From an uncultured delta proteobacterium (GTDB taxonomy: Bacteria > Desulfobacterota > Binatia > UBA9968), in assembly GCA_963737905.1 (NCBI GenBank), contig CAVTUQ010000038.1, forward strand, positions 77,736-141,735: a stretch of DNA of 64,000 bases. Direction: 5' to 3'. This document shows, one piece after another, positions 1 through 64,000 of the stretch. The translations under genes were made by a program, and so were the position numbers. The notes under the pieces were generated by a model, which ran no database searches, was not told the origin of the DNA, and saw only the letters and a program-made list of their open reading frames with translations. Position 1 is the first letter of the stretch. Every line of letters starts with the position of its first letter.

Positions 1-74
1 CAGAAGAGAAATGGCGGGCCGTCGCCGTGGACTTCGTAATACATCTCGGCGTCTTGAACTTTTAGGTGAGGCAT
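1..74 (-). CDS. Alpha/beta hydrolase, N-terminus only (runs off window edge)
   Basis: Manual translation MPHLKVQDAEMYYEVHGDGPPFLF, a typical alpha/beta-hydrolase start; GGAGG upstream. Confidence 0.7.
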   Translation of the reverse strand, partial: MPHLKVQDAEMYYEVHGDGPPFLF

Positions 75-150
75 GGTTTTTACCCTCCGGGTTTATTTCT
101 GCTGGCACGCTTTTCTTCGAGGGACGCAAACGGTTTGCGGTCGACACTGC

Positions 151-1197
151 CTATTTGACGCTTACACCTTGCGCGGCGTAGGCCCGGTCGATGAAGCCGC
201 TTTCATCGAGCTTACGCATGATGCGATTATCGATCACATCTTCGACTTTGATCTCACCGACTTTCGGAGTTCGGAGCTTCAACATTCGCTGCACGTTGCG
301 CAGGCCTTCCAAAGAAGCAAATGGTTTGCGATCGACGCCAACCAGCAGATCCTGATATCCGTCCTCTGCGCCTGCGGCGTCCGTTCTGAGCCGACGCGCC
401 AGTGTTTTAAGGACGGACGGTTTATTTTTGGGAGCAAGAGCAAAGGCGAGGGCTTCAATCTCCGCCTTTAAGTAACTCTCGACAATGTCCGGTCGCTGTT
501 GTAGGAACGTGTGCGGCGCGATCATAGCCTGGCCGACGATGCGTTGGTTCAAATCCGAATATTCGCCGAGGACCGTGAACCCTTTCTGCTTGAGTCGCCG
601 GCTGAATACCCCATCGAGCACCGCGGCGTCGACAATTCCCGTTTCAACGGCTTGGACTTGGACACTTTGATCGCCGACGACTTGCAACAAAATCTTATCG
701 CGTTGTGGCTCCAGCCCGAAGTGTTCAAGCCAGAGCAGCGCGCCCATCCAGGTCGTGCCCCCTATGCTCGTAAGGCCGAATGTTTTGCCGCGCAAATCCT
801 CGGCGCGTTTAATGCTGGGCCGCGCGATCAGGTCATAGGTGTTATGGCTGGAAAAAGTGGCCACGAGTTTAAAATCGTAACCGCCGCCAACGGCTGCGAG
901 CATTGCGCTCCCGCCGCTGCGGCCGAGCTGCATGTCACCCGACGCGAGACCGGCCACCAACGTCGGCGCGCCGCGCAGATAAACTGGTTGGGCGTCGAGG
1001 CCGTATTTGGCAAAGAGCCCTTGCTCTTCGGCGATCCAAAGAGCGGAGATGCGAGCATTCAACGCGGCGTAGCCAACGATCAACTTGAAAGGCGCGGAGG
1101 CGGCGTAGGAAGGAGCGTCACAGGTCACGAGGATAAAAGCAGTAACGATGCATCCCAAAATCCAACTCATGGCTACCCTCATGGATGAATGAATCAT
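151..1197 (-). CDS. ABC-type substrate-binding protein, SsuA/THI5(NMT1)-like
   Basis: Signal peptide; LWIAEEQGLFAKYGLD, DLRGKTFG and C-terminal IDNRIMRKLDESGFI motifs. Confidence 0.85.
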   Translation of the reverse strand: MIHSSMRVAMSWILGCIVTAFILVTCDAPSYAASAPFKLIVGYAALNARISALWIAEEQGLFAKYGLDAQPVYLRGAPTLVAGLASGDMQLGRSGGSAMLAAVGGGYDFKLVATFSSHNTYDLIARPSIKRAEDLRGKTFGLTSIGGTTWMGALLWLEHFGLEPQRDKILLQVVGDQSVQVQAVETGIVDAAVLDGVFSRRLKQKGFTVLGEYSDLNQRIVGQAMIAPHTFLQQRPDIVESYLKAEIEALAFALAPKNKPSVLKTLARRLRTDAAGAEDGYQDLLVGVDRKPFASLEGLRNVQRMLKLRTPKVGEIKVEDVIDNRIMRKLDESGFIDRAYAAQGVSVK

Positions 1198-1331
1198 TAC
1201 TCTACCCCGTTCTCAGCATAGATCCGGCCAATATAACCGCAGCGTGATCGTTCAGGCTGGGACAAAAAATTAAGGTCAAAAAGATAAACGAGAGTCTCAT
1301 GGTATGACTTGGAAACATAATACGGCAAATG

Positions 1332-2172
1332 TCAACTGTCGAACTGCGCCAGCCACTGATAGATGATCTCGACAATCTCCGCCGTGTGCTTATTGTAAAA
1401 ATGATTGCCTCCGTCGACCAGCTTATAGATTGAGTTGGCACCCGCGGCAGCGACCAGCTCTTCGCGCGTATTCATGAAAAAACTTGGGCTCGGCGCTGCC
1501 GACGATGGCGAGCAAGGGGCAGCCGAGCCGCTTTGCGTAGGGACGGCAATCGTTGCGATCGTCTTTGCCGTATTTGTCCAAATGTGTACGGGCGGTAAAG
1601 ATTCCCGGTGTGGCACCCACGGCGACGGACAATAACTCTTCACCCCTGCTCTCAGCGACCATAGTTTCAGCTCTTTCTATGGTTTCGCGAAACCCGGGCT
1701 GCCGGGAAATCCGCTCGGAATAGAATTGCTTTGGGGCGGAGCAAGACACGATGCTGACCACGTCCGCACGTTGGCGCGTGCCCTGGTAGATGATCGATTT
1801 GATAGCTCCCAAACTATGGCCGATGAGCACGAAGCGGCGATAGCCTTGCTTTTCGAGGTAATTCAAAGCCCCGTCAAAATCGAATAAGCAGTCGTCAAGA
1901 TTTTCGTAAGCCGACCCGCCGAATTTAGTTAGATTGCCGACGCGGGCAATCCAGTCGTGGCCGCGGGTATTGATCACAAAGCAATGGTAGCGGCGTTGCG
2001 CCAGCTCCTGCCCGAAACTCGCCAACGGCGGCAAATAAAAATTCATCGCTACGCCGTGAACAAACACCAGTGCAAGATCCGAGCGTTCCTCTGGCGGCGT
2101 GAAGAGCAGGCCGTGGAGTCTCTCGTTGTCGGCGGTTTTGAAACTACAGAGTTGCGTGTGGATGCTCATCAA
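1332..2172 (-). CDS. Alpha/beta hydrolase (DUF1749-like), frameshifted near 1462
   Basis: HG oxyanion motif and GHSLG nucleophile; the C-terminal GGNHFY catalytic-His segment is in a second frame (ORF 1332..1643). Confidence 0.75.
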
Positions 2173-2200
2173 TGGTTTTTGCTCATTTCGTCTTGCGCTA

Positions 2201-3235
2201 TTATTTTATTCCGTACTCGGCATAGAGGCGATCGAAGAAGCCGCTGTCATCGATTTTCTTCAAGACGCTTGAATCGACGAGGTTTTCTACTTTGACATCG
2301 CCGATGCGGGGATTTTGGCTTTTCATGAGACGCTGCAGGATTTTGAGCCCATCCATCGAAACGTAGGGTTTGCGGTATTCTTCCAGGCGGATCAAGGTGA
2401 AAACATCTTGATAGGCGCCCTCCGCGGCGGAAAGATCGCTTAGCTTGAATTGTTTGCTAATGGTCTCTAGCACGGCGGGTTTGTTCTTGGGCCCCGTGAT
2501 AAATACCATGCTTTCGATAAGGGCCTTGAGTACGCTCTCTAGAGTGTCGGTGTTTTGCTGGAGATAAGGTTTTTCCACGAGGACGGTCATCCCCACGGAA
2601 GGTAGCCTTGTTTGCTCACACCGCCCCAGGACCACGAATCCCTTCTCGGCCAACCGGCGGCTCAAAAAACCCGGGACGACGGTGGCGTCGATGCGGCCGG
2701 TTTCAAGGGCCTGGCTTAGAATCGTCACATCACCAATGACGATCATCTGAATATTGTCACGCTTTTCATCCATACCAAAGTGCTCGAGCCAAACCGTAGC
2801 CGTTTTCCACACGCCGCCGCCAATGCTCTGGATGCCGAAGCGCTTGCCGCGCAAATCTTTCGGACTATTGATTCCCGGTCGGGCGACGAGATCTAGGTTT
2901 TCTCGGCTGCTCAAGCTGGCTACCATCTGTAACTCTTTGCCGCCCACCGCCGCGGCGAGGGCTGTCGTTGCGCCGCCGTAGGCGATTTGGGTATCGCCTG
3001 ATGCGAGAGTGGCAATCTGCGCCGGGTTGCCGCGCACCCAGACGACTTTGGATTTAATGCCGTATTTGCCAAAGAAGTTTTGACGTTGGGCAACCCAGAG
3101 GGGGATTGCCGACGTGCTCATGCTTGCATGGGTGATGATGACTTCGGCCGGAGCGGCGAACAGCTCGGCTCTAGCGGTCAAGACCAAAACGATCGAAAGC
3201 AAGCTTGCGCGCACCATCCTGACAGCTCGCTTCAT
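2201..3235 (-). CDS. ABC-type substrate-binding protein, SsuA/THI5-like
   Basis: Signal peptide; LWVAQRQNFFGKYGI, DLRGKRFG and VDSSVLKKIDDSGFF; paralog of 151..1197. Confidence 0.85.
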   Translation of the reverse strand: MKRAVRMVRASLLSIVLVLTARAELFAAPAEVIITHASMSTSAIPLWVAQRQNFFGKYGIKSKVVWVRGNPAQIATLASGDTQIAYGGATTALAAAVGGKELQMVASLSSRENLDLVARPGINSPKDLRGKRFGIQSIGGGVWKTATVWLEHFGMDEKRDNIQMIVIGDVTILSQALETGRIDATVVPGFLSRRLAEKGFVVLGRCEQTRLPSVGMTVLVEKPYLQQNTDTLESVLKALIESMVFITGPKNKPAVLETISKQFKLSDLSAAEGAYQDVFTLIRLEEYRKPYVSMDGLKILQRLMKSQNPRIGDVKVENLVDSSVLKKIDDSGFFDRLYAEYGIK

Positions 3236-3369
3236 GGGTCACCTCCGACGTTTGTTGGGCAAGTTACCGAACCGGTTAAGGATTTGGAGAATATAGCCGC
3301 AATCGATTTGTTCCGGCAACATAAAAAATGAGGGTTGTGTGGCGTGTAGGCTCGGGGGCGTCTCGGTTC

Positions 3370-3398
3370 TTGACATTTCTAATCAACTTACTTAGGAT
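3370..3398 (+). promoter_or_regulatory. Sigma70-type promoter of the Rrf2/sulfur operon
   Basis: TTGACA (3370-3375), 17 bp, TAGGAT (3393-3398). Confidence 0.6.
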
Positions 3399-3426
3399 CG
3401 GTTACCTAGTAAAGGCACGACGACTT

Positions 3427-3861
3427 ATGAAGGTCAGTTCAAAAGGCCATTACGGATTACTTGCTCTAGCCGAGCTTGTCGACAATTACAAACTTCGGCG
3501 GGCCGTACAGGTGAAGGAAATCGCCAAGAACCAGCAGATACCCCCCGAGTACCTGGGGCAGATTATGGTCTTGTTGAAGCGGGGGCGGCTCGTTCACGGC
3601 TCACGCGGGCCTGCGGGGGGTTATATACTCGCCCGTCCTCCGGAGACGATTACGGTTAGAGAGGTGTTGCATGTGCTCGAGGGGCCGTTGGTGGGGATCG
3701 ATCTACGGCCGGGCACACATGGCAGGGGAATGTCTCCGGTGACCCAGCGGTTGGTCGAGACCTGGGCACGAGGCGTCAAAGCGATGGAGAACATTCTCGA
3801 CGAAATGACCTTGGCTGAGTTGTGTAAACCGGAACCGGCGGCGCTGATGTACTACATTTGA
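3427..3861 (+). CDS. Rrf2 family transcriptional regulator, CymR-like
   Basis: MKVSSKGHYG...EYLGQI...SRGPAGGY Rrf2 motifs; lacks the IscR Cys triad; ends MYYI like the CymR tail; heads a sulfur operon. Confidence 0.88.
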   Translation: MKVSSKGHYGLLALAELVDNYKLRRAVQVKEIAKNQQIPPEYLGQIMVLLKRGRLVHGSRGPAGGYILARPPETITVREVLHVLEGPLVGIDLRPGTHGRGMSPVTQRLVETWARGVKAMENILDEMTLAELCKPEPAALMYYI

Positions 3862-3880
3862 AAAATTTTTGGCGGTATTT

Positions 3881-3906
3881 CTGACTAAATAAATTTGAAA
3901 AGTCAG
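3881..3906. promoter_or_regulatory. Inverted repeat, candidate Rrf2 operator upstream of sulfite reductase
   Basis: CTGACT-N14(AT-rich)-AGTCAG. Confidence 0.35.
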
Positions 3907-3941
3907 GTTCAAGCCAAACTCTGAGTCAAAGGAGATAGGCC

Positions 3942-6236
3942 GTGGAAAAAAGCCCTACCTGGAAAGAAAAGGTCGCCGAGAAAATACCGCCGGAACTGGC
4001 GCGGGAGATCGACATCTTCGAGCAACAAATGGAGCTCCGAAAGCAGGGGAAGATCGACGAAAAGGTCTTTGCCGAGACTCGCTTGCGGCGCGGCATCTAT
4101 GGGCAGCGTTATGATAATGGACAGCGGCACGACGGCAAACGCATCCAGAAGCTCAAACTTCCAGCGGACGTTATCAAGGGACCGGATACACTATGGGACG
4201 CGCCGGGCATGATGCGCATCAAGATTCCGTTTGGCGGGCTCAATCCGGAACAACTGGAGGTTCTCGCGGAGCTGTCGGAGGAATATGCGGATGGTGTCTC
4301 CCATGTGACTACCCGCCAGGACATTCAATTTCATTTCGTCCACATTGACGACACGCCTTCGTTGATGCGCCGTCTCGCGGCTGTTGGAATCACGACGCGG
4401 GAAGCCTGCGGCAACGTGGTCCGTAACGTGACGGCTTGCCCCTTGGCGGGCATCTGCCGCGACGAAACCTTTGACACGACGCCTTATGCCAAAGCCTGCT
4501 CAAGGTTCTTGCTGGGGCACCCCGATACACAGGACTTTGGCCGCAAGTTTAAAATCGCCTTCTCGGGTTGCCAGCAGCATCCCTGCGGTCTGGTGACCAT
4601 GCATGACATGGGCGCCATCGCCAAGACGAGAATCGTCGACGGCAAGGAAAAGCGCGGCTTCGCGGTTTACGTCGGCGGCGGTCTCGGCTCAGTCCCGTAC
4701 AAGGCGAAGTTGTTCGATGAATTTCTGCCTGAAGAAGAGCTCTTGCCGATATCCCAGGCTATCTCGCGGGTGTTCGCGCGTTTGGGTGAAAAACGGAATC
4801 GCGCCCGGGCACGGGTGAAGTTTCTCATCGCGAATCTTGGCATCGATGAGTTTCGCAAGCTCGTTCTGGCAGAGCGCCAAAAGCTGGCCAATGATCGACG
4901 CTGGACGGCCCACCTGGCATCGGTTAATGACCAAACGGAAGAGCCGCTTAAACCCGGAGTAAGCTTGAACGGCAGCGAACGGCCGGAAGGTTTCGATGCC
5001 TGGTACGCCACCAATGTATACAGGCAAAGGCAACCCGGATATGTAGCCGCCACGGTAACCTTGCCGTTGGGTGATGCCAGCGCCGACCAATTGCGGGCGC
5101 TCGCCGACATCGCCCGGCGTTTCGTTAAAGATACGATACGCACCACAGTGGAGCAAAACATTCTCTTCCGTTGGGTAAGCGAGGCGGACCTGCCGGAGTT
5201 TTACCGAGCGATCAAAGCCATCGGTCTCGGCGCGCCGGACGCGGCTACTATCGTAGACGTCACGGCCTGCCCGGGCACGGATACCTGCAAATTGGGAATC
5301 GCGTCGTCCCGCGGTCTCGCACGGGAGTTGCGCTATCGATTGGGCGAGAAGAGCTTGCAGCTCGATGAAGCGGTGAAGAATCTGCGCATCAAAGTCAGCG
5401 GCTGCTTCAATTCCTGCGGCCAGCATCACATCGCCGACATTGGCTTTTACGGCATCAACCGCAACGTGAAAGGATTTCAGGTGCCCCATTTCCAGGTGAT
5501 TCTCGGCGGAAAGTTTCATGACAACGCCGGTGAGTATGGTGTTCCCATTGGCGCCGTTCCGTCCAAGCGGATACCGGAGGCGGTGCTATCGATCACTGAG
5601 TACTATGTGCGCAAGCGTCTGAAGGACGAACGCTTCCAGGATTTCGTCCGGCGCATCGGCAAAAAAGAGATCAAAGACTTGTTGGAGGATTTGACCAAAA
5701 TTCCCGACCACGACGTGGATCGCGCCTACTACAGCGATTGGGGCGACCCCCGGGAGTTCACTCTAGCGGACATGGGAATCGGTGAGTGCGCCGGCGAGGT
5801 GGTGAGCCAGGCTGAGTTTACTCTGGCTGCCAGCGAACGCGAGTTGTTCGAGGCGCAGTTGCTCTTGGATGGCGGTCGGCCAGAAGAGGCCGCGAAAACG
5901 GCGTATGCTTCTATGGTGCGCGCTGCGCAAGGGTTGGTCAAGGCGCAAGATCCCGCCATTTCAGAAGATGAAAATCAAATTCTCGCCGAGTTCACCAGAC
6001 GCTTTTACGAAACGCAGCTCTTCTGGGACAAGTATGCCGGCGGAAAATTCGCCGAGTACATGTTCAAGGCCAAGGAATTTGTCGGGGCGGGCAAGGCCGT
6101 GGATGCCGATCGCGCCGTACAATTGGTGCAGGAAGCGCAGTTGTTCATCGACGCGGCGCATGATTGTCACAACAAGCTGCGCGGCGGCGTGGCGAACGGA
6201 GTGAAGTTGGATAACGTTGCGCAACCCAGCGCTTAG
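3942..6236 (+). CDS. sir: Ferredoxin-type nitrite/sulfite reductase (siroheme-[4Fe-4S]) with C-terminal HEPN-like extension
   Basis: TTRQDIQ, ACGNVVRN, RKFKIAFSGC, CPGTDTC and SGCFNSCGQH cluster/siroheme ligands; context cysH/cysG/cysN. Confidence 0.9.
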   Translation: MEKSPTWKEKVAEKIPPELAREIDIFEQQMELRKQGKIDEKVFAETRLRRGIYGQRYDNGQRHDGKRIQKLKLPADVIKGPDTLWDAPGMMRIKIPFGGLNPEQLEVLAELSEEYADGVSHVTTRQDIQFHFVHIDDTPSLMRRLAAVGITTREACGNVVRNVTACPLAGICRDETFDTTPYAKACSRFLLGHPDTQDFGRKFKIAFSGCQQHPCGLVTMHDMGAIAKTRIVDGKEKRGFAVYVGGGLGSVPYKAKLFDEFLPEEELLPISQAISRVFARLGEKRNRARARVKFLIANLGIDEFRKLVLAERQKLANDRRWTAHLASVNDQTEEPLKPGVSLNGSERPEGFDAWYATNVYRQRQPGYVAATVTLPLGDASADQLRALADIARRFVKDTIRTTVEQNILFRWVSEADLPEFYRAIKAIGLGAPDAATIVDVTACPGTDTCKLGIASSRGLARELRYRLGEKSLQLDEAVKNLRIKVSGCFNSCGQHHIADIGFYGINRNVKGFQVPHFQVILGGKFHDNAGEYGVPIGAVPSKRIPEAVLSITEYYVRKRLKDERFQDFVRRIGKKEIKDLLEDLTKIPDHDVDRAYYSDWGDPREFTLADMGIGECAGEVVSQAEFTLAASERELFEAQLLLDGGRPEEAAKTAYASMVRAAQGLVKAQDPAISEDENQILAEFTRRFYETQLFWDKYAGGKFAEYMFKAKEFVGAGKAVDADRAVQLVQEAQLFIDAAHDCHNKLRGGVANGVKLDNVAQPSA

Positions 6237-6251
6237 TTCGTTTTCAAAACA

Positions 6252-6830
6252 ATGGAACTGCAAAAGATCAACGTAAAGGTTTTTACCGCGGAGCCCAACA
6301 AGGTTTCGTTGACGGACTTTATCGATGTCTTTCACGGCTGGATTCAAGCCACAGACGGCGTCTACCACGACGTTGCCGACTACAGCCATATGCAGGCCGG
6401 TCCGGGGGTCATCTTGGTGGCCGAGGACGCCAACGTCGGTATCGACGAGACCGGCGATCGGCGCGGGCTTCTCTATAGTCAAAAAAGTAAACTTAGCGGG
6501 TCGAACCTGGAGAAATTGAGCACCGTATTGCGGTCTGCTTTGGAAAATTGCCGGCGGTTGGAGCAAGAGCCGGCGCTGGACGGCAAATTGAGATTTGCGG
6601 GGAATCAAGTGGAGATTTCGGTCAATGACCGTTTGCTTGCGCCGAATATTAGCGAGACTTTTGAGGAGCTCCGGCCCGAAATTGATTTCTTGGCGCGGCG
6701 CCTCTATTCCAGTACGAATTTTACTTTGCGCCAGAACCGGCAAGATCCAAGACATCGGTTGAACGTGATCCTTAGCACACCGTTGTCATTTGAAACGAAA
6801 ACATTGTTGAACAATCTACAAGCGATTTAG
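6252..6830 (+). CDS. Hypothetical protein in the sulfite reductase operon
   Basis: 192-aa ORF tightly packed between sir and the cysH remnant; FHGWIQ...DVADYSH...GPGVIL segment. Confidence 0.7.
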
Positions 6831-6837
6831 CAGAGCA

Positions 6838-7056
6838 ATGAACCTCGCGAGGAGCTACGACGACGTGTGGGATTACATACGAAAAAACAATGTCCCTTAC
6901 AATCGCCTTCATAAACAAGGCTATCCCAGCATCGGCTGCGCTCCCTGCACGCGGGCGGTGAACCCAGGAGAGGATCTCCGTGCGGGCCGCTGGTGGTGGG
7001 AAAATCCGGATACCAAAGAGTGCGGGCTGCACGTGAGCGCGGAAGCGAAGGTCTAA
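6838..7056 (+). pseudogene. cysH: APS/PAPS reductase remnant (C-terminal ~65 aa only)
   Basis: [31 protein letters not shown]...GRWWWE...KECGLH is the CysH C-terminus; most of the protein is absent. Confidence 0.85.
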
Positions 7057-7060
7057 AAGC

Positions 7061-7690
7061 GTGGGTTACTATCCCGTTTTTCTCGAAATGAAACAGCGTC
7101 GTTGCGTTGTCATCGGCGGCGGAAGAGTCGCAGAAAGAAAAGTCGAAGGACTCGTGGCCGCCGGAGCACGCGTGACTATTATCAGCCCGGCGATTACGGA
7201 GGGACTACGGCGTTTGCTCACGCAAGGCGCGATCCGCCACTTGGCGCGCGAACAACGCTCAGGCGATCTGGCGGGTTACGAGCTGGCCTTTGTCGCCATG
7301 GATGATCCGGAGTTGAATGTAGCGGCGTGCAGGGAGGCGCGCTCGCGATACGTTTGGGTGAATAGCGCAGACGACCCGGCGCAATGTGATTTTATCTTGC
7401 CGGCGGTGATTCGGCGCGGCGACCTAGCGGTGGCACTTTCGACCGGCGGCGTGAGTCCAGCAGTGACTCGCGCCATCCGCGAGGAGCTCGACGAGTACCT
7501 GACGGCGGACTACGCCGGGTTTGTTCAGATAGCAGGCGAGGTGCGCAGAGAGCTGCGGGCAAGGTCCGTTTTTCCAGATGCGAGCGCATGGAACCGGGCG
7601 CTGCAGGGAGACTTCCGTCGCTTGGTTAAGGAGGGACAACCAGGGCAAGCGAAAGAGCTTTTGCTGGAAACGTTAGGAGCCAAACCATGA
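7061..7690 (+). CDS. Precorrin-2 dehydrogenase / sirohydrochlorin ferrochelatase (CysG-N/SirC-like)
   Basis: YYPVFL...VIGGGRVAERK, VNSADDP..CDF and STGGVSP motifs. Confidence 0.9.
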   Translation: MGYYPVFLEMKQRRCVVIGGGRVAERKVEGLVAAGARVTIISPAITEGLRRLLTQGAIRHLAREQRSGDLAGYELAFVAMDDPELNVAACREARSRYVWVNSADDPAQCDFILPAVIRRGDLAVALSTGGVSPAVTRAIREELDEYLTADYAGFVQIAGEVRRELRARSVFPDASAWNRALQGDFRRLVKEGQPGQAKELLLETLGAKP

Positions 7691-8484
7691 GGACGGGCAA
7701 AGTCTATCTCGTCGGCGCGGGGCCGGGGGATCCGGGCCTGATCACGGTCCGCGGGTTGCAGTTGCTGCACAGCGCTCAGGTGATCGTTTACGATCAGTTG
7801 GTGAACCCTGCGCTCCTTGAAGAGACGCCGTCCACGGCCATCAGGATTTTTGTCGGCAAGCAAGCCGGACGCCATTGTATCGCTCAGGAAGAAATCAACC
7901 AGATACTCATCGACCATGCCCGGCTGGGTCACGAGGTTGTGCGACTCAAGGGCGGCGATCCTTTCGTTTTTGGTCGCGGCGGGGAAGAGGCGGAGGCGCT
8001 GTCTGATGCAGGGATCTGCTTTGAAATCGTCCCAGGTGTCAGCTCTGCGGTTGCGGTGCCGGCCTACGCCGGTATTCCGATGACTCACAGAAAGTTCGCG
8101 TCGTCTTTCGCCGTAGTGACGGGACATGAAGCGCATAAGGGGAAATCCGCCGTGGACTGGGGCAAGCTGGCCACAGCGGTGGACACGCTCGTTATCTTAA
8201 TGGGGCTGCACAATCTGCCGGCCATCGTGGCCAGGCTCATCACTCACGGCCGGTCGCCGGAAACTCCTGCAGCGGTCATTCGACGGGGAACCACCTCTGA
8301 GCAAGAAACGGTGATCGGGACCCTCGCGGATATCGTGGAGAAGAGCGCGTCGCTCGAGGCGCCAGCGTTGATCGTTATCGGTGAAGTGGTTGAGCTGAGA
8401 AACCAACTCGACTGGTTCTCTCCCGACACGGATTCTCCAGAGGAAACATGGTCGTCGGGCGAAGAAGAATTCATCGGCATCTAA
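7687..8484 (+). CDS. cobA: Uroporphyrinogen-III C-methyltransferase
   Basis: VYLVGAGPGDPGLIT, RLKGGDPFVFGRGGEE, VPGVSS and AGIPMTHR. Confidence 0.95.
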   Translation: MRTGKVYLVGAGPGDPGLITVRGLQLLHSAQVIVYDQLVNPALLEETPSTAIRIFVGKQAGRHCIAQEEINQILIDHARLGHEVVRLKGGDPFVFGRGGEEAEALSDAGICFEIVPGVSSAVAVPAYAGIPMTHRKFASSFAVVTGHEAHKGKSAVDWGKLATAVDTLVILMGLHNLPAIVARLITHGRSPETPAAVIRRGTTSEQETVIGTLADIVEKSASLEAPALIVIGEVVELRNQLDWFSPDTDSPEETWSSGEEEFIGI

Positions 8485-8607
8485 TATTTTGATTAGGCAT
8501 CGTTATGGAAACAACTTTCAACTTTGATTCAAACAGATATACACCGCGGGCACTGGGATTCAGGATGAAGTCACGCCTCCCGGCCACCGAGTTTAGCCGC
8601 CCCGGCG

Positions 8608-8775
8608 ATGGCTCACCTGGAGGCGCTGGAGAGCGAATTCGACATTGCCCGAGTCGATGTCAAAGCACAGCAACCCTTTGTCATTGACAGCTACGCGCGC
8701 AACCGCTCCACGGGGAGTTTTATCGTCATCGACGAGAATACCCATAGCACCGTCGCTGCCGGCATGATCGTTTAG
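8608..8775 (+). pseudogene. cysD'-'cysN deletion-fusion remnant (55 aa)
   Basis: Manual translation MAHLEALESE (CysD N-terminal motif) joined in frame to F-DIARVDVKAQQPFVIDSYARNRSTGSFIVIDENTHSTVAAGMIV* (CysN C-terminus). Confidence 0.75.
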
Positions 8776-8831
8776 CGGTGTCCTCAGGAAGCCGCGGTAG
8801 GTCATGAGTGCCCTTTAGAATGGCTGTCGCC

Positions 8832-9683
8832 ATGGAAACGAACTCCCGAACCGGCCTGCAAGGACTTAGAATTATTTCTTTTGAAAGCCGTCGCGCAAAA
8901 GAGATGGCGGAGTTGATTCGCCGTCACGGTGGTGAGCCCATCGTCGCGCCGTCCATGCGCGAGGTGCCTCTCGCCGAAAACAACGCTCCATTAGAGCTTT
9001 TCCAAAAAATAGAAGCCAGACAGATCGATTTGGTTGTCCTGCTCACCGGAGTCGGCACGCGAACCATGGTGGATGCGCTCGCCATTCACTATTCACGGGA
9101 ACGGATCGCGTCGCTGCTCGGTAGCGTGACCCTTCTGGCTCGGGGACCGAAGCCAGTTGCGGCGCTGAAAGAGCTGGAGTTGCAGCCGGCGTTTACGGCG
9201 CCGGAGCCCAATACTTGGAAAGAAGTGCTCGCGGTTCTGGATTCCAATGTCCCGCTCAAGGGAAAGCGCATCGCCGTTCAAGAATACGGCATTACCAATC
9301 AGGAGCTACTCTCCGGACTAGAGGCGCGTGGCGCCGAAATATTGCGGGTGCCGGTGTATCGCTGGGCGTTGCCGGAGAATATCGCTCCCCTACAAGCCGC
9401 CATCCGCGAGATCGTAGAAGCTCAAGCCGATGTCGTCGTCTTTACGAGCGCGACCCAAGTGGAAAACGTCTTCCAATTGGCACAACAAGATGGATTGGAC
9501 GCCAAGCTGTCCAAAGCCTTGGTACAACCTTTAGTCGTTTCCATCGGCCCAGTGTGCAGTGAGGCTCTAGCACGCTTCGGCCTCAAGCCCGACTTCGAAC
9601 CTCGGCATCCCAAGATGGGCTTTATGATCGGTGAATTGGCGGCCTCGGCGCAGAAGCTGTTGAATGCGAAGCGCCAAAATTAG
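8832..9683 (+). CDS. hemD: Uroporphyrinogen-III synthase
   Basis: ESRRAKEM, LTGVG, ARGPKP, VQEYG, VYRW, FTSATQV and SIGP motifs; siroheme context. Confidence 0.85.
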   Translation: METNSRTGLQGLRIISFESRRAKEMAELIRRHGGEPIVAPSMREVPLAENNAPLELFQKIEARQIDLVVLLTGVGTRTMVDALAIHYSRERIASLLGSVTLLARGPKPVAALKELELQPAFTAPEPNTWKEVLAVLDSNVPLKGKRIAVQEYGITNQELLSGLEARGAEILRVPVYRWALPENIAPLQAAIREIVEAQADVVVFTSATQVENVFQLAQQDGLDAKLSKALVQPLVVSIGPVCSEALARFGLKPDFEPRHPKMGFMIGELAASAQKLLNAKRQN

Positions 9684-9811
9684 ACGCCCGATCACTGTCG
9701 CTCTCCTTCATCTATCGACTGAAATCCGCGACCCAATCCATGAAAAAGCTTGACTGGCGGAACGTTTGCAAATATGTGTCTGCCTGATCACCCAGGTAAA
9801 TTGGAGCCATC

Positions 9812-11467
9812 ATGCGTGTTGCAGACGCGGTTGTTGATATCTTCAGGTCGGAGGGAGTTAAATTCGTCGCTGCCTTGCCGGGAGACGACATACTCCCGTT
9901 GTTCGACGCTTTCCACGAAAAGAACGATATCCCATTGATTCTCACGCGCCACGAACAGGCCACGGTCTTCATGGCCGATGGCTACGCTCGGAGCTGCGGC
10001 GAGCCAGGCGTGGCGATGGTGACCAAAGGGCCGGGGCGATGCAATGCCATGACAGCTATTGTCAATGCTTTCACGGACTGCGTGCCTCTTGTCGTTATCT
10101 TCGGTCACAGCTCTCGAAAGCAACTCGCCAAAGGGATGCTGCAAGAAGTACCGTACCTCGATACGTTCCAAACCGTGGCGAAATGGACGTTCAGCATTCC
10201 TTCGCCGGAGCGCGTGCCGGAGGTATTTCGCCGCGCCTTTACCTTGGCGCGCTCAGGTCGCCCGGGGCCGGTGATCATCGAGATCCCGCAGGACATCAGC
10301 ATGGCGCAGGCCGACATCCCTCCTTATACCCGGACCCGCCGCGTGCGCTTCGGTCCCGATCCTTATGACATCGACAAATTGCTTGAGCTGATGCGCGAGT
10401 CGATGCGGCCCCTGATATACGTGGGACGCGGGGCACTCTGGTCAGGTGCGACGGAGGATCTCGTCAGGGTTGCCGAAGCGTTCGCGCTTCCAGTGATGGC
10501 GACGCTTCCTGCCAAGGGTGCCATGCCCGAGGACCATCCCTTATGTCTCGGCCTCGGCGGTTACCCGCGCGCAGTTTACAGCACGGGGCAGTCAAAGAAA
10601 TTCGCCGAGGAGGCGGATCTGGTCATTGCTTTGGGTTGCAGTTTTCGGCAGCACGCGACTTCCAATTGGCTGCCTAAGCCGGCCCACGCGAAGCTCGTCC
10701 AAGTGGACATCGATCCGGCCGAACTGCACAAGAATTACGCCGCGGACCTGGTCATGCTTTCCGATCTCAAACTCTTCTTGCAAGCGCTGCTCCAACAAGG
10801 CACTCAAAAACTGGGCGGGTGGCGCAAAGGGATGAACAGAGTCGTGGCCGAAGAAATTAGCGAGCTCAAAAAGCAATGGATGGATTCCTGGAGCCAACGG
10901 CTGACTTCCGATGAAGTTCCCATAAATCCCTACCGCGCGTGTTGGGAACTGACCAACTGCCTCGATCGCCGCAATTCGATTCTCTTGCACGACGCCGGCG
11001 TCACGCGCGCCTACGTCTCGCACCATTATGAAGCGCTGTTTCCTAATGGCTTTATCGGCTTCGGCGGCACCAGCGCTATGGGCTGGTCCACGCCCGCGGC
11101 CATGGGCGCGAAACTGGCCCATCCAGATAAGACCGTCCTCAATGTCACGGGTGATGGCTCCTTCGGTTTGACCGGCATGGAGATCGAGACTGCAGCGCGT
11201 AACGACATCCGGACTCTGACGGTAATCTTGAACAACCAAAGTCTCGGTGCCAGCCGGGAGACGCTTCACGAGCGTTTTAAGGGACACGAAATCGGCATCT
11301 CGCTCAGAGGCGATTACGCGGCGGTGGCGCGAGCGCTTGGCGCTTATGGCGAGCGGGTCGAGCAGCCGCATGATTTGCGGCCGGCTTTAGGCCGCGCACT
11401 CGCGCACCCCGGGCCGGCATTGTTGGAGGTTGGCGTGAAACCGTTGGAACCGAGACCGTGGAGGTAG
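9812..11467 (+). CDS. Thiamine-diphosphate-dependent enzyme (acetolactate synthase-like superfamily)
   Basis: RHEQATVFMADGYAR, GPG, GRPGPV and GDGSF...LNN ThDP motif. Confidence 0.9.
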   Translation: MRVADAVVDIFRSEGVKFVAALPGDDILPLFDAFHEKNDIPLILTRHEQATVFMADGYARSCGEPGVAMVTKGPGRCNAMTAIVNAFTDCVPLVVIFGHSSRKQLAKGMLQEVPYLDTFQTVAKWTFSIPSPERVPEVFRRAFTLARSGRPGPVIIEIPQDISMAQADIPPYTRTRRVRFGPDPYDIDKLLELMRESMRPLIYVGRGALWSGATEDLVRVAEAFALPVMATLPAKGAMPEDHPLCLGLGGYPRAVYSTGQSKKFAEEADLVIALGCSFRQHATSNWLPKPAHAKLVQVDIDPAELHKNYAADLVMLSDLKLFLQALLQQGTQKLGGWRKGMNRVVAEEISELKKQWMDSWSQRLTSDEVPINPYRACWELTNCLDRRNSILLHDAGVTRAYVSHHYEALFPNGFIGFGGTSAMGWSTPAAMGAKLAHPDKTVLNVTGDGSFGLTGMEIETAARNDIRTLTVILNNQSLGASRETLHERFKGHEIGISLRGDYAAVARALGAYGERVEQPHDLRPALGRALAHPGPALLEVGVKPLEPRPWR

Positions 11468-11509
11468 GGGGATACGAACACTAGCACGTGGATTTGGGGG
11501 AACTTTGAC

Positions 11510-12751
11510 ATGCTTTACAATCGCGATCGTTTATTCGCGCTAATGGATAAATACGATTTGGCAGGCGTCGTCGCGGCGACGCCGGAGAACGTCTATTATT
11601 TGAGCGGCCACGCTTCGTGGAGCCAGAACGGCTACCGCTATGGCGGCTCGCAGGTCTATGTGGTTTTCCCGCACGACACTGCGCAATCGCCGGCGTTACT
11701 TATTCCCGGCGGCGACGTCGGCTATGCGGCCTTGGATGAAGTGTGGCTCAGGGAAGTCTACACTTACGGGCGCCCGCGCAAGCACCACGTTTCCGACATG
11801 GAGAAGTTATCTTTAGAAGAAAGACGCACGGTGGAAATCACCCAAGGGGAACCTAAAGGGCCGACGGCGGAGAAAGCGCTTGCCCAGTTGATCAAAGACA
11901 AAGGCATGGGCCGAGGTCGGATCGGCATGGACCACTTCGGGATTCCTCTGACGATCTACGAAACGATTCGATCGTTTCTGCCGGAAGCCAAGCTGCAACC
12001 GGCATCGAGTTTTTTCCGCTATGTGCGCATGATCAAAACGCCCGGCGAAATTCAGAGGTTGCGGGAGTCGGCCGAGCTCAACGAACAAGCGATCAATACT
12101 ATGCTGAGGGCCGCGAAACCCGGGGTGAGAGAGAGCGAGCTTGCCGGGATCTACAAAGCTGAGATAGCAAGAGCCGGCGGGCAGGTTTACTGGATGCATA
12201 TGGCCGTCAGCCGCGGCGGCAACTTTCCCGCCATCAAAGATAAAATTTTGCAGGAGGGCGATATCTTCCGCGTCGACATGGGTTGCTCCATCAATGGCTA
12301 CCATGCGGACGTTTGCAAATCCGGCTGTGTAGGAGCGGAACCGACCGATGAGCATCGCAAGCGTTACGACGCCGTTCAGGCGGGGGTGCTGAGATCGGTG
12401 GAAGCGCTCAAACCCGGAGCGCGACCGCAAGATCTCTACGAAACCATGGTTCAGGGAGTGCGCGCGGCGGGAATTCCGAACTATTCAAATTTCTTCCTGG
12501 GGCACACTATCGGTCTCGAAGCGAGAGAATTTCCGTTCTTGATCGGGCCTGCAGAGGAAGTGAATGATCCATTCCTGCCCAACACGACCAACATTCCTAT
12601 GGAGCCCGGCATGACGGTTAACCTGGAAGCCTCCAGTCACGAAGTCGGTTGGGGCACTGTGCAAGTCGAATACACGTTGGCAGTAACGAACAATGGCCAC
12701 GAACATCTGATCAAGCCGGACCAGAAATTGTTCACCTTGCCGTTACGCTGA
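11510..12751 (+). CDS. M24 (Xaa-Pro peptidase/creatinase-like) hydrolase
   Basis: PENVYYLSG, RMIKTPGEI, D..GYHAD, GHTIGLE and EPGM..NLE pita-bread motifs. Confidence 0.85.
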   Translation: MLYNRDRLFALMDKYDLAGVVAATPENVYYLSGHASWSQNGYRYGGSQVYVVFPHDTAQSPALLIPGGDVGYAALDEVWLREVYTYGRPRKHHVSDMEKLSLEERRTVEITQGEPKGPTAEKALAQLIKDKGMGRGRIGMDHFGIPLTIYETIRSFLPEAKLQPASSFFRYVRMIKTPGEIQRLRESAELNEQAINTMLRAAKPGVRESELAGIYKAEIARAGGQVYWMHMAVSRGGNFPAIKDKILQEGDIFRVDMGCSINGYHADVCKSGCVGAEPTDEHRKRYDAVQAGVLRSVEALKPGARPQDLYETMVQGVRAAGIPNYSNFFLGHTIGLEAREFPFLIGPAEEVNDPFLPNTTNIPMEPGMTVNLEASSHEVGWGTVQVEYTLAVTNNGHEHLIKPDQKLFTLPLR

Positions 12752-12945
12752 CTAGGGTCGGTGGGGTCGCCGCGAGGCGCGGCACCTGCTCCGACACCAA
12801 CGAAAGCCTGCTCCGAATAGATGGCCAGGGACGCCATCTCGTACTTATCCAACTTTTCTTGCGCCAGCAGGTTGATTCTTGCGCATAGCTTGATAAAGAT
12901 TCTCAGAACCAGTTTATTGCAGCCACAAGAGGGGAGGGTGCTACG

Positions 12946-13605
12946 ATGAGAGCAAGTATTTTTTCAATGGGTGCAATTGTACTCACCGCGTGCCTAGTTA
13001 CCACTGCCGCGCACGCCGATATGCAAGATGACATCAACCAGGCTGTTTCGGTTCTTGATCACTTCCAGGCGATCCCTGAATCAGCAATTCCGGATGTGAT
13101 CCTGCGCGAGGCGAAAGGCCTGGCAATCCTTACTGTCACAAAAGCTGGATTCGTCTTCAGTGGCAGAGGCGGGACCGGCATTGTCGTTGCGCGAACGGAG
13201 AAGGGTTGGAGCGGTCCCTCGGCAATCGGCGCGGGAGGGATGGGATTCGGCTTTCAGGCTGGGGCTCAAGTCTCTGAGCTCGTGTTTGTCCTCAACACTC
13301 CTGATGCCGTCGTCGCGTTCGCGAAAGGGGGTAACGTCACCCTCGGGGGCGCCATGAGCTTAGCGACGGGTCCCGTGGGACGTGACCTCGAAGGCAGCAT
13401 GACCCTGGGGGCGGTTATATATACTTATAGCCGAAGCCAAGGATTATTCGCCGGCGTTTCCTTGGAGGGTACGGTAGTCTACACCCGGGACGAGGCCAAC
13501 GCGGAATTTTACGGTAAACCGGTCCAGTCAAGAGAGATTCTCTCGGGCAGCATAGCGCCGCCGGCCGGTGCAGAGAAGTTGCTAAAGTTTCTCTCCAAAT
13601 ACTGA
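12946..13605 (+). CDS. Lipid-binding SYLF (Ysc84) domain protein, secreted
   Basis: KAGFVFSGRGGTG, WSGPS, GFQAG and YSRSQGLFAGVSLEG. Confidence 0.9.
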   Translation: MRASIFSMGAIVLTACLVTTAAHADMQDDINQAVSVLDHFQAIPESAIPDVILREAKGLAILTVTKAGFVFSGRGGTGIVVARTEKGWSGPSAIGAGGMGFGFQAGAQVSELVFVLNTPDAVVAFAKGGNVTLGGAMSLATGPVGRDLEGSMTLGAVIYTYSRSQGLFAGVSLEGTVVYTRDEANAEFYGKPVQSREILSGSIAPPAGAEKLLKFLSKY

Positions 13606-13612
13606 GCGCAGC

Positions 13613-14050
13613 TCAGAATCCCATTCTGGATTTCTGGTTTTCATACAAGACCTTCATCAGCTCGGCGCACTCCGATGTGGACATGAGCTTCTGCCATGAC
13701 GGCAGATTGTTACCTACTCGGTCGGTGAGAACCGCGTAATCGTTAAGGACTGTCATGAGAATTTCTCTTACCGGACCATTTCTCAGTTCTGGCTCATTGA
13801 CAAGTTTTTTGTACAATGCCTCATCGAGAACATGAGCGTCAAAAGTTTTACCGCCGCCGCTTCGAATCTGAAAATCATACTGTGAGAGTAACTGCTCCAA
13901 TCCGTTTACGTATCCCAACACAAAGATTTCTCGAATATCCTTGTCTGATGCCATCCATTGTCGGCCCGTGATTTCTGTCATAGTCTGAGCCGAAGCTGAG
14001 GCTGCCCACGCTAAAAATGCGGCGGGCACGATAAGGTTTCTAATCTTCAT
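13613..14050 (-). CDS. Hypothetical exported protein
   Basis: ATG at 14050 with GGAG upstream; signal peptide MKIRNLIVPAAFLAWAASASA. Confidence 0.6.
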   Translation of the reverse strand: MKIRNLIVPAAFLAWAASASAQTMTEITGRQWMASDKDIREIFVLGYVNGLEQLLSQYDFQIRSGGGKTFDAHVLDEALYKKLVNEPELRNGPVREILMTVLNDYAVLTDRVGNNLPSWQKLMSTSECAELMKVLYENQKSRMGF

Positions 14051-14261
14051 GCGACTCTCCCTCCGGCTTGTGATAAGAGCATCGGATGTGCCATTAGGCA
14101 GAACCGGCAAATATGGAGTATGACGGACGGTTCAAGAACTAGCGGTAAACTCCGCTGTGAGGTGGTAGAGGTAGAACTGCCTTCTGTTGGCTATCCGGGT
14201 GCGTTTTAGCCCGACGGTTCCCACTTAGGTGATGGCGGGGAGCTTACGCGGAGTTTGATTG

Positions 14262-14290
14262 TTGACAGTACGCTCTACGCACGATAGCTT
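14262..14290 (+). promoter_or_regulatory. Sigma70-type promoter upstream of the dioxygenase cluster
   Basis: TTGACA, 17 bp, TAGCTT. Confidence 0.5.
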
Positions 14291-14434
14291 CGCGTTGCTC
14301 GTAACACGCGAGTCCCATAACGTGGCTCTTTGGCGTCTATTAGGTACTCTTGCGTACCCTTGTGATGAAATGGCCCGAGGGGTGACGGAAAGTATTCTGG
14401 CGGTCAGAGGCTACTTCTGAAAGGAAGGTCTACC

Positions 14435-15319
14435 ATGGCGACTATCCACGATATTGTGCAGGTCGGGGTCGGCGTGCCGGATCGCGAAAGATTCGAGAAA
14501 TTTGCGCGTGACATGCTGGGATTTCCTGTCGCCAGATCGCCGGACGAAAAGGTCACCTATGTGAGGCCGGATCACTATCAGCATCGCATTGCAGCAAGTG
14601 CGGCTTCGGAACCGGTTCTGCGCTATATCGGATTTGACGTCGGAGGGCCTGAAGAGCTTGCCGAGTGGGAGACGAAGCTCACAGCCGAAGGGATCGATTG
14701 GCGCCCCAGCACTCCGGAAGAGTGTGTCGAACGACATTTGACCGATTTTATCGAATTCAAGGACCCCGATGGACACCGTCTAGCTTTGTCGTATGGCTTT
14801 GAGGTCGACAAAGAGCCGGTGCACTATACCCGTGATCTCAGGGTTCTCCGCTTGGGCCACGTGCTGCTAACGGTAAAGGATACCCAGCGAACGCATGATT
14901 TTTACACCGGTGTGTTGGGCTTTCGTCTGAGTGATTGGGTAATCGTGGACGACAGCGTTCGTTTGTGCTTCTTGCGCTGTAACGCCCGCCATCACAGTAT
15001 GGCTTTCGCTCCATGCATGCCAGGCAAGTCTCCGAGGCTGCAGCACGTCATGCTCGAAGTGGAATCGCTCGATGATGTGATGCGCTCCTATCACTTCCTG
15101 CGCATCCACAAGGCACCCATCGGTATGGGACCCGGCCGGCACATCAACTGTCAGACCGTCCATGTTTATGTCCAAACTCCTGGCGGATTTGCCGTGGAGT
15201 TTGGCTGGGGCCACCGCCGTCTCGACGACGTCCTACACCAGCCGGTCGTCTATCCCCCGGGCAGTCCCATCGATATCTGGGGAGGGGACATCCAGAGCCC
15301 GGAATTCGAGCTTGGATAG
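14435..15319 (+). CDS. Type I extradiol ring-cleavage dioxygenase (BphC/HsaC-like VOC)
   Basis: LGHVLL, FLRCNARHHS, LQHVMLE, GRH and YVQTPGGFAVEFG Fe(II) ligand motifs. Confidence 0.88.
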   Translation: MATIHDIVQVGVGVPDRERFEKFARDMLGFPVARSPDEKVTYVRPDHYQHRIAASAASEPVLRYIGFDVGGPEELAEWETKLTAEGIDWRPSTPEECVERHLTDFIEFKDPDGHRLALSYGFEVDKEPVHYTRDLRVLRLGHVLLTVKDTQRTHDFYTGVLGFRLSDWVIVDDSVRLCFLRCNARHHSMAFAPCMPGKSPRLQHVMLEVESLDDVMRSYHFLRIHKAPIGMGPGRHINCQTVHVYVQTPGGFAVEFGWGHRRLDDVLHQPVVYPPGSPIDIWGGDIQSPEFELG

Positions 15320-15354
15320 CACCGCACCCTTCATCATGAACTAGGGAGGAAACG

Positions 15355-16350
15355 ATGAAAACGATTCGCTTACTGGGCCTTCTGATTCTCGCTGGCATTC
15401 TTATTTCGCCGGCATCCGTGTTCGCGCAGAAAACCGTCGTCGCCTGGACTGCCGTTAGCGCGCTCAATTCTCCGTATTGGGTCATGAAAGAGGCCGGCTT
15501 CTTTAAGCAAGAAGACCTGGACGTAGATTTGATTTATATTCCCAGCTCGGCGACGGTAGCGCAGGCGATGCTGGCGGGAGAAGTCGCGGTCTCGGCGGCC
15601 AATAGCCAAGTCGTAACGGACAGCGGGCTTCAGGGCGGGGATCTTGTGTCGATGGGGGCGATTGTCAACGTCGTGGCCTTCTATGTCATGGCGGTTCCGG
15701 AAATCAAACGCATCGAAGACCTCAAGGGGAAACCCGTCGGTGTAACCCGCTTTGGCGCTTCCACTGACTTTGGGATAAGGATGCTATTGTCCAAGTATGG
15801 ACTCGTGGCGGGTCGTGACGTCCCGATACTTCAGATCGGCGGGATGCCGGAGATCGCCAGTGCGCTCTCAAAGCGGTCGATCTATGCGGCGCCGATGTCA
15901 TATCCGATGGCTTACGTGGCCGAGCAAGCCGGCGTAAAGATGCTCGCCAATCTCGCGAAGGAAGATATTCCGTTCATGCACGTCGGGCTCACCACGACGC
16001 GCAAGTTTCTCCGAGAAAATAGAAGCCGTGCCAAAGCGATCCTGCGCGCCTATGGACGCGCGGTTCATTTCATGCACACCAAGAAGGAAGAAACCAAATC
16101 CATCTTCGCCCGCTACACCAAGGTCACTGATCCGGGAATGTTGGAAGGCAGCCTCCAGTACGCCTACGACTTTGTCGAGAAAGTCCCTCTGGTGAAGGCC
16201 AAAGCTTTTCAGGTGACTCTAGAACAAATTGCCCTGAAGAACCCCAAAGCCAAGCAAGCCAAACCGGAGGAGTTTTTTGACAATAGCCTTGTGCAGGAAC
16301 TTGTAAACGAAGGGTTTTTCACGTCGCTTTGGGGGAAAAATCCGTTGTGA
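15355..16350 (+). CDS. ABC-type substrate-binding protein, SsuA/THI5-like
   Basis: Signal peptide; WVMKEAGFFKQEDLDV, DLKGKPVGVTRFGAST and FDNSLVQEL. Confidence 0.85.
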   Translation: MKTIRLLGLLILAGILISPASVFAQKTVVAWTAVSALNSPYWVMKEAGFFKQEDLDVDLIYIPSSATVAQAMLAGEVAVSAANSQVVTDSGLQGGDLVSMGAIVNVVAFYVMAVPEIKRIEDLKGKPVGVTRFGASTDFGIRMLLSKYGLVAGRDVPILQIGGMPEIASALSKRSIYAAPMSYPMAYVAEQAGVKMLANLAKEDIPFMHVGLTTTRKFLRENRSRAKAILRAYGRAVHFMHTKKEETKSIFARYTKVTDPGMLEGSLQYAYDFVEKVPLVKAKAFQVTLEQIALKNPKAKQAKPEEFFDNSLVQELVNEGFFTSLWGKNPL

Positions 16351-16394
16351 GATAAGGCCAAGCGGCCGGGTCACTAAGCAGAAAGGATCAGGTC

Positions 16395-16937
16395 ATGGGA
16401 CGCTTGCCAGATGTCGATGAAGGCAAACTCTCTTCGGAGCAGCGACGAATTTACGAGCAAATAATGGGCGCCCGTGGCCATATGCGCGGCCCCTTCGCGG
16501 TTTGGTTGCGCAACGCTGAGCTCTGCGAAAACACGCTCAAGTTGCAGGAAATGTTTGCTTCACGAGTGAACGTTGAACGAAGGTTGCTCGAGTTGATGAT
16601 CCTGATTTCGGCGCGGCTGGCCAGCGCGAAATATGCCTGGTTCATACACGAGCCCCACGCGATTAAGTTCGGCATCTCACCCGATATCGTCCAAGCCATC
16701 CGCGAAGGTCGCACGCCGGAATTCACCTGCGAGGACGAGCGCCTCGTCTATGACATCACCCAGGAACTCAGCACCACCCGGTCGCTATCTGAGACAAATT
16801 ACCATCGCGGCATGGCGATCCTCGGGGAACAGCGAATGGTCGAGCTCGTCAGCGCGATCGGCTTTTACGTAATGGTTGCGATGACACTAAATGCATTCGC
16901 CGTTTCGGTTCCCGAAGGCAAGGAACCATGGGCTTAA
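16395..16937 (+). CDS. Carboxymuconolactone decarboxylase / AhpD-like family protein
   Basis: GPFAVWLR, ELMIL..AR..YAWFIH and VELVSAIGFY..VAMTLN. Confidence 0.8.
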   Translation: MGRLPDVDEGKLSSEQRRIYEQIMGARGHMRGPFAVWLRNAELCENTLKLQEMFASRVNVERRLLELMILISARLASAKYAWFIHEPHAIKFGISPDIVQAIREGRTPEFTCEDERLVYDITQELSTTRSLSETNYHRGMAILGEQRMVELVSAIGFYVMVAMTLNAFAVSVPEGKEPWA

Positions 16938-16996
16938 GAACGCAATGGTTCAAGTGGGCCCGCGTGGCATGACGCCGCAGCCTTACCGCACGCGAC

Positions 16997-18238
16997 ATGC
17001 CGCAGAACAACAAGTCGAGTCGTTCTCCCTTCCGCCATCGAGACTTTCGTATTTTCTGGACGGGCTCGTTTTTTTCCAGCATCGGCACCCAATTCACCAC
17101 GGTGGCGATGGCGTGGCAAATTTACGAATTGACCAACTCACCCTTTCAAATCGGTCTGCTTGGATTGGCGCGCGCTCTGCCGCAGATTTTTCTATTGTTG
17201 TTCGCCGGACTCCTCGCTGACGCCGTCAACCGTCGCAAACTCATGATATGCACGCAGACGGGACTCTTCTGGGTCTCGGCGACCTTGGCTATGCTCACCT
17301 ACTCAGGCATAGCCTCGCCGCAACTGCTTTACATCGCGACGATGTTGCTCGCGCTGTTCAGCTCATTGGAGCAGCCTTCGCGCCAATCCCTTATCCCCAA
17401 CCTGGTGCCGCGCGAGGATCTGGCGCAAGCGCTCGCGCTCCAGGGCACCCAGCGCTATGTGCCGATGATCGCCGGGCCGTCGCTGGCGGGCATTGTATTG
17501 GCCTTTTTCGGTCCGGCCGCTTGTTACACCATCGACGCTCTGTCGTGGCTCGCGATGCTGCTGGCCTTGCTGCTCTTAAGAACCAAGATCTCCCAGGGCG
17601 GTGGTATGCGGGCGGTTTCGCTCCGGTCCCTTAAAGAAGGGATCGGTTTTGTGTGGGGACATGGGATCATTCTGCCGTTGATGCTGTTGGATTTCGGGGC
17701 GACTTTCTTCGGCAACGTTCGCGGGCTATTGCCGATATTCGCGCGCGATATTCTATTCGTCGGCCCCACAGGACTCGGCGCGCTTTATGCCGCCAGAGCC
17801 GTGGGCTCGGTCTGCGCGGCCGCGGCCATGAGTCTTCGCGGCCCGGTGCGGCGCAGCGGCCTGTGGGTATTTATCGGTGTCGCTATTTACGGGGTTGCGA
17901 CGGTTTTATTCGCCTATTCCGGCATGTTTTGGTTTTCCGTATTGATGCTCACTTTGACCGGCGTTGGAGATACGATCAGCTCGATCCTTCGCGGCACCAT
18001 CAACCAGTTGCAGACTCCGGACGAGTTGCGCGGCAGGATGTCCTCCATCAATGGCATTTTTACCATGAGCGGCCCGCAGCTAGGCCAATTCGAAATCGGA
18101 ATCATCGCCGCCTGGCTAGGCAGCGAGATGGCGGCGCTGACCGGAGGGCTCGCGTGCTTGGCCATTCTAGTCACCGTTTCTGCTATTTTCCCTTACGTAG
18201 GTCGCTTCCGGATTCACGCCGAGTTCGCTCCCGAGTGA
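16997..18238 (+). CDS. MFS transporter (EntS/MFS_3-like)
   Basis: About 12 TM segments; FRHRDFRIFW, G.LADAVNRRK and TPDELRGRMSS. Confidence 0.88.
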   Translation: MPQNNKSSRSPFRHRDFRIFWTGSFFSSIGTQFTTVAMAWQIYELTNSPFQIGLLGLARALPQIFLLLFAGLLADAVNRRKLMICTQTGLFWVSATLAMLTYSGIASPQLLYIATMLLALFSSLEQPSRQSLIPNLVPREDLAQALALQGTQRYVPMIAGPSLAGIVLAFFGPAACYTIDALSWLAMLLALLLLRTKISQGGGMRAVSLRSLKEGIGFVWGHGIILPLMLLDFGATFFGNVRGLLPIFARDILFVGPTGLGALYAARAVGSVCAAAAMSLRGPVRRSGLWVFIGVAIYGVATVLFAYSGMFWFSVLMLTLTGVGDTISSILRGTINQLQTPDELRGRMSSINGIFTMSGPQLGQFEIGIIAAWLGSEMAALTGGLACLAILVTVSAIFPYVGRFRIHAEFAPE

Positions 18239-18412
18239 TCAACAGGAGTTCCTGCCACTAATCGCGAGAATTTTCCCGAAGGGCGAGAAACCTTCGCTTT
18301 GCAGCAGCGGTTCTCTTGACACCTTCATTGACCCGGCAATATGATCCGCGCGTACGTCCGGCCGATAGAGTTGGTTATAACGCCTGGCTCTTAGGCAGTC
18401 TGGAGAAACGCT

Positions 18413-19441
18413 ATGACTAGTTTCGCGCTTGCGCTGTTGTTGCTTCTAGCATCGATATCCAACCTTCAAGCTCAGACTCCTTTTTATCAAGGAAAAACCA
18501 TCAGGATCGTCGTCGGCAATCTTGCGGGAGATGCCTATGATCTGTGGGCAAGGATCTTCGCCCAATATATGGGCAAGTACATCCCGGGGAATCCAAATTT
18601 CATTGTGCAGAACATGACCGGAGCGGGCGGCGTGACGGCAGCCAACTATGTTTATGCCGTTGCCAAACCCGATGGTCTGACGATGGGGACATTCGGTCCG
18701 TCGATGTATTTTGATCAACTTTCAGGACGTAAAGAAGTTCAGTTTGACTGGTCCAAGTTCACCTGGATAGGCACGCCGGAGCAAACCGAGTTTATTTTAG
18801 TCATGAGGACGGATAATCCGTACAAATCCATTGAGGATATCCGCAAAGCGGCGGTGCCGCCCAAGTGCGGTGCCACGGGAACGAGCACTTCCGGCTATTA
18901 CATCCCGAAGTTCTTGGACGAGGGTATGGGGATCAAATTCAACATCGTCACCGGTTACCCGGGCGGCGGTGAGATTGATCTCGGCATCGAGCGCGGCGAG
19001 TTGCAGTGCCGCAATTTGACGATCAGTACGTATTTTGCGCGCGAGCCCTTTTTAACCTGGCACAAAAACGGCTTTGTTCGCCCGATCATGCAAACGCCAA
19101 AGAAGCGAGATGCAAGAGTTTCCGATGTCCCAACCATTTATGAGTTGATGGACCAATACAAGACGCCTGAAATTAACCGCCGGGTGGCCACGGTCCTGCT
19201 CGCCCCGGCAATTTTTGGCAGGCCCATGGTGGCCACGCCGGGTGTTCCTCCGGACAGGGTAAAAATCTTACGTGACGCCTATCACACGTCGCTCAAAGAT
19301 CCGGCGTTGCTGGAAGAGCTGAAGAAAAGACGATGGGAGGTGGATGCGATCAGCGGGGAAGAAATGGCCAATCTGGCGAAGGAGGTGATTTCCCAGCCGC
19401 CGGAGGTCATTGAGCGGATGAAGAAACTGCTGGGAAATTAG
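18413..19441 (+). CDS. Bug/TctC family tripartite tricarboxylate transporter substrate-binding protein
   Basis: FYQGKTIRIVVG, IPGNP.FIVQNMTGAGG, KPDGLT and PGVPPDRVKILR. Confidence 0.88.
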   Translation: MTSFALALLLLLASISNLQAQTPFYQGKTIRIVVGNLAGDAYDLWARIFAQYMGKYIPGNPNFIVQNMTGAGGVTAANYVYAVAKPDGLTMGTFGPSMYFDQLSGRKEVQFDWSKFTWIGTPEQTEFILVMRTDNPYKSIEDIRKAAVPPKCGATGTSTSGYYIPKFLDEGMGIKFNIVTGYPGGGEIDLGIERGELQCRNLTISTYFAREPFLTWHKNGFVRPIMQTPKKRDARVSDVPTIYELMDQYKTPEINRRVATVLLAPAIFGRPMVATPGVPPDRVKILRDAYHTSLKDPALLEELKKRRWEVDAISGEEMANLAKEVISQPPEVIERMKKLLGN

Positions 19442-19516
19442 CGCACGACTAAATTCAGTCGTCAGAATACGTTACGTTTAGCTCCGAGAGTTTGGAATCG
19501 GCGCAGTTGTGCGAGG

Positions 19517-20560
19517 CTATAGGATCCGATTGAACCACAGGAGTGATAGCACCGCCGAAATCAGCGCAATGACGGCTGCCGCCGCAGAAAACAGGGCGCT
19601 GATTTCCATGTCCCTTTTTTCCAGTACGAGTTTTGCGCTTAGCGACTGATAGACCTTCTTCAGATCGGTTGCGGTGCCCGCGTAAAAATACTCGCCGCGC
19701 GTCATATTGGCGACCGCCTTGAGTGTTCCCTCATCGAGGTGGACACGCATGGACCAGCCTTCAAAGCCGATGGTCTCTCCGCTTGTCGTGCCGATCCCGA
19801 CGGTGAAGATACGAACGCCGCGGTCGGCGGCCATTTGGGCCGCCTCGATGGTGCTGGGGCCCGTGGTCCTCTGGCCGTCCGTGAGCAAAATGATGGCGGC
19901 GGATGGATAGGAGCCCGGTGGAACCGGCGTGAATGCTGGCTTCTCCGCTTTGCGAGTTTGATCGAGCGGAACGCCACGCGGAGTGTCCCGCCCATAAATC
20001 AACGAGCTGACATCGATACCTGCCTCCGGGAAAATCGTTGCCAGAGAGACGATGATGCCGCTGCCAATCGCGGTGGCGCGTTGGAGCTGGAAGCGATCGA
20101 TCGCCGCCAGAATGTCCTCGTGATTGTGGGTGGGCGGCTGCACGAGCGACGCCGTTCCGGCGAAGGACACCACGCCAATGCGTACATTTGAGGGCTGTTC
20201 GGCGACGAAGGCTTTCGCAGCGGCCTGCGCTGCGGCAATTCGATTGGGCTCAACGTCCCTGGCGCGCATGCTACCGGAGACGTCCATGGCGAGGATAATG
20301 GTGAGATGTTGGGATGGCAAGGTGACGACGGCAGCGGGACGGGCGATTGCGACGATCATTACGGTGAGCGCAACCAGGAAAAGCAGCGCAGGAATGTGGC
20401 GCCGCAGTCTCTGGCCCGCGCCCATCGCCTCCTTCACCATGCTCAAGCTGGCATAACTGAGCGCCGCTTGTTTTTTCCGGCGCAACAGAAAAACGTATCC
20501 GGCAACGAGCGCCGGCACCATCAGCAGCAGCCAAAGCATCTCAGGCCACAGAAACTTCAT
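19517..20560 (-). CDS. VWA domain membrane protein (BatA-like)
   Basis: N-terminal BatA-type TM; MIDAS DVSGSM...TAIG...LLTDG. Confidence 0.9.
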   Translation of the reverse strand: MKFLWPEMLWLLLMVPALVAGYVFLLRRKKQAALSYASLSMVKEAMGAGQRLRRHIPALLFLVALTVMIVAIARPAAVVTLPSQHLTIILAMDVSGSMRARDVEPNRIAAAQAAAKAFVAEQPSNVRIGVVSFAGTASLVQPPTHNHEDILAAIDRFQLQRATAIGSGIIVSLATIFPEAGIDVSSLIYGRDTPRGVPLDQTRKAEKPAFTPVPPGSYPSAAIILLTDGQRTTGPSTIEAAQMAADRGVRIFTVGIGTTSGETIGFEGWSMRVHLDEGTLKAVANMTRGEYFYAGTATDLKKVYQSLSAKLVLEKRDMEISALFSAAAAVIALISAVLSLLWFNRIL

Positions 20561-21449
20561 GTTTTCCTCTTAAGTGATGCGGCAGGCTTCCGCCCGCCGC
20601 CAACTGGCTTCGCCGCTTGCGCAGGTCGGCGAACCGCAGAATTGCATCGACGAGATCGTCGTTGGTGGACAACTCCAGCGCGTCCACGCCAGCCCGGCGG
20701 AATGCCGACCGGAGCTCCTGCTCACGCCGCTCGGCCACCGCTGCGAAACGCTTTCTAAAAGCTCGATCATGGGTGTCGACGAACAACCGTTCTCCGGTTT
20801 CGGCATCCCGCATCACGAGGAGCCCCAGATCGGGCAATTCCCGCTCCAACGGATCGTAGAGCCGAATCGCGATGATCTCGTGGCGCCGCGCCAGATGTGC
20901 CAGCGGCTCGGCCCAGCCGGGCGCACTAATGAAATCGGAGACGACGAAAACGAGGGATCGCCTTTGCATGACCCGAAAAGCGGTCTCCAGAAGATCGCGC
21001 AGGTTCGTCGCGGCCGAGTGGGAGCGCTCGGGCCGGGAAAGCAACCTGTGGAGGACGTGGAGCACGTGGCGCCGGCCGCTCCGCGCTGGAATCACCGTAT
21101 CTACGCTGTCGCCGTAAAACAGCGCCCCGATGCGATTGCCGTGACGGGTCAAGAGCCGCGCCAGTACAGTGACGAATTCGGTCGACACGGACCGCTTCTT
21201 CACCTGGGAGCCGAAATCCACGGAGGGGCTCAGGTCCAGCAGGAACCACGCCGTAACTTCTCGATCTTCATTGTAAACCCTCACATGGGGTATCTGGAGA
21301 CGCGCGGTGACGTTCCAATCGATGTAACGGACATCATCGTGATACTGGTACTCGCGCAGATCGGCCAGGTCCAGCCCAAAACCGCGAAACAAGGTTTGGT
21401 AATCGCCGTGCAGCAGCCCGTCCAGGCGACGAATCACGGTCCATTCCAA
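20541..21449 (-). CDS. DUF58 family protein (MoxR-associated); true start uncertain
   Basis: REYQYHDDVRYIDWNVTAR and VVSDF motifs; frame stays open upstream (AEAILRR) to a TAA near 21496 without an ATG. Confidence 0.88.
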   Translation of the reverse strand: MEWTVIRRLDGLLHGDYQTLFRGFGLDLADLREYQYHDDVRYIDWNVTARLQIPHVRVYNEDREVTAWFLLDLSPSVDFGSQVKKRSVSTEFVTVLARLLTRHGNRIGALFYGDSVDTVIPARSGRRHVLHVLHRLLSRPERSHSAATNLRDLLETAFRVMQRRSLVFVVSDFISAPGWAEPLAHLARRHEIIAIRLYDPLERELPDLGLLVMRDAETGERLFVDTHDRAFRKRFAAVAERREQELRSAFRRAGVDALELSTNDDLVDAILRFADLRKRRSQLAAGGSLPHHLRGKHEVSVA

Positions 21450-21503
21450 GCGCCGCAGTATGGCCTCAGCCCCGGGGGCGGCTATGCGTGTGGCTTATCG
21501 CTG

Positions 21504-21560
21504 TCTCGGGTTCCGAGTCTCGGGTCTAAACGCGAAACCCGAAACTCTAGACTCGAAACT
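21504..21560. repeat. Intergenic degenerate heptamer repeats in inverted arrangement
   Basis: TCTCGGG TTCCGAG TCTCGGG ... CGCGAAA CCCGAAA CTCTAGA CTCGAAA. Confidence 0.6.
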
Positions 21561-21569
21561 CCCGATCCG

Positions 21570-22586
21570 TTAGGAGCTGGCAGCGACTTTGACATGGGTC
21601 TCCAGCGGCTTATCGGGAGCCGGGATGTGCTGCATGATACGATGGATCAGTTGATCTGACGTCATCGCTTCGGCGAGGGCCTCATAGGTTAATACGAGCC
21701 GGTGCCGAAATACGTCAGGCACTAGATCCGTCACGTCATCGGGCAAGACATAGGTTCGCCCGCGCAGGAACGCCAACGCCCGTGCGCCCTCAATGAGATT
21801 GATCGAGGCGCGCGGACTCGCGCCGAATGACACGTACTTCGCCAGGTCGCTGACACCGTAGCGATCCGGATCCCGCGTAGCGGAGGCGAGCCGCACCGCA
21901 TGTTGCTTGAGCGCCGGGTCCACATAGACGCTCCGGCACTCGCGCTGCAGCTCGCTCAATTGCTCTGTCGTGGCCATAGGGACGACATCGTTGGGAACGC
22001 CGGTGACCCGGTCGACGATAACGAACTCCTCTTCCTCGGTCGGATACCCGACGAGCACCTTCATCATGAACCGGTCCACTTGCGCCTCGGGCAACGGGTA
22101 GGTTCCCTCCGTCTCGATGGGATTCTGCGTGGCCATTACCAGGAACGGCTCAGGGACTCGGTGACTCTCGCCGGCGATCGTAACTTGGCGTTCCTGCATC
22201 ACCTCCAGCAAGGCACTTTGCACTTTCGCCGGCGCCCGGTTGATCTCATCGGCAAGAAGAAGATTGGTGAAGACGGGCCCCAACGAGGTGGTGAAGTCGC
22301 CGGTCTTCTGGTTGTAGATGCGAGTTCCCACCAGATCCGCCGGAACGAGATCCGGCGTGAATTGAATTCTTTTGAACGACCCGCGAATGGTTCTGGCGAG
22401 GGTCTTGACCGTAAGGGTTTTGGCGAGCCCCGGGACGCCCTCGACGAGCAGATGCCCCTGCGCCAGCACGGCTACCAGCACACGCTCCAGGAAATGATCC
22501 TGGCCGACGATGACCTTCTTTACTTCGTAGAGAATGCGCTCCATGAGTGAAGCAATTTCGCTGCGGCTCGTTTCTTTGTTGTTCAT
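21570..22586 (-). CDS. moxR: MoxR family AAA+ ATPase
   Basis: EGVPGLAKT, RIQFTPDL, LADEINRA and ATQNPIE.EGTYPLPEAQ.DRF. Confidence 0.95.
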   Translation of the reverse strand: MNNKETSRSEIASLMERILYEVKKVIVGQDHFLERVLVAVLAQGHLLVEGVPGLAKTLTVKTLARTIRGSFKRIQFTPDLVPADLVGTRIYNQKTGDFTTSLGPVFTNLLLADEINRAPAKVQSALLEVMQERQVTIAGESHRVPEPFLVMATQNPIETEGTYPLPEAQVDRFMMKVLVGYPTEEEEFVIVDRVTGVPNDVVPMATTEQLSELQRECRSVYVDPALKQHAVRLASATRDPDRYGVSDLAKYVSFGASPRASINLIEGARALAFLRGRTYVLPDDVTDLVPDVFRHRLVLTYEALAEAMTSDQLIHRIMQHIPAPDKPLETHVKVAASS

Positions 22587-22618
22587 ATCTTCCTGCGCGT
22601 TGCGTTTTTGCTGTCGGG

Positions 22619-23563
22619 CTAGAACGGCGGTAATCCCACAGCAGCTGCTGCATTCTCGATGGGAACCGCAAATCCAATGCCCACGAAAACCCGCTGATTG
22701 GTCGGGTTGAGAATGCCGGTGACGATGCCAACGACCTCGCCGTCTAGGGTCACCAGCGGCCCGCCGGAATTTCCGGGATTAGCCGCCGCGTCGAACTGGA
22801 TGAGATTCGTCAGCAGGCGCTTCCCTTCCGGGGAGCGGAATTCTCGCCGCAAACCGGACACCACTCCCGCTGTCACCGAAGGGCCGATGCCGAACGGAAA
22901 GCCCACGGCAACGACTTGGTCGCCCAGTTTGAGGTCTGCGGTGGATCGCATGGTGGCCGCGAAAAGATCGTCGGGTATCGTTTGCGCCTGAAGCACGGCC
23001 AAATCGTGCTCCGGCCGTACGCCGGTTACCGTAGCATCGGATTCAAGTCCGTCGGCGAACACAACTTGCACCCGCTTGGCGCCGAGCACAACGTGGAGAT
23101 TGGTGAGGATAGTGCCTTTATCGACGATGACCACTCCAGTGCCAACGCTCTTCTCGGTGTTCTCGCCGCCGGCTTTGTCAGGTCCTAACCCACGCACCCG
23201 AACAATGGACGGCCGAATCACCTCGTACGCCTTCGCTGCGGGTGACGGAAGGGTGTTGGTCTCCAGCGTGTGAAGCACCGCGGCGCGGATATCTTCCTGG
23301 GTGATCGGGCGGGGTGAAGGCGTGATCGTCGCATAGGTAAACAGCAGGAGGAGTGCGAGCAGGCCGCCGCCGGCGAACCATAGGAGCCGTCCATGGCGTG
23401 CGCAGAAGTTTCGCCATGAGAAGCGGTGCGCTTCGCCGGCGACTTGAGCGGACGGCTTTTCGCTTGTCCGATCGGGTTTTTGGAATGGATCCGGATGATG
23501 GGCCGGAGTTGCCCGCCCGGTCATCGACGAACGGCTAGAACTATAAAGCGTTATCCTTTTCAT
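22619..23563 (-). CDS. Membrane-anchored trypsin-like (S1C) serine protease without PDZ domain
   Basis: TNLHVV, DLAVL and QFDAAANPGNSGGPL triad; single TM; ends right after the protease domain. Confidence 0.9.
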   Translation of the reverse strand: MKRITLYSSSRSSMTGRATPAHHPDPFQKPDRTSEKPSAQVAGEAHRFSWRNFCARHGRLLWFAGGGLLALLLLFTYATITPSPRPITQEDIRAAVLHTLETNTLPSPAAKAYEVIRPSIVRVRGLGPDKAGGENTEKSVGTGVVIVDKGTILTNLHVVLGAKRVQVVFADGLESDATVTGVRPEHDLAVLQAQTIPDDLFAATMRSTADLKLGDQVVAVGFPFGIGPSVTAGVVSGLRREFRSPEGKRLLTNLIQFDAAANPGNSGGPLVTLDGEVVGIVTGILNPTNQRVFVGIGFAVPIENAAAAVGLPPF

Positions 23564-23904
23564 ATGTGGCTCATCGGCTCACTCGCAAATGAGTGTTAAA
23601 GTAAAAGATATTTATCTTCTATCTATACTAACGCCTGTTAGCTTTAAAGCTATCCCAGTTATTAGCGACTGTCCAGCGTTAACGATTTGCCGGAACGTCG
23701 AGGAACCGTTTGATCGGCGCGGGCCCGCGCCGCCGCTTTAAGCGCCGTATCGCTAAGCCATTCGCGAGCGGCAGCGGATTGCGTTTCAGGCTTTTCCTTG
23801 ACACGAATGGAGGAGGGCGATTTTAGTAGGTTTTCTGGATTTCCTAATTTCACAAACGAATTGCAAGATTTCGGAGATCAGGGGAAAGCTCTTTATAACT
23901 CTCG

Positions 23905-24627
23905 ATGAATTATGAATCCACCGCAGACACTTCGCCAAGACAAAATGGACTGGCCATAGCGCTATCTCACCTCGATGACCGCGGGTTTGTGGTCATTCCC
24001 GCGGTTCTCTCGCAGAGGGCATGTGAAGAGATAACGAGGGTTTATGCCGACGACCGGCAATTTCGTAGTCGGATCGAAATGGAACACTATGCCTTCGGCA
24101 AGGGCGAGTACAAATATTTCGCTTATCCACTACCCTTAATTGTTCAGCAGCTCCGGGATTCCCTTTATCCCCGTCTTGTGCCCCTCGCCAACGAGTGGCT
24201 TTCTCGCCTGGGGAGCAAGAGATCTCGGTACCCTGAAAAGCTATCGGAGTTTAGCGACCAATGTCACCGGGCAGGTCAGACACGACCCACACCGCTAATG
24301 CTGAAATACGGTGCCGGCGATTTCAATTGTCTGCACCAGGATTTGTACGGCGAGATGGTTTTTCCTTTTCAAGTCACTTTCTTCTTAAGCCGGCGCGGCA
24401 AGGATTTTGCGGGCGGAGAATTTATTGTTGCCGAACAGCGGCCCCGCAGGCAGACGCGGATCGAAGCGCTTTCGCCAGACCAAGGCGACGCGGTTATTTT
24501 TGCAGTTCATCATCGTCCCGTTCGGAGCGCCCGAGGTTACTACCGAGCCAACCTGCGTCACGGGGTGAGCACCGTTCACTCCGGCGAGAGATACACCTTA
24601 GGGATTATTTTCCACGATGCAAAATAA
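23905..24627 (+). CDS. 2OG-Fe(II) oxygenase (DUF2086-like)
   Basis: GEYKYF, LHQDLYG, EQRPR.Q and RHGVS...R.TLGIIFHDA. Confidence 0.88.
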   Translation: MNYESTADTSPRQNGLAIALSHLDDRGFVVIPAVLSQRACEEITRVYADDRQFRSRIEMEHYAFGKGEYKYFAYPLPLIVQQLRDSLYPRLVPLANEWLSRLGSKRSRYPEKLSEFSDQCHRAGQTRPTPLMLKYGAGDFNCLHQDLYGEMVFPFQVTFFLSRRGKDFAGGEFIVAEQRPRRQTRIEALSPDQGDAVIFAVHHRPVRSARGYYRANLRHGVSTVHSGERYTLGIIFHDAK

Positions 24628-24658
24628 GGGGAATTCGCGGGATAACGCGTAGTTGCGA

Positions 24659-25603
24659 TTAGTTTTGGCCCAGCCGCTTCAGTTCGGTGCTGGCTCCGTG
24701 GGATTCATAAAAGTTCGACGGGCAACCCTTCTCCGCGGCGCGCAGCAAGGGAATCGCCGCGCTGACCTGCGCTCTGAAAAGTCTGGACTCTCCGGCATGG
24801 AAATTCGCCGCACACGTCATTTCATTTTTCATCTTGGGATCGGGGTTGTTGGCTGCTGCGAACATGGCCTTCTCGTCGATTCTTCCCAGATGAAAATCTA
24901 TGATAGGCGCGGGCCAACGACGCTCCTTGAGGTTTGCTGCGTCGACCTCTAGATCGCGAGCAGCGGCTAGAGCGTTACCGATCTTGGCTTCCGCCAGATA
25001 ACGAAAGAGAATGACCCACGTGTCATCCGGGTTAGATTTCGTGTAGGTCTCAAACATCTCGGCGCTTTGGGTCATTCGGCCCAGGTAGAAAAATAAGAAA
25101 CCTTTAGCGCGCTCTGCGGCAAACTTTGGATCTGCCTGCGTCGCCGCCTCGTAATCGGCGAGCGCCTGTTCATACTGGCGCTTGGCCTCGTATGCCTTGG
25201 CACGCCTTATCAAGGCGGGACCATGGCTGGGATTGCGTTTGAGAGCTTCATCGAAGCCGTCGATAGCACGGTCGTAGTCATTCTTTTCAAAATACGCGCT
25301 CCCACGACGATAGAAGCAATCCGCATCGGCCAGACCCAAGCGTATGGCCTGGTCGTAGTCTTCAATGGCGCGATCGTAGTCTTTCTTTTTGTAGTAGGCG
25401 AAGCCGCGGTGATTGAAGGCAGCGGCAAGCTCTTGATCCGAGATTTCAGTTAGTTGGATAGCCGCCGTGCAATGATCGATGGCCAGATCAAAATCGTTTC
25501 GTTCGGCTTCGACTGCGCACTTGTTAACTTCGCCGTCTGAATGCGCCCGCGCGGCATCTCCGAAAGCGAGTAATGCAATGAACAACAAAATCACTCTCAA
25601 CAT
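24659..25603 (-). CDS. TPR-repeat exported protein, NlpI-like
   Basis: Signal peptide, tandem TPRs (DYDRAIEDYDQAI) and NlpI-like C-terminus (WPAPII.F.LG, CAANF.AGE). Confidence 0.8.
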   Translation of the reverse strand: MLRVILLFIALLAFGDAARAHSDGEVNKCAVEAERNDFDLAIDHCTAAIQLTEISDQELAAAFNHRGFAYYKKKDYDRAIEDYDQAIRLGLADADCFYRRGSAYFEKNDYDRAIDGFDEALKRNPSHGPALIRRAKAYEAKRQYEQALADYEAATQADPKFAAERAKGFLFFYLGRMTQSAEMFETYTKSNPDDTWVILFRYLAEAKIGNALAAARDLEVDAANLKERRWPAPIIDFHLGRIDEKAMFAAANNPDPKMKNEMTCAANFHAGESRLFRAQVSAAIPLLRAAEKGCPSNFYESHGASTELKRLGQN

Positions 25604-25893
25604 GAGGACTCCCATTTGTCTCTGGGGTTTTCGGGTTACCTGTCGATTCGAAGTTTTGAATATGAGCAACCGATATGCCATCAAACCGGGTGATTTCGGT
25701 TTGATGGCCACGCTGCAATTAGAAGTAAGAGGGGAATTTAGCGGAATTTTCTCAGAAGCTGTGAAATGGGTGAGGTATCCACCGGTAGACGAAATTGTCC
25801 GCTGCCGGTAAGAAACGACCGGATTTGCAGGCCGGGTCGAGGATGAAGGCTAGCTTGATCCGGGGGAGAAAGAGGGAGCGAGAGCCGCAATTA

Positions 25894-26919
25894 TTAATGC
25901 GGTGCGGTCACCGCGAGAGTTAAAATCCTCTGGATCATCCTGGGATACGTGAAGCCCACTTTCATGGCAGACTGGGCAAATTCATCATCACGATCCAAGT
26001 TCGGATTTGGATTGGCTTCCAGAATTACGATCTCGCCATCCGGGGTGATGCGCAAGTCGATCCGCCCGTAGCCGCGAATCCGCAGCGCTCGATAGGTTGA
26101 TCTACAGATCTTCGCTACGCGTTGATGTATGCCGTTCGGCAGCGGTTCGGCAAAAATGTTTTGGATGCCCCAGCGCTTGCGATAAGCGTCGTCCCACTTG
26201 GCTTTGAACGTCGAGAACTTCGGCTGCCCTTCGGGAACTTCGGAGAAGATCACCTCGCGGTAGGGAAAGACGCGCAGACGATCGTTGCCTAAAATACTGA
26301 CGTAAAGTTCCCGTCCCTCGATGTATTCCTCCGCCAGGGCTTCCTGGTTCAGCCGTTCGTGGATAAAGCGAATCCGTTCTTCGAACCCGGGATCGTTATC
26401 GACGAACGAATCCAGCGAAATACCGACGGAGCCTTCTTCTTTGAGCGGCTTGATGAAGAGCGGGAATCTGAGTCGCTTGGGTCTCTTGATGCTCGAACCG
26501 GGAGAGAAAATAGCAAAGTTCGGAACGCGAATGTCGTGATAAGCCAGGAGTTCCTTGGCCATCCCTTTGTTCTTACACAATGTCAGTCCCGTGGGGCTTG
26601 AGCCGGTATAGGGCACGTCCATCATTTCGAGCAAACCGGCTACGTTCCGATCGTAGGCTGAGACTTCATTAAAGTGCTCGGTGAGGTTGAAGACGACATC
26701 GGGAGGATTGGTTTTGATCTCGTCGATGATCATTCCTGGCTCATCCCACACACCGATGGTCCGAACTTCGTGCCCGAGTTTCTTGAGCGCGCTGATGACG
26801 TGGGCTTCGGCTGCCCAGTCATCGGTTTTCAATTCCTTGGTGAAATCCTGATCCGGCGGGGGCGTGCCCGCCGTATCGAACAGGACCAACACTTTGTATC
26901 GCTTTTTGGCCCGAACCAT
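25894..26919 (-). CDS. D-Ala-D-Ala ligase-like ATP-grasp protein
   Basis: VFNLTE, PYTGS, FPLFIKP..E.GS.GI, EEYIEGRE, YGRID.R and EANPNP. Confidence 0.85.
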   Translation of the reverse strand: MVRAKKRYKVLVLFDTAGTPPPDQDFTKELKTDDWAAEAHVISALKKLGHEVRTIGVWDEPGMIIDEIKTNPPDVVFNLTEHFNEVSAYDRNVAGLLEMMDVPYTGSSPTGLTLCKNKGMAKELLAYHDIRVPNFAIFSPGSSIKRPKRLRFPLFIKPLKEEGSVGISLDSFVDNDPGFEERIRFIHERLNQEALAEEYIEGRELYVSILGNDRLRVFPYREVIFSEVPEGQPKFSTFKAKWDDAYRKRWGIQNIFAEPLPNGIHQRVAKICRSTYRALRIRGYGRIDLRITPDGEIVILEANPNPNLDRDDEFAQSAMKVGFTYPRMIQRILTLAVTAPH

Positions 26920-26921
26920 GA

Positions 26922-27977
26922 TCAGGAAGCTTTGAACTTGCCGGTCAGACGATAGTGTGAAGCCAAAGTAGCCAGGTAGGCGGCAATTTCGACGCCGGCA
27001 GCGTCCGATCGAAGTCGCAAGTCCAATTCGGAGCAACGCTCCGCCAACGCCCGCAGCAGGCGGTCCAGTGTGAACTTCGGCTCGCCCGTCCAAGCGGAGA
27101 CCGCGTTCAGAATCGGTTTTGTCGAGCGACGCAGAAAAGTCGACGCTCGCTCGGTGTTAGGCGAAGCAGAGGAATCGACAAACAATTTCTTGAGGTCGGC
27201 GTCAAAAAAGTCGGGAAACTCCTGCGCATAGGTGTGTCGCCGGCGCTTGTAATAGAGTGCCAATCGGGATCGAAGCCGGGACGCCTCGCTCATCTTGGTC
27301 CTTGAAAAAACCAACGGCGGTTTGCCGGCGAGCTTGGCCATTAGACTATCCACGTACTCCAACTTCTCCAGGGCCTTCCAATCCTTATACTGTTGCTTCC
27401 AGTCCAAATCCGGCGTGAGCCAAATGGCGACGGTTTCAGCGAAATCTTCCTCGGGATGGCTTTGGGCGTACCAGCCGCCCAGGTGACGCACAAATCGCTT
27501 GCTGTAGGGGCGAGCGCGAAAGCTTTCCGAGTATTCCAACGACGGCGGCCCGAATAACTTTTGCCAGCGGGTTTCTTTTTCCAGCAGATAGGCGTGATTC
27601 AGGACATGTCCCATCTCATGGCGCAAAAGGCTCATACACCACGCTTCTGTGCCCCCCTCCACTTCCATCATCATCTTCTCCTCGAGCCTTTTCAGTCGTG
27701 GATGGGCGAGATAAAAGGGGATGGCGATGGTCGCGCAGCCTTCGGGACAAAACCATTCGTCGCCGAGATAACAGAGGGGCTTGAAGCCGATCCCTTTCGC
27801 GGCAAGCTCGCTGAAAAATTTTTGGATCCGCGATTCGAGTTCGGTACCGGCAATTTTGAGTTTCAGATCGCAGATCCGCATCTGCAGGAGTTCGTCATCG
27901 TTCAAGCCTGCCAGTTCCGGCAAAGGAGCCCCCGCCTTCGCCGACTCCGGTTGTTGTTTGCCTTCCGAGGCGTCCAT
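26922..27977 (-). CDS. Putative zinc-binding metallopeptidase (Peptidase_Mx-like)
   Basis: LRHEMGH (HExxH) plus YAQSHPEEDFAET motif. Confidence 0.82.
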   Translation of the reverse strand: MDASEGKQQPESAKAGAPLPELAGLNDDELLQMRICDLKLKIAGTELESRIQKFFSELAAKGIGFKPLCYLGDEWFCPEGCATIAIPFYLAHPRLKRLEEKMMMEVEGGTEAWCMSLLRHEMGHVLNHAYLLEKETRWQKLFGPPSLEYSESFRARPYSKRFVRHLGGWYAQSHPEEDFAETVAIWLTPDLDWKQQYKDWKALEKLEYVDSLMAKLAGKPPLVFSRTKMSEASRLRSRLALYYKRRRHTYAQEFPDFFDADLKKLFVDSSASPNTERASTFLRRSTKPILNAVSAWTGEPKFTLDRLLRALAERCSELDLRLRSDAAGVEIAAYLATLASHYRLTGKFKAS

Positions 27978-28081
27978 CCCAGATATTTTAGCAGAGGGGG
28001 CTTAAAGCGGCTACTTAGACGAGATGGAGTGATGGAGTCATAGATGGAACGGCCGTGGTTGACGTTCGAGCGAGGGTCGCG

Positions 28082-28579
28082 CTAGGGCGCCACCGTGCCG
28101 GGTCTCTGCGGTACTTTTCCGTCCAGTTCATCTTCGATATTGCCGTAGATGTAGTAAGGGTTGGAGACGGATTTGCGATACTCTTCCGGCGGAACGTTAC
28201 AATAGACCTCTAACTGGTTGCCATCGGGATCGAAGAAATAAATGCTCTTGGCGACTCCATGAAAAACAGTATGGCGAATTTTTACGTTGTTTTCTTTAAA
28301 GCGGCGATAAACTTCCTGCAACTCAACGAAACTCGCGACTTCGAAGGAGACGTGCTCCATCCCTATCTGTTCGGGGTTCGGCATGGGCGCGCCTTCCTTG
28401 GCTTCGCGAATCGCCAGCATATGGTGATTATCGACCACGTCGCTGCTGAAAAAGAGCATGCCGCGATCATTTTGACCGACCTGGGGAAAACCCAAGACGT
28501 CCGTGAAGAATTTCCGCGAAGATTCGAGATTTTTCACTTTCAAAACCAAATGACCGACTCGTTTAATTCTAAACGCCAT
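28082..28579 (-). CDS. VOC/glyoxalase family protein
   Basis: GHLVLKV, HHMLA, MEHVSF and SIYFFDPDGNQLE. Confidence 0.88.
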   Translation of the reverse strand: MAFRIKRVGHLVLKVKNLESSRKFFTDVLGFPQVGQNDRGMLFFSSDVVDNHHMLAIREAKEGAPMPNPEQIGMEHVSFEVASFVELQEVYRRFKENNVKIRHTVFHGVAKSIYFFDPDGNQLEVYCNVPPEEYRKSVSNPYYIYGNIEDELDGKVPQRPGTVAP

Positions 28580-28599
28580 GTTTCTATCCTCCGTTTTTT

Positions 28600-29571
28600 C
28601 TACATGGTCAACATGACCTTGCCGAAGTGCTCGCGCCCTTCGAGATAACGCTGAGCGGCGCGGGCTTCCGCCAACGGAAAGCTTTTGCCGATCACGACTT
28701 GAAATTTTTTCTCCTGGATAAGCTTTAAAATATCGTCGAGCTGTTTGAAATCTTCCGGCTTCGACTTTAGATAATTGGTAATCGAAAATCGCGTCGCTTT
28801 TCGACCGTCACTGAGATCCGGCAGCGGATCCGGAATCGCGCCAAAGGCGCCGCCGATGGAGAAAAGACGGCCGCCGGGCGCGAGTGCCTGCAAGCTTTTC
28901 TGAAAAACTTCGCCGCCGATCATTTCCAACACGACATCAACGCCACGATTGTTGGTGACGCGCATGACTTCCGGCAGAAAATCGGTTTCGGAGACGTCGA
29001 TGGTAACGTCGGCCCCCAGTTGTCGCAGTCTTCGACATTTCTCTTCGCTGCCGGAGGTCGCGACGACTTTCGCGCCCAGATGCTTGGCGATTTGGATCGC
29101 GGCATTGCCGACGCCGCTGCTCCCTCCTTGCACCAGCAGCCAGTCGCCGGCTTTGAGTTTGCCGTCCGTCAACAAGCCGAACCACGCGGTAAGACATACG
29201 GTGGGCGTTGCCGCCGCCTGGGCCGAGGTGACTCCGTCGGGGACGGGCCGCGCTTCGGAGGTTTTGGCGACCGCGTATTCCGCGTAACCGCCGAGACTCG
29301 GATAGGCAACGACACGCTGGCCTGCTTGGTATTCGTTAACGCCGGCACCTAGCTTTTCGACGGTGCCGGCGAATTCGCGACCCGGAATGAGCGGGAGCGC
29401 ATCGGCGGAAATACGATAGGTGCCCTTGCGCAGGCCGAGATCCGCGCGGTTCAAGGACGCCGCTTCGACTTTGATCAGAATCTCGCCCGCTTTGGGCTCG
29501 GGTACCGGGACATCTTCGTATTGGAGAGCGTCTTCCGTGGGGCCGAATTTGTGGATGCGAATGGCTTTCAT
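28600..29571 (-). CDS. NADPH:quinone oxidoreductase (zeta-crystallin/MDR family)
   Basis: SLNRAD...G.E.AG, GGYAEY, GGSSGVG and GKVML. Confidence 0.9.
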   Translation of the reverse strand: MKAIRIHKFGPTEDALQYEDVPVPEPKAGEILIKVEAASLNRADLGLRKGTYRISADALPLIPGREFAGTVEKLGAGVNEYQAGQRVVAYPSLGGYAEYAVAKTSEARPVPDGVTSAQAAATPTVCLTAWFGLLTDGKLKAGDWLLVQGGSSGVGNAAIQIAKHLGAKVVATSGSEEKCRRLRQLGADVTIDVSETDFLPEVMRVTNNRGVDVVLEMIGGEVFQKSLQALAPGGRLFSIGGAFGAIPDPLPDLSDGRKATRFSITNYLKSKPEDFKQLDDILKLIQEKKFQVVIGKSFPLAEARAAQRYLEGREHFGKVMLTM

Positions 29572-29674
29572 CGCTTTCGCCTCCTTTAACACTGTATTGA
29601 AGAAAGCTTAGACAGGATAACGTCTCTCTGTCAACGCGGAAAAGCTAGAGCACCCGCACGATTCACTTTGGTGC

Positions 29675-29703
29675 TTGCCTCGGTGGAGATAAGCGATTAT
29701 CCT
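29675..29703 (+). promoter_or_regulatory. Sigma70-type promoter for the leader peptide / tRNA-Gln transcript
   Basis: TTGCCT (29675-29680), 17 bp, TATCCT (29698-29703); ATG lies 8 nt downstream, i.e. near +1. Confidence 0.55.
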
Positions 29704-29711
29704 GATTTCAA

Positions 29712-29741
29712 ATGAACACTAGCCAGCAACAAACCCTGTAG
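29712..29741 (+). CDS. Putative Gln-rich attenuator leader peptide MNTSQQQTL (probably leaderless)
   Basis: ATG AAC ACT AGC CAG CAA CAA ACC CTG TAG; stop codon abuts the first hairpin; ends 86 nt before tRNA-Gln. Confidence 0.65.
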   Translation: MNTSQQQTL

Positions 29742-29823
29742 CCCGCCTTCACATCGTTGAAGGCAGGGTGGTCTGCCTTCTGGATAAGCGCCCCAGTAGG
29801 CATTGACCTTCTGGGGCGCTTTT
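29742..29823 (+). promoter_or_regulatory. Putative transcription attenuator (alternative hairpins plus intrinsic terminator)
   Basis: 1:2 GCCTTCA/TGAAGGC; 2:3 GAAGGCAG/CTGCCTTC; 3:4 TGCCTTCTGG/CCAGTAGGCA; terminator AAGCGCCCCAG/CTGGGGCGCTT with a TTTTAGCTTT tail. Confidence 0.65.
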
Positions 29824-29827
29824 AGCT

Positions 29828-29902
29828 TTGGGGATCGTCTAATTGGTAGGACATCAGACTTTGGATCTGAGAATCCAGGTTCGACTCCTGGTCCCCGAGC
29901 CA
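29828..29902 (+). tRNA. tRNA-Gln(UUG)
   Basis: Cloverleaf: TTGGGGA/TCCCCGA acceptor, TCAGA-CT TTG GA-TCTGA anticodon arm, CCAGG TTCGACT CCTGG T arm, G73 and CCA. Confidence 0.95.
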
Positions 29903-29917
29903 TTTCTTGTTCCGTGT

Positions 29918-29955
29918 TTGGGGGTCGTCTAATCGGTAGGACATCAGACTTTGAA
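29918..29955 (+). pseudogene. tRNA-Gln(UUG) second copy, 5' half (interrupted at the anticodon loop)
   Basis: TTGGGGGTCGTCTAATCGGTAGGACATCAGACTTTGAA, near-identical to copy 1, then diverges. Confidence 0.85.
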
Positions 29956-31415
29956 TCTTGAGACCCCAAATTCTCAAGAAATTATTTGCACGCGATCAGC
30001 GAAGAATTTTGTAGTAAAATCAAACGTAAAAATAATTACTTATAAAAAGTAAACTACTTTTAAAAACTAAATTGGAATGTTCTTTGCTTGGATCTAAAAT
30101 CCACTGGTGTCACCCGGTAACAACCCGGTAACAATAGAGCAGCTGCCAACAAGCTAGATGATTATGGCGGTCGGGTAGTGTCTGAGTTTGACCTAAAATG
30201 CTGGTCAGTCTTTGCTCGCAGAATCACGGGAATACGATAAGTTTTTTTGATCGTAATATGCTGACAGGATAATCACTAGTTTAGAGAGCATCAATGAATC
30301 TGCCCAAGGAAGCATGGCCACTTGTCGGAGCGTGTCTGCGGCCCGCTCAACAGAACGTTAACCATATCTCTATCTGTTATTGATCGTCTTTAGACCAAAG
30401 GAACGCCCACTGATGCAACCGCGCAAACTCGCGCCAGCGTCCACAAGTAAGTCGATTTTCCCTTCCCGACGAGCATATTAATACGAAAAACAAGGTTCTT
30501 TTTAGCTTGGCGAAAAAGAAATCGGTTTCGTTTAATACGCTCCAGGCTCCCAAGTAGACCAAGGCGAGTGATGAAGGCTTAAGACTCGCATTGCTTATGA
30601 CAGTCGTGTCGGTGAGGACAGTCGAAGCGCGATTCACTATTCCCGATATGGAGAGACCCCGGCTATTTATCGGATGTGGATCAGGCAAAGAAAAAGAAAA
30701 TGACTATGAATATCGAAGCATCTACTGGTTTGCTTGGATGGTATCTGGTGGCTTTTGGAGTAACGTTAGATCTTCACTGAAGCTATTGATAGAACTAACT
30801 CATAACTTTGTGCAATCCCGAAAATCGACGCACTATCGAAAACGTTACTCTTCAAGTTATGGAAATTTGGGAAGAAAAATGACTCCAAATTGGACGAAGA
30901 AAAAATCAAGAACTGAATCTTCGGATGGTCGAGTTTGGACAGATTAAGTTATGCGCTGTGGTCCTCACAGTTTACAAATGTAATAAGTTACACCATTTAG
31001 TGCGCGTGCCTAGGGTTCTTACCATTGTTGATTTTCTTTTTTCCTGTAAATGTTCAGAGCGTAACTCCAGTTCTAGCGTAGGAAAGATCTATTATCCTGT
31101 GGGTGTGGGAGCCTCCATTTATTACTCTTGCTATAGCCAAACGTGTGTCGTGTGTGTTGAGCATACTTGCTTAGCATATTGATTTGAGAGGTAGGTTATT
31201 CAGAGTTGCGAAAGCCAACGAACGCGGGTTTTCGAAAAGTAGATTTCGAACGGCTAGATTACTGAAACCGGGAAAGGGCTAAGTTCGTTAGATTCGGGAA
31301 GCCGTTGAGCAAACCATAATTAATAAGAAACCAGCCTGGCCGAAGGTTTGAAAGTCGTGATTTCTTTTTTTCGTTGCGGCGCGCCGTGGACGACGACCCT
31401 ACATAAGATAAACAA
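29956..31415. mobile_element. AT-rich 1.46-kb integrated element remnant splitting tRNA-Gln; no integrase visible
   Basis: Lies exactly between the two tRNA halves; abrupt GC drop; tandem ACCCGGTAACA repeats at 30112-30133; no convincing long ORF. Confidence 0.7.
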
Positions 31416-31451
31416 TCTGAAAATCTAGGTTCGAGACCTAGCCCCAAGCCA
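31416..31451 (+). pseudogene. tRNA-Gln second copy, displaced 3' half
   Basis: TCTGA AAAT CTAGG TTCGAGA CCTAG CCCCAA G CCA; complements the 5' half (one C short in the homopolymer). Confidence 0.85.
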
Positions 31452-31673
31452 TTTATACCGATCTGCAGTCCTGACGCTTAGATTTCACGTCAAGTGATCA
31501 ACGCCCGTGCCTAGCCGGTAGGCGCGGCTGACGAACTCTCTTGTTTCCCAGATCCGTATTCCCATTCGGGCCGGGCACAGGATTCCTGTAATTTGTTTTT
31601 GGACTTTTCGCGTCCTCATGTTGACGGGTGAGACGGGCTGGTAGTAGAAGAACGGTAGAGTGGAGAAGCAGTT

Positions 31674-32722
31674 ATGAGACGATCGTTTCCAGTTATCGAT
31701 GCTGACGGTCATGTGATCGAGCGGGATCGTGAGTTGAGAGAATTTCTGCCGGCGCCGTATCGCGGCGTGGAAGGGAAGCGCGAGTATCCGCTCTTTTCTT
31801 GGGACGGCTGGGCGCGGGGCGCGCTGTCGCCGCATAAGCGAGAACATCCTGATGCGAAGCTCTGGACACGATTCCTCGATGCGACGGAAATCGCCGCAAC
31901 CGTGCTCTATCCCAACGACGGCCTCAATATCGGTTTGCTCCGTGATGCCGATTGGGCAGTAGCATTAGCGCATGCCTACAACGACTGGCTGCACCATGAT
32001 TTCTTAAGCGTGAGTCCTCGTTTTCGGGGCGTCGCGCTACTCGCGCCGCAAGATCCTACCGAAGCGGCCAAGGAATTGGAACGCGCGGTAGGCGACCTGG
32101 GTATGGCCGGCGGCATGTTGCCGGCAGTATTGAGTCCGATGCGCGGCTACGGGTTGCCCCAGTTCGATCCGATCTACGCGGCGGCGGAAAAACTCGACGT
32201 GCCCATCGCCGTACACGGCGGCGCCGCCGTGGAACTGGGCCTGGACCACATGCCGTCCTTTGCCGGTGTCTACCCGCTTAGCCACCCGTTTTCACAAATG
32301 CAGCAGCTCACCAGCATGATGATTCACGGCGTATTCGAGCGCTTCCCGAAATTGCGCGTCGCGTTTTTAGAAGCGGGCTGCGGCTGGGTTCCTTACCTGG
32401 CGGATCGGTTGGACGAAAGTTGGGAACACCGGATCAACCGCTGGCCGCATCCGACCAAGCGATGCCCCAGTGAGATCATGCGCGGGGGCAATCTTTACTA
32501 CGCCTGTGAACAGGGAGGAAAAAACCCTTGCGACGGTGGCCGAGTTGATCGGCGGCGCGCAGCTTGCTCTGGGCGTCTGATTTTCCCCACGAGCGGCCTT
32601 GGGAAGAGTTCAGCGATGATATCGACACGTTAGTTCGCCGCCGCGATCTTCCTGAGAATCTCCCGCGGCAGATCTTGTTCGAGAACCCGTGCCGGTTCTA
32701 TAAATTGAAACCGGAAGTCTAG
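31674..32722 (+). CDS. Amidohydrolase_2 family protein, two frameshifts (~32514, ~32563)
   Basis: DADGH, AYNDWL, IAVH and FERFPKLRVAFLEAG.GW; WASDFPH and ILFENP.RFY appear only after frame shifts. Confidence 0.82.
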
Positions 32723-32853
32723 CAGGCTGCTGAAAAAGACTCATATGCTTCGTTGCGCTCAATCGCCTCGCTCCGTTAAACGTACTGATTAAGTACGCCT
32801 CCGCTCGTCGATTCTTCGCGCGCCTCGCCTCTGAGTCTTTTTGAGTAGCCTGC
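32722..32853. mobile_element. MITE-like / REP-like element (~132 bp) with terminal inverted repeats
   Basis: GCAGGCTGCTGAAAAAGACTCA ... TGAGTCTTTTTGAGTAGCCTGC (22 bp, 2 mismatches); non-coding interior. Confidence 0.65.
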
Positions 32854-32893
32854 AACAGAATTTTTCAGCAAGTTGCGATGCAGCCGTCGAGAA

Positions 32894-32961
32894 GTTCGAG
32901 ATTCGAGGTTTAAAGAGGTGGGCGAATCAGGACCTTGAACGTTGAACTTTGAACGTTGAAC
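32894..32961. repeat. Intergenic heptamer repeats in inverted arrangement
   Basis: GTTCGAG ATTCGAG ... CTTGAAC GTTGAAC TTTGAAC GTTGAAC. Confidence 0.6.
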
Positions 32962-32988
32962 AGTTCTTGAATATCAGCGGAGGTAAGG

Positions 32989-33900
32989 ATGCGGGTTTTG
33001 ATTACTGGAGCGGGTTTGATCGGCACTCATACCGCACGGGAATTGGTCGAGCGAGGCGATGAGGTCACGTTCTTCGACGTCGCACCCAGGCCGGATTATA
33101 TCCGGCATGTAACCGGAAAGGACTTGCCCGTGATTCGCGGGGACATCCGCGATGTGCCGGTGCTCGTGGACGCTTTTCACCAAGCCCGTCCCGAGTGCGT
33201 GATTCATCTAGCGGCTTCAGTGGGCGAAGCCAACATCAACAACGTCTACGCGGGCTTTCAAGTGAATCTGGTGGCGACCATCAACGTTGCTGAAGCGGTA
33301 CAGCTGGCCGGTGTGCGCCGGTTGATCCATGCCAGCACTCAGGCTCTCTACCTGGGCGACGATCCCAAGGAGTTGCTTTACGAGGACTCGCCCCTCGACA
33401 GCCGCGGGCGCGTCTACAACGCCTCGAAGCTAGGCTGCGAGCATGTGCTCAAAACCTATGCCGCGAAGCACAGATTTGAGTTGGCGTTACTGCGGTTTGC
33501 GGGGGTTTATGGTTACCATTCGGTTGCTGGCGGTCCCGGCGTCGCCGTGCAAGCGGCGGTGTGGGATGCGATGGCAGGCAAACCCGTGGAGCTCAACGTC
33601 TACGAGAGTGTCGATTTCATCTACGCCAAGGATCTGGCCAACGGTATCGCTCTCGCTGTGCATACGTCGCCTCTGCCTCACCAGGTATACAATCTTGGCA
33701 GCGGCACGTTGACCACGGTGGAAGACGTTGAAAAAGCGCTCGGAAAAATATTTCCAGGTGTCCAGATGCGCCGTGGGAAACTGACTCCCGCGCGACCGCG
33801 GATGGACATCACGCGGGCGCGCTCGGAGCTGGGATTCAATCCCGAGTACAAGCTCGAAGCGGGATTGCGCGACTATGTTGCCGAGTTGAAGAAGAGCTAG
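32989..33900 (+). CDS. NAD-dependent epimerase/dehydratase (extended SDR)
   Basis: [16 protein letters not shown] and YNASK. Confidence 0.9.
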
Positions 33901-33979
33901 GAAATCAGAATAAACCGCAAGGAACGCAAAGTGCACAAAATAACAACCAACGACGAAAAACACGAAGGAGAAAAGATTC

Positions 33980-34954
33980 ATGAAGATCGTAGTCATCGAT
34001 GACTATCAAAACGCGTTTAAAACACTCAAGTGCTATCCCAAGCTGAGCGGCCATGAGGTTGTCGTTTATACGGACACCGAAAAGGACGTAGCGAAGCTCG
34101 CTGAGCGATTGAAAGACGCGGAAGTCGTTGTGCTCACTCAGCAGCGCTCGGCTTTTCCTCGCGCTTTGATCGAGCGGTTGCCCAAGCTCAAGCTCATTGG
34201 CCAAACCGGGCGGGCGGCCGCGCACGTCGACTTGGAAGCTTGCACGGAAAAGGGAATCGTCGTGTCGGCGGGCGGCTCCGGCAATTCGAACGCTACGGCC
34301 GAGCTGACTTGGGGACTCATCCTTTCGGCGCTACGCAATCTGCCGTACGAAGTCAGACGGCTCAAAGAAGGGCAATGGCAGTCAACCCTCGGCATCGGCA
34401 TCAACGGCAAGACGCTGGGAATTTATGCCTACGGAAAAATCGGCAGTATCGTCGCCGGCGTCGGCAAAACGTTTGGCGCGCGAGTCATCTGTTGGGGCCG
34501 CGAAGGCTCCACCGGCCGCGCCAGAGCCGCCGGCTTTGAAGTTGCCAAAAGCCGGGAGGAGTTTTTCGCCGAGGCGGATATCTTGAGCCTCCATTTGCCG
34601 CTCAACAAAGATACCCGGGGCATCGTCACGCGTGACGATCTCGCGCACATGAAACCCACGGCGTTGCTCGTGAATCCTAGCCGGGCGGGGCTGATCGCGA
34701 AAGATGCGCTGGCCGATGCGCTCAGAGCCGGCCGGCCCGGCATGGCCGCAGTAGACGTTTACGAAGAAGAGCCGGTGATCGGCGCGGACCATCCGCTGGT
34801 CAAGATGGATAAGGTCACCTGCACGCCGCATCTGGGTTACGTTACCCGCGAAAGTTATGAAGAATACTATGCCGTCGTGGTCGACGACATTCTCGCTTAC
34901 GCAGGCGGCAAACCCAGCCATGTGCTCAATCCCGAGGCATTAGCAGGCCGCTGA
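33980..34954 (+). CDS. D-2-hydroxyacid dehydrogenase family protein
   Basis: ATAELTWG, GKTLGIYAYGKIG, SLHLPL, NPSRAG, DVYEEEP and TPHLGY. Confidence 0.9.
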   Translation: MKIVVIDDYQNAFKTLKCYPKLSGHEVVVYTDTEKDVAKLAERLKDAEVVVLTQQRSAFPRALIERLPKLKLIGQTGRAAAHVDLEACTEKGIVVSAGGSGNSNATAELTWGLILSALRNLPYEVRRLKEGQWQSTLGIGINGKTLGIYAYGKIGSIVAGVGKTFGARVICWGREGSTGRARAAGFEVAKSREEFFAEADILSLHLPLNKDTRGIVTRDDLAHMKPTALLVNPSRAGLIAKDALADALRAGRPGMAAVDVYEEEPVIGADHPLVKMDKVTCTPHLGYVTRESYEEYYAVVVDDILAYAGGKPSHVLNPEALAGR

Positions 34955-34975
34955 AAAAACATAGGCTTTGTTGCA

Positions 34976-35011
34976 GTTCAAAACGTTCAAGCCGTTCAAA
35001 TCGTTCAAACC
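34976..35011. repeat. Four 9-bp tandem repeats (GTTCAAnnC)
   Basis: GTTCAAAAC GTTCAAGCC GTTCAAATC GTTCAAACC. Confidence 0.7.
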
Positions 35012-35057
35012 GTGCGCCTCTGAGATCTTTTGGAGTACCCTTTGGGGAAGAAATGAT

Positions 35058-36053
35058 TTACTTAAACGCGCCCTCTTGGTCCAGCTCCTTCAAGGCGCGT
35101 AGATCGACGAAGTCCTCGAACTTGCTGGACTTGGCTTTCGGTTCTTTGCTGAGCTCGTCCAGCACCGTCTGAATCCCAGCGGCTGTGGGAAAGGGTCGGC
35201 GTGCGAGCACCTGTATGCTCCGCATCGTGGCGTAGTCGATAGTTTCGACATCTTCGGTTCGGAGAACCGCTCGAACGACCGCTTTCGCCGCCGGCTGATC
35301 GGTCTGCAGCGCGCGGACCGATTCGGCCATACTCTTGATGATAGCTCTCACCATCTTGGGATTTCGCTCGATGTAGCTGCCCATCATATTCAAAGAAAGA
35401 AATGGGTAATCGATCTTGGAATCGGAGAGGTCCGCTACGATGTTAAATCCTTCTCTCTTCGCTCTGGGAACGAAGTCAGCGGCCATGATGGTTCCGTCCA
35501 CGGTCCCGCTCAGGATAGCCGCCATGCGGGCGGCAGAGTTGCCGATTTGGAGGACCGTGACATCCTTGTCCGGATCCAAGCCGCCCTCCTTGAGCGCGAG
35601 GTTGCTTTGGAAGTGGGAACCGGAGCCGAAGCGGCTGACCGCAACTTTCTTGCCCTTCAGTTGCTTGATCGAAGTGATGGCCGGAGCCGTCAGGTAGACA
35701 TGGTTGAAGCGGTTCGCGATCACTGCCGTGATGCGCATGTCGGCGCCGCGGAGTTTTGCCAACATCGCCTCGGAGCCCTGGGAAAAAGAAACGTCGAAGG
35801 TGCCGGCGATAAGCGCCTGGTTGAGCAAGGATCCGCTGTTTACGTACACGACTTCGAGGTCGAGGCCGTTCTTGCGAAATATTCCGGCTCGACGGCCCAT
35901 CTCGAGAACGTAATTGTTGAGTCCCGTGCCGCTATAACCGAGGCGCATCTTGTCCAGCGTCTGGGAGCAGGCGGGGTTAAATGAAGCAGCGGCAACCCAG
36001 AATAAAGATATCGCAAGAGAAACTGCCACACGAGCGTTGACGTTATGCATCAT
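35058..36053 (-). CDS. ABC-type substrate-binding protein, SsuA/THI5-like
   Basis: Signal peptide; GIFRKNGLDLE, LKGKKVAVSRFGSGS and FVDLRALKEL. Confidence 0.85.
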   Translation of the reverse strand: MMHNVNARVAVSLAISLFWVAAASFNPACSQTLDKMRLGYSGTGLNNYVLEMGRRAGIFRKNGLDLEVVYVNSGSLLNQALIAGTFDVSFSQGSEAMLAKLRGADMRITAVIANRFNHVYLTAPAITSIKQLKGKKVAVSRFGSGSHFQSNLALKEGGLDPDKDVTVLQIGNSAARMAAILSGTVDGTIMAADFVPRAKREGFNIVADLSDSKIDYPFLSLNMMGSYIERNPKMVRAIIKSMAESVRALQTDQPAAKAVVRAVLRTEDVETIDYATMRSIQVLARRPFPTAAGIQTVLDELSKEPKAKSSKFEDFVDLRALKELDQEGAFK

Positions 36054-36122
36054 AGCCTCCAGCCGGTGTAGCTCCCAGTGTCACAAGACTGCATCCTAGC
36101 AATCGGAAAGCAAGCTTTCGTC

Positions 36123-36678
36123 TCAAGCCGTTTTTGTCGCACCCCCATGGACTAAGGCAAGCTCGATGTCGATATTCTCTTCTTTTTGAATCGCCGCGAA
36201 GCGTTCCCGCAGCGCATTGATGTTGATTTTCGTCGGAACCGAAATATCTGCCTCCAGGCGAAAGATCGGTGTGCCGCTTACCGGCGCAGCATAGGTTTTG
36301 GTTTCCATGGATTCGATGTTGATGCTGAAGCTACTCAAAATGCCGCTTATCTGATAGACGATGCCGGGATGGTCCATACAGGACGCCGTGAGTGTGTAGG
36401 GAAGAAATGATTCCGCCGGCTTTCGGGACGTGGGTGTCTTGATAGCAATGGCCAAGTTGGTCTCAATTTCAAGCTCGCGGTAGTGGTTGGCGATCTTGTG
36501 AAGACTTTCCGCTGTCGCCGCTGATCAATAGGATCAGGGCGAACTCACTGCAGAAGACGGCCATTTTACTGTCCTCGATATTGCAGCCGTGGCGGGAAAT
36601 AAATTCAGAAATTTTTTCCACGAGGCCAATTTGATCCGGTCCGACCGCGGTGAGGATCAGGTGATTTCTGTCTGCCAT
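36123..36678 (-). CDS. GcvR-like tandem ACT domain protein, frameshifted near 36505
   Basis: LTAVGPDQIGLV...CNIEDSKM (ACT1) and MDHPGIV...INIESM (ACT2) lie in different frames. Confidence 0.8.
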
Positions 36679-36789
36679 AGACGCTCTTCCTCTGAAACGG
36701 ATATTAGCCGGACCTGCGGCTAATGTTAAGAGCTTTTTGGTCAATAACAATAGGGCGGCACGGGTTTCACGCGACGCCGGCCGGCACTG

Positions 36790-38781
36790 TCAATGGGGGT
36801 CGGAAAAGGCTTCGTACAATACTTTTCCGGTGGCGTCTTTAGGAACGGGTACCTTCAAAAGCTCGGCGAGAGTGGGCGCGAAATCGACGATCCGAACACC
36901 GGTCAGCCGCTGCCCCGCCCGGACCCCTGGTCCGGCGACTACCATGAGGGTTCGCATTGAAGGCCTAAGCGGATTGAAGCCGTGCATGCCGTGTGGTTCA
37001 CGTTTGGCGACGAGTTCCGTAGCGCCAAGTTTTGGATCCGGCTCATAGCCCGGCAATAAGTCTATATAAATGTCGCCCCCGCATTCGCCGCCGATGCCCA
37101 TAGCGTCTCCTTCGGCACCCGCGTCGTAAACGGCAGTCACGACTTGCCGCTCGCCGTCGTGAATCTCAAAAAGTAACTCACGAATACGCCGCACCACATT
37201 TTCGCGCTCCTCGGGCGGAACGATGCCCCCTTTGCGGTCCGTAGAGTTGATCAGCAGGTAGCCGTTGTTAATTGCTGGATAGATTGCTTTGGTCCTGGCA
37301 AGATCAACACGCCCGCGTTCGTCCACCGCCAACAGGCCTTTTTCTTGCAAAAGCTTGTTGATGGCAACGAGTCTATGGGTTCCCTCCATGCCGTGATCCG
37401 AGATGAGCGCGACAATCGTGTTTTGGGTTTGATGGGTCATTAGGAGACCGAGCAACTCGTCCGATAAACGGTAAACCTGTTGCAGAAAAGGACGCAACCG
37501 ATCGGCAATATCCTGGCGAAAGCCGGAGAGCCCCGGGTCAAGGGAACCCCGCCACATGTGCTCTGCTTCATCGGGGAACGGCGTGTAAGCAACAAAGAGT
37601 TCCCAGGGAAGATCGAGCGCCCATCGGTTGGTTTCAACGAGTTGATGGTGTGCGAAAGAAACCGTCTCGAGATAACGCGCCTCGGCGGTGCCATCACCTC
37701 CTTTCGGAAGGGTGGCGCCGAATAATCCTTGACTGTACAGCGGATGGGCTCCGTTCCCGATGAAAGCTCTAACGGTGCCGTTGGCGTCGTGCACCAAATC
37801 AGGACGAGACATCATCTCACGCATGGGTCGCGTGAAGAAAAGAAGAAAGTCACCGCCGTCGGGCTTAAGCTCGAATAGCCTCAAATAAACTGTCGCATCA
37901 CGGCCGTCATTTGTTCTGACATTGATCGGTTTGCTCCAAAAAGGCTGGCCGGCCGGCCCCGCAGGCTCGCCCTTTAGCTTCGCCTTGACTTCTTTCGCAT
38001 CTCGAACACCGGCCACGAGCAGCGCATCGTAACCCTTTTGTGGATCTGATGGCTCGTCGACAAATAAGCCATAGAGCGTGGATGCACCGATTGTAAAAGT
38101 AATTTCCAAGGGAGGAGCGTCACTGGAAGGGAGGTTCTCCCATGACTTCGCTGGTTGTGGCTTGGAGGTACGGCCGTTGACTATCCCGTCGCGGCCGGCG
38201 ACGCCACGGTACCCTTGAAAATGGACTCCTCGATCCGACTTGTCGCCACCGAAGGGAACGTGCGTCACCACGACCCGCCGCCCGACGCGTTCGGCTGATG
38301 CCCAGAGGGGCTCCGCTTGCAGAAGGGCGTTGTTAAACGCGCCACTGCTCTCCAGGATCGTAAATTGGCTCCGCGGCAGTCGCGGCACGCGGTTGCCGCT
38401 GATGCCGGTGATGCTGGGTGGAGCCCCGGTCCACAACGATGCAAACGCTGGGGCCGTTAGGGACGGAAAAGAGGAAATCACGTCATCAGCGAAAGCCCCG
38501 CCCTCGATAAGTTTCGCCAGGTTGGGAAGTTGGCCCGAGCGCAACATCTCATGAACCAAAGCCGGTACGGCGCCGTCCCAGGCGAGAACGATGGCTTTGG
38601 GTGGGGTTTGCGCAGGAACGCGGCTTGGAAAAGCGCAGGCGATAAGCAGCAGCAGAGACAACCAAGCGATCACTCGGCTATATCCGAGCTTAACGATGGT
38701 GTCTCTAACCTGGACACCGGGCGATGACGGCCGAGTTGCGTTTTTTTGGCCCGGATCAGCGGGGGGATGGTCGTGCTTCAT
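36790..38781 (-). CDS. Alkaline phosphatase superfamily nucleotide pyrophosphatase/phosphodiesterase
   Basis: LAWDGA, PSLTAP..TG, DEAEH, SDHG and GMHG. Confidence 0.85.
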   Translation of the reverse strand: MKHDHPPADPGQKNATRPSSPGVQVRDTIVKLGYSRVIAWLSLLLLIACAFPSRVPAQTPPKAIVLAWDGAVPALVHEMLRSGQLPNLAKLIEGGAFADDVISSFPSLTAPAFASLWTGAPPSITGISGNRVPRLPRSQFTILESSGAFNNALLQAEPLWASAERVGRRVVVTHVPFGGDKSDRGVHFQGYRGVAGRDGIVNGRTSKPQPAKSWENLPSSDAPPLEITFTIGASTLYGLFVDEPSDPQKGYDALLVAGVRDAKEVKAKLKGEPAGPAGQPFWSKPINVRTNDGRDATVYLRLFELKPDGGDFLLFFTRPMREMMSRPDLVHDANGTVRAFIGNGAHPLYSQGLFGATLPKGGDGTAEARYLETVSFAHHQLVETNRWALDLPWELFVAYTPFPDEAEHMWRGSLDPGLSGFRQDIADRLRPFLQQVYRLSDELLGLLMTHQTQNTIVALISDHGMEGTHRLVAINKLLQEKGLLAVDERGRVDLARTKAIYPAINNGYLLINSTDRKGGIVPPEERENVVRRIRELLFEIHDGERQVVTAVYDAGAEGDAMGIGGECGGDIYIDLLPGYEPDPKLGATELVAKREPHGMHGFNPLRPSMRTLMVVAGPGVRAGQRLTGVRIVDFAPTLAELLKVPVPKDATGKVLYEAFSDPH

Positions 38782-39044
38782 TAAAGAAGATTTGATCGAT
38801 GGTTTTTCCTGCGTGGCAATGGCTTCAGCGTAGCGTTTTCAGGATATTTTCCTGAACACATTCCCACGGCACAATGAATGAGCTTGAGAGTAGCCGATGA
38901 TGAACGATAGTGTCAACGAAGGGGCTTTATTCGTTCCTTGGCGTTCTCCGGAGCACGGCTTGGGCCCTGGAGAACAATTCCGAAATTATTTAAGATCTTT
39001 ATCTCGTGGCTCCAAATTGCCATGCCCGATATGGAGGCTGCCGA

Positions 39045-41096
39045 ATGGTTAAAAAGATTCCGACTCGTCTCGAACAACACGGCCACGTGCGGATCGACGA
39101 CTACTACTGGTTAAGAGAACGTGACAATCCGGAGGTTATCTCGTATCTCAATGCCGAGAATGATTACGCGGAAAAGGCGATGGCCCATGCCCAGCCGTCG
39201 GAGGAAATGCTTTTCGAAGAGATCAAGGCCCGGTTCAAACCGACGGACATGTCCGTGCCGTACCTGAGGGATGGATATTATTACTACACGCGCTATGAGG
39301 AAGGAAGGGAGTACCCGATCTTCGCGCGCAAGAGGGGCTCGTTAGACGCAGGTGAAGAGATCATGCTCGATGCCAACGTATTGGCCGCGGGACATGAGTT
39401 CTTCGCCATCGGTGGCTGGACGGTGAGCTCGGAGCGAGACCTGCTTGCTTACGCGGTCGATACGCAGGGCCGAAGGGTTTACACGACCTATTTCAAGAAC
39501 CTCTCCACGAACGCCATGCTTGCGGATCTCATACCCGAAGTCAGCGAAAACCTCACCTGGGCCAACGACAACCGGACACTTTTCTATGCGAAGCAGGATC
39601 CGACGACACTGCGAGCCTATCAGATCTATCGCCATGTGCTTGGAAACGATCCGGCTGAGGATCAACTGGTTTTTGAAGAAACCGACGAGACGTTTGCAGC
39701 CTATGTTTTCAAGACCAAGTCGAAAAAGTATCTGATGATCGTGTCGTCTCATACCCTGAGCCAGGAGTATCGGTATTTGGAAGCGGGCAATCCCACTGGG
39801 ATGTTTAACGTTTTTTTGCCCCGGGAACGGGATCATGAATATCACGTGGATCACTACCAGGATCGATTCCTGATACGCACCAATGACCATGCCAAGAATT
39901 TTCGACTGATGGCCACGGCCCTGGATAAAACTTCAAAAGAGCACTGGCAGGAGATTATTCCGCATCGCGACGATGTCTTCCTCGGCGATTTCGAAATCTT
40001 TAAAGACCATCTGGTTCTCGAAGAGCGCAAACGCGGCTTGAATCAACTTCGAGTCGTGCCCTGGGCAGGCGGTGGCGAGCACTATCTGGAATTCGACGAG
40101 CCGGCGTACCGGGTGAATGCGGGCACCAATCTCGAATTCGAAACGACCATTTTGCGGTTCGAGTACACCTCGATGAAAACTCCGCTGTCGATCTACGATT
40201 ACGACATGGTAACGCGAGCAAAGATCCTGCTGAAGCGAGAAGAGGTGCTCGGCGGCTTCAATACGGACAACTATGTGACCGAACGTCTTTACGCTCCGGC
40301 GTCCGATGGCACCGAGATCCCTTTGTCGATTGTCTACCGCGAGGGGACCCAAAGGGATGGACAAAATCCCTTGCTGCTGTATGGCTACGGCGCCTATGGC
40401 CTCAGCATAGATCCGGCGTTTGCGTCGCCGCGTCTGAGCTTGATCGACCGTGGGTTCGTGTACGTCATCGCCCATGTCCGCGGTGGCCAAGAGCTCGGAC
40501 GCCGGTGGTATGAGGACGGCAAGCTCTTAATGAAGAAAAACACCTTTACCGATTTTATCGCCTGTGCGGAATACCTGATCCGCGAAGGGTTTACGAATTC
40601 CGGCAAGTTGTTCGCTATGGGGCGAAGCGCCGGCGGTTTGCTTATGGGTGCGATGACGAATATGCGGCCCGAGTTGTTCAAAGGTGTGGTTGCCGAAGTC
40701 CCTTTCGTTGATGTGATTACCACTATGCTCGATCCGTCGATTCCACTCACAACCGGCGAGTATGACGAGTGGGGAGACCCCAATCGGAAAGAGTACTACG
40801 ACTATATGTTGTCCTATTCTCCCTACGACAACGTTGAGGCCAAGGACTACCCAAATCTATTGATCACCGGAGGGCTGCACGATTCCCAAGTCCAATACTG
40901 GGAACCTGCCAAGTGGGCAGCCAAACTACGGGAGCTGAAGACGGACAAGAATCGGCTCCTTTTGAAAACGAACATGGACGCTGGGCATGGCGGTGCCTCC
41001 GGCCGTTTCAAGAGACATCATGAGACGGCCTTCTCCTATGCCTTTTTGTTGGATCTGGCGGGGACAAAGGAGCAAAAGACACCCGTCTCGAGCTAG
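39045..41096 (+). CDS. ptrB: Oligopeptidase B (S9A)
   Basis: DDYYWLR, YGYGAYG, HVRGGQE, GRSAGG, DSQVQYWEPAKW and AGHGG. Confidence 0.93.
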   Translation: MVKKIPTRLEQHGHVRIDDYYWLRERDNPEVISYLNAENDYAEKAMAHAQPSEEMLFEEIKARFKPTDMSVPYLRDGYYYYTRYEEGREYPIFARKRGSLDAGEEIMLDANVLAAGHEFFAIGGWTVSSERDLLAYAVDTQGRRVYTTYFKNLSTNAMLADLIPEVSENLTWANDNRTLFYAKQDPTTLRAYQIYRHVLGNDPAEDQLVFEETDETFAAYVFKTKSKKYLMIVSSHTLSQEYRYLEAGNPTGMFNVFLPRERDHEYHVDHYQDRFLIRTNDHAKNFRLMATALDKTSKEHWQEIIPHRDDVFLGDFEIFKDHLVLEERKRGLNQLRVVPWAGGGEHYLEFDEPAYRVNAGTNLEFETTILRFEYTSMKTPLSIYDYDMVTRAKILLKREEVLGGFNTDNYVTERLYAPASDGTEIPLSIVYREGTQRDGQNPLLLYGYGAYGLSIDPAFASPRLSLIDRGFVYVIAHVRGGQELGRRWYEDGKLLMKKNTFTDFIACAEYLIREGFTNSGKLFAMGRSAGGLLMGAMTNMRPELFKGVVAEVPFVDVITTMLDPSIPLTTGEYDEWGDPNRKEYYDYMLSYSPYDNVEAKDYPNLLITGGLHDSQVQYWEPAKWAAKLRELKTDKNRLLLKTNMDAGHGGASGRFKRHHETAFSYAFLLDLAGTKEQKTPVSS

Positions 41097-41200
41097 ACGA
41101 AGGTCCCCCCCATGTGTGTGCTGGATTTGATGTGCATTCAAGTGAATGCTTTTCTCCGCAAGCCGGAGGGTTTCTAGAATAGTTGTCGATAGAGCGCGCC

Positions 41201-42921
41201 ATGAACGACAGAAACAGATCGTTATGTCTCCTCATTGTTCTGTGCGGCGCGCTGTACTTTCCTTATCTGGGCTCCACGCCGTTTTTTGATAAGGGCGAGC
41301 CCAGAGAGGCGCTTGCGGTGCAGGACATCGTCCAACGTGGGGAATGGTTGTTCCCGCTCAAGCGCGCCACCGCCGTTCCCTCCAAGCCGCCACTGTTTCA
41401 TTGGTCGGCGGCGTTGGTGTCTGAGATCACGGGAACAATGAATGAAGTTACGATTCGCTTTCCATCAGCACTCTACGCCACCTTGGGTGTCTTGGTGGTG
41501 TATCTTTTCGGGCGCAAGATCTTCGGTAATCAAGTTGCGCTTCTCGGGGCCGCTATCCTGGCAACGACTTCGATTTACGCCGATGAGGCGCTGAACGCGC
41601 GCGTCGATATGACGTTGAGTTTTTTTGTTACCCTGAGCCTGGTGCTTTTCTATTCGCTCTATCGTGGGTTCTTGACCGGTACCTTGTGGTATTACGCGCT
41701 CTACATTGTTCTTGGAGTGGGTACCTTGGCCAAAGGTCCTTTGGGTATTTTGCTGCCCGGCCTCGTCGTGGGCACGTTTCTGGTGGTGAAAAAAAGGTGG
41801 GACTGGCTAGCCAGGGTTTGCTTTCATCCGGGTGTCGTTCTGACCGTGATCCTGGCAGTGGGTTGGTACGGGATTGCGGTAAGCCGCGGCGGGGAAGGTT
41901 TTGTGGATCGTCAGCTTCTTCAAGAGAATATCGAGCGCTTTTTTGGCGGCTCTGGGCATAGCCACCCCGTCTATTACTATATTCCCTATCTTTTCTCTCA
42001 AGGTTTGCCGTGGAGTTTATTTCTACCGTTCCTCCTTTGGGATTCATTCAAGCAGGGTTTTTCATCGGATGATGATACCCTGTTTCTGAGGCTCTGGTTT
42101 CTAGTCATGTTTGTTTTCTTTTCTATCTCCGTGGGAAAGCGTCCGGATTATCTTTTGCCGTTATATCCCGCTTTGTCATTGATGATGGGTGCGTGGTTTT
42201 ACCGGCAGGGGACGGCAGTTGGGACGAGGAGCGTACTCTATCGCTGTATTGCAATCGTCGCCGGCTTTACCGCCCTTTTGCTTCTTGTTATCTCGCTGGG
42301 AGCAATCTGGAATCATGATTCCGGCTGGTTTCTCGCGTTGATTGAGGGTCTCCTTAAAGAAAAAGACCGTGCCAATCTCGTGGTTGTTAGGAATGAGATC
42401 GGAGCGATTCGGCTGGTCGTTCGCAGTTGTCTCGCTCTTGTCAGCGGCACTTTGGATCTGGTTGGGGCGTGACCTTTGGAAGGGCAGAGTGCGCCCCGCT
42501 GCCCATCGGCTTGTGTTCATTTCGATACTGCAAGCATTCATCATTCGGGCGATGGTGACGCCGGCGATAGCTGAGGCGAGGAGTTATCGCTCGTTCATGG
42601 AGGCGGTCAATCGGCACGTCGGGGCGAATGGAAAGCTGCATTTATACGGAGCCTTTAACAGCGATTCGGTGGTGTTTTATCACGGCGAATCTATTCAAGT
42701 GCTTGATGAGTCGCCGGAAATGATCGCCGCGAGGGCGGGCTCGGGTGACGATTACGTCATTATGGCAGAAAAAGATTGGCGCAGAATTCGGGAGATTAAT
42801 CCCGGCCTTCCGCTCACCTTTGTTGGAGAGCGAGGGTAAGGGACCCGAAGGGGACACGCGACTGATCCTGGTTAGGGCCCAGCGTTCCATGATATCCATG
42901 TTTGGATCGTTTGCACCGTAG
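41201..42921 (+). CDS. ArnT-like GT39/GT83 membrane glycosyltransferase, frameshifted (~42400, ~42810)
   Basis: GEPRE, KPPLFHW, R.PSAL, AR.DM, LAKGP and KRPDYLLP; C-terminus continues in other frames. Confidence 0.8.
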
Positions 42922-42984
42922 GGGTGACGAGACGAAAAGGATTTACGTCCATGCGTGCCTATGGGGAAATATCAAAAACGCGGG

Positions 42985-44313
42985 TCATCTCGTTGGTTTT
43001 TTCTTGAGGTCTTCCCAATGTTTCACCCGTTCCTTGATTTGCTTTTCGTGCCCCGACTCGGAGGGTAAGTAATACTTTCGCCCTTTGAGATCAGCCGGTA
43101 AGTGCTCCTGCTCCACCACATGATCAGGAAAGTCATGAGCGTATTGGTAGTCTTTGCCGTAGCCCAGTTTCTGCATCAATGGTGTGGGGGCGTTTCTGAG
43201 ATGTAGGGGAACGGGCAAGGTACCTTTCTCTTCGACATCTTGGGTCGCCGCGAGCAGCGCTTTATAGGAAGCATTGGATTTAGGTGCAGTTGCAAGATAG
43301 GTCACAGCCTGCGCTAGTGGGATTTTGCCTTCCGGCAGGCCAACAAAATGAAAGGCGTCTTTGGCTGCCACGGCGACTTGCAGCGCCTGGGGATCAGCAT
43401 TGCCGATATCTTCCGCTGCAAAGATAATCATGCGGCGGGCAATGAAAAGGGGATCTTCCCCGGCCTCTATCATTCGCATCATCCAGTAGAGGGCGGCATC
43501 TGGATCGCTGCCGCGTAGACTCTTGATAAAGGCCGAAATGACGTTGTAGTGTTCGTCGCCGGCCTTGTCGTATTGAAGCGGCTTTCGCTGCAAGGCCTCT
43601 TGTAAGTGGCTCAGTTCGATTTTGTTTTTTTTATCTTTGCGGGCCAAGGTGGCCGCATTTTCCAGCGCGCTTAACGCCACGCGGCAGTCCCCCTGAGAGT
43701 GTTGAATGACAAACTCACGTGCCTCATCGGCAATCTCAAGCTGCCACGTTCCCAGTCCGCCCGCTTTGTCCCGGAGCGCGCGCTCGACGATTTTTCCGAT
43801 GTCGTCGGGCGTAAGCGGATTCAGCACTAAAACCTGACAGCGCGAAAGCAGGGGCGAGATGACTTCAAAAGAAGGATTCTCTGTGGTGGCGCCGATCAAG
43901 ATCAGAGTGCCGCGTTCCACGTGGGGCAGGAAGTTGTCCTGTTGGGATTTGTTGAAATGGTGAATCTCGTCGACAAAAAGTACGGTGCGCCTGCCGAGAC
44001 GCCGAAACTCCTCCGCCTCATGAATAATCTTCTTGAGATCTTTGACACCGGAAGTGACGGCTGAGAAATGAACGCAGGCAGCGCCGGCAGTGCGGGCCAG
44101 AATCTGCGCCAGGGTAGTTTTCCCGCTTCCCGGTGGTCCCCATAAAATGAGCGATCGAAGCTCGCCTGCCTCGGTCAGTTCGCGAAGCAGTTTCCCGTCG
44201 CCGAGCAAGTGCTCTTGGCCGACGAATTCATCCAAGGTTTTCGGTCGCATGCGTTCGGCTAATGGCTCCAAGGGGCGGGCCTGGGCGGATGAATTTAATT
44301 CGAACAGCTCCAT
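42985..44313 (-). CDS. rarA: Replication-associated recombination protein A
   Basis: [42 protein letters not shown] and [10 protein letters not shown]. Confidence 0.96.
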
Positions 44314-44416
44314 GATTTCATGGTATCATATTAAAATGATCAGGATGCAACGCAGCCTGAGGGACTCTTGTGCAGGTCTAGCCGGGTCTAGATCGGCTGT
44401 TTTGAGGTCATAAGGC

Positions 44417-44821
44417 GTGGCGGAAAAATCAGACAACGGCAAAACGCCTTCTGCACAGGGCGCGCCGAGAACCGTGCTGTTTCCCGACTCCTCAATATCC
44501 GGAAAGCTCAGTTACAATTTGCCGGTTCGGATCGATAGCCGCTTCAGTGGTGAGATCAAAGCCAGTGATCTTTTAGTCGTAGGCGCGAACGCCCAGGTCG
44601 ATGCCCATATCTACGCCCGCCAACTCCAAGTCGAAGGGAAGTTGGCGGGCACCGTACAGGTGATCGGTTGCTTCGAAATTATGCCGGGTGGCCAATTCCA
44701 GGGTGAGTTCAAAGCCGGAGAGCTCAAGGTTCACCCCGGGGCCGTATGCGAAGGAAAAGGAAAAGTTCTGGGTCTAGTTGAGGAAGTTGCTCAGTTGCCG
44801 GCAGGTCCCTCCTCGCCATAG
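44417..44821 (+). CDS. Bactofilin (polymer-forming cytoskeletal protein)
   Basis: Beta-helix repeats ISGKL..VRID..FSGEI..LVVG..AQV..VEG. Confidence 0.75.
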
Positions 44822-45147
44822 AGACGCGCTGCCTTACCGGACCGCTCTCGCAGATAATAGAGTTTGGCGCGGCGCACCTTGCCGCGTGATACGACGTCGA
44901 CCTTTTCAATGCGAGGCGAATGCAAGGGGAAGATCCTTTCCACGCCGACCCCGTAGGAGACTTTCCGGACAGTGAAGGTCGCACGGTTGCCTTTGCCGGA
45001 AAGAGCGATGACGATTCCCTCGAAGATCTGAGTTCGCTCTTTTTCACCCTCTACCACTTTTACGTGAACCCGAACGGTCTCACCTGGCCGCAATGAGGGG
45101 ATCTCTTTCTTGGATTGCTCCGCTTCGATTTGATTCAAGATATTCAT
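44791..45147 (-). CDS. rplS: 50S ribosomal protein L19
   Basis: [27 protein letters not shown] and [10 protein letters not shown]. Confidence 0.98.
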
Positions 45148-45165
45148 GGCTGACTCCTGTGAAAT

Positions 45166-46443
45166 TTACTGACCGCCGAGGAGACGGTCGAACACGATCG
45201 CTGCGGCTGATCTCACCGAAAGATGATTATAGTCGGTTGGCCCCTCAATGGCTTCAAGAACATAATCTGATCGTGAGAAAATGGTTTCTGTGAGTCCCCA
45301 TCCCGTGCCCAGAATGAGCAGGAACGGCTGGCTTAACTGTATTAACATGTCTCGGAGGTCCGCGAAAGAGGTGCGGCTGGCGCCTGGTCGGGCAGACGTG
45401 ACGATCAACAAAGGTTTCTTCCCACATTCGTGTTCGATGTCAACGAGCACGTCGTCCAGAGTATCTTTGATGCGGACCAGAGCCAGCGCCTCCTTGCGGG
45501 TGACGTTATATTGACTGCCATAGCCCCGTTCCCAATGGTCGATTATCTTGTGGGCGAGCTTTTGTAGGGCCTTGACCGGCGTGACGACATAAAAGCCGTG
45601 AATCCCGTAGGTCCTTCCCGAGCGGGCAATGTCGTGAATGTCCATGTTGGTCACGGCGGTGGTTACTACTTGCCTGTTCTTGTCGTAGACAGGGTGATGG
45701 AGCAGTGCGACATAGACGGGCGCCCGGATGCCGCTCGCTTTGGCTCTTTCTTCCAGGGTCAGAGTCGCTTTGACAAGAAGATCGGGACGCCGGTCCATGG
45801 TTAGCCGAATGCTCGCTTCCCGTCGCCACTGTCTAATATGCCCGTGATCACCTGAAAGAAGTACCTCTGGGACCTTCATACCGCGAAAGTCTTCGGGACG
45901 AGTGTACTGTGGGTATTCCAGCAGCCCGTTACTGAAAGATTCGTCTCCGGCGGACTTTTCATTTCCCAAGACTCCGGGGATCAGCCGTGCTACGGCGTCG
46001 ATCACGACCATGGCGGCGGGCTCACCCCCGCTCAAGGTAAAGTCGCCCACCGAAAGTTCTTCGTCGACAAAGGACTTAACCCTTTCATCGACACCTTCGT
46101 AGCGGCCGCAAACCAAAACCAAATCTTCTTTTTGTGCCAATTCAGCGGCCCTTGCTTGCGTGAAAACTGTTCCTTGGGGCGAAAGCAATAGGACTCTCGC
46201 CTTGGAACTTTGCGCGCGAATCGCTTCGATGGCCGACACTAAAGGTTCTGGCTTCATCACCATCCCCTGGCCTCCACCGTAGGGATAGTCATCGGTGACG
46301 TGATGTCGGTCGGTCGTAAAGTCGCGTGGATCGACCAGTCGAATGGCGATCAGACCCTTCTCCTGGGCCTTTTTGAGGATACTGTGACCCAGCGGCGATT
46401 CAAACATTTGTGGGAATAGCGTGACGACCGTAAAGTTAAGCAT
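45166..46443 (-). CDS. trmD: tRNA (m1G37) methyltransferase TrmD fused to a second SPOUT domain (Tm1570/DUF2168-like)
   Basis: [25 protein letters not shown] and YPQYTRP, then [11 protein letters not shown]...D.HDIARS..TYG...GTGWGL...YNHLSVRSA. Confidence 0.93.
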
Positions 46444-46472
46444 CAGGTCAGCTACGGCAACCAAAGCCAGCA

Positions 46473-46985
46473 CTAGAGATCCAAAAGCCCTTCAGGGGGA
46501 TTGATGGTCATCTTGCCGGCGGCGAAATCGACCTTCTCGATGATTTCTTTTACCGCGGGGATAAGGTGCTCTTTCAGAGCGCCAGTGACGACATACAGTT
46601 CTCCTCCCGGCGTGGACCAAGTTCGAGCGACGACTCCGATGCGCTCTCCTTTGGTATCGAAAACCTCCAGGCCAATCACCTGATAGTGGTAGTATTCGCC
46701 CGATGGCAGAGAATCAAGATCCCGTTCCGCTAGATAGAGGATGGAACCGACCCAAGGTTCAGCATCCTCAATCCGATCCACGCCGGATAACTTTACCAAA
46801 AATTGACTTTTGTAAGGCCGGCTTTTCTCGATTTCGTGCCTCCGCCGACTCTGCTCTTTCTGCAACCAAATTTCCCGGCTGGGGTTGAGAACGGTTGTCA
46901 GAGGGTTGTACGGGTTGAGTTTCAGCCAGCCACCGATACCATGGGTGGTGACTATCTCTCCAAGAGGGACGAACCGCTCGGACAC
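46473..46985 (-). CDS. rimM: 16S rRNA processing protein RimM
   Basis: G.I...HGI.G, EYY.YQ.IGL and LIP...PPEGLLDL; rpsP-trmD context. Confidence 0.95.
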
Positions 46986-47003
46986 GGGTCTGGTGCGGGA
47001 AGG

Positions 47004-47240
47004 TTACTTCTCTTCGACAATTTCAAGGACCACCTTGCGGTTGGTTCTTGACGCTGCGGCGTTGAGAATCGTGCGGATGGATTTTGCCGTTCTACCCTGC
47101 TTGCCGATGATGCGTCCCAGATCTTCTTTGGCCACTCTCAACTCCAAAACCGAGGCGGTTTCTCCTTCGGTCTCTTTGACCTCGACAGCATCGGGATTGT
47201 TCACCAAGGACCTTGCCAGGTATTGAACGAGCTCCTTCAT
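47004..47240 (-). CDS. khpA: KH-domain RNA-binding protein KhpA
   Basis: DLGRIIGKQGRTAKSIRT; located between rpsP and rimM. Confidence 0.92.
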   Translation of the reverse strand: MKELVQYLARSLVNNPDAVEVKETEGETASVLELRVAKEDLGRIIGKQGRTAKSIRTILNAAASRTNRKVVLEIVEEK

Positions 47241-47266
47241 GAAGGAGGTGACCTCCTGTCCGGGGA

Positions 47267-47512
47267 TTAGCTTGCTTTTTTCTGGCGCGCCATCAGCTCC
47301 GAAACGGTCTGCGTGGGTTTGGCGCCGCGCTTGATCCAGATCTCGACCTTTTCCCGGTTCAGTTTGACGGCTTCGGCGCTGGCGTTAGGATCGTAGGTTC
47401 CCACCTGTTCGATATATCGACCGTCACGCGGAAAGCGCTGGTCGCAGACCACGATACGGTAAAATGGCTTTTTCTTTGCTCCATGCCTGCTGAGACGAAT
47501 TCTTACGCTCAT
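47267..47512 (-). CDS. rpsP: 30S ribosomal protein S16
   Basis: VRIRLSRHGAKKKPFYRIVV and RDGRYIE.VGTYDP. Confidence 0.98.
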   Translation of the reverse strand: MSVRIRLSRHGAKKKPFYRIVVCDQRFPRDGRYIEQVGTYDPNASAEAVKLNREKVEIWIKRGAKPTQTVSELMARQKKAS

Positions 47513-47531
47513 ATTTATCGTTCCTTCTTTT

Positions 47532-48873
47532 CTAATGGAAAGGGTTGGGCATTCGGTTGAACAGGGATCGGACTCCCAGCTTACTCACCCTTTGCATCAT
47601 CTTTTTCATCTCCATGAACTGTTTCATTAACCTGTTAATATCTGTGACGGTGGTGCCGCTCCCTTGAGCAATACGCAGGCGGCGTCGGCCGTTCAGAATC
47701 TGCCGGATTGCGCCGCTCTTCAAGGGTCATCGAGTTGATAATGGCTTCCACGCGTTTCATCTCTTGCTCGGCTTTTTCTGTGTCAACCTGCGATGCCAGT
47801 TTCTTGGCTCCGGGAATGAGTTCAAGCAGGCTGCCGACGGAGCCCATTTTTTTTATTTGTTGGAGCTGAAGCTGGAACTCTTCCAAGGTGAATTGCTGCT
47901 TTTGAAAGGCCTGCTGTAGGCGAACCGCTTCTTTCTGCTCGACGTTCTGTTGAACCTTATCGATGAGCGAAAGCACATCCCCCATGCCGAGGATTCTGGA
48001 TGCCAGACGATCGGGATAGAAGGGCTCGAGAGCATCGAGCTTCTCCCCCACACCGGAAAAGAGGATCGGCTTGCCAACCATCTGCCGAATCGAAAGAGCG
48101 GCGCCACCGCGGGCATCGCCGTCCAACTTAGTGAGAATAATCCCTGTGAGATCAAGTTTACCGTCGAATCCAATGGCCTGGTTCACAGCATCTTGACCGG
48201 TCATCGCGTCGGCCACGAAAAGAATTTGATGGGGATGGACGGCACTCTTTATCGACGACAACTCCTGCATGAGTTCTTCGTCAATGTGCAAACGGCCTGC
48301 AGTATCGATCAAGAGGACATCGCAAAACCGCTTCTTTGCTTCCTCCAAAGCCTGTTGGCAAAGGACTACAGGGGAGATCGCTGGATCGGAATCATGAACC
48401 GGCAGCTCCAGCTCCTCGCCCAGGATTTTGAGCTGATCGATGGCGGCGGGTCGATAGATGTCTGCCGGAACCAGATAGGGCTTTCTCTTCTTATCTTTCC
48501 TTAAATGCCGGGCAAGCTTTGCCAAAGTTGTCGTTTTGCCCGAGCCTTGTAAGCCAACGAGCATGATGACCGCCGGAGGGGCGGTCTTAAGGTCGAGCTC
48601 CTTATGTTCGCCCCCCAGAAGGCCGATAAGCTCATCCCGAACGATCTTAATGAATTGCTGCTCGGGGGTGAGACTTTGTAAAACTTCCTGGCCTAGAGAT
48701 TGGGACTTGACCGATTCAAGAAAATTTTTAACGACCCCGATATGAACGTCGGCCTCAAGAAGCGCCAGGCGCACTTCCCTGAGGGCGTCATCGATGTTTT
48801 TTTCGGTAATCTTTCCCTGACCCCTAAGCCTTTTGAAGGTCAGCTCGAGTTTATCGGTTAGAGATTCAAACAT
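47532..48873 (-). CDS. ffh: Signal recognition particle protein Ffh (apparent frameshift near 47704)
   Basis: [23 protein letters not shown] and IINSMT..ER; continuation ILNG.RR.RIA.GSG is in the next frame. Confidence 0.95.
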
Positions 48874-48968
48874 GCCGTAGGCAGCTAAACTATTATATTT
48901 TCAAGGGAAAAAGCACCTGGGAAGACTAATATGAAAATCCTCTAGTGTCAAGCAGAAGGCAAAAAGAA

Positions 48969-49009
48969 AGGCCCGTTATGCCTTCAAGATATACCGGCAT
49001 AACGGGCCT
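48969..49009 (-). terminator. Intrinsic terminator of groESL
   Basis: 14-bp stem AGGCCCGTTATGCC/GGCATAACGGGCCT followed on the minus strand by TTCTTTTT. Confidence 0.85.
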
Positions 49010-49030
49010 GACGTAGTTTAGAGGCCGGCC

Positions 49031-50701
<1,671 letters not shown>

Positions 50702-50719
50702 TCAGTTCGCTTGAAAAAT

Positions 50720-51010
50720 TTACTTCTCGATAATGCCCAGGATATCTTCCTCGCGCATGATCAGATGCTCTTCGCCGTCAATGTTTATTTCTGTTCCAGC
50801 GTACTTACCGAAAAGTACACGGTCATTGACTTTCACGTCGAGCGGGGTAATTTTGCCGTCGTCATTCAGCTTACCTTTCCCGACAGCCACAATCTTTCCC
50901 TCTTGTGGTTTTTCTTTCGCGGTGTCGGGAATAATAAGTCCTCCCTTAGTCTTCTCCTCTTCTTCGATGCGCTGAACTATGACCCGATCTTGCAAAGGTC
51001 TAATCTTCAC
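50720..51010 (-). CDS. groS: Co-chaperonin GroES
   Basis: [22 protein letters not shown] and KYAGTEI. Confidence 0.99.
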
Positions 51011-51215
51011 CTTTGGTCTCCTTTCACATTGATTCAGTTAACTAACTGATTTTAAACGAATTTATTTGAAGTCGATGGGTAGCCGTGTGCCACGGGACTT
51101 CCAAGAGCGCGATAAATCTAAGCATTAATCCCCATCTGTCAACCCTTTGGGCCGGCAAAATTTTCGGCTTCACTAGAGCAACGCAATCGACCCGGGAAGG
51201 TTCAGGGGGCGGAGC

Positions 51216-51491
51216 CTACTTTCTTTGCTTCCTCATCTCCTCTTCAAAATATTTGCGATAGAGCACATCCCATTCACGGCTTCCTGGCGGTACGTGACGC
51301 GAAAGAGAAAGGATCTTTTGGCGGACTACGTCGTCAATATGATCTTCTTGCTGAAAAAAGTCATGTACAACCCGTTTCGTCTCGCTGAGGGTGCGTCCCT
51401 CATGGGCGAAATCCGCAAGATTCCCTTTCCTAAGACCGTCGACGATTAGATGGGCGAGGTGGGAGATGCGGCTTTCCGATAGCCGGATCAC
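51216..51491 (-). CDS. DUF507 family protein
   Basis: RLSESRISHLA...VRQKI.S..R...GS.EWDVLY.K..EEE. Confidence 0.8.
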   Translation of the reverse strand: MIRLSESRISHLAHLIVDGLRKGNLADFAHEGRTLSETKRVVHDFFQQEDHIDDVVRQKILSLSRHVPPGSREWDVLYRKYFEEEMRKQRK

Positions 51492-51763
51492 AAGACGAAT
51501 CCCTTTTTCGCGGCGAGCTTTTGCTTCGCCAACAAAAACATCTTGTAGGGATCCACATCCCTTGTGCCTGGTGCAAAGGAAGCAAGCATTGTCCGCGCTT
51601 CCTGTTCGATGGCCTCTTCCTCAGCGAAGTTATGATTGATGATTGCGACGATCTTGGCTTTCAGTTCGGGTTCGGTGCTCTTCGGAATGATCAGTTCCTT
51701 GGCGTGATAGTTGGCCAACAAAGCGCTCGCGAGTCGTTCTAGCTGTTCCTGCTTTATCTTCAT
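51488..51763 (-). CDS. DUF507 family protein
   Basis: EE.IE.EAR..L...KMF...KQKLA.KKGFVL; tandem with the previous gene. Confidence 0.8.
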   Translation of the reverse strand: MKIKQEQLERLASALLANYHAKELIIPKSTEPELKAKIVAIINHNFAEEEAIEQEARTMLASFAPGTRDVDPYKMFLLAKQKLAAKKGFVL

Positions 51764-51767
51764 CGGT

Positions 51768-52012
51768 TGTGGAAAATACTGTGGATAAATGGCTTAGAAG
51801 CAGTGAGCAAATTGTCTAAAACTGTTGAATCATTCTGATTATCTATCCGCGTTGACCGACGAAGTCAACGGCAGGAATTCCTGCAAGGACCCTAGGAGAA
51901 AAAATGGGAAGACATAGGAAAGTGCTTGTCAGAAAAGAGTTTTTTTGACAAAATAATACCCCAAACGATTTACAGCAAGGTCTCCCTAGCGCCAATCAAT
52001 GAGTTGTCCACA
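51768..52012. promoter_or_regulatory. DnaA-box cluster in a divergent intergenic region
   Basis: TGTGGAAAA (51768-76), TGTGGATAA (51780-88, perfect) and TTGTCCACA (52004-12). Confidence 0.5.
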
Positions 52013-52065
52013 GGCTTTAGTCCCATCGCTTCTTACCTTGATAAAACGGGACGTGGAGGAGTGGG

Positions 52066-52974
52066 GTGGCTGTTCATAAACCTCTGCCGCTAAGAACGGG
52101 AGGAAGAATCGGTGTCGTGGCGCCAGCTGGCTGCGTCAATGACGAACTATTATTGACTGGGGTTCAGGCTTTGCAGCAAGAAGGGTTCCAAGTCGAGCTT
52201 GCTCCCGCAGTGCATGATCGCAAAGGCTATCTGGCGGGGGAAGACGCGAAGAGGGCTCGTGACCTTGAAAGTTTCTTTTGCCGGCCTGATCTCGACGCAA
52301 TCTTTTGCGCTCGCGGGGGCTTCGGCTCCATCCAGCTTATTCCTCATTTGACTGAGCGCATCCGATTGCACCCGAAAATTTTTGCCGGCTACAGCGACGT
52401 CACGATTCTTCTGAACTGGCTTCTCCAAAGCTGTGGCATGGTAACGTTTCATGGGCCTATGGTGGCCATGGACTTCGCAGGTGGATTGTCCCAGCGCAGC
52501 CGAGACCATCTTTGGGGGACTTTGACAGGGAAAAAATGGATGTGGAAGATTGAAGTCGGTGAGGTTATTCGACCTGGCAGAGTGGAGGCCGAGATGTTGG
52601 GGGGATGTCTTTCGTTGGTTGTGACGACGCTGGGAACACCGTACGACATCGATACCACCGGCAAGATCCTCTTCTTGGAGGATGTGGGCGAAAAACCCTA
52701 CCGAGTTGAACGAATGCTGACCCATCTAAAAATGGCCGGCAAACTTACAGGGTTGGCTGGATTGGTTTTCGGCGATTTCACTCAATGTGACGATGAAGGG
52801 TCCAGGAACATTCGGGCGATCATCGGCGAACTCTTTCATAGAGCGCCCTATCCGGTGGTCATGGGAGTGCCCGCAGGACACGGGCAAGAGAATCTCGCCT
52901 TACCCTTTGGCGTCACGATGGCCCTGGACGCAAACGCAGGGACCTTGTCGCTGATCGAGTCGCCGGTGGCGTGA
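52066..52974 (+). CDS. ldcA: LD-carboxypeptidase (S66)
   Basis: ARGGFG, GYSDVT, HGPM, LEDVGE and GHG catalytic motifs. Confidence 0.92.
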   Translation: MAVHKPLPLRTGGRIGVVAPAGCVNDELLLTGVQALQQEGFQVELAPAVHDRKGYLAGEDAKRARDLESFFCRPDLDAIFCARGGFGSIQLIPHLTERIRLHPKIFAGYSDVTILLNWLLQSCGMVTFHGPMVAMDFAGGLSQRSRDHLWGTLTGKKWMWKIEVGEVIRPGRVEAEMLGGCLSLVVTTLGTPYDIDTTGKILFLEDVGEKPYRVERMLTHLKMAGKLTGLAGLVFGDFTQCDDEGSRNIRAIIGELFHRAPYPVVMGVPAGHGQENLALPFGVTMALDANAGTLSLIESPVA

Positions 52975-53041
52975 TTCACAAATTTCGTTGCGGGAGTTAA
53001 ACTTTCCGGGAATTTTTCTCAGGACGGGTCGAACAAAGATT

Positions 53042-54160
53042 GTGGATTTCAAGCCGGTCGAAGATGCCTGCGAAGAAGCGGTGATTCAAGGCGTATTCCC
53101 TGGAGCCGTGGTGCTCGTGGGCAGGGGAGACGAGATTGTTTATGAGCACGCCTTCGGGTCGCGCTCTGTCGTCCCCACGAGGAGCCCCATGCACACGAGT
53201 ACTATCTTCGATCTTGCTTCCCTAACCAAGCCTCTCGCGACCACTGTGGCCATCATGCTGCTTATGAGGGACAAGAAAATATGCCTGGCCGATCGCGTGA
53301 CTCAGTTTTTTCCTGCCTTTGGAATCTTCGGCAAGCATGCGGTGACTTTCCGACATTTGCTCAACCATTCCTCCGGCCTGCCGGAGTGGAGGCCGTATTA
53401 CAAGGAGGTTCTCAAAAGCGAGGAAGAGGGAAGGGTTAACTTCGTCGCCAGCCGGCCCGCTAAACAGTATGTGTTCACGCAGATCCATCGTGAGAAACCG
53501 GTGAGCCCGGCCGGGGTACAGAGTCTCTATAGCGATCTCGGTTTCATGGTCCTGGGCCAGGTCGTAGAAGCCATTAGCGACAGCACACTGGACTGTTTCT
53601 GCCAAGACAGGATATTCAACCCTCTCGGTCTCAAAAGCACGTACTTTGTTGATTTGACGCAGTCGAGGACCCACCCCGTTGGAGAGATGATTGCCCCCAC
53701 GGAGGACTGTCCGTGGCGCAAGAGAGTTATCTGTGGCGAGGTGCACGACGATAATGCTTACGCAATGGGAGGGGTGGCCGGTCACGCGGGACTTTTCTCG
53801 TCAGCACGGGATATCCATCAGCTTTTGGCGTGCCTCAACCGCTGTTTACGCGGCAACGATTCTTTTCTGCCACAAGAATTGATCCGGGAGTTTCTCTCAA
53901 AAGATGAAGCGGTGAAAAATTCGACCCATGCTCTGGGCTGGGATACGCCGTCGGAAAATAGTTCTTCCAGTGGTAGATATTTTTCTCTCCATTCCGTGGG
54001 CCATCTCGGTTTCACCGGAACCTCGATTTGGTGGGACCTGGAAAAAAGTTGCCACGTTGTGCTGCTGTCAAACCGTGTCCATCCCACGCGTGAGAATGAA
54101 AAGATTAGAGAGTTTCGCCCCTACATTCACGATTTGATCATGGCGACGTTGAATCCATGA
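53042..54160 (+). CDS. Beta-lactamase-family serine hydrolase (AmiE-like)
   Basis: FDLASLTK (SxxK), LL.H.SGL, YSDLG, G.VHD.NA..MGGVAGHAGLFS and GH.GFTG. Confidence 0.88.
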   Translation: MDFKPVEDACEEAVIQGVFPGAVVLVGRGDEIVYEHAFGSRSVVPTRSPMHTSTIFDLASLTKPLATTVAIMLLMRDKKICLADRVTQFFPAFGIFGKHAVTFRHLLNHSSGLPEWRPYYKEVLKSEEEGRVNFVASRPAKQYVFTQIHREKPVSPAGVQSLYSDLGFMVLGQVVEAISDSTLDCFCQDRIFNPLGLKSTYFVDLTQSRTHPVGEMIAPTEDCPWRKRVICGEVHDDNAYAMGGVAGHAGLFSSARDIHQLLACLNRCLRGNDSFLPQELIREFLSKDEAVKNSTHALGWDTPSENSSSSGRYFSLHSVGHLGFTGTSIWWDLEKSCHVVLLSNRVHPTRENEKIREFRPYIHDLIMATLNP

Positions 54161-55611
54161 ACAAACTTCCTCCAGCCGGCAGTCATGTTCACTTGATCGC
54201 TGTTTGTGGGGCCGGCATGGCATCACTGGCCGGTCTCCTTCAGTCTCTCGGGTACCGCGTCAGCGGCTCCGATCAAAACGTTTATCCGCCGATGAGCACG
54301 TACTTGGAGAAAATCGGGATTACGATTCTCTCTGGGTATGGCGAAGAGCACCTGCGGCCACGACCCGATCTTGTCGTCATCGGCAATGCGGTATCGCGAA
54401 ACAATGCTGAAGCCGACGCTGCGCTGGGCCAGGAGATCCCGTATATTTCGTTTCCACAGGCTTTGGGCCTGTTTCTCATTCGATCGCGGACCTCCCTGGT
54501 GGTGGCCGGTACCCACGGGAAAACCACGACCTCTGCTCTGGCTGCGTGGGTGCTCGCAAGAGCGGGGTTGGATCCGGGTTTTTTTATCGGCGGGGTACCG
54601 CTCAATTTCAGTAGCGGATGGAATCCTGGAAGCGGAGACTATGTCGTTTTAGAAGGGGATGAGTATGACAGCGCCTTCTTCGACAAGGGCCCCAAGTTTT
54701 TGCACTATCGCCCGCACAACGTCATTCTTACCAGCGTGGAATTTGACCACGCCGATATTTATCGTGATCTCGGCCATCTCAAAGATGCCTTCCGACGGCT
54801 GGTCGAGCTCATTCCGTCGACCGGGTGCCTGCTTGCGTGCAGCGACTATGCAGCGGTGCGGGAGGTTGTGGTGCCGGCGCGCTGCCGGCTCTTTTACTAC
54901 GGTAGGGAGGTTTCAGCGGACTGGACTGCGAATAACATCGCATTCCGAGACGGGAAAAGCCTTTTCGAGCCCTTTTACCGAGGTCGATCGGATGGCGTTG
55001 TCGAGCTCGGTCTGATCGGGCGTCATAACGTGCAGAACGCCCTCGCAGTCTATGCCATGGGTAGAGAGTTGGGAATCGACCGGGACAAGTTGCGCGACGG
55101 CCTGGCAACGTTCGCCGGGGTCAAGCGTCGGCAGGAGATCAAGGGTAACGTTGGCGGTGTACTGGTCATAGATGACTTCGCCCATCACCCCACAGCGGTC
55201 AAAGAAACCTTGAGTGCCGTCAAAGAGGCATACCCTGGCCGGAGACTGTGGGCGGTCTTTGAGCCGCGAAGCAACACGAGCAGAAGGAATATCTTCGAAC
55301 AGGAATTTGCCGAGACTTTGGCGCTGGCGGACCGTATCGTGGTTGCCGGACTACACCAACCGGAAAAAGTTCCTGAGCCTGAACGGCTGTCGGTCGAAAG
55401 GGTCGTTCGGGCAATCAACGGCGTCGGAAAGCGACGTGCCGTTACCCTTGAAAAAGCGGATGCTATCGCTTCCTATGTGGCGGAAAACGCCGCTCCCAAT
55501 GATATCGTCGTCGTGATGTCCAACGGGGGCTTTGACGGCGTCCAAGACAAGATTCTGCAGGAGTTAGCCCGGATTATTCACAGTCCGAAGAAAAATCACG
55601 ACAGTATGTAG
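54157..55611 (+). CDS. mpl: UDP-MurNAc:L-Ala-gamma-D-Glu-mDAP ligase (murein peptide ligase)
   Basis: GSDQNVYPPMS, GTHGKTTT, EGDEYDSAFFDK..KF.HY.P, DDFAHHPTA, EPRSNT and MSNGGF. Confidence 0.93.
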   Translation: MNKLPPAGSHVHLIAVCGAGMASLAGLLQSLGYRVSGSDQNVYPPMSTYLEKIGITILSGYGEEHLRPRPDLVVIGNAVSRNNAEADAALGQEIPYISFPQALGLFLIRSRTSLVVAGTHGKTTTSALAAWVLARAGLDPGFFIGGVPLNFSSGWNPGSGDYVVLEGDEYDSAFFDKGPKFLHYRPHNVILTSVEFDHADIYRDLGHLKDAFRRLVELIPSTGCLLACSDYAAVREVVVPARCRLFYYGREVSADWTANNIAFRDGKSLFEPFYRGRSDGVVELGLIGRHNVQNALAVYAMGRELGIDRDKLRDGLATFAGVKRRQEIKGNVGGVLVIDDFAHHPTAVKETLSAVKEAYPGRRLWAVFEPRSNTSRRNIFEQEFAETLALADRIVVAGLHQPEKVPEPERLSVERVVRAINGVGKRRAVTLEKADAIASYVAENAAPNDIVVVMSNGGFDGVQDKILQELARIIHSPKKNHDSM

Positions 55612-55756
55612 ACCGAGGAGTGAGCGGGCACAGGAGCGTGAGGCCGCGCTGACTTCCAGGGTGCTTGACCATAAGTTTGCGGGCCTCCTCAAGGTAGAGA
55701 CCCATTGCCCGCAACCGCAGGGGCTGACTCCTCGGAGAGTTTGTCAATGAACCGCG

Positions 55757-55987
55757 CTAGCGTAACAAATAGAGCCTGGCGCATTCCCGACTGCAGAAAT
55801 AGTTGCCCGCCTGGGGGATCGCTTCATTCTTCGGTACATAGGTCTGACATTGCGGATCGAGAACCATGTCATCAACTTTTCGTGGGTCCACGAAGCGGGT
55901 GTCGCTCTTGCGCGACAACCAGTAGGCCTTGAGCACAACGTAAAAAATGTACGCGAGGAAAACGAAAAGGAGGATGCGAATTAGCAA
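55757..55987 (-). CDS. Small membrane protein with TRASH/YHS-like metal-binding motif
   Basis: N-terminal TM; MVLDPQCQTYVP...YFCSREC. Confidence 0.75.
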   Translation of the reverse strand: MLIRILLFVFLAYIFYVVLKAYWLSRKSDTRFVDPRKVDDMVLDPQCQTYVPKNEAIPQAGNYFCSRECARLYLLR

Positions 55988-56023
55988 CGGTTTGGCCCTG
56001 GAAGTCCAGACGAGTGGCTTTAC

Positions 56024-56527
56024 CTAGGAGTGGTACAGATGGATCTTTTTGTCGTCTTTAACATTCACCAGAAGCTCAGAAATCGTCACCCCGAGCTCCG
56101 GATGGATGACTTGCGGAGCGATTTCGCTGAGCGGGACAAGCACGAACTTTCGGTTCGGCATCTCGGGATGGGGAATGCGCAATGTTTTTTTCTTTACGAC
56201 AAGCGCGTCGTATAGCAGGATGTCCAAGTCGATAATGCGTGCGCCCCAACGTTTCTTAACTTTCTTGCGGCCCATGGCGCGCTCGATGTTTTTGAATTTT
56301 TTGAGCAGCATGTCGGGTTTAAACTTCGTCTCGATTTCGATAGCGCCGTTGACATACCATTCCTTAGAATCTCCCAGGGGTTCACTCGCGTAAAGGGACG
56401 ACTCCTTGATAATCTTGGTATCTGGGAGTTTGGCTAATCGGCCGAGGGCCTCGAAGAAGTTTTCCTTCTTGTTGCCCACGTTGGAACCGATGCCCATGTA
56501 GACCTGATGGGCCATAGCATCCGCCAT
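56024..56527 (-). CDS. folK: 2-amino-4-hydroxy-6-hydroxymethyldihydropteridine pyrophosphokinase
   Basis: GIGSNVG, SSLY, IE..MGR, RWG.R.IDLDIL, IPHP and FVLVPL.EI. Confidence 0.96.
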   Translation of the reverse strand: MADAMAHQVYMGIGSNVGNKKENFFEALGRLAKLPDTKIIKESSLYASEPLGDSKEWYVNGAIEIETKFKPDMLLKKFKNIERAMGRKKVKKRWGARIIDLDILLYDALVVKKKTLRIPHPEMPNRKFVLVPLSEIAPQVIHPELGVTISELLVNVKDDKKIHLYHS

Positions 56528-56550
56528 TGTGCCCCTCGCTTGAAAGAAAC

Positions 56551-57723
56551 CTATAGTTTGACCCGCCGGATTCTTTCCGCAACCTCATTCAGTTTTGATT
56601 TATCAACGCAGACCGTAAAGCGCACGTACCCCTCTCCCGCCTCGCCAAAGCCGTTTCCGGGAGTCGTAACCACCCCGGCTTCATCGAGCAATTTGGCCGT
56701 AAATTCCGCGGAAGAAAGGCCCTTGGGAGTCGAAACCCAAACATAAAAGGTCGCGCGAGGCTTTTCGCATTCAAGTCCCACCGCACGAAGACCGTCGACC
56801 AAGATATCCCGCCGCTCCTGGTATATTTTTCGGGAGGGTTCGACGATCTTGTCGCCAAGCTTCAGCGCGGCAATGCCGGCCTCTTGAATGGCCTGGAAAA
56901 TGCCGGAGTCCAAGTTGGATTTGGCTTGTGCGAGGCCTTCCACCAGCTCCGGATTCCCCACGGCCATACCAATACGCCAGCCAGTCATGTTAAAAGTTTT
57001 GGACAGTGAATGAAACTCGATGCCGACTTCCTTCGCCCCTTCGACCTCGAGAAAGCTCATGGGCCGATAGCCATCGTACCCCATCTCGGTGTAAGCGGCG
57101 TCGTGACAGACGATCACATTGTACCGGTTGGCGAAATCGACTACCCGTCTAAAGAACTCTTTATCCGCGACGGCGGCGGTTGGATTGTTGGGATAGTTGA
57201 CCCAGAGAAGCTTTGCCTGTTGGGTGATCTCGGCTGGAATCGAATCGAGATCCGGAAGAAAGTGATTCTCTTTCTTGAGCGGCAGGAAGTAGTTCTTGCC
57301 ACCGCTAAACCCAGTGCCGATGTGGTAGACGGGATAGCAGGGACTTGCAACTAGAACAACGTCGCCGGGATTCACGAAAGCCACGGCCATATTGCCGATG
57401 CCTTCTTTGGATCCAATCAACGAGACGACTTCCTTGCCGGCGTCCAATTTGACGTTGAACCGTTTCTGATACCAGTCTGCCACTCCCTCGCGAAACTCAA
57501 TGAGCCCCGAACTGTTGGGGTAACGATGGTTGTTCGGTTTGCTGGCGCTTTCGACGAGCGTTTCTACAACCTGAGCGGGAGTCGGAATGTCGGGATCGCC
57601 GATTCCGAGGTCAATCAAATCGACCCCGCGGGCCAAAGCTGCGCGTTTCCTGCGATCGATTTCCGCGAAGAGATAAGGTGGTAACTCGTTGATTCTTTTA
57701 GCTTTTTGTATGAGGATACCCAA
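56551..57723 (-). CDS. dapL: LL-diaminopimelate aminotransferase
   Basis: LPPYLFA, LGIGDPD, LIGSKEG, NYPNNPT, HDAAY and SLSKTFNMTGWR.G. Confidence 0.88.
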   Translation of the reverse strand: MGILIQKAKRINELPPYLFAEIDRRKRAALARGVDLIDLGIGDPDIPTPAQVVETLVESASKPNNHRYPNSSGLIEFREGVADWYQKRFNVKLDAGKEVVSLIGSKEGIGNMAVAFVNPGDVVLVASPCYPVYHIGTGFSGGKNYFLPLKKENHFLPDLDSIPAEITQQAKLLWVNYPNNPTAAVADKEFFRRVVDFANRYNVIVCHDAAYTEMGYDGYRPMSFLEVEGAKEVGIEFHSLSKTFNMTGWRIGMAVGNPELVEGLAQAKSNLDSGIFQAIQEAGIAALKLGDKIVEPSRKIYQERRDILVDGLRAVGLECEKPRATFYVWVSTPKGLSSAEFTAKLLDEAGVVTTPGNGFGEAGEGYVRFTVCVDKSKLNEVAERIRRVKL

Positions 57724-57837
57724 CTCTGCAACCTCACAATTAAATTCGCCCAGTATTTACCTGGTTTTTCCGACTTTGACAACTACTCCCCAAAAGCTTC
57801 TATTTTGAGCGCTTCGCGGATAATCTCCTTTGCAGCG

Positions 57838-58338
57838 ATGGAGATCATCATTGATGGATATAACGTGATTGGTAGTGACACCGGGTTAACCGGCAATCTT
57901 GAGCAAAAACGCAACGTTCTGGTGCAGCAGCTCGTAAACTATCATAAGAATAACGGCCACGGTCTCACGGTTGTCTTTGATGGCTGGCAGTCCGGGTCCA
58001 TCAACGAAGTCGAACAAAAACGGGATGGAGTTTCCATCGTATACTCGCGTCTGGGTGAGAAGGCGGATAGCGTGATTGTCCGGATCGCTCGCAAACAAGG
58101 TACTGGGTGCGTGGTCGTGACCTCGGATCGAGAGGTACGCAATGCGGTTGAGCGTTTCGGCGCGGTCGCTTTATATGCCAGCGAATTCAGGGCCATGTTG
58201 CGCCATCTCGCCCAGTCATTCGATGACGACGAGGAACCTGATTATCCGCAGCGAGAAACGCTCAAGAAAGGAAATCCGAGACGATTGTCGAAAAAAGAAA
58301 GAAAACGGCGAGAGAAGCTCAATAAGCTCAAATCATAA
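57838..58338 (+). CDS. NYN (YacP-like) PIN-fold ribonuclease domain protein
   Basis: IIDGYN, VVFDG, EKADSVI and VVTSD. Confidence 0.88.
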   Translation: MEIIIDGYNVIGSDTGLTGNLEQKRNVLVQQLVNYHKNNGHGLTVVFDGWQSGSINEVEQKRDGVSIVYSRLGEKADSVIVRIARKQGTGCVVVTSDREVRNAVERFGAVALYASEFRAMLRHLAQSFDDDEEPDYPQRETLKKGNPRRLSKKERKRREKLNKLKS

Positions 58339-58506
58339 CCATTCCAGAGAGCCTTACAAAAAAGCCTGGCGATCAACGACGAAGGTAGCGACGTGTGCTG
58401 CCGTCAAAACACGCTCGGGTGAATATATCGCCGGTCCGTGAAGTCTGGTGTCAACCAAAGAGAGACAATCCGGCGAGAATCGTTATTTTTCCAATTCTGG
58501 TCCACA

Positions 58507-59238
58507 TCATTTTCCCTCCGCACCGGGCTGGGTTTCAGTAGTACGCTTGGGCTCAATGCGGTTCAAAAGTCCGTTGTAAAAAATTGCGGTTGAACCGTCC
58601 GCGTAGAGCCAGTGTTCTTCGGAGACATGAAGCTGAGCTGTAACTTTGTTTACGCGAACGGGCTTACCCAGAATTTGTCGAACCTCTCCTGCATTCATAC
58701 CTGGTGTAACCTTGCGTTTAATCGCTGCCTCCTTGACGCCTCGCGGCCAAGGTTGGGCTTCGATCCATGCGATTCTCTTTTTTTCTTCCTGCTCCGCCTC
58801 TGCGACCCTTTTCTTTTCGATCGCATCTGGATCGACGGAAGCGATCGTTGCATTCAATTCTTCGAGAAACGCTTCCGGCTTTATGTAGGCTTCTTTGCCG
58901 GAAGTAAACTTCACTTTATAGTAGGGGTCTTTGTTTTTACGCCCCACCAAGTCGGTGATTTCGAAAGATTCCTTAGCCGGAGGATGGAAGGGTGCCGCCT
59001 TGATGGTGGGGTCAGAAAGAAAGGCAGGTGTTTGGTCGTTGACCGCAACGATCCAATAAATCTTACCTACTCGAGTTGCGAAGGCATCGAGCTGTTGATC
59101 CGTATAGCGGTCGGACGCAAGGGCGGGAAAAGCAGTCAGGATAAGCAAGATTATCAGCAGAACCGAGTCCGCCCGGTGCCGAAGAGTAGATCCTTTTTTT
59201 TTCCGCCGAAACCCGCCGATACTTTTGGATCGCATCAT
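58507..59238 (-). CDS. Hypothetical exported protein with C-terminal SmpA/BamE-like motif
   Basis: Hydrophobic N-terminal segment; PGM..GEVRQILGKP...EEHWLY. Confidence 0.6.
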   Translation of the reverse strand: MMRSKSIGGFRRKKKGSTLRHRADSVLLIILLILTAFPALASDRYTDQQLDAFATRVGKIYWIVAVNDQTPAFLSDPTIKAAPFHPPAKESFEITDLVGRKNKDPYYKVKFTSGKEAYIKPEAFLEELNATIASVDPDAIEKKRVAEAEQEEKKRIAWIEAQPWPRGVKEAAIKRKVTPGMNAGEVRQILGKPVRVNKVTAQLHVSEEHWLYADGSTAIFYNGLLNRIEPKRTTETQPGAEGK

Positions 59239-59370
59239 AAATTATCCTATAAAAAAGGGAGATCTAAACCAAGTACCCTATACTATTTTGAGTCCCTGCC
59301 TTTGGGAATGTTCATTTTACTTAGGATAGGGGGGCGCAATTGGAGTGCGGACAGCGAGCCGGTAAAACAC

Positions 59371-59395
59371 GAAAGGGGCCATCAAGACCCCTTTC
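59371..59395 (-). terminator. Intrinsic terminator following the displaced tRNA 3' end
   Basis: GAAAGGGG-N9-CCCCTTTC followed by GTGTTTT on the minus strand. Confidence 0.65.
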
Positions 59396-59398
59396 TCA

Positions 59399-59420
59399 TG
59401 GTTGCGGGGCCGGGATTTGA
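59399..59420 (-). mobile_element. att site: 3' fragment of initiator tRNA-Met
   Basis: Minus strand TCAAATCCCGGCCCCGCAACCA = T-loop, T-stem, CCCCGCA acceptor strand, A73 and CCA; no 5' tRNA portion present. Confidence 0.75.
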
Positions 59421-59548
59421 CCAAAGATTTAGGAGTGGCGCCCCGCCGCCACCGCCGTGAAAGTTGCGAGCGACACAAAGTTCCCCTCAACATGAGCACC
59501 GGACTGAGGTCGTAGATTCTGATCTCAAGTCGGTGCTTGTCTGAATTT

Positions 59549-61090
59549 TCAGATGCCAGTAAATCCCGCCTTCTTTAGAAGATCGACCAGACTTCCAATC
59601 AAGCCGCCGGGACCAGGCTTGACATCGATCCCGTTTGTCTTCACTGCGGCATCATTTTTGTTGTTCAAGTAGCTATTTGGATCCTGTTTGAGCAGACCAA
59701 TCAAAGTTTCGGCGAGTATCCGGCTTCCAACTTCGCCCAGATGCTCCCCTTGTTCGTGAACTGCGGCTTCCCGAAGAACGTAGTACCAGAGGGGCGTCCG
59801 GTGATGAAAATAGGCGTTCTTAATCGCTGCAGCAATCGCAGGATCTTCCCCTGTCAGAATCTCCGCGGGCGTAAGAGGATTTACACTCATCGCATCGCAT
59901 ACCGCTTGCCCCATCGGAATAGACAGATTAAACCCGCGAAACAGATTGCTCTGCGCCAGACTTGTGAGCACAGGGTCGTCAGGCCGAAATGGAAGGGTAA
60001 ACAAATCATGAGCAATCTTGGTATCGATTTTTCGCGCTTTCTGGGCGGTCGCACCAACAAAATTCTTCCATTCGATCACCAGTTTGTTCTTCAGTTGATT
60101 ATCCGCCTCGAAATTGTCTGGGTTTCCATTTGTACCAAGCAGAAAATTTGTACCCGGCGGATCCATGGGGTCCTTGATGAGTTTTATATCGCCGGATGTT
60201 GCCGAAAGCTTGTAGAAAGGCCGGATCATCGAGTGACCGAACCGAAACGCGGCAACCGAAAATTCCAGGGGCATAAAGGCATCGGCCCGGCCGGCCGTCG
60301 ATCCAAGAAAACGCGGGCCATTCGCGAAGGTGTCGAGCACAACGTTTTTATCACATACAGTCGGGAGGTATTCGTTTACGACAATGTACTGGTATGCCCA
60401 GCGCACCAACTGGCGGGCACGGATGTGTTTTTCTTTATCTGTGCCCGGCTGATCGGCATGAACCGCGTTGTAAAACTTCAAAAAGGCCGTGTGTAACTGG
60501 CTGATATTGATATTTTCATCATTGCGCATATCGGCGATAGTAGCCGGAAAGGTCACGACTCCTTCGATATCGGTGGCTTTCTGGCGCGGAAGGTCAACAC
60601 GTCCGCTGCCTTCAAATACTATGAATTTATAATTGCTGTCATAGAGGATCTGCGATTCGGTCGTCGTCGAACCCGCCAGTCCAGGCCATTCTCCGAAAAC
60701 GCTATCCAGGTCTAGCTGCGGCCGCCGACCATTTCGCAAGGTACTGACTATTTTATCCGGGTCCAGCGGATCTATAGGCTCCCCCTTGCCCAACATCGTA
60801 ATCGTGCTGTCACGGTCAGTTCTGGCAGTGATGTCATGATCGATAAACTGTCCCAGATACGTGAAGACGGCTGGTATCTGAGAATCGAGAGAGCTCATCG
60901 GGTTTCCCGGTGTGCCGTTGTCAGCCATTGCTTGACCCAGCGCTCTCAGTCCGTTTTGTGTAGTCTCGGTCTGGGGGAGAAGGCATGGCCGAGACCGTGC
61001 CGCATCGGGAAACATATAATTAAATGCAGTGGAAAAAAGAATCTCCACTTCTGACTGCACACCAGCAGCATGACTAATCTTTTTAAACAT
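59549..61090 (-). CDS. Heme peroxidase (peroxidase-cyclooxygenase / animal heme peroxidase superfamily)
   Basis: FTYLGQFIDHDIT, D.RNDEN...QLH, AFRFGHSMIR and TPLWYYVLREA; GGAGG before ATG 61090. Confidence 0.9.
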   Translation of the reverse strand: MFKKISHAAGVQSEVEILFSTAFNYMFPDAARSRPCLLPQTETTQNGLRALGQAMADNGTPGNPMSSLDSQIPAVFTYLGQFIDHDITARTDRDSTITMLGKGEPIDPLDPDKIVSTLRNGRRPQLDLDSVFGEWPGLAGSTTTESQILYDSNYKFIVFEGSGRVDLPRQKATDIEGVVTFPATIADMRNDENINISQLHTAFLKFYNAVHADQPGTDKEKHIRARQLVRWAYQYIVVNEYLPTVCDKNVVLDTFANGPRFLGSTAGRADAFMPLEFSVAAFRFGHSMIRPFYKLSATSGDIKLIKDPMDPPGTNFLLGTNGNPDNFEADNQLKNKLVIEWKNFVGATAQKARKIDTKIAHDLFTLPFRPDDPVLTSLAQSNLFRGFNLSIPMGQAVCDAMSVNPLTPAEILTGEDPAIAAAIKNAYFHHRTPLWYYVLREAAVHEQGEHLGEVGSRILAETLIGLLKQDPNSYLNNKNDAAVKTNGIDVKPGPGGLIGSLVDLLKKAGFTGI

Positions 61091-61570
61091 TATGTCCCTC
61101 CAAATGGTAAATTTTTTCGCTCTCCATCGCATCGTTGAGTAAATGGTACGACGTCTGCGCAACGATTGTGCCATCCGAGGAACTGAGCCCATGAAGATTT
61201 TCTTTTGAGCAAATCCAATATGATATGGAGTCACAGGAAAAAACGGAATGAGGCTGGATCTCAATGGCAGAGTTCAAAGAGATACAGAGGAGTGGAAAAA
61301 GAGAAACACTCCTTGCGCCCCGCAGCACGCCGGTCCCTTTGCTGTACCGGTTTACAACCCGCCTGAAACAGTCCGTAACAATTTTTCCCGGGCTTTTCGC
61401 GCCGCCAGCCCATCACTCATTTACTCGGTTGTATCCAGAAGCAGAGTGCACAGCGTCCAATTTACTGAACTATTCCACGTCCAAATGGGTTAAACTGGAC
61501 ACGTAAAAAAACTGCGGCTTGTAAGTTGTGCCTATTTTTTTGGGCTTCCATTGACTTTTTCTTCGCTGAA

Positions 61571-61849
61571 CTAATCTTTCGCGTATCGCTCCGCGCTCTG
61601 ATGACAAACCGTTGAGCCCAACGAGATTTGACTGATCGCAAGCGTTAACTCTCTGCCGGCAACGTCCGTCGTTCCGTCGAAAGTAAACGTCGCCACGGGG
61701 CATTTCGTTACATGCTCCTGTAGTCTGGCAAAGATCTGATCAGCGTTTTCGTAATCGCCGCCGTTGATCGTCTCATTACAGCCGCTACAGCAGAAAGGCA
61801 GCACGTTAATCACTGATCGCCCTTCTGACGCTTCGCTCTCGCTGTTCAT
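61571..61849 (-). CDS. Small hypothetical protein, possible Zn finger
   Basis: CSGC...HVTKC spacing; start overlaps the upstream stop (ATGA). Confidence 0.45.
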   Translation of the reverse strand: MNSESEASEGRSVINVLPFCCSGCNETINGGDYENADQIFARLQEHVTKCPVATFTFDGTTDVAGRELTLAISQISLGSTVCHQSAERYAKD

Positions 61850-62067
61850 CGCCGCAATGTCGGTTTTTTTTCTTGGACTGCTGTGGTTTCTGCGGGAGAT
61901 CTATACCGAACACCGATTTCCTCGGTACGCAATCCGAGTTCCCGCGCTTGCACGTAACAATCGTGGCAAACGATGATGTCAAGCAGGACCACGCCGGACT
62001 CTTCACTTTTGACCCGATAGGCCGAATCAACGAATGGCGCGCCGCAATGTTGGCAGATCCATCCCAT
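61846..62067 (-). CDS. Small hypothetical protein, possible Zn ribbon
   Basis: CQHC...CHDC (two CxxC motifs). Confidence 0.55.
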   Translation of the reverse strand: MGWICQHCGAPFVDSAYRVKSEESGVVLLDIIVCHDCYVQARELGLRTEEIGVRYRSPAETTAVQEKKPTLRR

Positions 62068-62479
62068 ACAAGAAAATTCAGCAAGGACGATGCCATCGCG
62101 ATTCGCCGAACAGTTCCTTCCGCAAGGGGAAGTATTGGATGTCAGACACGATGGTAAGTAGACTGGCGAATCGTACACCAAAGAAATTCTTTACAGTTGA
62201 AGAAACGTGAAGATCCAGCCACAAAGCGATTTGCTTGCTATTCCGGGTAGGTTGCTACGATCTTGTGCTATTCTGGTAATACCGCCCCCGGAATCGTGTG
62301 CCTCTCCGGCAAAAGGGCGTCGCCGGGTTCATGCTCGGCCCTTTCTTCCGGTAGCTGTCCTAATATTCGTGACATGTTACTTTGTGAATGTAGGGTTTTC
62401 TTAACAGCTGGCCATCGCATGCCGCAAGAAATAATGCGTTTAATAGGCGGCATATTGTTTGCTCTCGGTCTCAGTTCAG

Positions 62480-62857
62480 ATGGCTGCAAACATTCTAGTA
62501 GTTGAAGACGACCTTTTAAACAGAGACTTGATTTGTAAAGTGCTACGCAAAGAGGGTCACCGGGTCGTCGAAGCATGCGATGGAGCCATAGCACTGGAGA
62601 TACTTCAGGTGCTGTCGTTTGATCTTGTGATTACGGATTTTGTGATGCCAAAGCTGAACGGAATTGAGTTCGTCGAGCACCTTCACTCTCTTCGACCACG
62701 AATTCCCATAATCTTTATAACAGGTTTTCTCACCGTTATTTCAGGCAAGACAATATTGGACGACGTGGCAGAAGTTCTTGCGAAGCCTTTTGGGCCTGAT
62801 GTTCTCCGATCAACTGTGCACCGTCTGCTCGATTCAACGCCCTACTCAGCCCCCTAA
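62480..62857 (+). CDS. Single-domain response regulator receiver
   Basis: ILVVEDD, ITDFVMPKLNG, ITG and KPF. Confidence 0.9.
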   Translation: MAANILVVEDDLLNRDLICKVLRKEGHRVVEACDGAIALEILQVLSFDLVITDFVMPKLNGIEFVEHLHSLRPRIPIIFITGFLTVISGKTILDDVAEVLAKPFGPDVLRSTVHRLLDSTPYSAP

Positions 62858-62963
62858 GTATCATCAGTCCCTGCCACCGCCCCTAAGCTCACCGCTCTCC
62901 CCGCAATGGGGCGCGGGGCTTAGGGCTGCCCCTCTCGAAACGTTAAGCGTTGAGTGAAGTTCT

Positions 62964-63275
62964 ATGAAATACGTCCCACGAGTCATTGCGGCAACACTAT
63001 TGGTAATCTTTTCACTCGTACTAGGTTGCCAAACGATTACTGAAATGACGCGCAAGGAGAGTGACAAAGATGCAGCCATTAGCAAAGCGGTAAAAGAAAA
63101 CTTCCTTAAAGATAAGGCTGTAGATTTGACAGATGTAAACGTGAGAACCACTGACGGATCAGTCGATTTGAGTGGTACCGTGGCCTCACTGGAAGCGAGA
63201 GAACACGCTGTCAAACTCGCATGGCGAGTGGCTGGCGTTCAGGCGGTCGTCAATCATCTTGAGGTCAAAAAATAG
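62964..63275 (+). CDS. BON domain lipoprotein (OsmY-like)
   Basis: Lipobox VLGC; DAAIS..VK...V.LSG.V...A..VAGV..VVN.L. Confidence 0.9.
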   Translation: MKYVPRVIAATLLVIFSLVLGCQTITEMTRKESDKDAAISKAVKENFLKDKAVDLTDVNVRTTDGSVDLSGTVASLEAREHAVKLAWRVAGVQAVVNHLEVKK

Positions 63276-63325
63276 TTAGTACTAAAGTATCATATTGCCT
63301 GACCGGAGGGTGATTCTGGCGGGAA

Positions 63326-63425
63326 GTGACGGGTGACACTAGGTGACGGGGTTTTTAGAAAGTCCCCTATGAAGATGATTTATAGAAAGTTACCAAAAAC
63401 AGCGTCACTACCTGTCACCGGTCAC
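63326..63425. repeat. Mirrored GTGAC/GTCAC triplets around an AT-rich core (ori-like dyad)
   Basis: GTGAC at 63326/63333/63343 and GTCAC ending at 63408/63418/63425; GTTTTT/AAAAAC on the same axis. Confidence 0.6.
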
Positions 63426-63586
63426 ACGGGCGGCCGGCGGCCCATAATGAGACTGACGACAAAAAGAACCAGAAAGACAACAAACAGAATCCATGCGATT
63501 TGGGTCGCGGCGCCAGCGATGCCGCTAAGTCCCAGAATCCCGGCAATCAGTCCGATGACAAGAAAAGTAATGCTCCAACTTAGCAT
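63422..63586 (-). CDS. DUF1328 (UPF0391/YtjA-like) small membrane protein
   Basis: Manual translation [54 protein letters not shown]; AGGAG RBS; below the ORF-track size cutoff. Confidence 0.9.
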
Positions 63587-63741
63587 ATCCGGTTTCTCCT
63601 TTTTTAAGGGACAGCACGGCCAAATTCAGACTCAAGACCTGTTTGTTTTTCTCAACTGCGACAGCGGACTCCGTCGCGCTGTTGACTCTTCGCGCTTGCA
63701 AGCATTATAGGGACAATTTGATTGGCGTGAATGAGTTACTC

Positions 63742-63900
63742 TTATCTTCCCTCAACCGACAAACTTCGAATGCCCAGGTGACCATCGGGCGTCCATTCGG
63801 TGAACTCGATCTGTGCGACCAACTCGGGTTTTAGCCACGCGGAGTTTTTCATCTCTTCCTTGGTCAAAGTCCACTGGTTCGCTTCTTCTCCGGGAGATTC
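63742..63900 (-). pseudogene. ATP-dependent DNA ligase (LigD/LigC-type) C-terminal OB-fold remnant
   Basis: WLKPELVAQIEFTEWTPDGHL, then HSKFV and LREDK in shifted frames. Confidence 0.75.
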
Positions 63901-64000
63901 GATCATCATGTGGGAGCAGTCTACTAGCACTAGCCGTGCTTTTGCCGGGGCAACTGTCAACTTCCGCCACCGGTTCCACTCTCGCGAAGCTTAGGTTTCC

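What the first reader, a model, noticed from the sequence alone, without database searches (positions are those of the whole stretch)
29675..29955. Gln-codon leader-peptide attenuator controlling tRNA-Gln genes (tRNA autoregulation)
Seen: promoter TTGCCT-17-TATCCT; 8 nt later an SD-less uORF ATG AAC ACT AGC CAG CAA CAA ACC CTG TAG (MNTSQQQTL, 29712-29741). Mutually exclusive helices follow: 1:2 (29745-51/29758-64), 2:3 (29759-66/29773-80), 3:4 (29774-83/29793-802, 9 of 10 pairs) and a terminator 4:5 (29786-96/29811-21, TTTTAGCTTT tail) ending just before tandem tRNA-Gln(UUG) genes. CCTTCTGG occurs in both segments 3 and 5. Established: leader peptides with runs of cognate codons control amino acid operons and pheST, and tRNA-Gln(UUG) reads CAA/CAG. 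Inference: a ribosome reaching the stop masks segment 1, so 2:3 and the terminator form. Stalling at QQQ allows 1:2 and the 3:4 antiterminator, giving more tRNA-Gln. The regulated product would be the tRNA that decodes the sensor codons, possibly also reporting glutamine/nitrogen status. I know of no described leader-peptide attenuator for a tRNA gene.
Basis: partly seen in the sequence, partly recalled or inferred. Interest (0 to 1): 0.95.

Follow-up and report, generated by a model that had tools for sequence, protein, structure and literature searches.

The report
Glutamine-codon leader switch before spare tRNA-Gln
A conserved 115-base leader in some uncultured soil bacteria (labelled Binatia) has the parts of a classic ribosome-sensing transcription switch, yet it sits in front of spare glutamine-tRNA genes rather than protein genes, a target not described before.

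Summary
Promoter, SD-less 9-codon uORF (MNTSQQQTL), overlapping helices and a terminator ending 6 nt before tRNA-Gln(UUG) all lie at the stated coordinates. The second "tandem" tRNA-Gln is not intact: a 1,455-nt insertion splits it.

The leader is conserved from its -35 box onward in 43 loci (6 relatives' genomes, 37 soil and sediment metagenome contigs).
- The uORF is intact in 42 of 42 loci with enough sequence. AUG and UAG never vary, the only uORF indel is 3 nt, and at least two Gln codons are always kept (QQQ in 34 of 42).
- The terminator covaries.
- All 43 leaders abut a tRNA-Gln.
- That tRNA is a divergent accessory paralog found only at leader loci. The genome has separate housekeeping tRNA-Gln genes without the leader.

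An extra pairing, uORF with segment 3, turns the design into a trp-like four-segment attenuator with an inserted relay hairpin. Masked folding reproduces the stall-dependent switch.

No known RNA family matches, and six literature searches found no leader-peptide attenuator of a tRNA gene.

Nothing is experimentally shown. The antiterminator helices lack covariation evidence, and the third Gln codon is Arg in 6 of 35 distinct leaders. I put ribosome-mediated attenuation at about 0.6.

The parts
29675..29680 (+). -35 box TTGCCT
   Evidence: Sequence conservation across loci begins exactly here (TTGC in 31 of 32 distinct upstream regions); everything further upstream is not conserved.
29698..29703 (+). 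-10 box TATCCT (consensus TATnCT), inside a conserved inverted repeat GATAA-N4-TTATC
   Evidence: 17-nt spacer in the window. The ATG follows 8 nt later in 31 of 32 distinct sequences. Predicted start about 29710-29712, which is an inference.
29712..29741 (+). SD-less (probably leaderless) uORF encoding MNTSQQQTL; Gln codons at 29724-29732
   Evidence: Intact in 42 of 42 loci. AUG and UAG are invariant islands between variable columns. The one indel inside the uORF is 3 nt. There are 19 different peptides.
29723..29735 (+). Segment 0: the uORF bases CCAG and CAAACC that pair with segment 3
   Evidence: RNAalifold consensus. Cells paired: 97.1% and 93.6%, against 31-50% when the partner is slid.
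29741..29769 (+). Hairpin 1:2 (29741-29751 with 29758-29769; 11 pairs and a bulged A), starting at the G of the stop codon
   Evidence: In the MFE structure. 98.7% of cells paired, with changes only to G.U wobble.
29770..29784 (+). Segment 3, GGTCTGCCTTCTGGA, complementary to segments 0, 2 and 4
   Evidence: Invariant in all 6 intact genome copies found without any constraint on it. 2:3 is 99.7% paired and 3:4 is 88.5% paired.
29786..29829 (+). Intrinsic terminator: segment 4 (29786-29802) with segment 5 (29807-29821), 14 pairs and one U.U mismatch, then TTTTAGCTTT
   Evidence: Three pairs covary: AU 25 / CG 9 / UG 1; AU 21 / GC 7 / GU 7; AU 31 / UA 2. Present in every full-length fold.
29828..29902 (+). 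Accessory tRNA-Gln(UUG), CCA encoded
   Evidence: ARAGORN; Rfam RF00005 at 59.2 bits. 72-75% identical to the genome's two other tRNA-Gln genes.
29918..29958 (+). 5' fragment (positions 1-41) of a second tRNA-Gln(UUG)
   Evidence: Matches the intact second gene of other loci and then diverges.
29959..31413 (.). 1,455-nt AT-rich insertion that splits the second tRNA-Gln, flanked by the direct repeat AATCT
   Evidence: GC 0.42-0.46 against 0.55 nearby. No Pfam hit in its small ORFs. No Rfam family.
31414..31451 (+). 3' fragment of the second tRNA-Gln (one C missing from the acceptor strand)
   Evidence: Read directly; located through a tblastx match to the tRNA ends of other loci.

Best explanation
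This is a ribosome-mediated (leader-peptide) transcription attenuator that controls an accessory tRNA-Gln cassette.

A sigma-70-type promoter starts an RNA at or within 2 nt of an AUG, so the 8-9-codon uORF is translated as a leaderless message (inferred). The RNA has a trp-like logic. Segment 0 (the uORF, including the Gln codons) pairs with segment 3. Segment 3 can instead pair with segment 4, forming an antiterminator that traps the terminator's 5' arm. Segment 4 pairs with segment 5 to form the terminator, 6 nt before the tRNA. A stable hairpin 1:2 sits between segments 0 and 3 and acts as a relay, and possibly as a pause hairpin.

Three states follow.
- Gln-tRNA-Gln scarce: the ribosome stalls on CAG-CAA-CAR and covers segment 0 but not hairpin 1:2. 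Segment 3 is free and pairs with 4, so polymerase reads into the tRNA gene(s).
- Gln decoding fast: the ribosome reaches UAG and melts segment 1. Segment 2 captures segment 3, and 4:5 terminates.
- No translation: 0:3 plus 1:2 tend to sequester segment 3, which also favours termination.

The product is a divergent extra pair of tRNA-Gln isoacceptors (CUG and UUG). Decoding capacity for CAA/CAG would therefore feed back on its own supply.

Shown here: the sequence anatomy, its conservation, terminator covariation and the exclusive linkage to tRNA-Gln. Inferred: the transcription start, translation, stalling, termination and the direction of regulation.
For: 1. Anatomy at the stated coordinates, and unusually stable folding.

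2. Conservation begins at the -35 box and runs to the tRNA. This holds in 6 genomes of 5 genera of one family and in 37 metagenome contigs retrieved with a pattern that lies outside the uORF.

3. The uORF is intact in 42 of 42 loci that have enough sequence.
- AUG and UAG are invariant while the 7 nt before AUG and codons 2-4 and 8-9 vary; there are 19 peptides.
- The only indel inside the uORF is 3 nt and lies upstream of the Gln codons, so the spacing from Gln codons to stop to hairpin is fixed. Indels elsewhere are 1-2 nt.
- The distance from the -10 box to ATG is 8 nt in 31 of 32 distinct sequences, and there is no SD.

4. Gln codons: at least two consecutive in 42 of 42 loci, three in 34 of 42.
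- The middle CAA is invariant although it is unpaired in the consensus structure.
- CAA/CAG changes that break a 0:3 pair are all synonymous: 12 and 3 of 35 cells.

5. The terminator covaries at three pairs.

6. Segment 3, which has three partners, is the most invariant stretch in the six copies found without constraining it.

7. ViennaRNA folds with a ribosome mask, run on 7 of the 35 distinct leaders.
- A-site on the first Gln codon: 1:2 plus 3:4 form before segment 5 exists, in 7 of 7.
- A-site on the stop codon: 2:3 forms and segment 4 is left free, in 7 of 7.

8. All 43 leaders are followed directly by tRNA-Gln: 41 are called by ARAGORN and 2 are cut by contig ends inside the tRNA.

9. 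The tRNA paralog occurs only at leader loci: 7 of 123 genomes of the order. G000 has housekeeping tRNA-Gln(UUG) and (CUG) genes elsewhere without any leader.

10. Of the 44 tRNA genes in G000, only this one has a terminator abutting it together with a uORF holding a cognate-codon run.

11. In the two copies where the tRNA is degenerate (G076, G077), the uORF is also destroyed.

12. Leaderless leader peptides upstream of aminoacyl-tRNA synthetase genes are described in Deinococcus deserti (PMC4007540, passages read).
Against: No experimental datum exists.

The third Gln codon is CGG (Arg) in 6 of 35 distinct leaders, a change that keeps a G.U pair with segment 3. The first is GAG in 1 of 35. 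Part of the 'Gln codon' conservation may therefore be structural.

Helices 2:3 and 3:4 show only one-sided changes. Segment 3 was fixed by the metagenome search pattern, so covariation could not appear. In 2 of 35 leaders a change compensated in 4:5 leaves a second mismatch in 3:4.

The antiterminator always has a U.U mismatch and is far weaker than the terminator, which is in every full-length MFE.

The untranslated state is ambiguous: 3:4 still forms in 3 of 7 masked folds, including this window.

One contig of a metatranscriptome run carries about 115 nt upstream of a relative's AUG. If that contig is RNA, it would put a start upstream of the predicted promoter; DNA carry-over cannot be excluded.

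Leaderless translation is not shown for this lineage.

The physiological gain from more tRNA is unclear when housekeeping tRNA-Gln genes also read the sensor codons.
Confidence: 0.6

Rival explanations
1. A ribosome-independent structured leader: a riboswitch, or a protein- or tRNA-binding RNA. A ligand, rather than a translating ribosome, would choose between the same alternative helices and the terminator. On this view the 'uORF' is simply the 5' strand of the long 0:3 helix.
For: The uORF bases pair with segment 3 in 93.6-97.1% of cells. The amino-acid-changing substitutions CAG>CGG and ACC>AUU/AUC keep G.U pairs. The invariant CAA sits in an internal loop, where a codon-like specifier could lie. 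High nucleotide conservation along the whole leader is typical of ligand-binding RNAs.
Against: No Rfam family matches, T-box and glutamine riboswitch families included, even at E up to 10. The leader is about 115 nt, too short for a T-box Stem I. This model does not explain several observations: the invariant AUG and UAG islands, the fixed -10-to-AUG distance, the in-frame 3-nt indel, and the synonymous CAA/CAG changes that break pairs.
Confidence: 0.2
2. An independent small gene (a roughly 115-nt sRNA and/or a 9-residue peptide) with its own terminator. The tRNA would be made by constitutive leak-through or processing, and the alternative helices would have no regulatory role.
For: The terminator is strong and sits in every full-length MFE. 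Attenuator RNAs and their peptides can act in trans, as with rnTrpL/peTrpL of Sinorhizobium (abstracts listed).
Against: The leader is never found apart from tRNA-Gln (43 of 43). The terminator tail overlaps the tRNA's first bases, so there is no room for a separate promoter, and none was found inside the leader. Peptide residues other than Q are free to vary. The chain of overlapping complementarities is rare by chance: 2 of 20,000 shuffles.
Confidence: 0.12
3. A chance uORF and hairpins in an ordinary tRNA promoter region.
For: Short ORFs and 9-of-10 complementarities are common; the 3:4-type match alone occurs in 23% of shuffles.
Against: Conservation in 43 loci that starts exactly at the promoter, terminator covariation, and co-decay with the tRNA.
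Confidence: 0.02

Closest known systems
Leader-peptide attenuators of amino-acid operons (trpL, hisL, pheL, leuL, thrL; recalled textbook systems; trp logic as summarised in PMC4007540)
   Same: A promoter-proximal short ORF with a run of regulatory codons. Segment 1 (the ORF) pairs with segment 2; 2:3 is an antiterminator and 3:4 a terminator. Stalling gives read-through.
   Different: The regulated product is a tRNA, not an enzyme. The uORF has no SD and probably starts at the 5' end. An extra hairpin (1:2) acts as a relay between the ORF segment and the antiterminator strand. Only 8-9 codons.
pheM leader controlling pheST (phenylalanyl-tRNA synthetase) in E. coli
   Same: A component of the translation machinery is controlled by ribosome stalling at codons that depend on that same component. 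This is the closest match in feedback logic.
   Different: The target there is a protein-coding synthetase operon. Here the target is the tRNA that reads the sensor codons.
Leaderless leader peptides: Deinococcus deserti aaRS and amino-acid gene leaders (PMC4007540, passages read); polycysteine leaderless sORFs in mycobacteria (10.1101/834739, listing and start of abstract only)
   Same: The AUG lies at or within 1-2 nt of the transcription start, there is no SD, and very short peptides are enriched in the sensed residue.
   Different: Those control protein genes. The start site is only predicted here.
T-box riboswitches (Rfam RF00230)
   Same: A leader with a terminator/antiterminator choice that reports tRNA charging. 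A codon-like triplet (CAA) lies in an internal loop of the consensus fold.
   Different: No Rfam match at gathering score or at E up to 10. No Stem I. The leader is roughly half the usual length. T-boxes are not known upstream of tRNA genes (recalled).

Membership tests
Ribosome-mediated (leader-peptide) transcription attenuator | Short ORF close to the transcription start, kept open in relatives | tested here: met
   uORF intact in 42 of 42 loci. AUG and UAG invariant. The only indel is in frame.
Ribosome-mediated (leader-peptide) transcription attenuator | The ORF is actually translated | not testable with these tools
   No SD. Leaderless start inferred from the fixed 8-nt distance between the -10 box and AUG. 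No Ribo-seq or raw RNA reads were available.
Ribosome-mediated (leader-peptide) transcription attenuator | Run of codons for the sensed aminoacyl-tRNA | tested here: met
   At least two consecutive Gln codons in 42 of 42 loci, three in 34 of 42. QQR in 6 and EQQ in 2.
Ribosome-mediated (leader-peptide) transcription attenuator | Intrinsic terminator between the ORF and the regulated gene | tested here: met
   15-pair helix, 97.1% paired, with three covarying pairs and a U-rich tail. Termination itself is not shown.
Ribosome-mediated (leader-peptide) transcription attenuator | Antiterminator mutually exclusive with the terminator | tested here: inconclusive
   3:4 is complementary in 88.5% of cells with a constant U.U mismatch. 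There are no two-sided changes, and segment 3 was fixed by the search pattern.
Ribosome-mediated (leader-peptide) transcription attenuator | The position of the stalled ribosome selects the antiterminator, and that of the terminating ribosome selects the terminator | tested here: met
   In silico only. Masked folds of 7 of the 35 distinct leaders gave 7 of 7 for both states. The untranslated state was ambiguous in 3 of 7.
Ribosome-mediated (leader-peptide) transcription attenuator | Read-through responds to the level of charged tRNA | not testable with these tools
   Needs reporter assays or coupled in vitro assays.
T-box riboswitch | Match to the T-box covariance model (Stem I, specifier loop, T-box sequence) | tested here: not met
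   No RF00230 hit at gathering score or at E up to 10 on 29650-29835.
Glutamine riboswitches (glnA RNA, Downstream-peptide, Gln-II) | Match to the Rfam models | tested here: not met
   No hit. The best sub-threshold hits were terminator-like similarities (NsiR1, 19.4 bits against a gathering score of 39).
tRNA-Gln | Cloverleaf with a UUG/CUG anticodon | tested here: met
   ARAGORN. RF00005 at 59.2 bits. U1-A72 read directly.

The most novel reading that the evidence does not exclude
This would be the first ribosome-sensing attenuator whose output is a tRNA: a closed-loop homeostat for decoding capacity. Ribosomes that stall on CAG/CAA switch on a spare, sequence-divergent pair of tRNA-Gln isoacceptors.

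The spare tRNAs have the same D-stem sequence as the genome's own tRNA-Glu, and the genome encodes GlnRS, GluRS and GatB. A bolder extension follows, for which there is no direct evidence: the switch may reroute Gln-tRNA-Gln synthesis to the GluRS/GatCAB pathway when the GlnRS route fails, or it may supply tRNAs that escape an agent attacking the housekeeping tRNA-Gln.
Probability: 0.5. Interest if true: 0.9.

Novelty: new variant of a known kind. Interest (0 to 1): 0.8.

Why it matters
Bacterial tRNA genes are usually treated as growth-rate-controlled at their promoters. Codon-specific, ribosome-sensed control of a single tRNA species has not been described in the literature I could search.

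If real, this element shows that leader-peptide attenuation can govern a non-coding RNA product. It would also show that cells can hold conditionally expressed spare isoacceptors. That bears on how decoding capacity is kept stable under starvation or tRNA damage.

It also offers a compact part of about 115 nt that reports Gln decoding.

The case is directly testable with simple reporters, because all parts lie within 250 nt.

Tried and rejected
Known RNA families. A whole-window Rfam scan found only the tRNA. A permissive scan of 29650-29835 gave 11 hits, all far below their gathering scores and all terminator-like. T-box and glutamine riboswitch readings were rejected as memberships.

Mobile origin.
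- No match for the leader in phages. Six phage records matched the tRNA part only, at 79-86% identity; the Escherichia phage hits were annotated tRNA-Glu.
- No match in plasmids.
- Two patterns found nothing in viral contigs.
- No integrase or other Pfam hit beside the tRNA.
- The upstream ADH gene is shared by 23 of 36 loci, so the cassette is chromosomal.
- An island integrated at the tRNA's 3' end was rejected: the broken copy is a simple split with a 5-nt direct repeat.

A separate tRNA promoter inside the leader: none at 9 of 12 or more consensus matches.

Similar devices at the other 43 tRNA genes of G000: none. The LL, RR, SS and AA runs found there lie in unrelated ORFs without an abutting terminator.

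Phylum-wide search with model R2 (151 genomes including G000). There were 5 weak hits of 24-36 bits outside G000. None was beside a tRNA-Gln and one was near a tRNA-Leu, so I took them as generic hairpins. In the family search, the hits in G069 (L026) and the second hit in G076 (L029) were unrelated hairpins. The G089 hit (L027) was not examined.

The genome contigs 19-mer scan gave 12 hits. The other 9 (Lachnospiraceae and others) were treated as unrelated and not examined.

Codon rarity. CAA makes up 42% of Gln codons in long ORFs, so the sensor codon is not rare.

RNA evidence. Two metatranscriptome runs held only 5-8% of the sampled words, and only assembled contigs were available. They cannot show starts, ends or strand. 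Uncovered parts (29644-29727) mean nothing. One contig bridges segment 3 to the tRNA (29768-29849), and one carries about 115 nt upstream of a relative's AUG. Both may be DNA carry-over.

Supplementary files of papers were not requested; none seemed to bear on the claims.

Six literature searches bear on the 'not in print' claim. They cover only the held open-access library and bioRxiv.

Full report
WHAT IS THERE

The window carries the following, read directly:
- TTGCCT (29675-80), a 17-nt spacer, then TATCCT (29698-703).
- Eight nt later, with no Shine-Dalgarno sequence, ATG AAC ACT AGC CAG CAA CAA ACC CTG TAG (29712-41).
- A stable hairpin that starts at the G of the stop codon (29741-51 with 29758-69).
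- The stretch GGTCTGCCTTCTGGA (29770-84).
- A GC-rich hairpin (29786-802 with 29807-21), followed by TTTTAGCTTT.
- A tRNA-Gln(UUG) at 29828-29902.

The 126-nt leader folds at -50.2 kcal/mol (z = -4.0; 0 of 200 shuffles as stable).

The "tandem" second tRNA-Gln is not intact. Its first 41 nt (29918-58) and its last 38 nt (31414-51) are separated by 1,455 nt of AT-rich DNA flanked by the direct repeat AATCT.

CONSERVATION

BLASTN of the region hit 3 of 40 related genomes. A covariance model hit 10 of 90 genomes of the family, G000 included. Of those ten:
- Six carry an intact leader plus tRNA: G000, G001, G021, G023, G059 and the unpublished G048.
- Two carry decayed copies: G076 and G077.
- The remaining hits are unrelated hairpins.

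One of the matching contigs is labelled Candidatus Binatia in the public record.

A metagenome scan used a pattern lying in segments 3-4, outside the uORF. It returned 37 contigs. Together these give 43 loci and 35 distinct leader sequences.

Alignment is lost immediately upstream of the -35 TTGC, and the conserved block runs from there to the tRNA.

THE uORF

The uORF is open in 42 of 42 loci that reach far enough upstream; L031 is cut by its contig end.
- AUG and UAG are invariant, while the 7 nt before AUG and codons 2-4 and 8-9 vary. There are 19 different peptides.
- The single indel inside the uORF is 3 nt (the MKVQQQTG group) and lies upstream of the Gln codons. Indels elsewhere in the leader are 1-2 nt.
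- The distance from the -10 box to AUG is 8 nt in 31 of 32 distinct upstream regions. This fits a transcript that starts at or within two bases of the AUG.

Leaderless leader peptides of about ten residues are described upstream of synthetase genes in Deinococcus deserti (PMC4007540, passages read).

Two consecutive Gln codons are kept in 42 of 42 loci and three in 34 of 42. Six loci have QQR and two have EQQ. The middle CAA never varies.

STRUCTURE

The terminator (4:5) is 97.1% paired with three covarying pairs.

The uORF bases CCAG and CA(A/G)ACC(AU) pair with CUGG and (GU)GGUCUG of segment 3. These are 97.1% and 93.6% paired, against 31-50% for slid controls.

This makes the device a classic four-segment attenuator:
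- uORF = segment 1
- segment 3 = segment 2
- segment 4 = segment 3
- segment 5 = segment 4
The 1:2 hairpin is inserted in the first loop. Segment 2 of that hairpin can also capture segment 3 (2:3, 99.7% paired).

Helix 3:4 is 88.5% paired, with a U.U mismatch in all 35 sequences.

Segment 3 is invariant in the six copies found without constraining it, as expected for a strand with three partners. It was fixed by my metagenome pattern, however, so 2:3 and 3:4 could only show one-sided changes. Those changes are all to G.U, except that 2 of 35 leaders gain a second mismatch in 3:4.

The constraints on the Gln codons are mixed.
- CAA/CAG changes that break a 0:3 pair are synonymous (12 and 3 of 35 cells).
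- CAG>CGG (Gln to Arg, 6 of 35) keeps a wobble pair.

So both coding and pairing constraints act on these codons, and neither is absolute.

The whole chain of overlapping complementarities arose in 2 of 20,000 shuffles. The 3:4 match alone arose in 4,650 of 20,000.

SWITCH LOGIC IN SILICO

I folded 7 of the 35 distinct leaders with the 5' part masked as a ribosome would mask it, assuming 12 nt beyond the A-site codon. The RNA was cut just before segment 5.
- A-site on the first Gln codon: the MFE holds 1:2 plus a 3:4 pairing in 7 of 7. In the unpublished G048 copy the register is shifted and longer.
- A-site on the stop codon: 2:3 forms and segment 4 is left free in 7 of 7.
- No ribosome: 0:3 plus 1:2 sequester segment 3 in 4 of 7. 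In 3 of 7, this window among them, 3:4 still forms, so the untranslated state is uncertain.

Every full-length fold contains the terminator, so any decision must be kinetic, as in known attenuators.

WHAT IS REGULATED

All 43 leaders abut a tRNA-Gln. ARAGORN, and 2 are cut by contig ends inside the tRNA.
- 27 of the 41 called loci begin with tRNA-Gln(CUG) and 14 with tRNA-Gln(UUG).
- 23 have a second tRNA-Gln(UUG) within 600 nt.

G000 has 44 tRNA genes, three of them tRNA-Gln:
- a housekeeping UUG gene;
- a housekeeping CUG gene beside gltX and glnS;
- this one.

This one is only 72-75% identical to the other two.

BLAST with this tRNA finds it in 7 of 123 genomes of the order, always at a leader locus.

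Three near-complete relatives keep the neighbouring ADH gene (82-84% identity) but have neither leader nor tRNA next to it. The cassette is therefore accessory.

In G076 and G077 the tRNA is degenerate and the uORF is destroyed as well.

No other tRNA gene of G000 has an abutting terminator plus a uORF with a cognate-codon run.

COMPARISON AND NOVELTY

The element works like the trp/his/phe leaders. In feedback logic it is closest to the pheM-pheST attenuator (recalled).

It differs in three ways: the target is a tRNA, the start is probably leaderless, and there is a relay hairpin.

It is not a T-box or a glutamine riboswitch by Rfam.

Six full-text searches found no leader-peptide attenuator of a tRNA gene. 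The attenuator survey PMC2965389 mentions tRNA only in other contexts (passages read).

LIMITS

All evidence is comparative or thermodynamic. The only RNA data are assembled metatranscriptome contigs from two runs.
- One contig bridges segment 3 and the tRNA.
- One extends about 115 nt upstream of a relative's AUG, which would argue against the predicted start if it is RNA rather than DNA carry-over.

The benefit of inducing more tRNA-Gln is unexplained. There is one lead. The accessory tRNA shares its four-pair D-stem sequence (GUCU/GGAC) with the genome's own tRNA-Glu. PMC2777447 (passages read) describes such a four-pair stem as typical of tRNA-Glu and as the site of major identity elements for E. 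coli GluRS. The genome encodes GlnRS, GluRS and GatB. An alternative charging route is therefore conceivable but untested. One housekeeping tRNA-Gln also has a four-pair D-stem.

VERDICT

The leader-peptide attenuator reading is the best supported (about 0.6). Its rivals are a ribosome-independent structured leader (about 0.2) and an independent small gene (about 0.12). It is a new variant of a known mechanism with a new class of target.

Noticed in passing
window 29918-29958, 29959-31413, 31414-31451: The second tRNA-Gln(UUG) is split after position 41 by a 1,455-nt AT-rich insertion (GC about 0.42) flanked by the 5-nt direct repeat AATCT. The insertion has no Pfam-matching ORF, no Rfam family (so no recognised intron) and no terminal inverted repeat. 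Metagenome contig L040 shares its left end, so it is not an assembly artefact.
   Followed up: partly
window 29828-29902; L040: The first tRNA has the body that carries anticodon CUG in 27 other loci. Here, and in L040, it carries UUG. These are the two loci where the downstream UUG gene is broken or degenerate, which looks like an anticodon switch compensating for the lost isoacceptor.
   Followed up: partly
window 29685-29703 and 29782-29788: The promoter spacer is unusually conserved and forms an inverted repeat, GATAA-N4-TTATC, that overlaps the -10 box. The word GGATAAG recurs between segments 3 and 4. This may be an operator for a DNA-binding regulator acting on top of attenuation.
   Followed up: no
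window 29609-29645: A palindrome-like motif, TTAGACAGGAT..N..CTGTCAA, lies upstream of the divergent zinc-ADH gene (28600-29592, minus strand). It is also conserved in relatives that lack the tRNA cassette (G070, G049) and is probably that gene's own operator.
   Followed up: no
G000 contig C25 about 209070-212191 (L085-L087): glnS and gltX are divergently arranged and are followed by housekeeping tRNA-Gln(CUG) and tRNA-Glu(CUC). GatB is also present (C22). The genome may therefore have both the direct and the transamidation route to Gln-tRNA-Gln. The accessory tRNA-Gln has the same D-stem sequence as tRNA-Glu.
   Followed up: partly
L024 (G076) and L025 (G077): Decayed copies of the cassette. 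In G076 the Gln run and the stop codon are lost and ARAGORN calls no tRNA. In G077 a deletion removes the sequence from the Gln codons to segment 3, and the tRNA has mismatched stems. The promoter, segment 3 and the terminator are still recognisable.
   Followed up: partly
L089-L091 (G074, G070, G049): The locus between the ADH and amidohydrolase genes is variable. Relatives carry unrelated genes there instead of the leader-tRNA cassette, so the site behaves as a small hot spot for gain and loss.
   Followed up: partly

What the first reader, a model, noticed from the sequence alone, without database searches (positions are those of the whole stretch)
29918..31451. tRNA-Gln split at the anticodon loop, not regenerated, with 5-of-7 mismatched overlap regions
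Seen: left junction ACATCAGA-CTTTGAA-TCTTGAGA and right junction ACATAAGA-TAAACAA-TCTGAAAA. Both have AGA/TCT dyad arms around 7 bp, but the 7-mers share only the last AA. The 3' tRNA half lies 1.46 kb downstream. Established: most tRNA-targeting integrases need identical overlaps and restore the gene, whereas IntDOT tolerates five mismatches in a 7-bp overlap and Tn916 uses non-homologous coupling sequences. Inference: a mismatch-tolerant tyrosine recombinase interrupted the redundant second copy. Excision could restore the tRNA (a dosage switch) or leave an altered anticodon loop.
Basis: partly seen in the sequence, partly recalled or inferred. Interest (0 to 1): 0.78.

Follow-up and report, generated by a model that had tools for sequence, protein, structure and literature searches.

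The report
Insertion-killed spare glutamine tRNA gene
A spare glutamine tRNA gene of this uncultured bacterium was cut in two by 1.46 kb of foreign DNA that now holds no recognisable gene, and the neighbouring glutamine tRNA gene has changed its anticodon to that of the broken one; it is a clean but fairly ordinary case of damage by mobile DNA.

Summary
Positions 1-41 of a tRNA-Gln(UUG) gene lie at 29918-29958 and positions 37-76 at 31414-31451. Relatives carry the same gene unbroken in the same flanks, and metagenome contigs join 29953 to 31414. Between the halves lie 1455 bp bounded by a 5-bp direct repeat, AATCT (tRNA positions 37-41).

The insert has 42.6% G+C against 54.5% for the genome. 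It is single-copy and has no credible ORF, no integrase, no terminal inverted repeats and no Rfam intron match.

An independent metagenome contig (L032) has the same left junction and the same first ~205 bp. It then carries unrelated cargo, a 315-aa HEPN-like ORF. The insert is therefore an old, variable and eroded islet, not a misassembly or an intron.

Further likeness of the insert ends to the target is marginal (7 of 13, p about 0.02-0.03) on one side and absent on the other.

New here: the intact upstream gene has the body of the family's CUG gene but now reads UUG. This change is seen only where the second copy is broken. The broken gene is a spare, because housekeeping Gln tRNAs lie on other contigs. 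Interest is modest.

The parts
29828..29902 (+). Intact accessory tRNA-Gln, copy 1. It has the body of the family's CUG-type gene but the anticodon loop CTTTGGA (UUG).
   Evidence: ARAGORN and Rfam at 59.2 bits. The orthologues in G021 and G059 have the loops TTCTGGA and TTCTGAA (CUG) on the same body. L032 has TTTTGGA.
29918..29958 (+). 5' part (tRNA positions 1-41) of accessory tRNA-Gln(UUG), copy 2. It is now a pseudogene half.
   Evidence: 41 of 41 positions are identical to the unbroken G001 gene. Rfam gives 24 bits, below the gathering score.
29954..29958 (+). Left copy of the 5-bp direct repeat AATCT (tRNA positions 37-41).
   Evidence: The joint has 5 ambiguous letters.
29959..31413 (.). 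1455-bp insert with 42.6% G+C. It is single-copy, with no credible ORF, no integrase and no terminal inverted repeats.
   Evidence: (G+C as low in only 0.015% of 13,319 genome windows). The insert was not found in 89 other genomes of the family, in phage or plasmid collections or in a 400-genome sample of the phylum (left 207 bp only).
29956..29979 (+). Perfect 8-bp hairpin, TCTTGAGA-CCCCAAAT-TCTCAAGA, followed by AATTATTT. It looks like a terminator, sits at the left junction and starts in the TCT of AATCT.
   Evidence: It is conserved in L032 with one loop change.
29959..30085 (.). Conserved left-end block of the insert. It is AT-rich and contains inverted repeats.
   Evidence: 123 of 127 positions are identical to L032, against 120 of 140 in the upstream flank (Fisher p = 0.002). 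Homology to L032 fades over 30086-30165 (85%) and ends at about 30165.
30112..30133 (+). Tandem 11-mer, ACCCGGTAACA twice.
   Evidence: It is kept in L032 with one change.
30412..30435 (+). 24-nt motif that recurs on contig C9 of this genome and in G015.
31414..31451 (+). 3' part (tRNA positions 37-76, including the right AATCT copy at 31414-31418) of copy 2. One C is missing from the acceptor run at 31442-31445.
   Evidence: Relatives' contigs carry the extra C (tables 4 and 7).

Best explanation
The locus once held a tandem pair of accessory glutamine tRNA genes, CUG then UUG, as G021 still has.

In the lineage of this genome, foreign AT-rich DNA entered the UUG gene at positions 37-41 of the anticodon arm. 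It left the 5-bp sequence AATCT on both sides and did not bring a replacement 3' half, so the gene was killed.

I think the DNA entered most likely by conservative site-specific recombination across a short AATCT core, as a small integrative islet. The recombinase gene has since been lost, or always acted in trans.

The islet then diversified and eroded. Its first ~127 bp (hairpin plus AT-rich arm) stay conserved between strains. The interior differs between strains, and in this genome it no longer encodes anything recognisable.

The neighbouring CUG-type gene acquired C34->U (the state in L032) and then U32->C (this genome). The locus therefore again supplies a UUG isoacceptor.

Shown: the insertion, its borders, its foreign composition, the lack of genes, the shared left end with different cargo, the decay of the halves and the anticodon change.

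Inferred: the recombination mechanism, the former presence of a recombinase, and that the anticodon change was selected because of the loss.
For: - Unbroken orthologues exist in identical flanks, and empty-site contigs exist in metagenomes.
- The 5-bp repeat is exact and no target bases are lost. A chance match of 5 bp is about 1 in 1000.
- The insertion point lies in the anticodon arm. This is one of the crossover sublocations of tRNA-targeting tyrosine integrases (Islander paper PMC4383910, passages read: 2083 islands with an anticodon-centred attP).
- The insert has 42.6% G+C against 54.5 +/- 2.9% for the genome.
- L032, an independent assembly, has the same junction and the same first ~205 bp, then unrelated DNA with a 315-aa ORF. 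That ORF is absent from this genome.
- The left block is more conserved than the flank: 4 differences in 127 positions against 20 in 140, p = 0.002.
- Small metagenome contigs match pieces of the interior nearly exactly but continue into unlike sequence (records 23-25 and table 7). This fits a patchwork.
- Decay: one C is lost in the 3' half, and there are 3 substitutions in L032's 5' half.
- Anticodon change: copy 1 has every body-diagnostic base of the CUG type but reads TTG. The intermediate TTTTGGA is seen in L032, and T at 29859 is seen in a contig of run X2.
Against: - No integrase gene lies in the insert or on the contig.
- No circle-junction-like site occurs elsewhere in the assembly.
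- No element with the same ends was found in 89 family genomes, 400 phylum genomes, the viral contigs, or the phage and plasmid collections.
- Likeness of the insert ends to the target beyond AATCT is marginal (7 of 13) or absent (4 of 13).
- A 5-bp duplication is equally what a staggered cut by a transposase would leave.
- The right junction is seen only in this assembly. L032 ends before it.
- Housekeeping tRNA-Gln(UUG) and (CUG) genes exist on C13 and C25. The need for a UUG gene at this locus is therefore not evident, and the anticodon change may be neutral drift.
- The broken-plus-switched state is one lineage, so it counts as one event. It does not amount to a correlation.
- The upstream flank does not resolve whether L032 is closer to G000 (89%) or to G001 (89%).
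Confidence: 0.45

Rival explanations
1. The insert came in by transposition, or by another staggered-cut or illegitimate event. A DDE-type element, or captured foreign DNA, entered at a 5-bp staggered break. AATCT is then a target-site duplication, and the element's ends and transposase have since eroded.
For: The 5-bp direct repeat is exact and no target bases are lost. There is no integrase. The insert ends show no significant likeness to the target on the left.
Against: There are no terminal inverted repeats. No transposase domain was found in the 6 ORFs tested. There is only a single copy in the genome. The very end of the insert is not eroded but is the best-conserved part: 123 of 127 positions are identical to L032. 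The insertion point sits in the symmetric anticodon arm, which is typical of integrases.
Confidence: 0.27
2. A heterology-tolerant tyrosine recombinase (IntDOT- or Tn916-like) exchanged strands on either side of the 7-nt anticodon loop. This left unlike 7-mers: CTTTGAA at the left junction and TAAACAA at the right.
For: Both junctions read AGA-N7-TCT. The insert side of the right junction repeats ACAT.AGA of the target, 7 of 13 positions, p about 0.02-0.03. The pattern of B-type loop on the left and P-type loop on the right is one of the two outcomes such a reaction gives after replication (inference from the recalled mechanism).
Against: No recombinase was found. The last two 'overlap' bases and the next three are identical (AATCT), so a shorter identical core explains the junctions without heterology. 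The left arm is not significantly like the target (4 of 13). The properties of IntDOT and Tn916 are recalled here, not checked in a paper.
Confidence: 0.12
3. The split is an assembly artefact of the metagenome-assembled genome.
For: The genome is a MAG with 6.7% contamination. The right junction has no independent support. The source reads were not found.
Against: The left junction and 205 bp beyond it recur in the independent contig L032. Both junctions fall at the same 5 bp of one gene, which repeat-driven misjoins do not produce.
Confidence: 0.03
4. The insert is removed at the RNA level, as a group I or group II intron or as a split tRNA joined in trans.
For: Only the position in the anticodon arm, where bacterial tRNA group I introns sit (recalled).
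Against: No intron or ribozyme family matches at E up to 10. None of the six possible registers ends in G or starts with GTGYG (read). The 5-bp duplication is a DNA-level signature. The interior is not conserved between strains. The trailer and leader of the two halves are not complementary (read).
Confidence: 0.01

Closest known systems
Genomic islands and prophages integrated in tRNA genes by tyrosine integrases (Islander-type; PMC4383910, passages read; PMC9897764, passages read)
   Same: The target is a tRNA gene and the crossover lies in the anticodon arm. The DNA is foreign in composition, the cargo varies between strains, and a displaced 3' tRNA fragment marks one end.
   Different: The island does not restore the gene, and the repeat is 5 bp rather than tens of bp of tRNA sequence. 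There is no integrase. The element is only 1.46 kb and has no recognisable gene.
CIMEs, cis-mobilizable elements: decayed ICEs or IMEs that lost their integration and transfer genes but kept attL and attR (PMC5704250, passage read)
   Same: It is an integrase-less remnant bounded by short repeats at a tRNA gene, and one end is kept conserved.
   Different: It is not shown that the ends are functional att sites or that any resident integrase recognises them. CIMEs sit beside a regenerated target gene.
IntDOT (CTnDOT) and Tn916 integrases, which tolerate heterology in the overlap or coupling sequence (recalled, no paper read)
   Same: The junction 7-mers differ if the overlap is placed on the anticodon loop.
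   Different: No such recombinase is present. An identical 5-bp core makes heterology unnecessary.
Anticodon switching after loss of a tRNA gene (Yona et al. 2013, eLife, PMC3868979; abstract read)
   Same: A neighbouring tRNA gene of another isoacceptor mutated its anticodon to that of the lost gene.
   Different: This is a natural case within one amino acid (CUG to UUG). It includes a second loop change (U32 to C) that matches the UUG type. Selection is not shown, because a housekeeping UUG gene exists elsewhere.
Nuclease-plus-spare-tRNA cassettes that split tRNA-Gln genes, noted earlier in this scan (unchecked AI notes)
   Same: A tRNA-Gln gene is split at the anticodon region, with an intact Gln tRNA gene beside it and a hairpin at the junction.
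   Different: The intact gene lies outside the split and is ancestral (synteny in G021 and G059). No nuclease ORF is present in the insert.

Membership tests
tRNA-integrated genomic island (tyrosine integrase type) | Tyrosine integrase gene (PF00589) inside the element | tested here: not met
   the genome has 12 matches, none on contig C38; no ORF over 118 aa, and 0 Pfam hits in the 6 ORFs tested.
tRNA-integrated genomic island (tyrosine integrase type) | Target gene restored by an island-borne tRNA fragment, giving a long direct repeat | tested here: not met
   Only AATCT is repeated. The insert's left end against the tRNA 3' part scores at the null mean.
tRNA-integrated genomic island (tyrosine integrase type) | Crossover at the anticodon or T-loop sublocation | tested here: met
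   The repeat covers tRNA positions 37-41. Sublocations as described in PMC4383910.
tRNA-integrated genomic island (tyrosine integrase type) | Foreign composition and strain-variable content | tested here: met
   G+C 42.6% against 54.5%. L032 shares ~205 bp and then differs.
CIME (cis-mobilizable element) | Lost integrase but kept functional attL and attR | tested here: inconclusive
   Absence of an integrase is met. The att function of the ends cannot be tested. End-to-target likeness is 7 of 13 (p 0.02-0.03) and 4 of 13 (not significant).
DDE transposon / IS / MITE | Target-site duplication | tested here: met
   5-bp AATCT.
DDE transposon / IS / MITE | Terminal inverted repeats, a transposase, or multiple copies | tested here: not met
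   No terminal inverted repeat, no Pfam domain and a single copy.
Heterology-tolerant tyrosine recombinase elements (CTnDOT, Tn916) | Cognate integrase and unlike coupling or overlap sequences between conserved core arms | tested here: not met
   No integrase. The 7-mers differ only if the register is set on the loop. The core arms are weakly alike.
Group I / group II intron in a tRNA gene | Match to the intron covariance models and canonical intron boundaries | tested here: not met
   No match at E up to 10. No terminal G or GTGYG in any register.
Anticodon switch (isoacceptor shift) | Syntenic orthologue with the same body and a different anticodon | tested here: met
   Copy 1 compared with the first genes of G021 and G059.
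Anticodon switch (isoacceptor shift) | The change compensates for a lost tRNA gene | tested here: inconclusive
   It co-occurs with the broken copy in G000 and L032, which form one lineage. A housekeeping Gln(UUG) gene exists on C13.

The most novel reading that the evidence does not exclude
The insert may belong to an undescribed kind of very small, AT-rich islet without its own recombinase. Such an islet would recombine through a 5-bp core (AATCT) in the anticodon arm of accessory tRNA-Gln genes without restoring them. It would keep a conserved ~127-bp end (junction hairpin plus AT-rich arm) and swap cargo between strains: a HEPN-like gene in one, nothing recognisable in another. The host would answer by retuning the neighbouring tRNA's anticodon loop in two steps.
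Probability: 0.15. Interest if true: 0.55.

Novelty: new variant of a known kind. Interest (0 to 1): 0.3.

Why it matters
Mobile DNA normally restores the tRNA genes it targets, so a non-restoring hit is tolerated only where the gene is spare. This locus shows such a hit together with its aftermath: decay of both halves, erosion of the insert, and a stepwise anticodon change in the neighbour. It is a natural bacterial parallel to the laboratory result that cells replace a lost tRNA by mutating another gene's anticodon. It also warns annotators that a 'second tRNA-Gln' here is two dead fragments. It does not open a new mechanism unless the islet proves mobile.

Tried and rejected
- **Intron or ribozyme:** Rfam at E up to 1 over 27000-34000 and at E up to 10 over 29900-31500 gave only the tRNA matches plus chance microRNA, snoRNA and lncRNA hits.
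- **Regenerated-then-decayed 3' half:** GAGACC and CCCCAA at the insert's left end recall the T loop and acceptor strand. The local alignment score equals the null mean, so I dropped this idea.
- **Coding remnants:**
  - Six ORFs of 34-118 aa gave 0 Pfam hits, and only PHROG hits at E >= 0.31.
  - The 118-aa ORF scored Atlas recognition 1190 with no usable hit.
  - I ran no further search on these ORFs.
- **Relatives of the insert:**
  - Among 89 other family genomes, none held the insert. Two (G015, G072) gave only short matches of 28 and 32 nt, and the genome's own contig C9 gave a 29-nt match.
  - There was no match in the phage or plasmid collections, in the viral contigs for either end, or in 400 phylum genomes for the left 207 bp.
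  - The metagenome scan for the left junction gave one contig, L032.
- **The 24-nt motif in species genomes:** it was found only in the G015 contig.
- **L032's 315-aa ORF:**
  - It has no Pfam or PADLOC family and no PDB relative at E below 0.1.
  - It has no relative in 123 genomes of the order (nothing matched, so this is uninformative) or in the viral contigs.
  - The Rx4H motif is my reading of the alignment. The RiboL-PSP HEPN neighbour at 0.91 is only a lead.
- **Source reads:**
  - No run held more than 0.12 of the sampled words.
  - Excision products, circular junctions, the right junction and the missing C therefore could not be checked in the source population.
  - Parts of the insert without contig cover say nothing.
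- **X2 contig:** it runs only 7 letters past the left junction before turning unlike. That is too few to count as bridging, so its apparently different continuation is left unexplained.
- **Earlier scan notes on nuclease-plus-spare-tRNA cassettes:** I considered these and set them aside, because the intact copy is ancestral and no nuclease ORF is present.
- **Supplementary files of the papers:** these were not consulted. Supplementary tables S2 and S3 of PMC9897764, and the Islander tables, may list other non-restored tRNA hits.
Full report
**What is there**

The window is G000:C38:77736-141735, part of a 6.7-Mb metagenome-assembled genome with 46 contigs, 87% completeness and 6.7% contamination.

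ARAGORN finds one tRNA gene in the window, tRNA-Gln(TTG) at 29828-29902. Rfam scores it at 59.2 bits. Fifteen bases downstream, at 29918, a second tRNA-Gln begins. It runs normally through the D arm, the 5' strand of the anticodon stem, the loop CTTTGAA and TCT of the 3' strand. At 29958/29959 it breaks off into unrelated sequence. Rfam gives this piece 24 bits, below the 29-bit gathering score, with the T arm missing.

The rest of the gene lies at 31414-31451: the remainder of the anticodon stem, the variable region, the T arm, the acceptor strand, G73 and CCA.

**The halves belong together**

- G001, of the same genus, has one unbroken 75-nt tRNA-Gln(TTG) between the same flanking genes. Its first 41 nt equal 29918-29958, and its last 39 nt (counted from the shared AATCT) equal 31414-31451 except for one more C in the acceptor run.
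- G021, another genus of the family, has a tandem pair with a 15-nt spacer, Gln(CTG) then Gln(TTG). Its downstream flank continues like 31452 onwards in the window.
- Contigs of two metagenome runs join 29953 to 31414, skipping 1460 bases with 5 ambiguous letters. The shorter side is 32 letters in X6 and 29 in X1. These contigs come from relatives, not from the source population.

**Borders**

The only exact repeat at the two junctions is AATCT, at 29954-29958 and 31414-31418. Between the two copies lie 1455 bp, and no target base is missing. With the anticodon at gene positions 34-36, AATCT is positions 37-41: the last two loop bases and the first three of the 3' stem strand.

Beyond AATCT, I compared the insert side with the target side:

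| Side | Insert side | Target | Matches | Random 13-mers doing as well |
|---|---|---|---|---|
| Right junction | ACATAAGATAAAC | ACATCAGACTTTG | 7 of 13 | 2-3% |
| Left junction | TGAGACCCCAAAT | GAAAATCTAGGTT | 4 of 13 | 39-46% |

The sequence does not demand it. A 5-bp identical core explains the junctions without any mismatch tolerance.

**The insert**

- **Composition.** G+C is 42.6%, against 54.5 +/- 2.9% for 1455-bp windows of the genome. Only 0.015% of 13,319 such windows are as low.
- **Copy number.** It is single-copy in the assembly.
- **Coding.**
  - The longest ORF is 118 aa, and the longest stop-to-stop frame is 129 aa.
  - Six ORFs gave no Pfam family, and only PHROG hits at E >= 0.31.
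  - The 118-aa ORF has a low recognition value in the protein atlas and no hit.
- **Recombinase.** The genome has 12 matches to the tyrosine-recombinase family, none of them on this 141-kb contig.
- **Ends.** There are no terminal inverted repeats.
- **RNA families.** No intron or ribozyme family matches, even at E up to 10. None of the six registers allowed by the repeat ends in G or begins GTGYG.
- **Junction hairpin.** A perfect 8-bp hairpin, TCTTGAGA-CCCCAAAT-TCTCAAGA followed by AATTATTT, sits on the left junction. It would end any transcript of the truncated gene. That role is an inference.

**Relatives of the insert**

None was found in these searches:

- The 89 other genomes of the family. 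Two (G015, G072) gave only matches of 28 and 32 nt.
- The phage and plasmid collections.
- The viral contigs, for either end.
- 400 genomes sampled from the phylum, searched with the left 207 bp.

One scan of metagenome contigs with the left junction found L032, a 1778-nt contig. L032 has the same upstream flank. Its copy 1 has the loop TTTTGGA. Its 5' half of copy 2 carries 3 substitutions, and the junction is the same. Identity to the window by segment:

| Segment | Identity to the window |
|---|---|
| Upstream flank | 120 of 140 (85.7%) |
| 29959-30085 | 123 of 127 (96.9%) |
| 30086-30165 | 68 of 80 (85%) |
| Beyond ~30165 | unrelated |

After the shared part, L032 carries a 315-aa ORF that the window's genome lacks. 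The ORF has 35 homologues without any Pfam domain. Its alignment shows invariant R248, H253 and R254, which I read as an Rx4H, HEPN-like motif. The nearest named atlas cluster is a RiboL-PSP HEPN family at 0.91, which is a lead only.

Three conclusions follow:

1. The left junction is real in an independent assembly.
2. The insertion is shared by at least two lineages.
3. Its interior is variable, while its first ~127 bp are kept better than the neighbouring intergenic DNA (4 differences in 127 against 20 in 140, Fisher p = 0.002).

Small contigs in run X6 match 30017-30163, 30247-30332 and 30343-30457 closely, with 4, 1 and 1 other letters (plus 4 gaps in the first). At least one of them (record 24) continues into unlike sequence. 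This fits a patchwork interior.

The right junction has no independent witness.

**State of the gene**

The 3' half lacks one C that all relatives have. L032's 5' half has 3 changes in 41 nt. Precise recombination across AATCT would rebuild the anticodon arm. In this genome it would still leave a shortened acceptor strand, unless the missing C is a homopolymer error of the assembly.

No run holding the source population was found; the best share of sampled words was 0.12. Excision therefore could not be looked for.

**The neighbour changed its anticodon**

The family has two body types at this locus:

| Feature | Type 1 | Type 2 |
|---|---|---|
| 5' acceptor strand | TTGGGGA | TTGGGGG |
| D loop | AATTGG (AAGTGG in G021) | AATCGG |
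| Variable region into T stem | GAGAATCCAGG | GAAAATCTAGG |
| T loop | TTCGACT | TTCGAGA (TTCGAGG in G021) |
| Anticodon where both genes are intact | CTG | TTG |

Where both genes are intact, type 1 reads CTG, with loops TTCTGGA in G021 and TTCTGAA in G059. An X6 contig shows the same three letters. Type 2 reads TTG.

In the window, copy 1 has every type-1 body base but the loop CTTTGGA, so it reads TTG. L032 shows the one-step intermediate TTTTGGA. A contig of run X2 likewise has T at 29859 and no change at 29861.

States of the other genomes at this locus, from the 8 of 90 family genomes (G000 included) that matched, as annotated:

| Genome | State |
|---|---|
| G001 | single type-2 UUG gene |
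| G048 (unpublished; this statement rests on it) | single type-2 UUG gene |
| G023 | single chimera, type-1 5' part and type-2 3' part, UUG |
| G077 | degenerate UUG gene |
| G076 | no gene called |

The switch is thus seen only where copy 2 is broken. That is one lineage and one event, and the flank does not resolve the branching order.

The genome also has differently built Gln(UUG) and Gln(CUG) genes on C13 and C25. The pair at this locus is therefore accessory, and the selective need for the switch is not established. The parallel is the yeast experiment in which loss of a tRNA gene was repaired by anticodon mutation of another gene (PMC3868979, abstract read).

**How it most likely came about**

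The insertion point is in the symmetric anticodon arm, which is a standard crossover sublocation of tRNA-targeting tyrosine integrases (PMC4383910, passages read). The repeat is exact. The element end is conserved and AT-rich, with a tandem 11-mer (30112-30133). The cargo varies between strains.

Taken together, these make a small integrative islet the best single reading, one that has lost its recombinase or never had one. In this respect it is like a cis-mobilizable element (PMC5704250, passage read).

It fails two defining features of the known class. There is no integrase, and the target is not restored. I therefore do not file it as a member.

A staggered-cut insertion by a transposase, or an illegitimate capture of DNA, would explain the 5-bp repeat equally well. 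It explains the conserved end, the missing inverted repeats and the single copy less well.

**Verdict**

It is a real but dead gene, broken by old, eroded foreign DNA, with a neat anticodon change next door. Novelty is modest: a non-restoring, 5-bp-core variant of tRNA-targeted insertion.

The decisive data are full-length relatives of the islet and reads of the source sample. Neither could be reached here.

Noticed in passing
window 32718-32871: A MITE-like palindromic repeat of ~150 nt, with ~22-bp terminal inverted arms (CAGGCTGCTGAAAAAGACTCA ... TGAGTCTTTTTGAGTAGCCTG). It folds at z = -4.3. BLAST gives 37 rows in this genome, and copies at about 72-93% identity occur in many genomes of the family and in one other family of the order (f2). 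Rfam has no match.
   Followed up: partly
window 30412-30435; G000 C9:8311-8334; L020 (G015:C554) 1262-1289: A 24-28-nt motif inside the insert recurs once elsewhere in this genome and once in G015. There it lies ~70 nt downstream of a gene whose product I read, by eye only, as a ParE/RelE-like toxin. The G015 copy was the only match in a scan of 185,579 species genomes (the window's own genome may be left out of that scan). Its role is unknown.
   Followed up: partly
L032 603-1550: A 315-aa ORF carried by the relative's version of the islet. It belongs to a family of 35 hypothetical proteins without any Pfam domain, with invariant R..H-R (Rx4H, HEPN-like) residues. It may be a defence or abortive-infection gene.
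   Followed up: partly
L026 (G023:C356) 1504-1578, minus strand: A single tRNA-Gln(UUG) whose 5' part is type 1 and whose 3' part is type 2. It looks like a deletion by recombination between the tandem copies.
   Followed up: no
L024 (G059:C22) 1195-1501, minus strand: The two tandem Gln genes are separated by ~307 nt instead of 15 nt, by an AT-rich stretch containing inverted repeats. This is a second sign that the locus attracts insertions.
   Followed up: no
G000 C15:91371-92412 and C15:87743-87820: Two broken tyrosine-integrase fragments (with 4 and 1 internal stops) lie ~3.5 kb from tRNA-Glu(UUC). This is probably another decayed island at a tRNA gene.
   Followed up: no
window 29918-29971: The truncated gene plus the first bases of the insert fold as a tRNA without a T arm. 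CCCCAA of the insert pairs with TTGGGG of the acceptor strand (Rfam 24 bits, below the gathering score). This is probably coincidence.
   Followed up: partly
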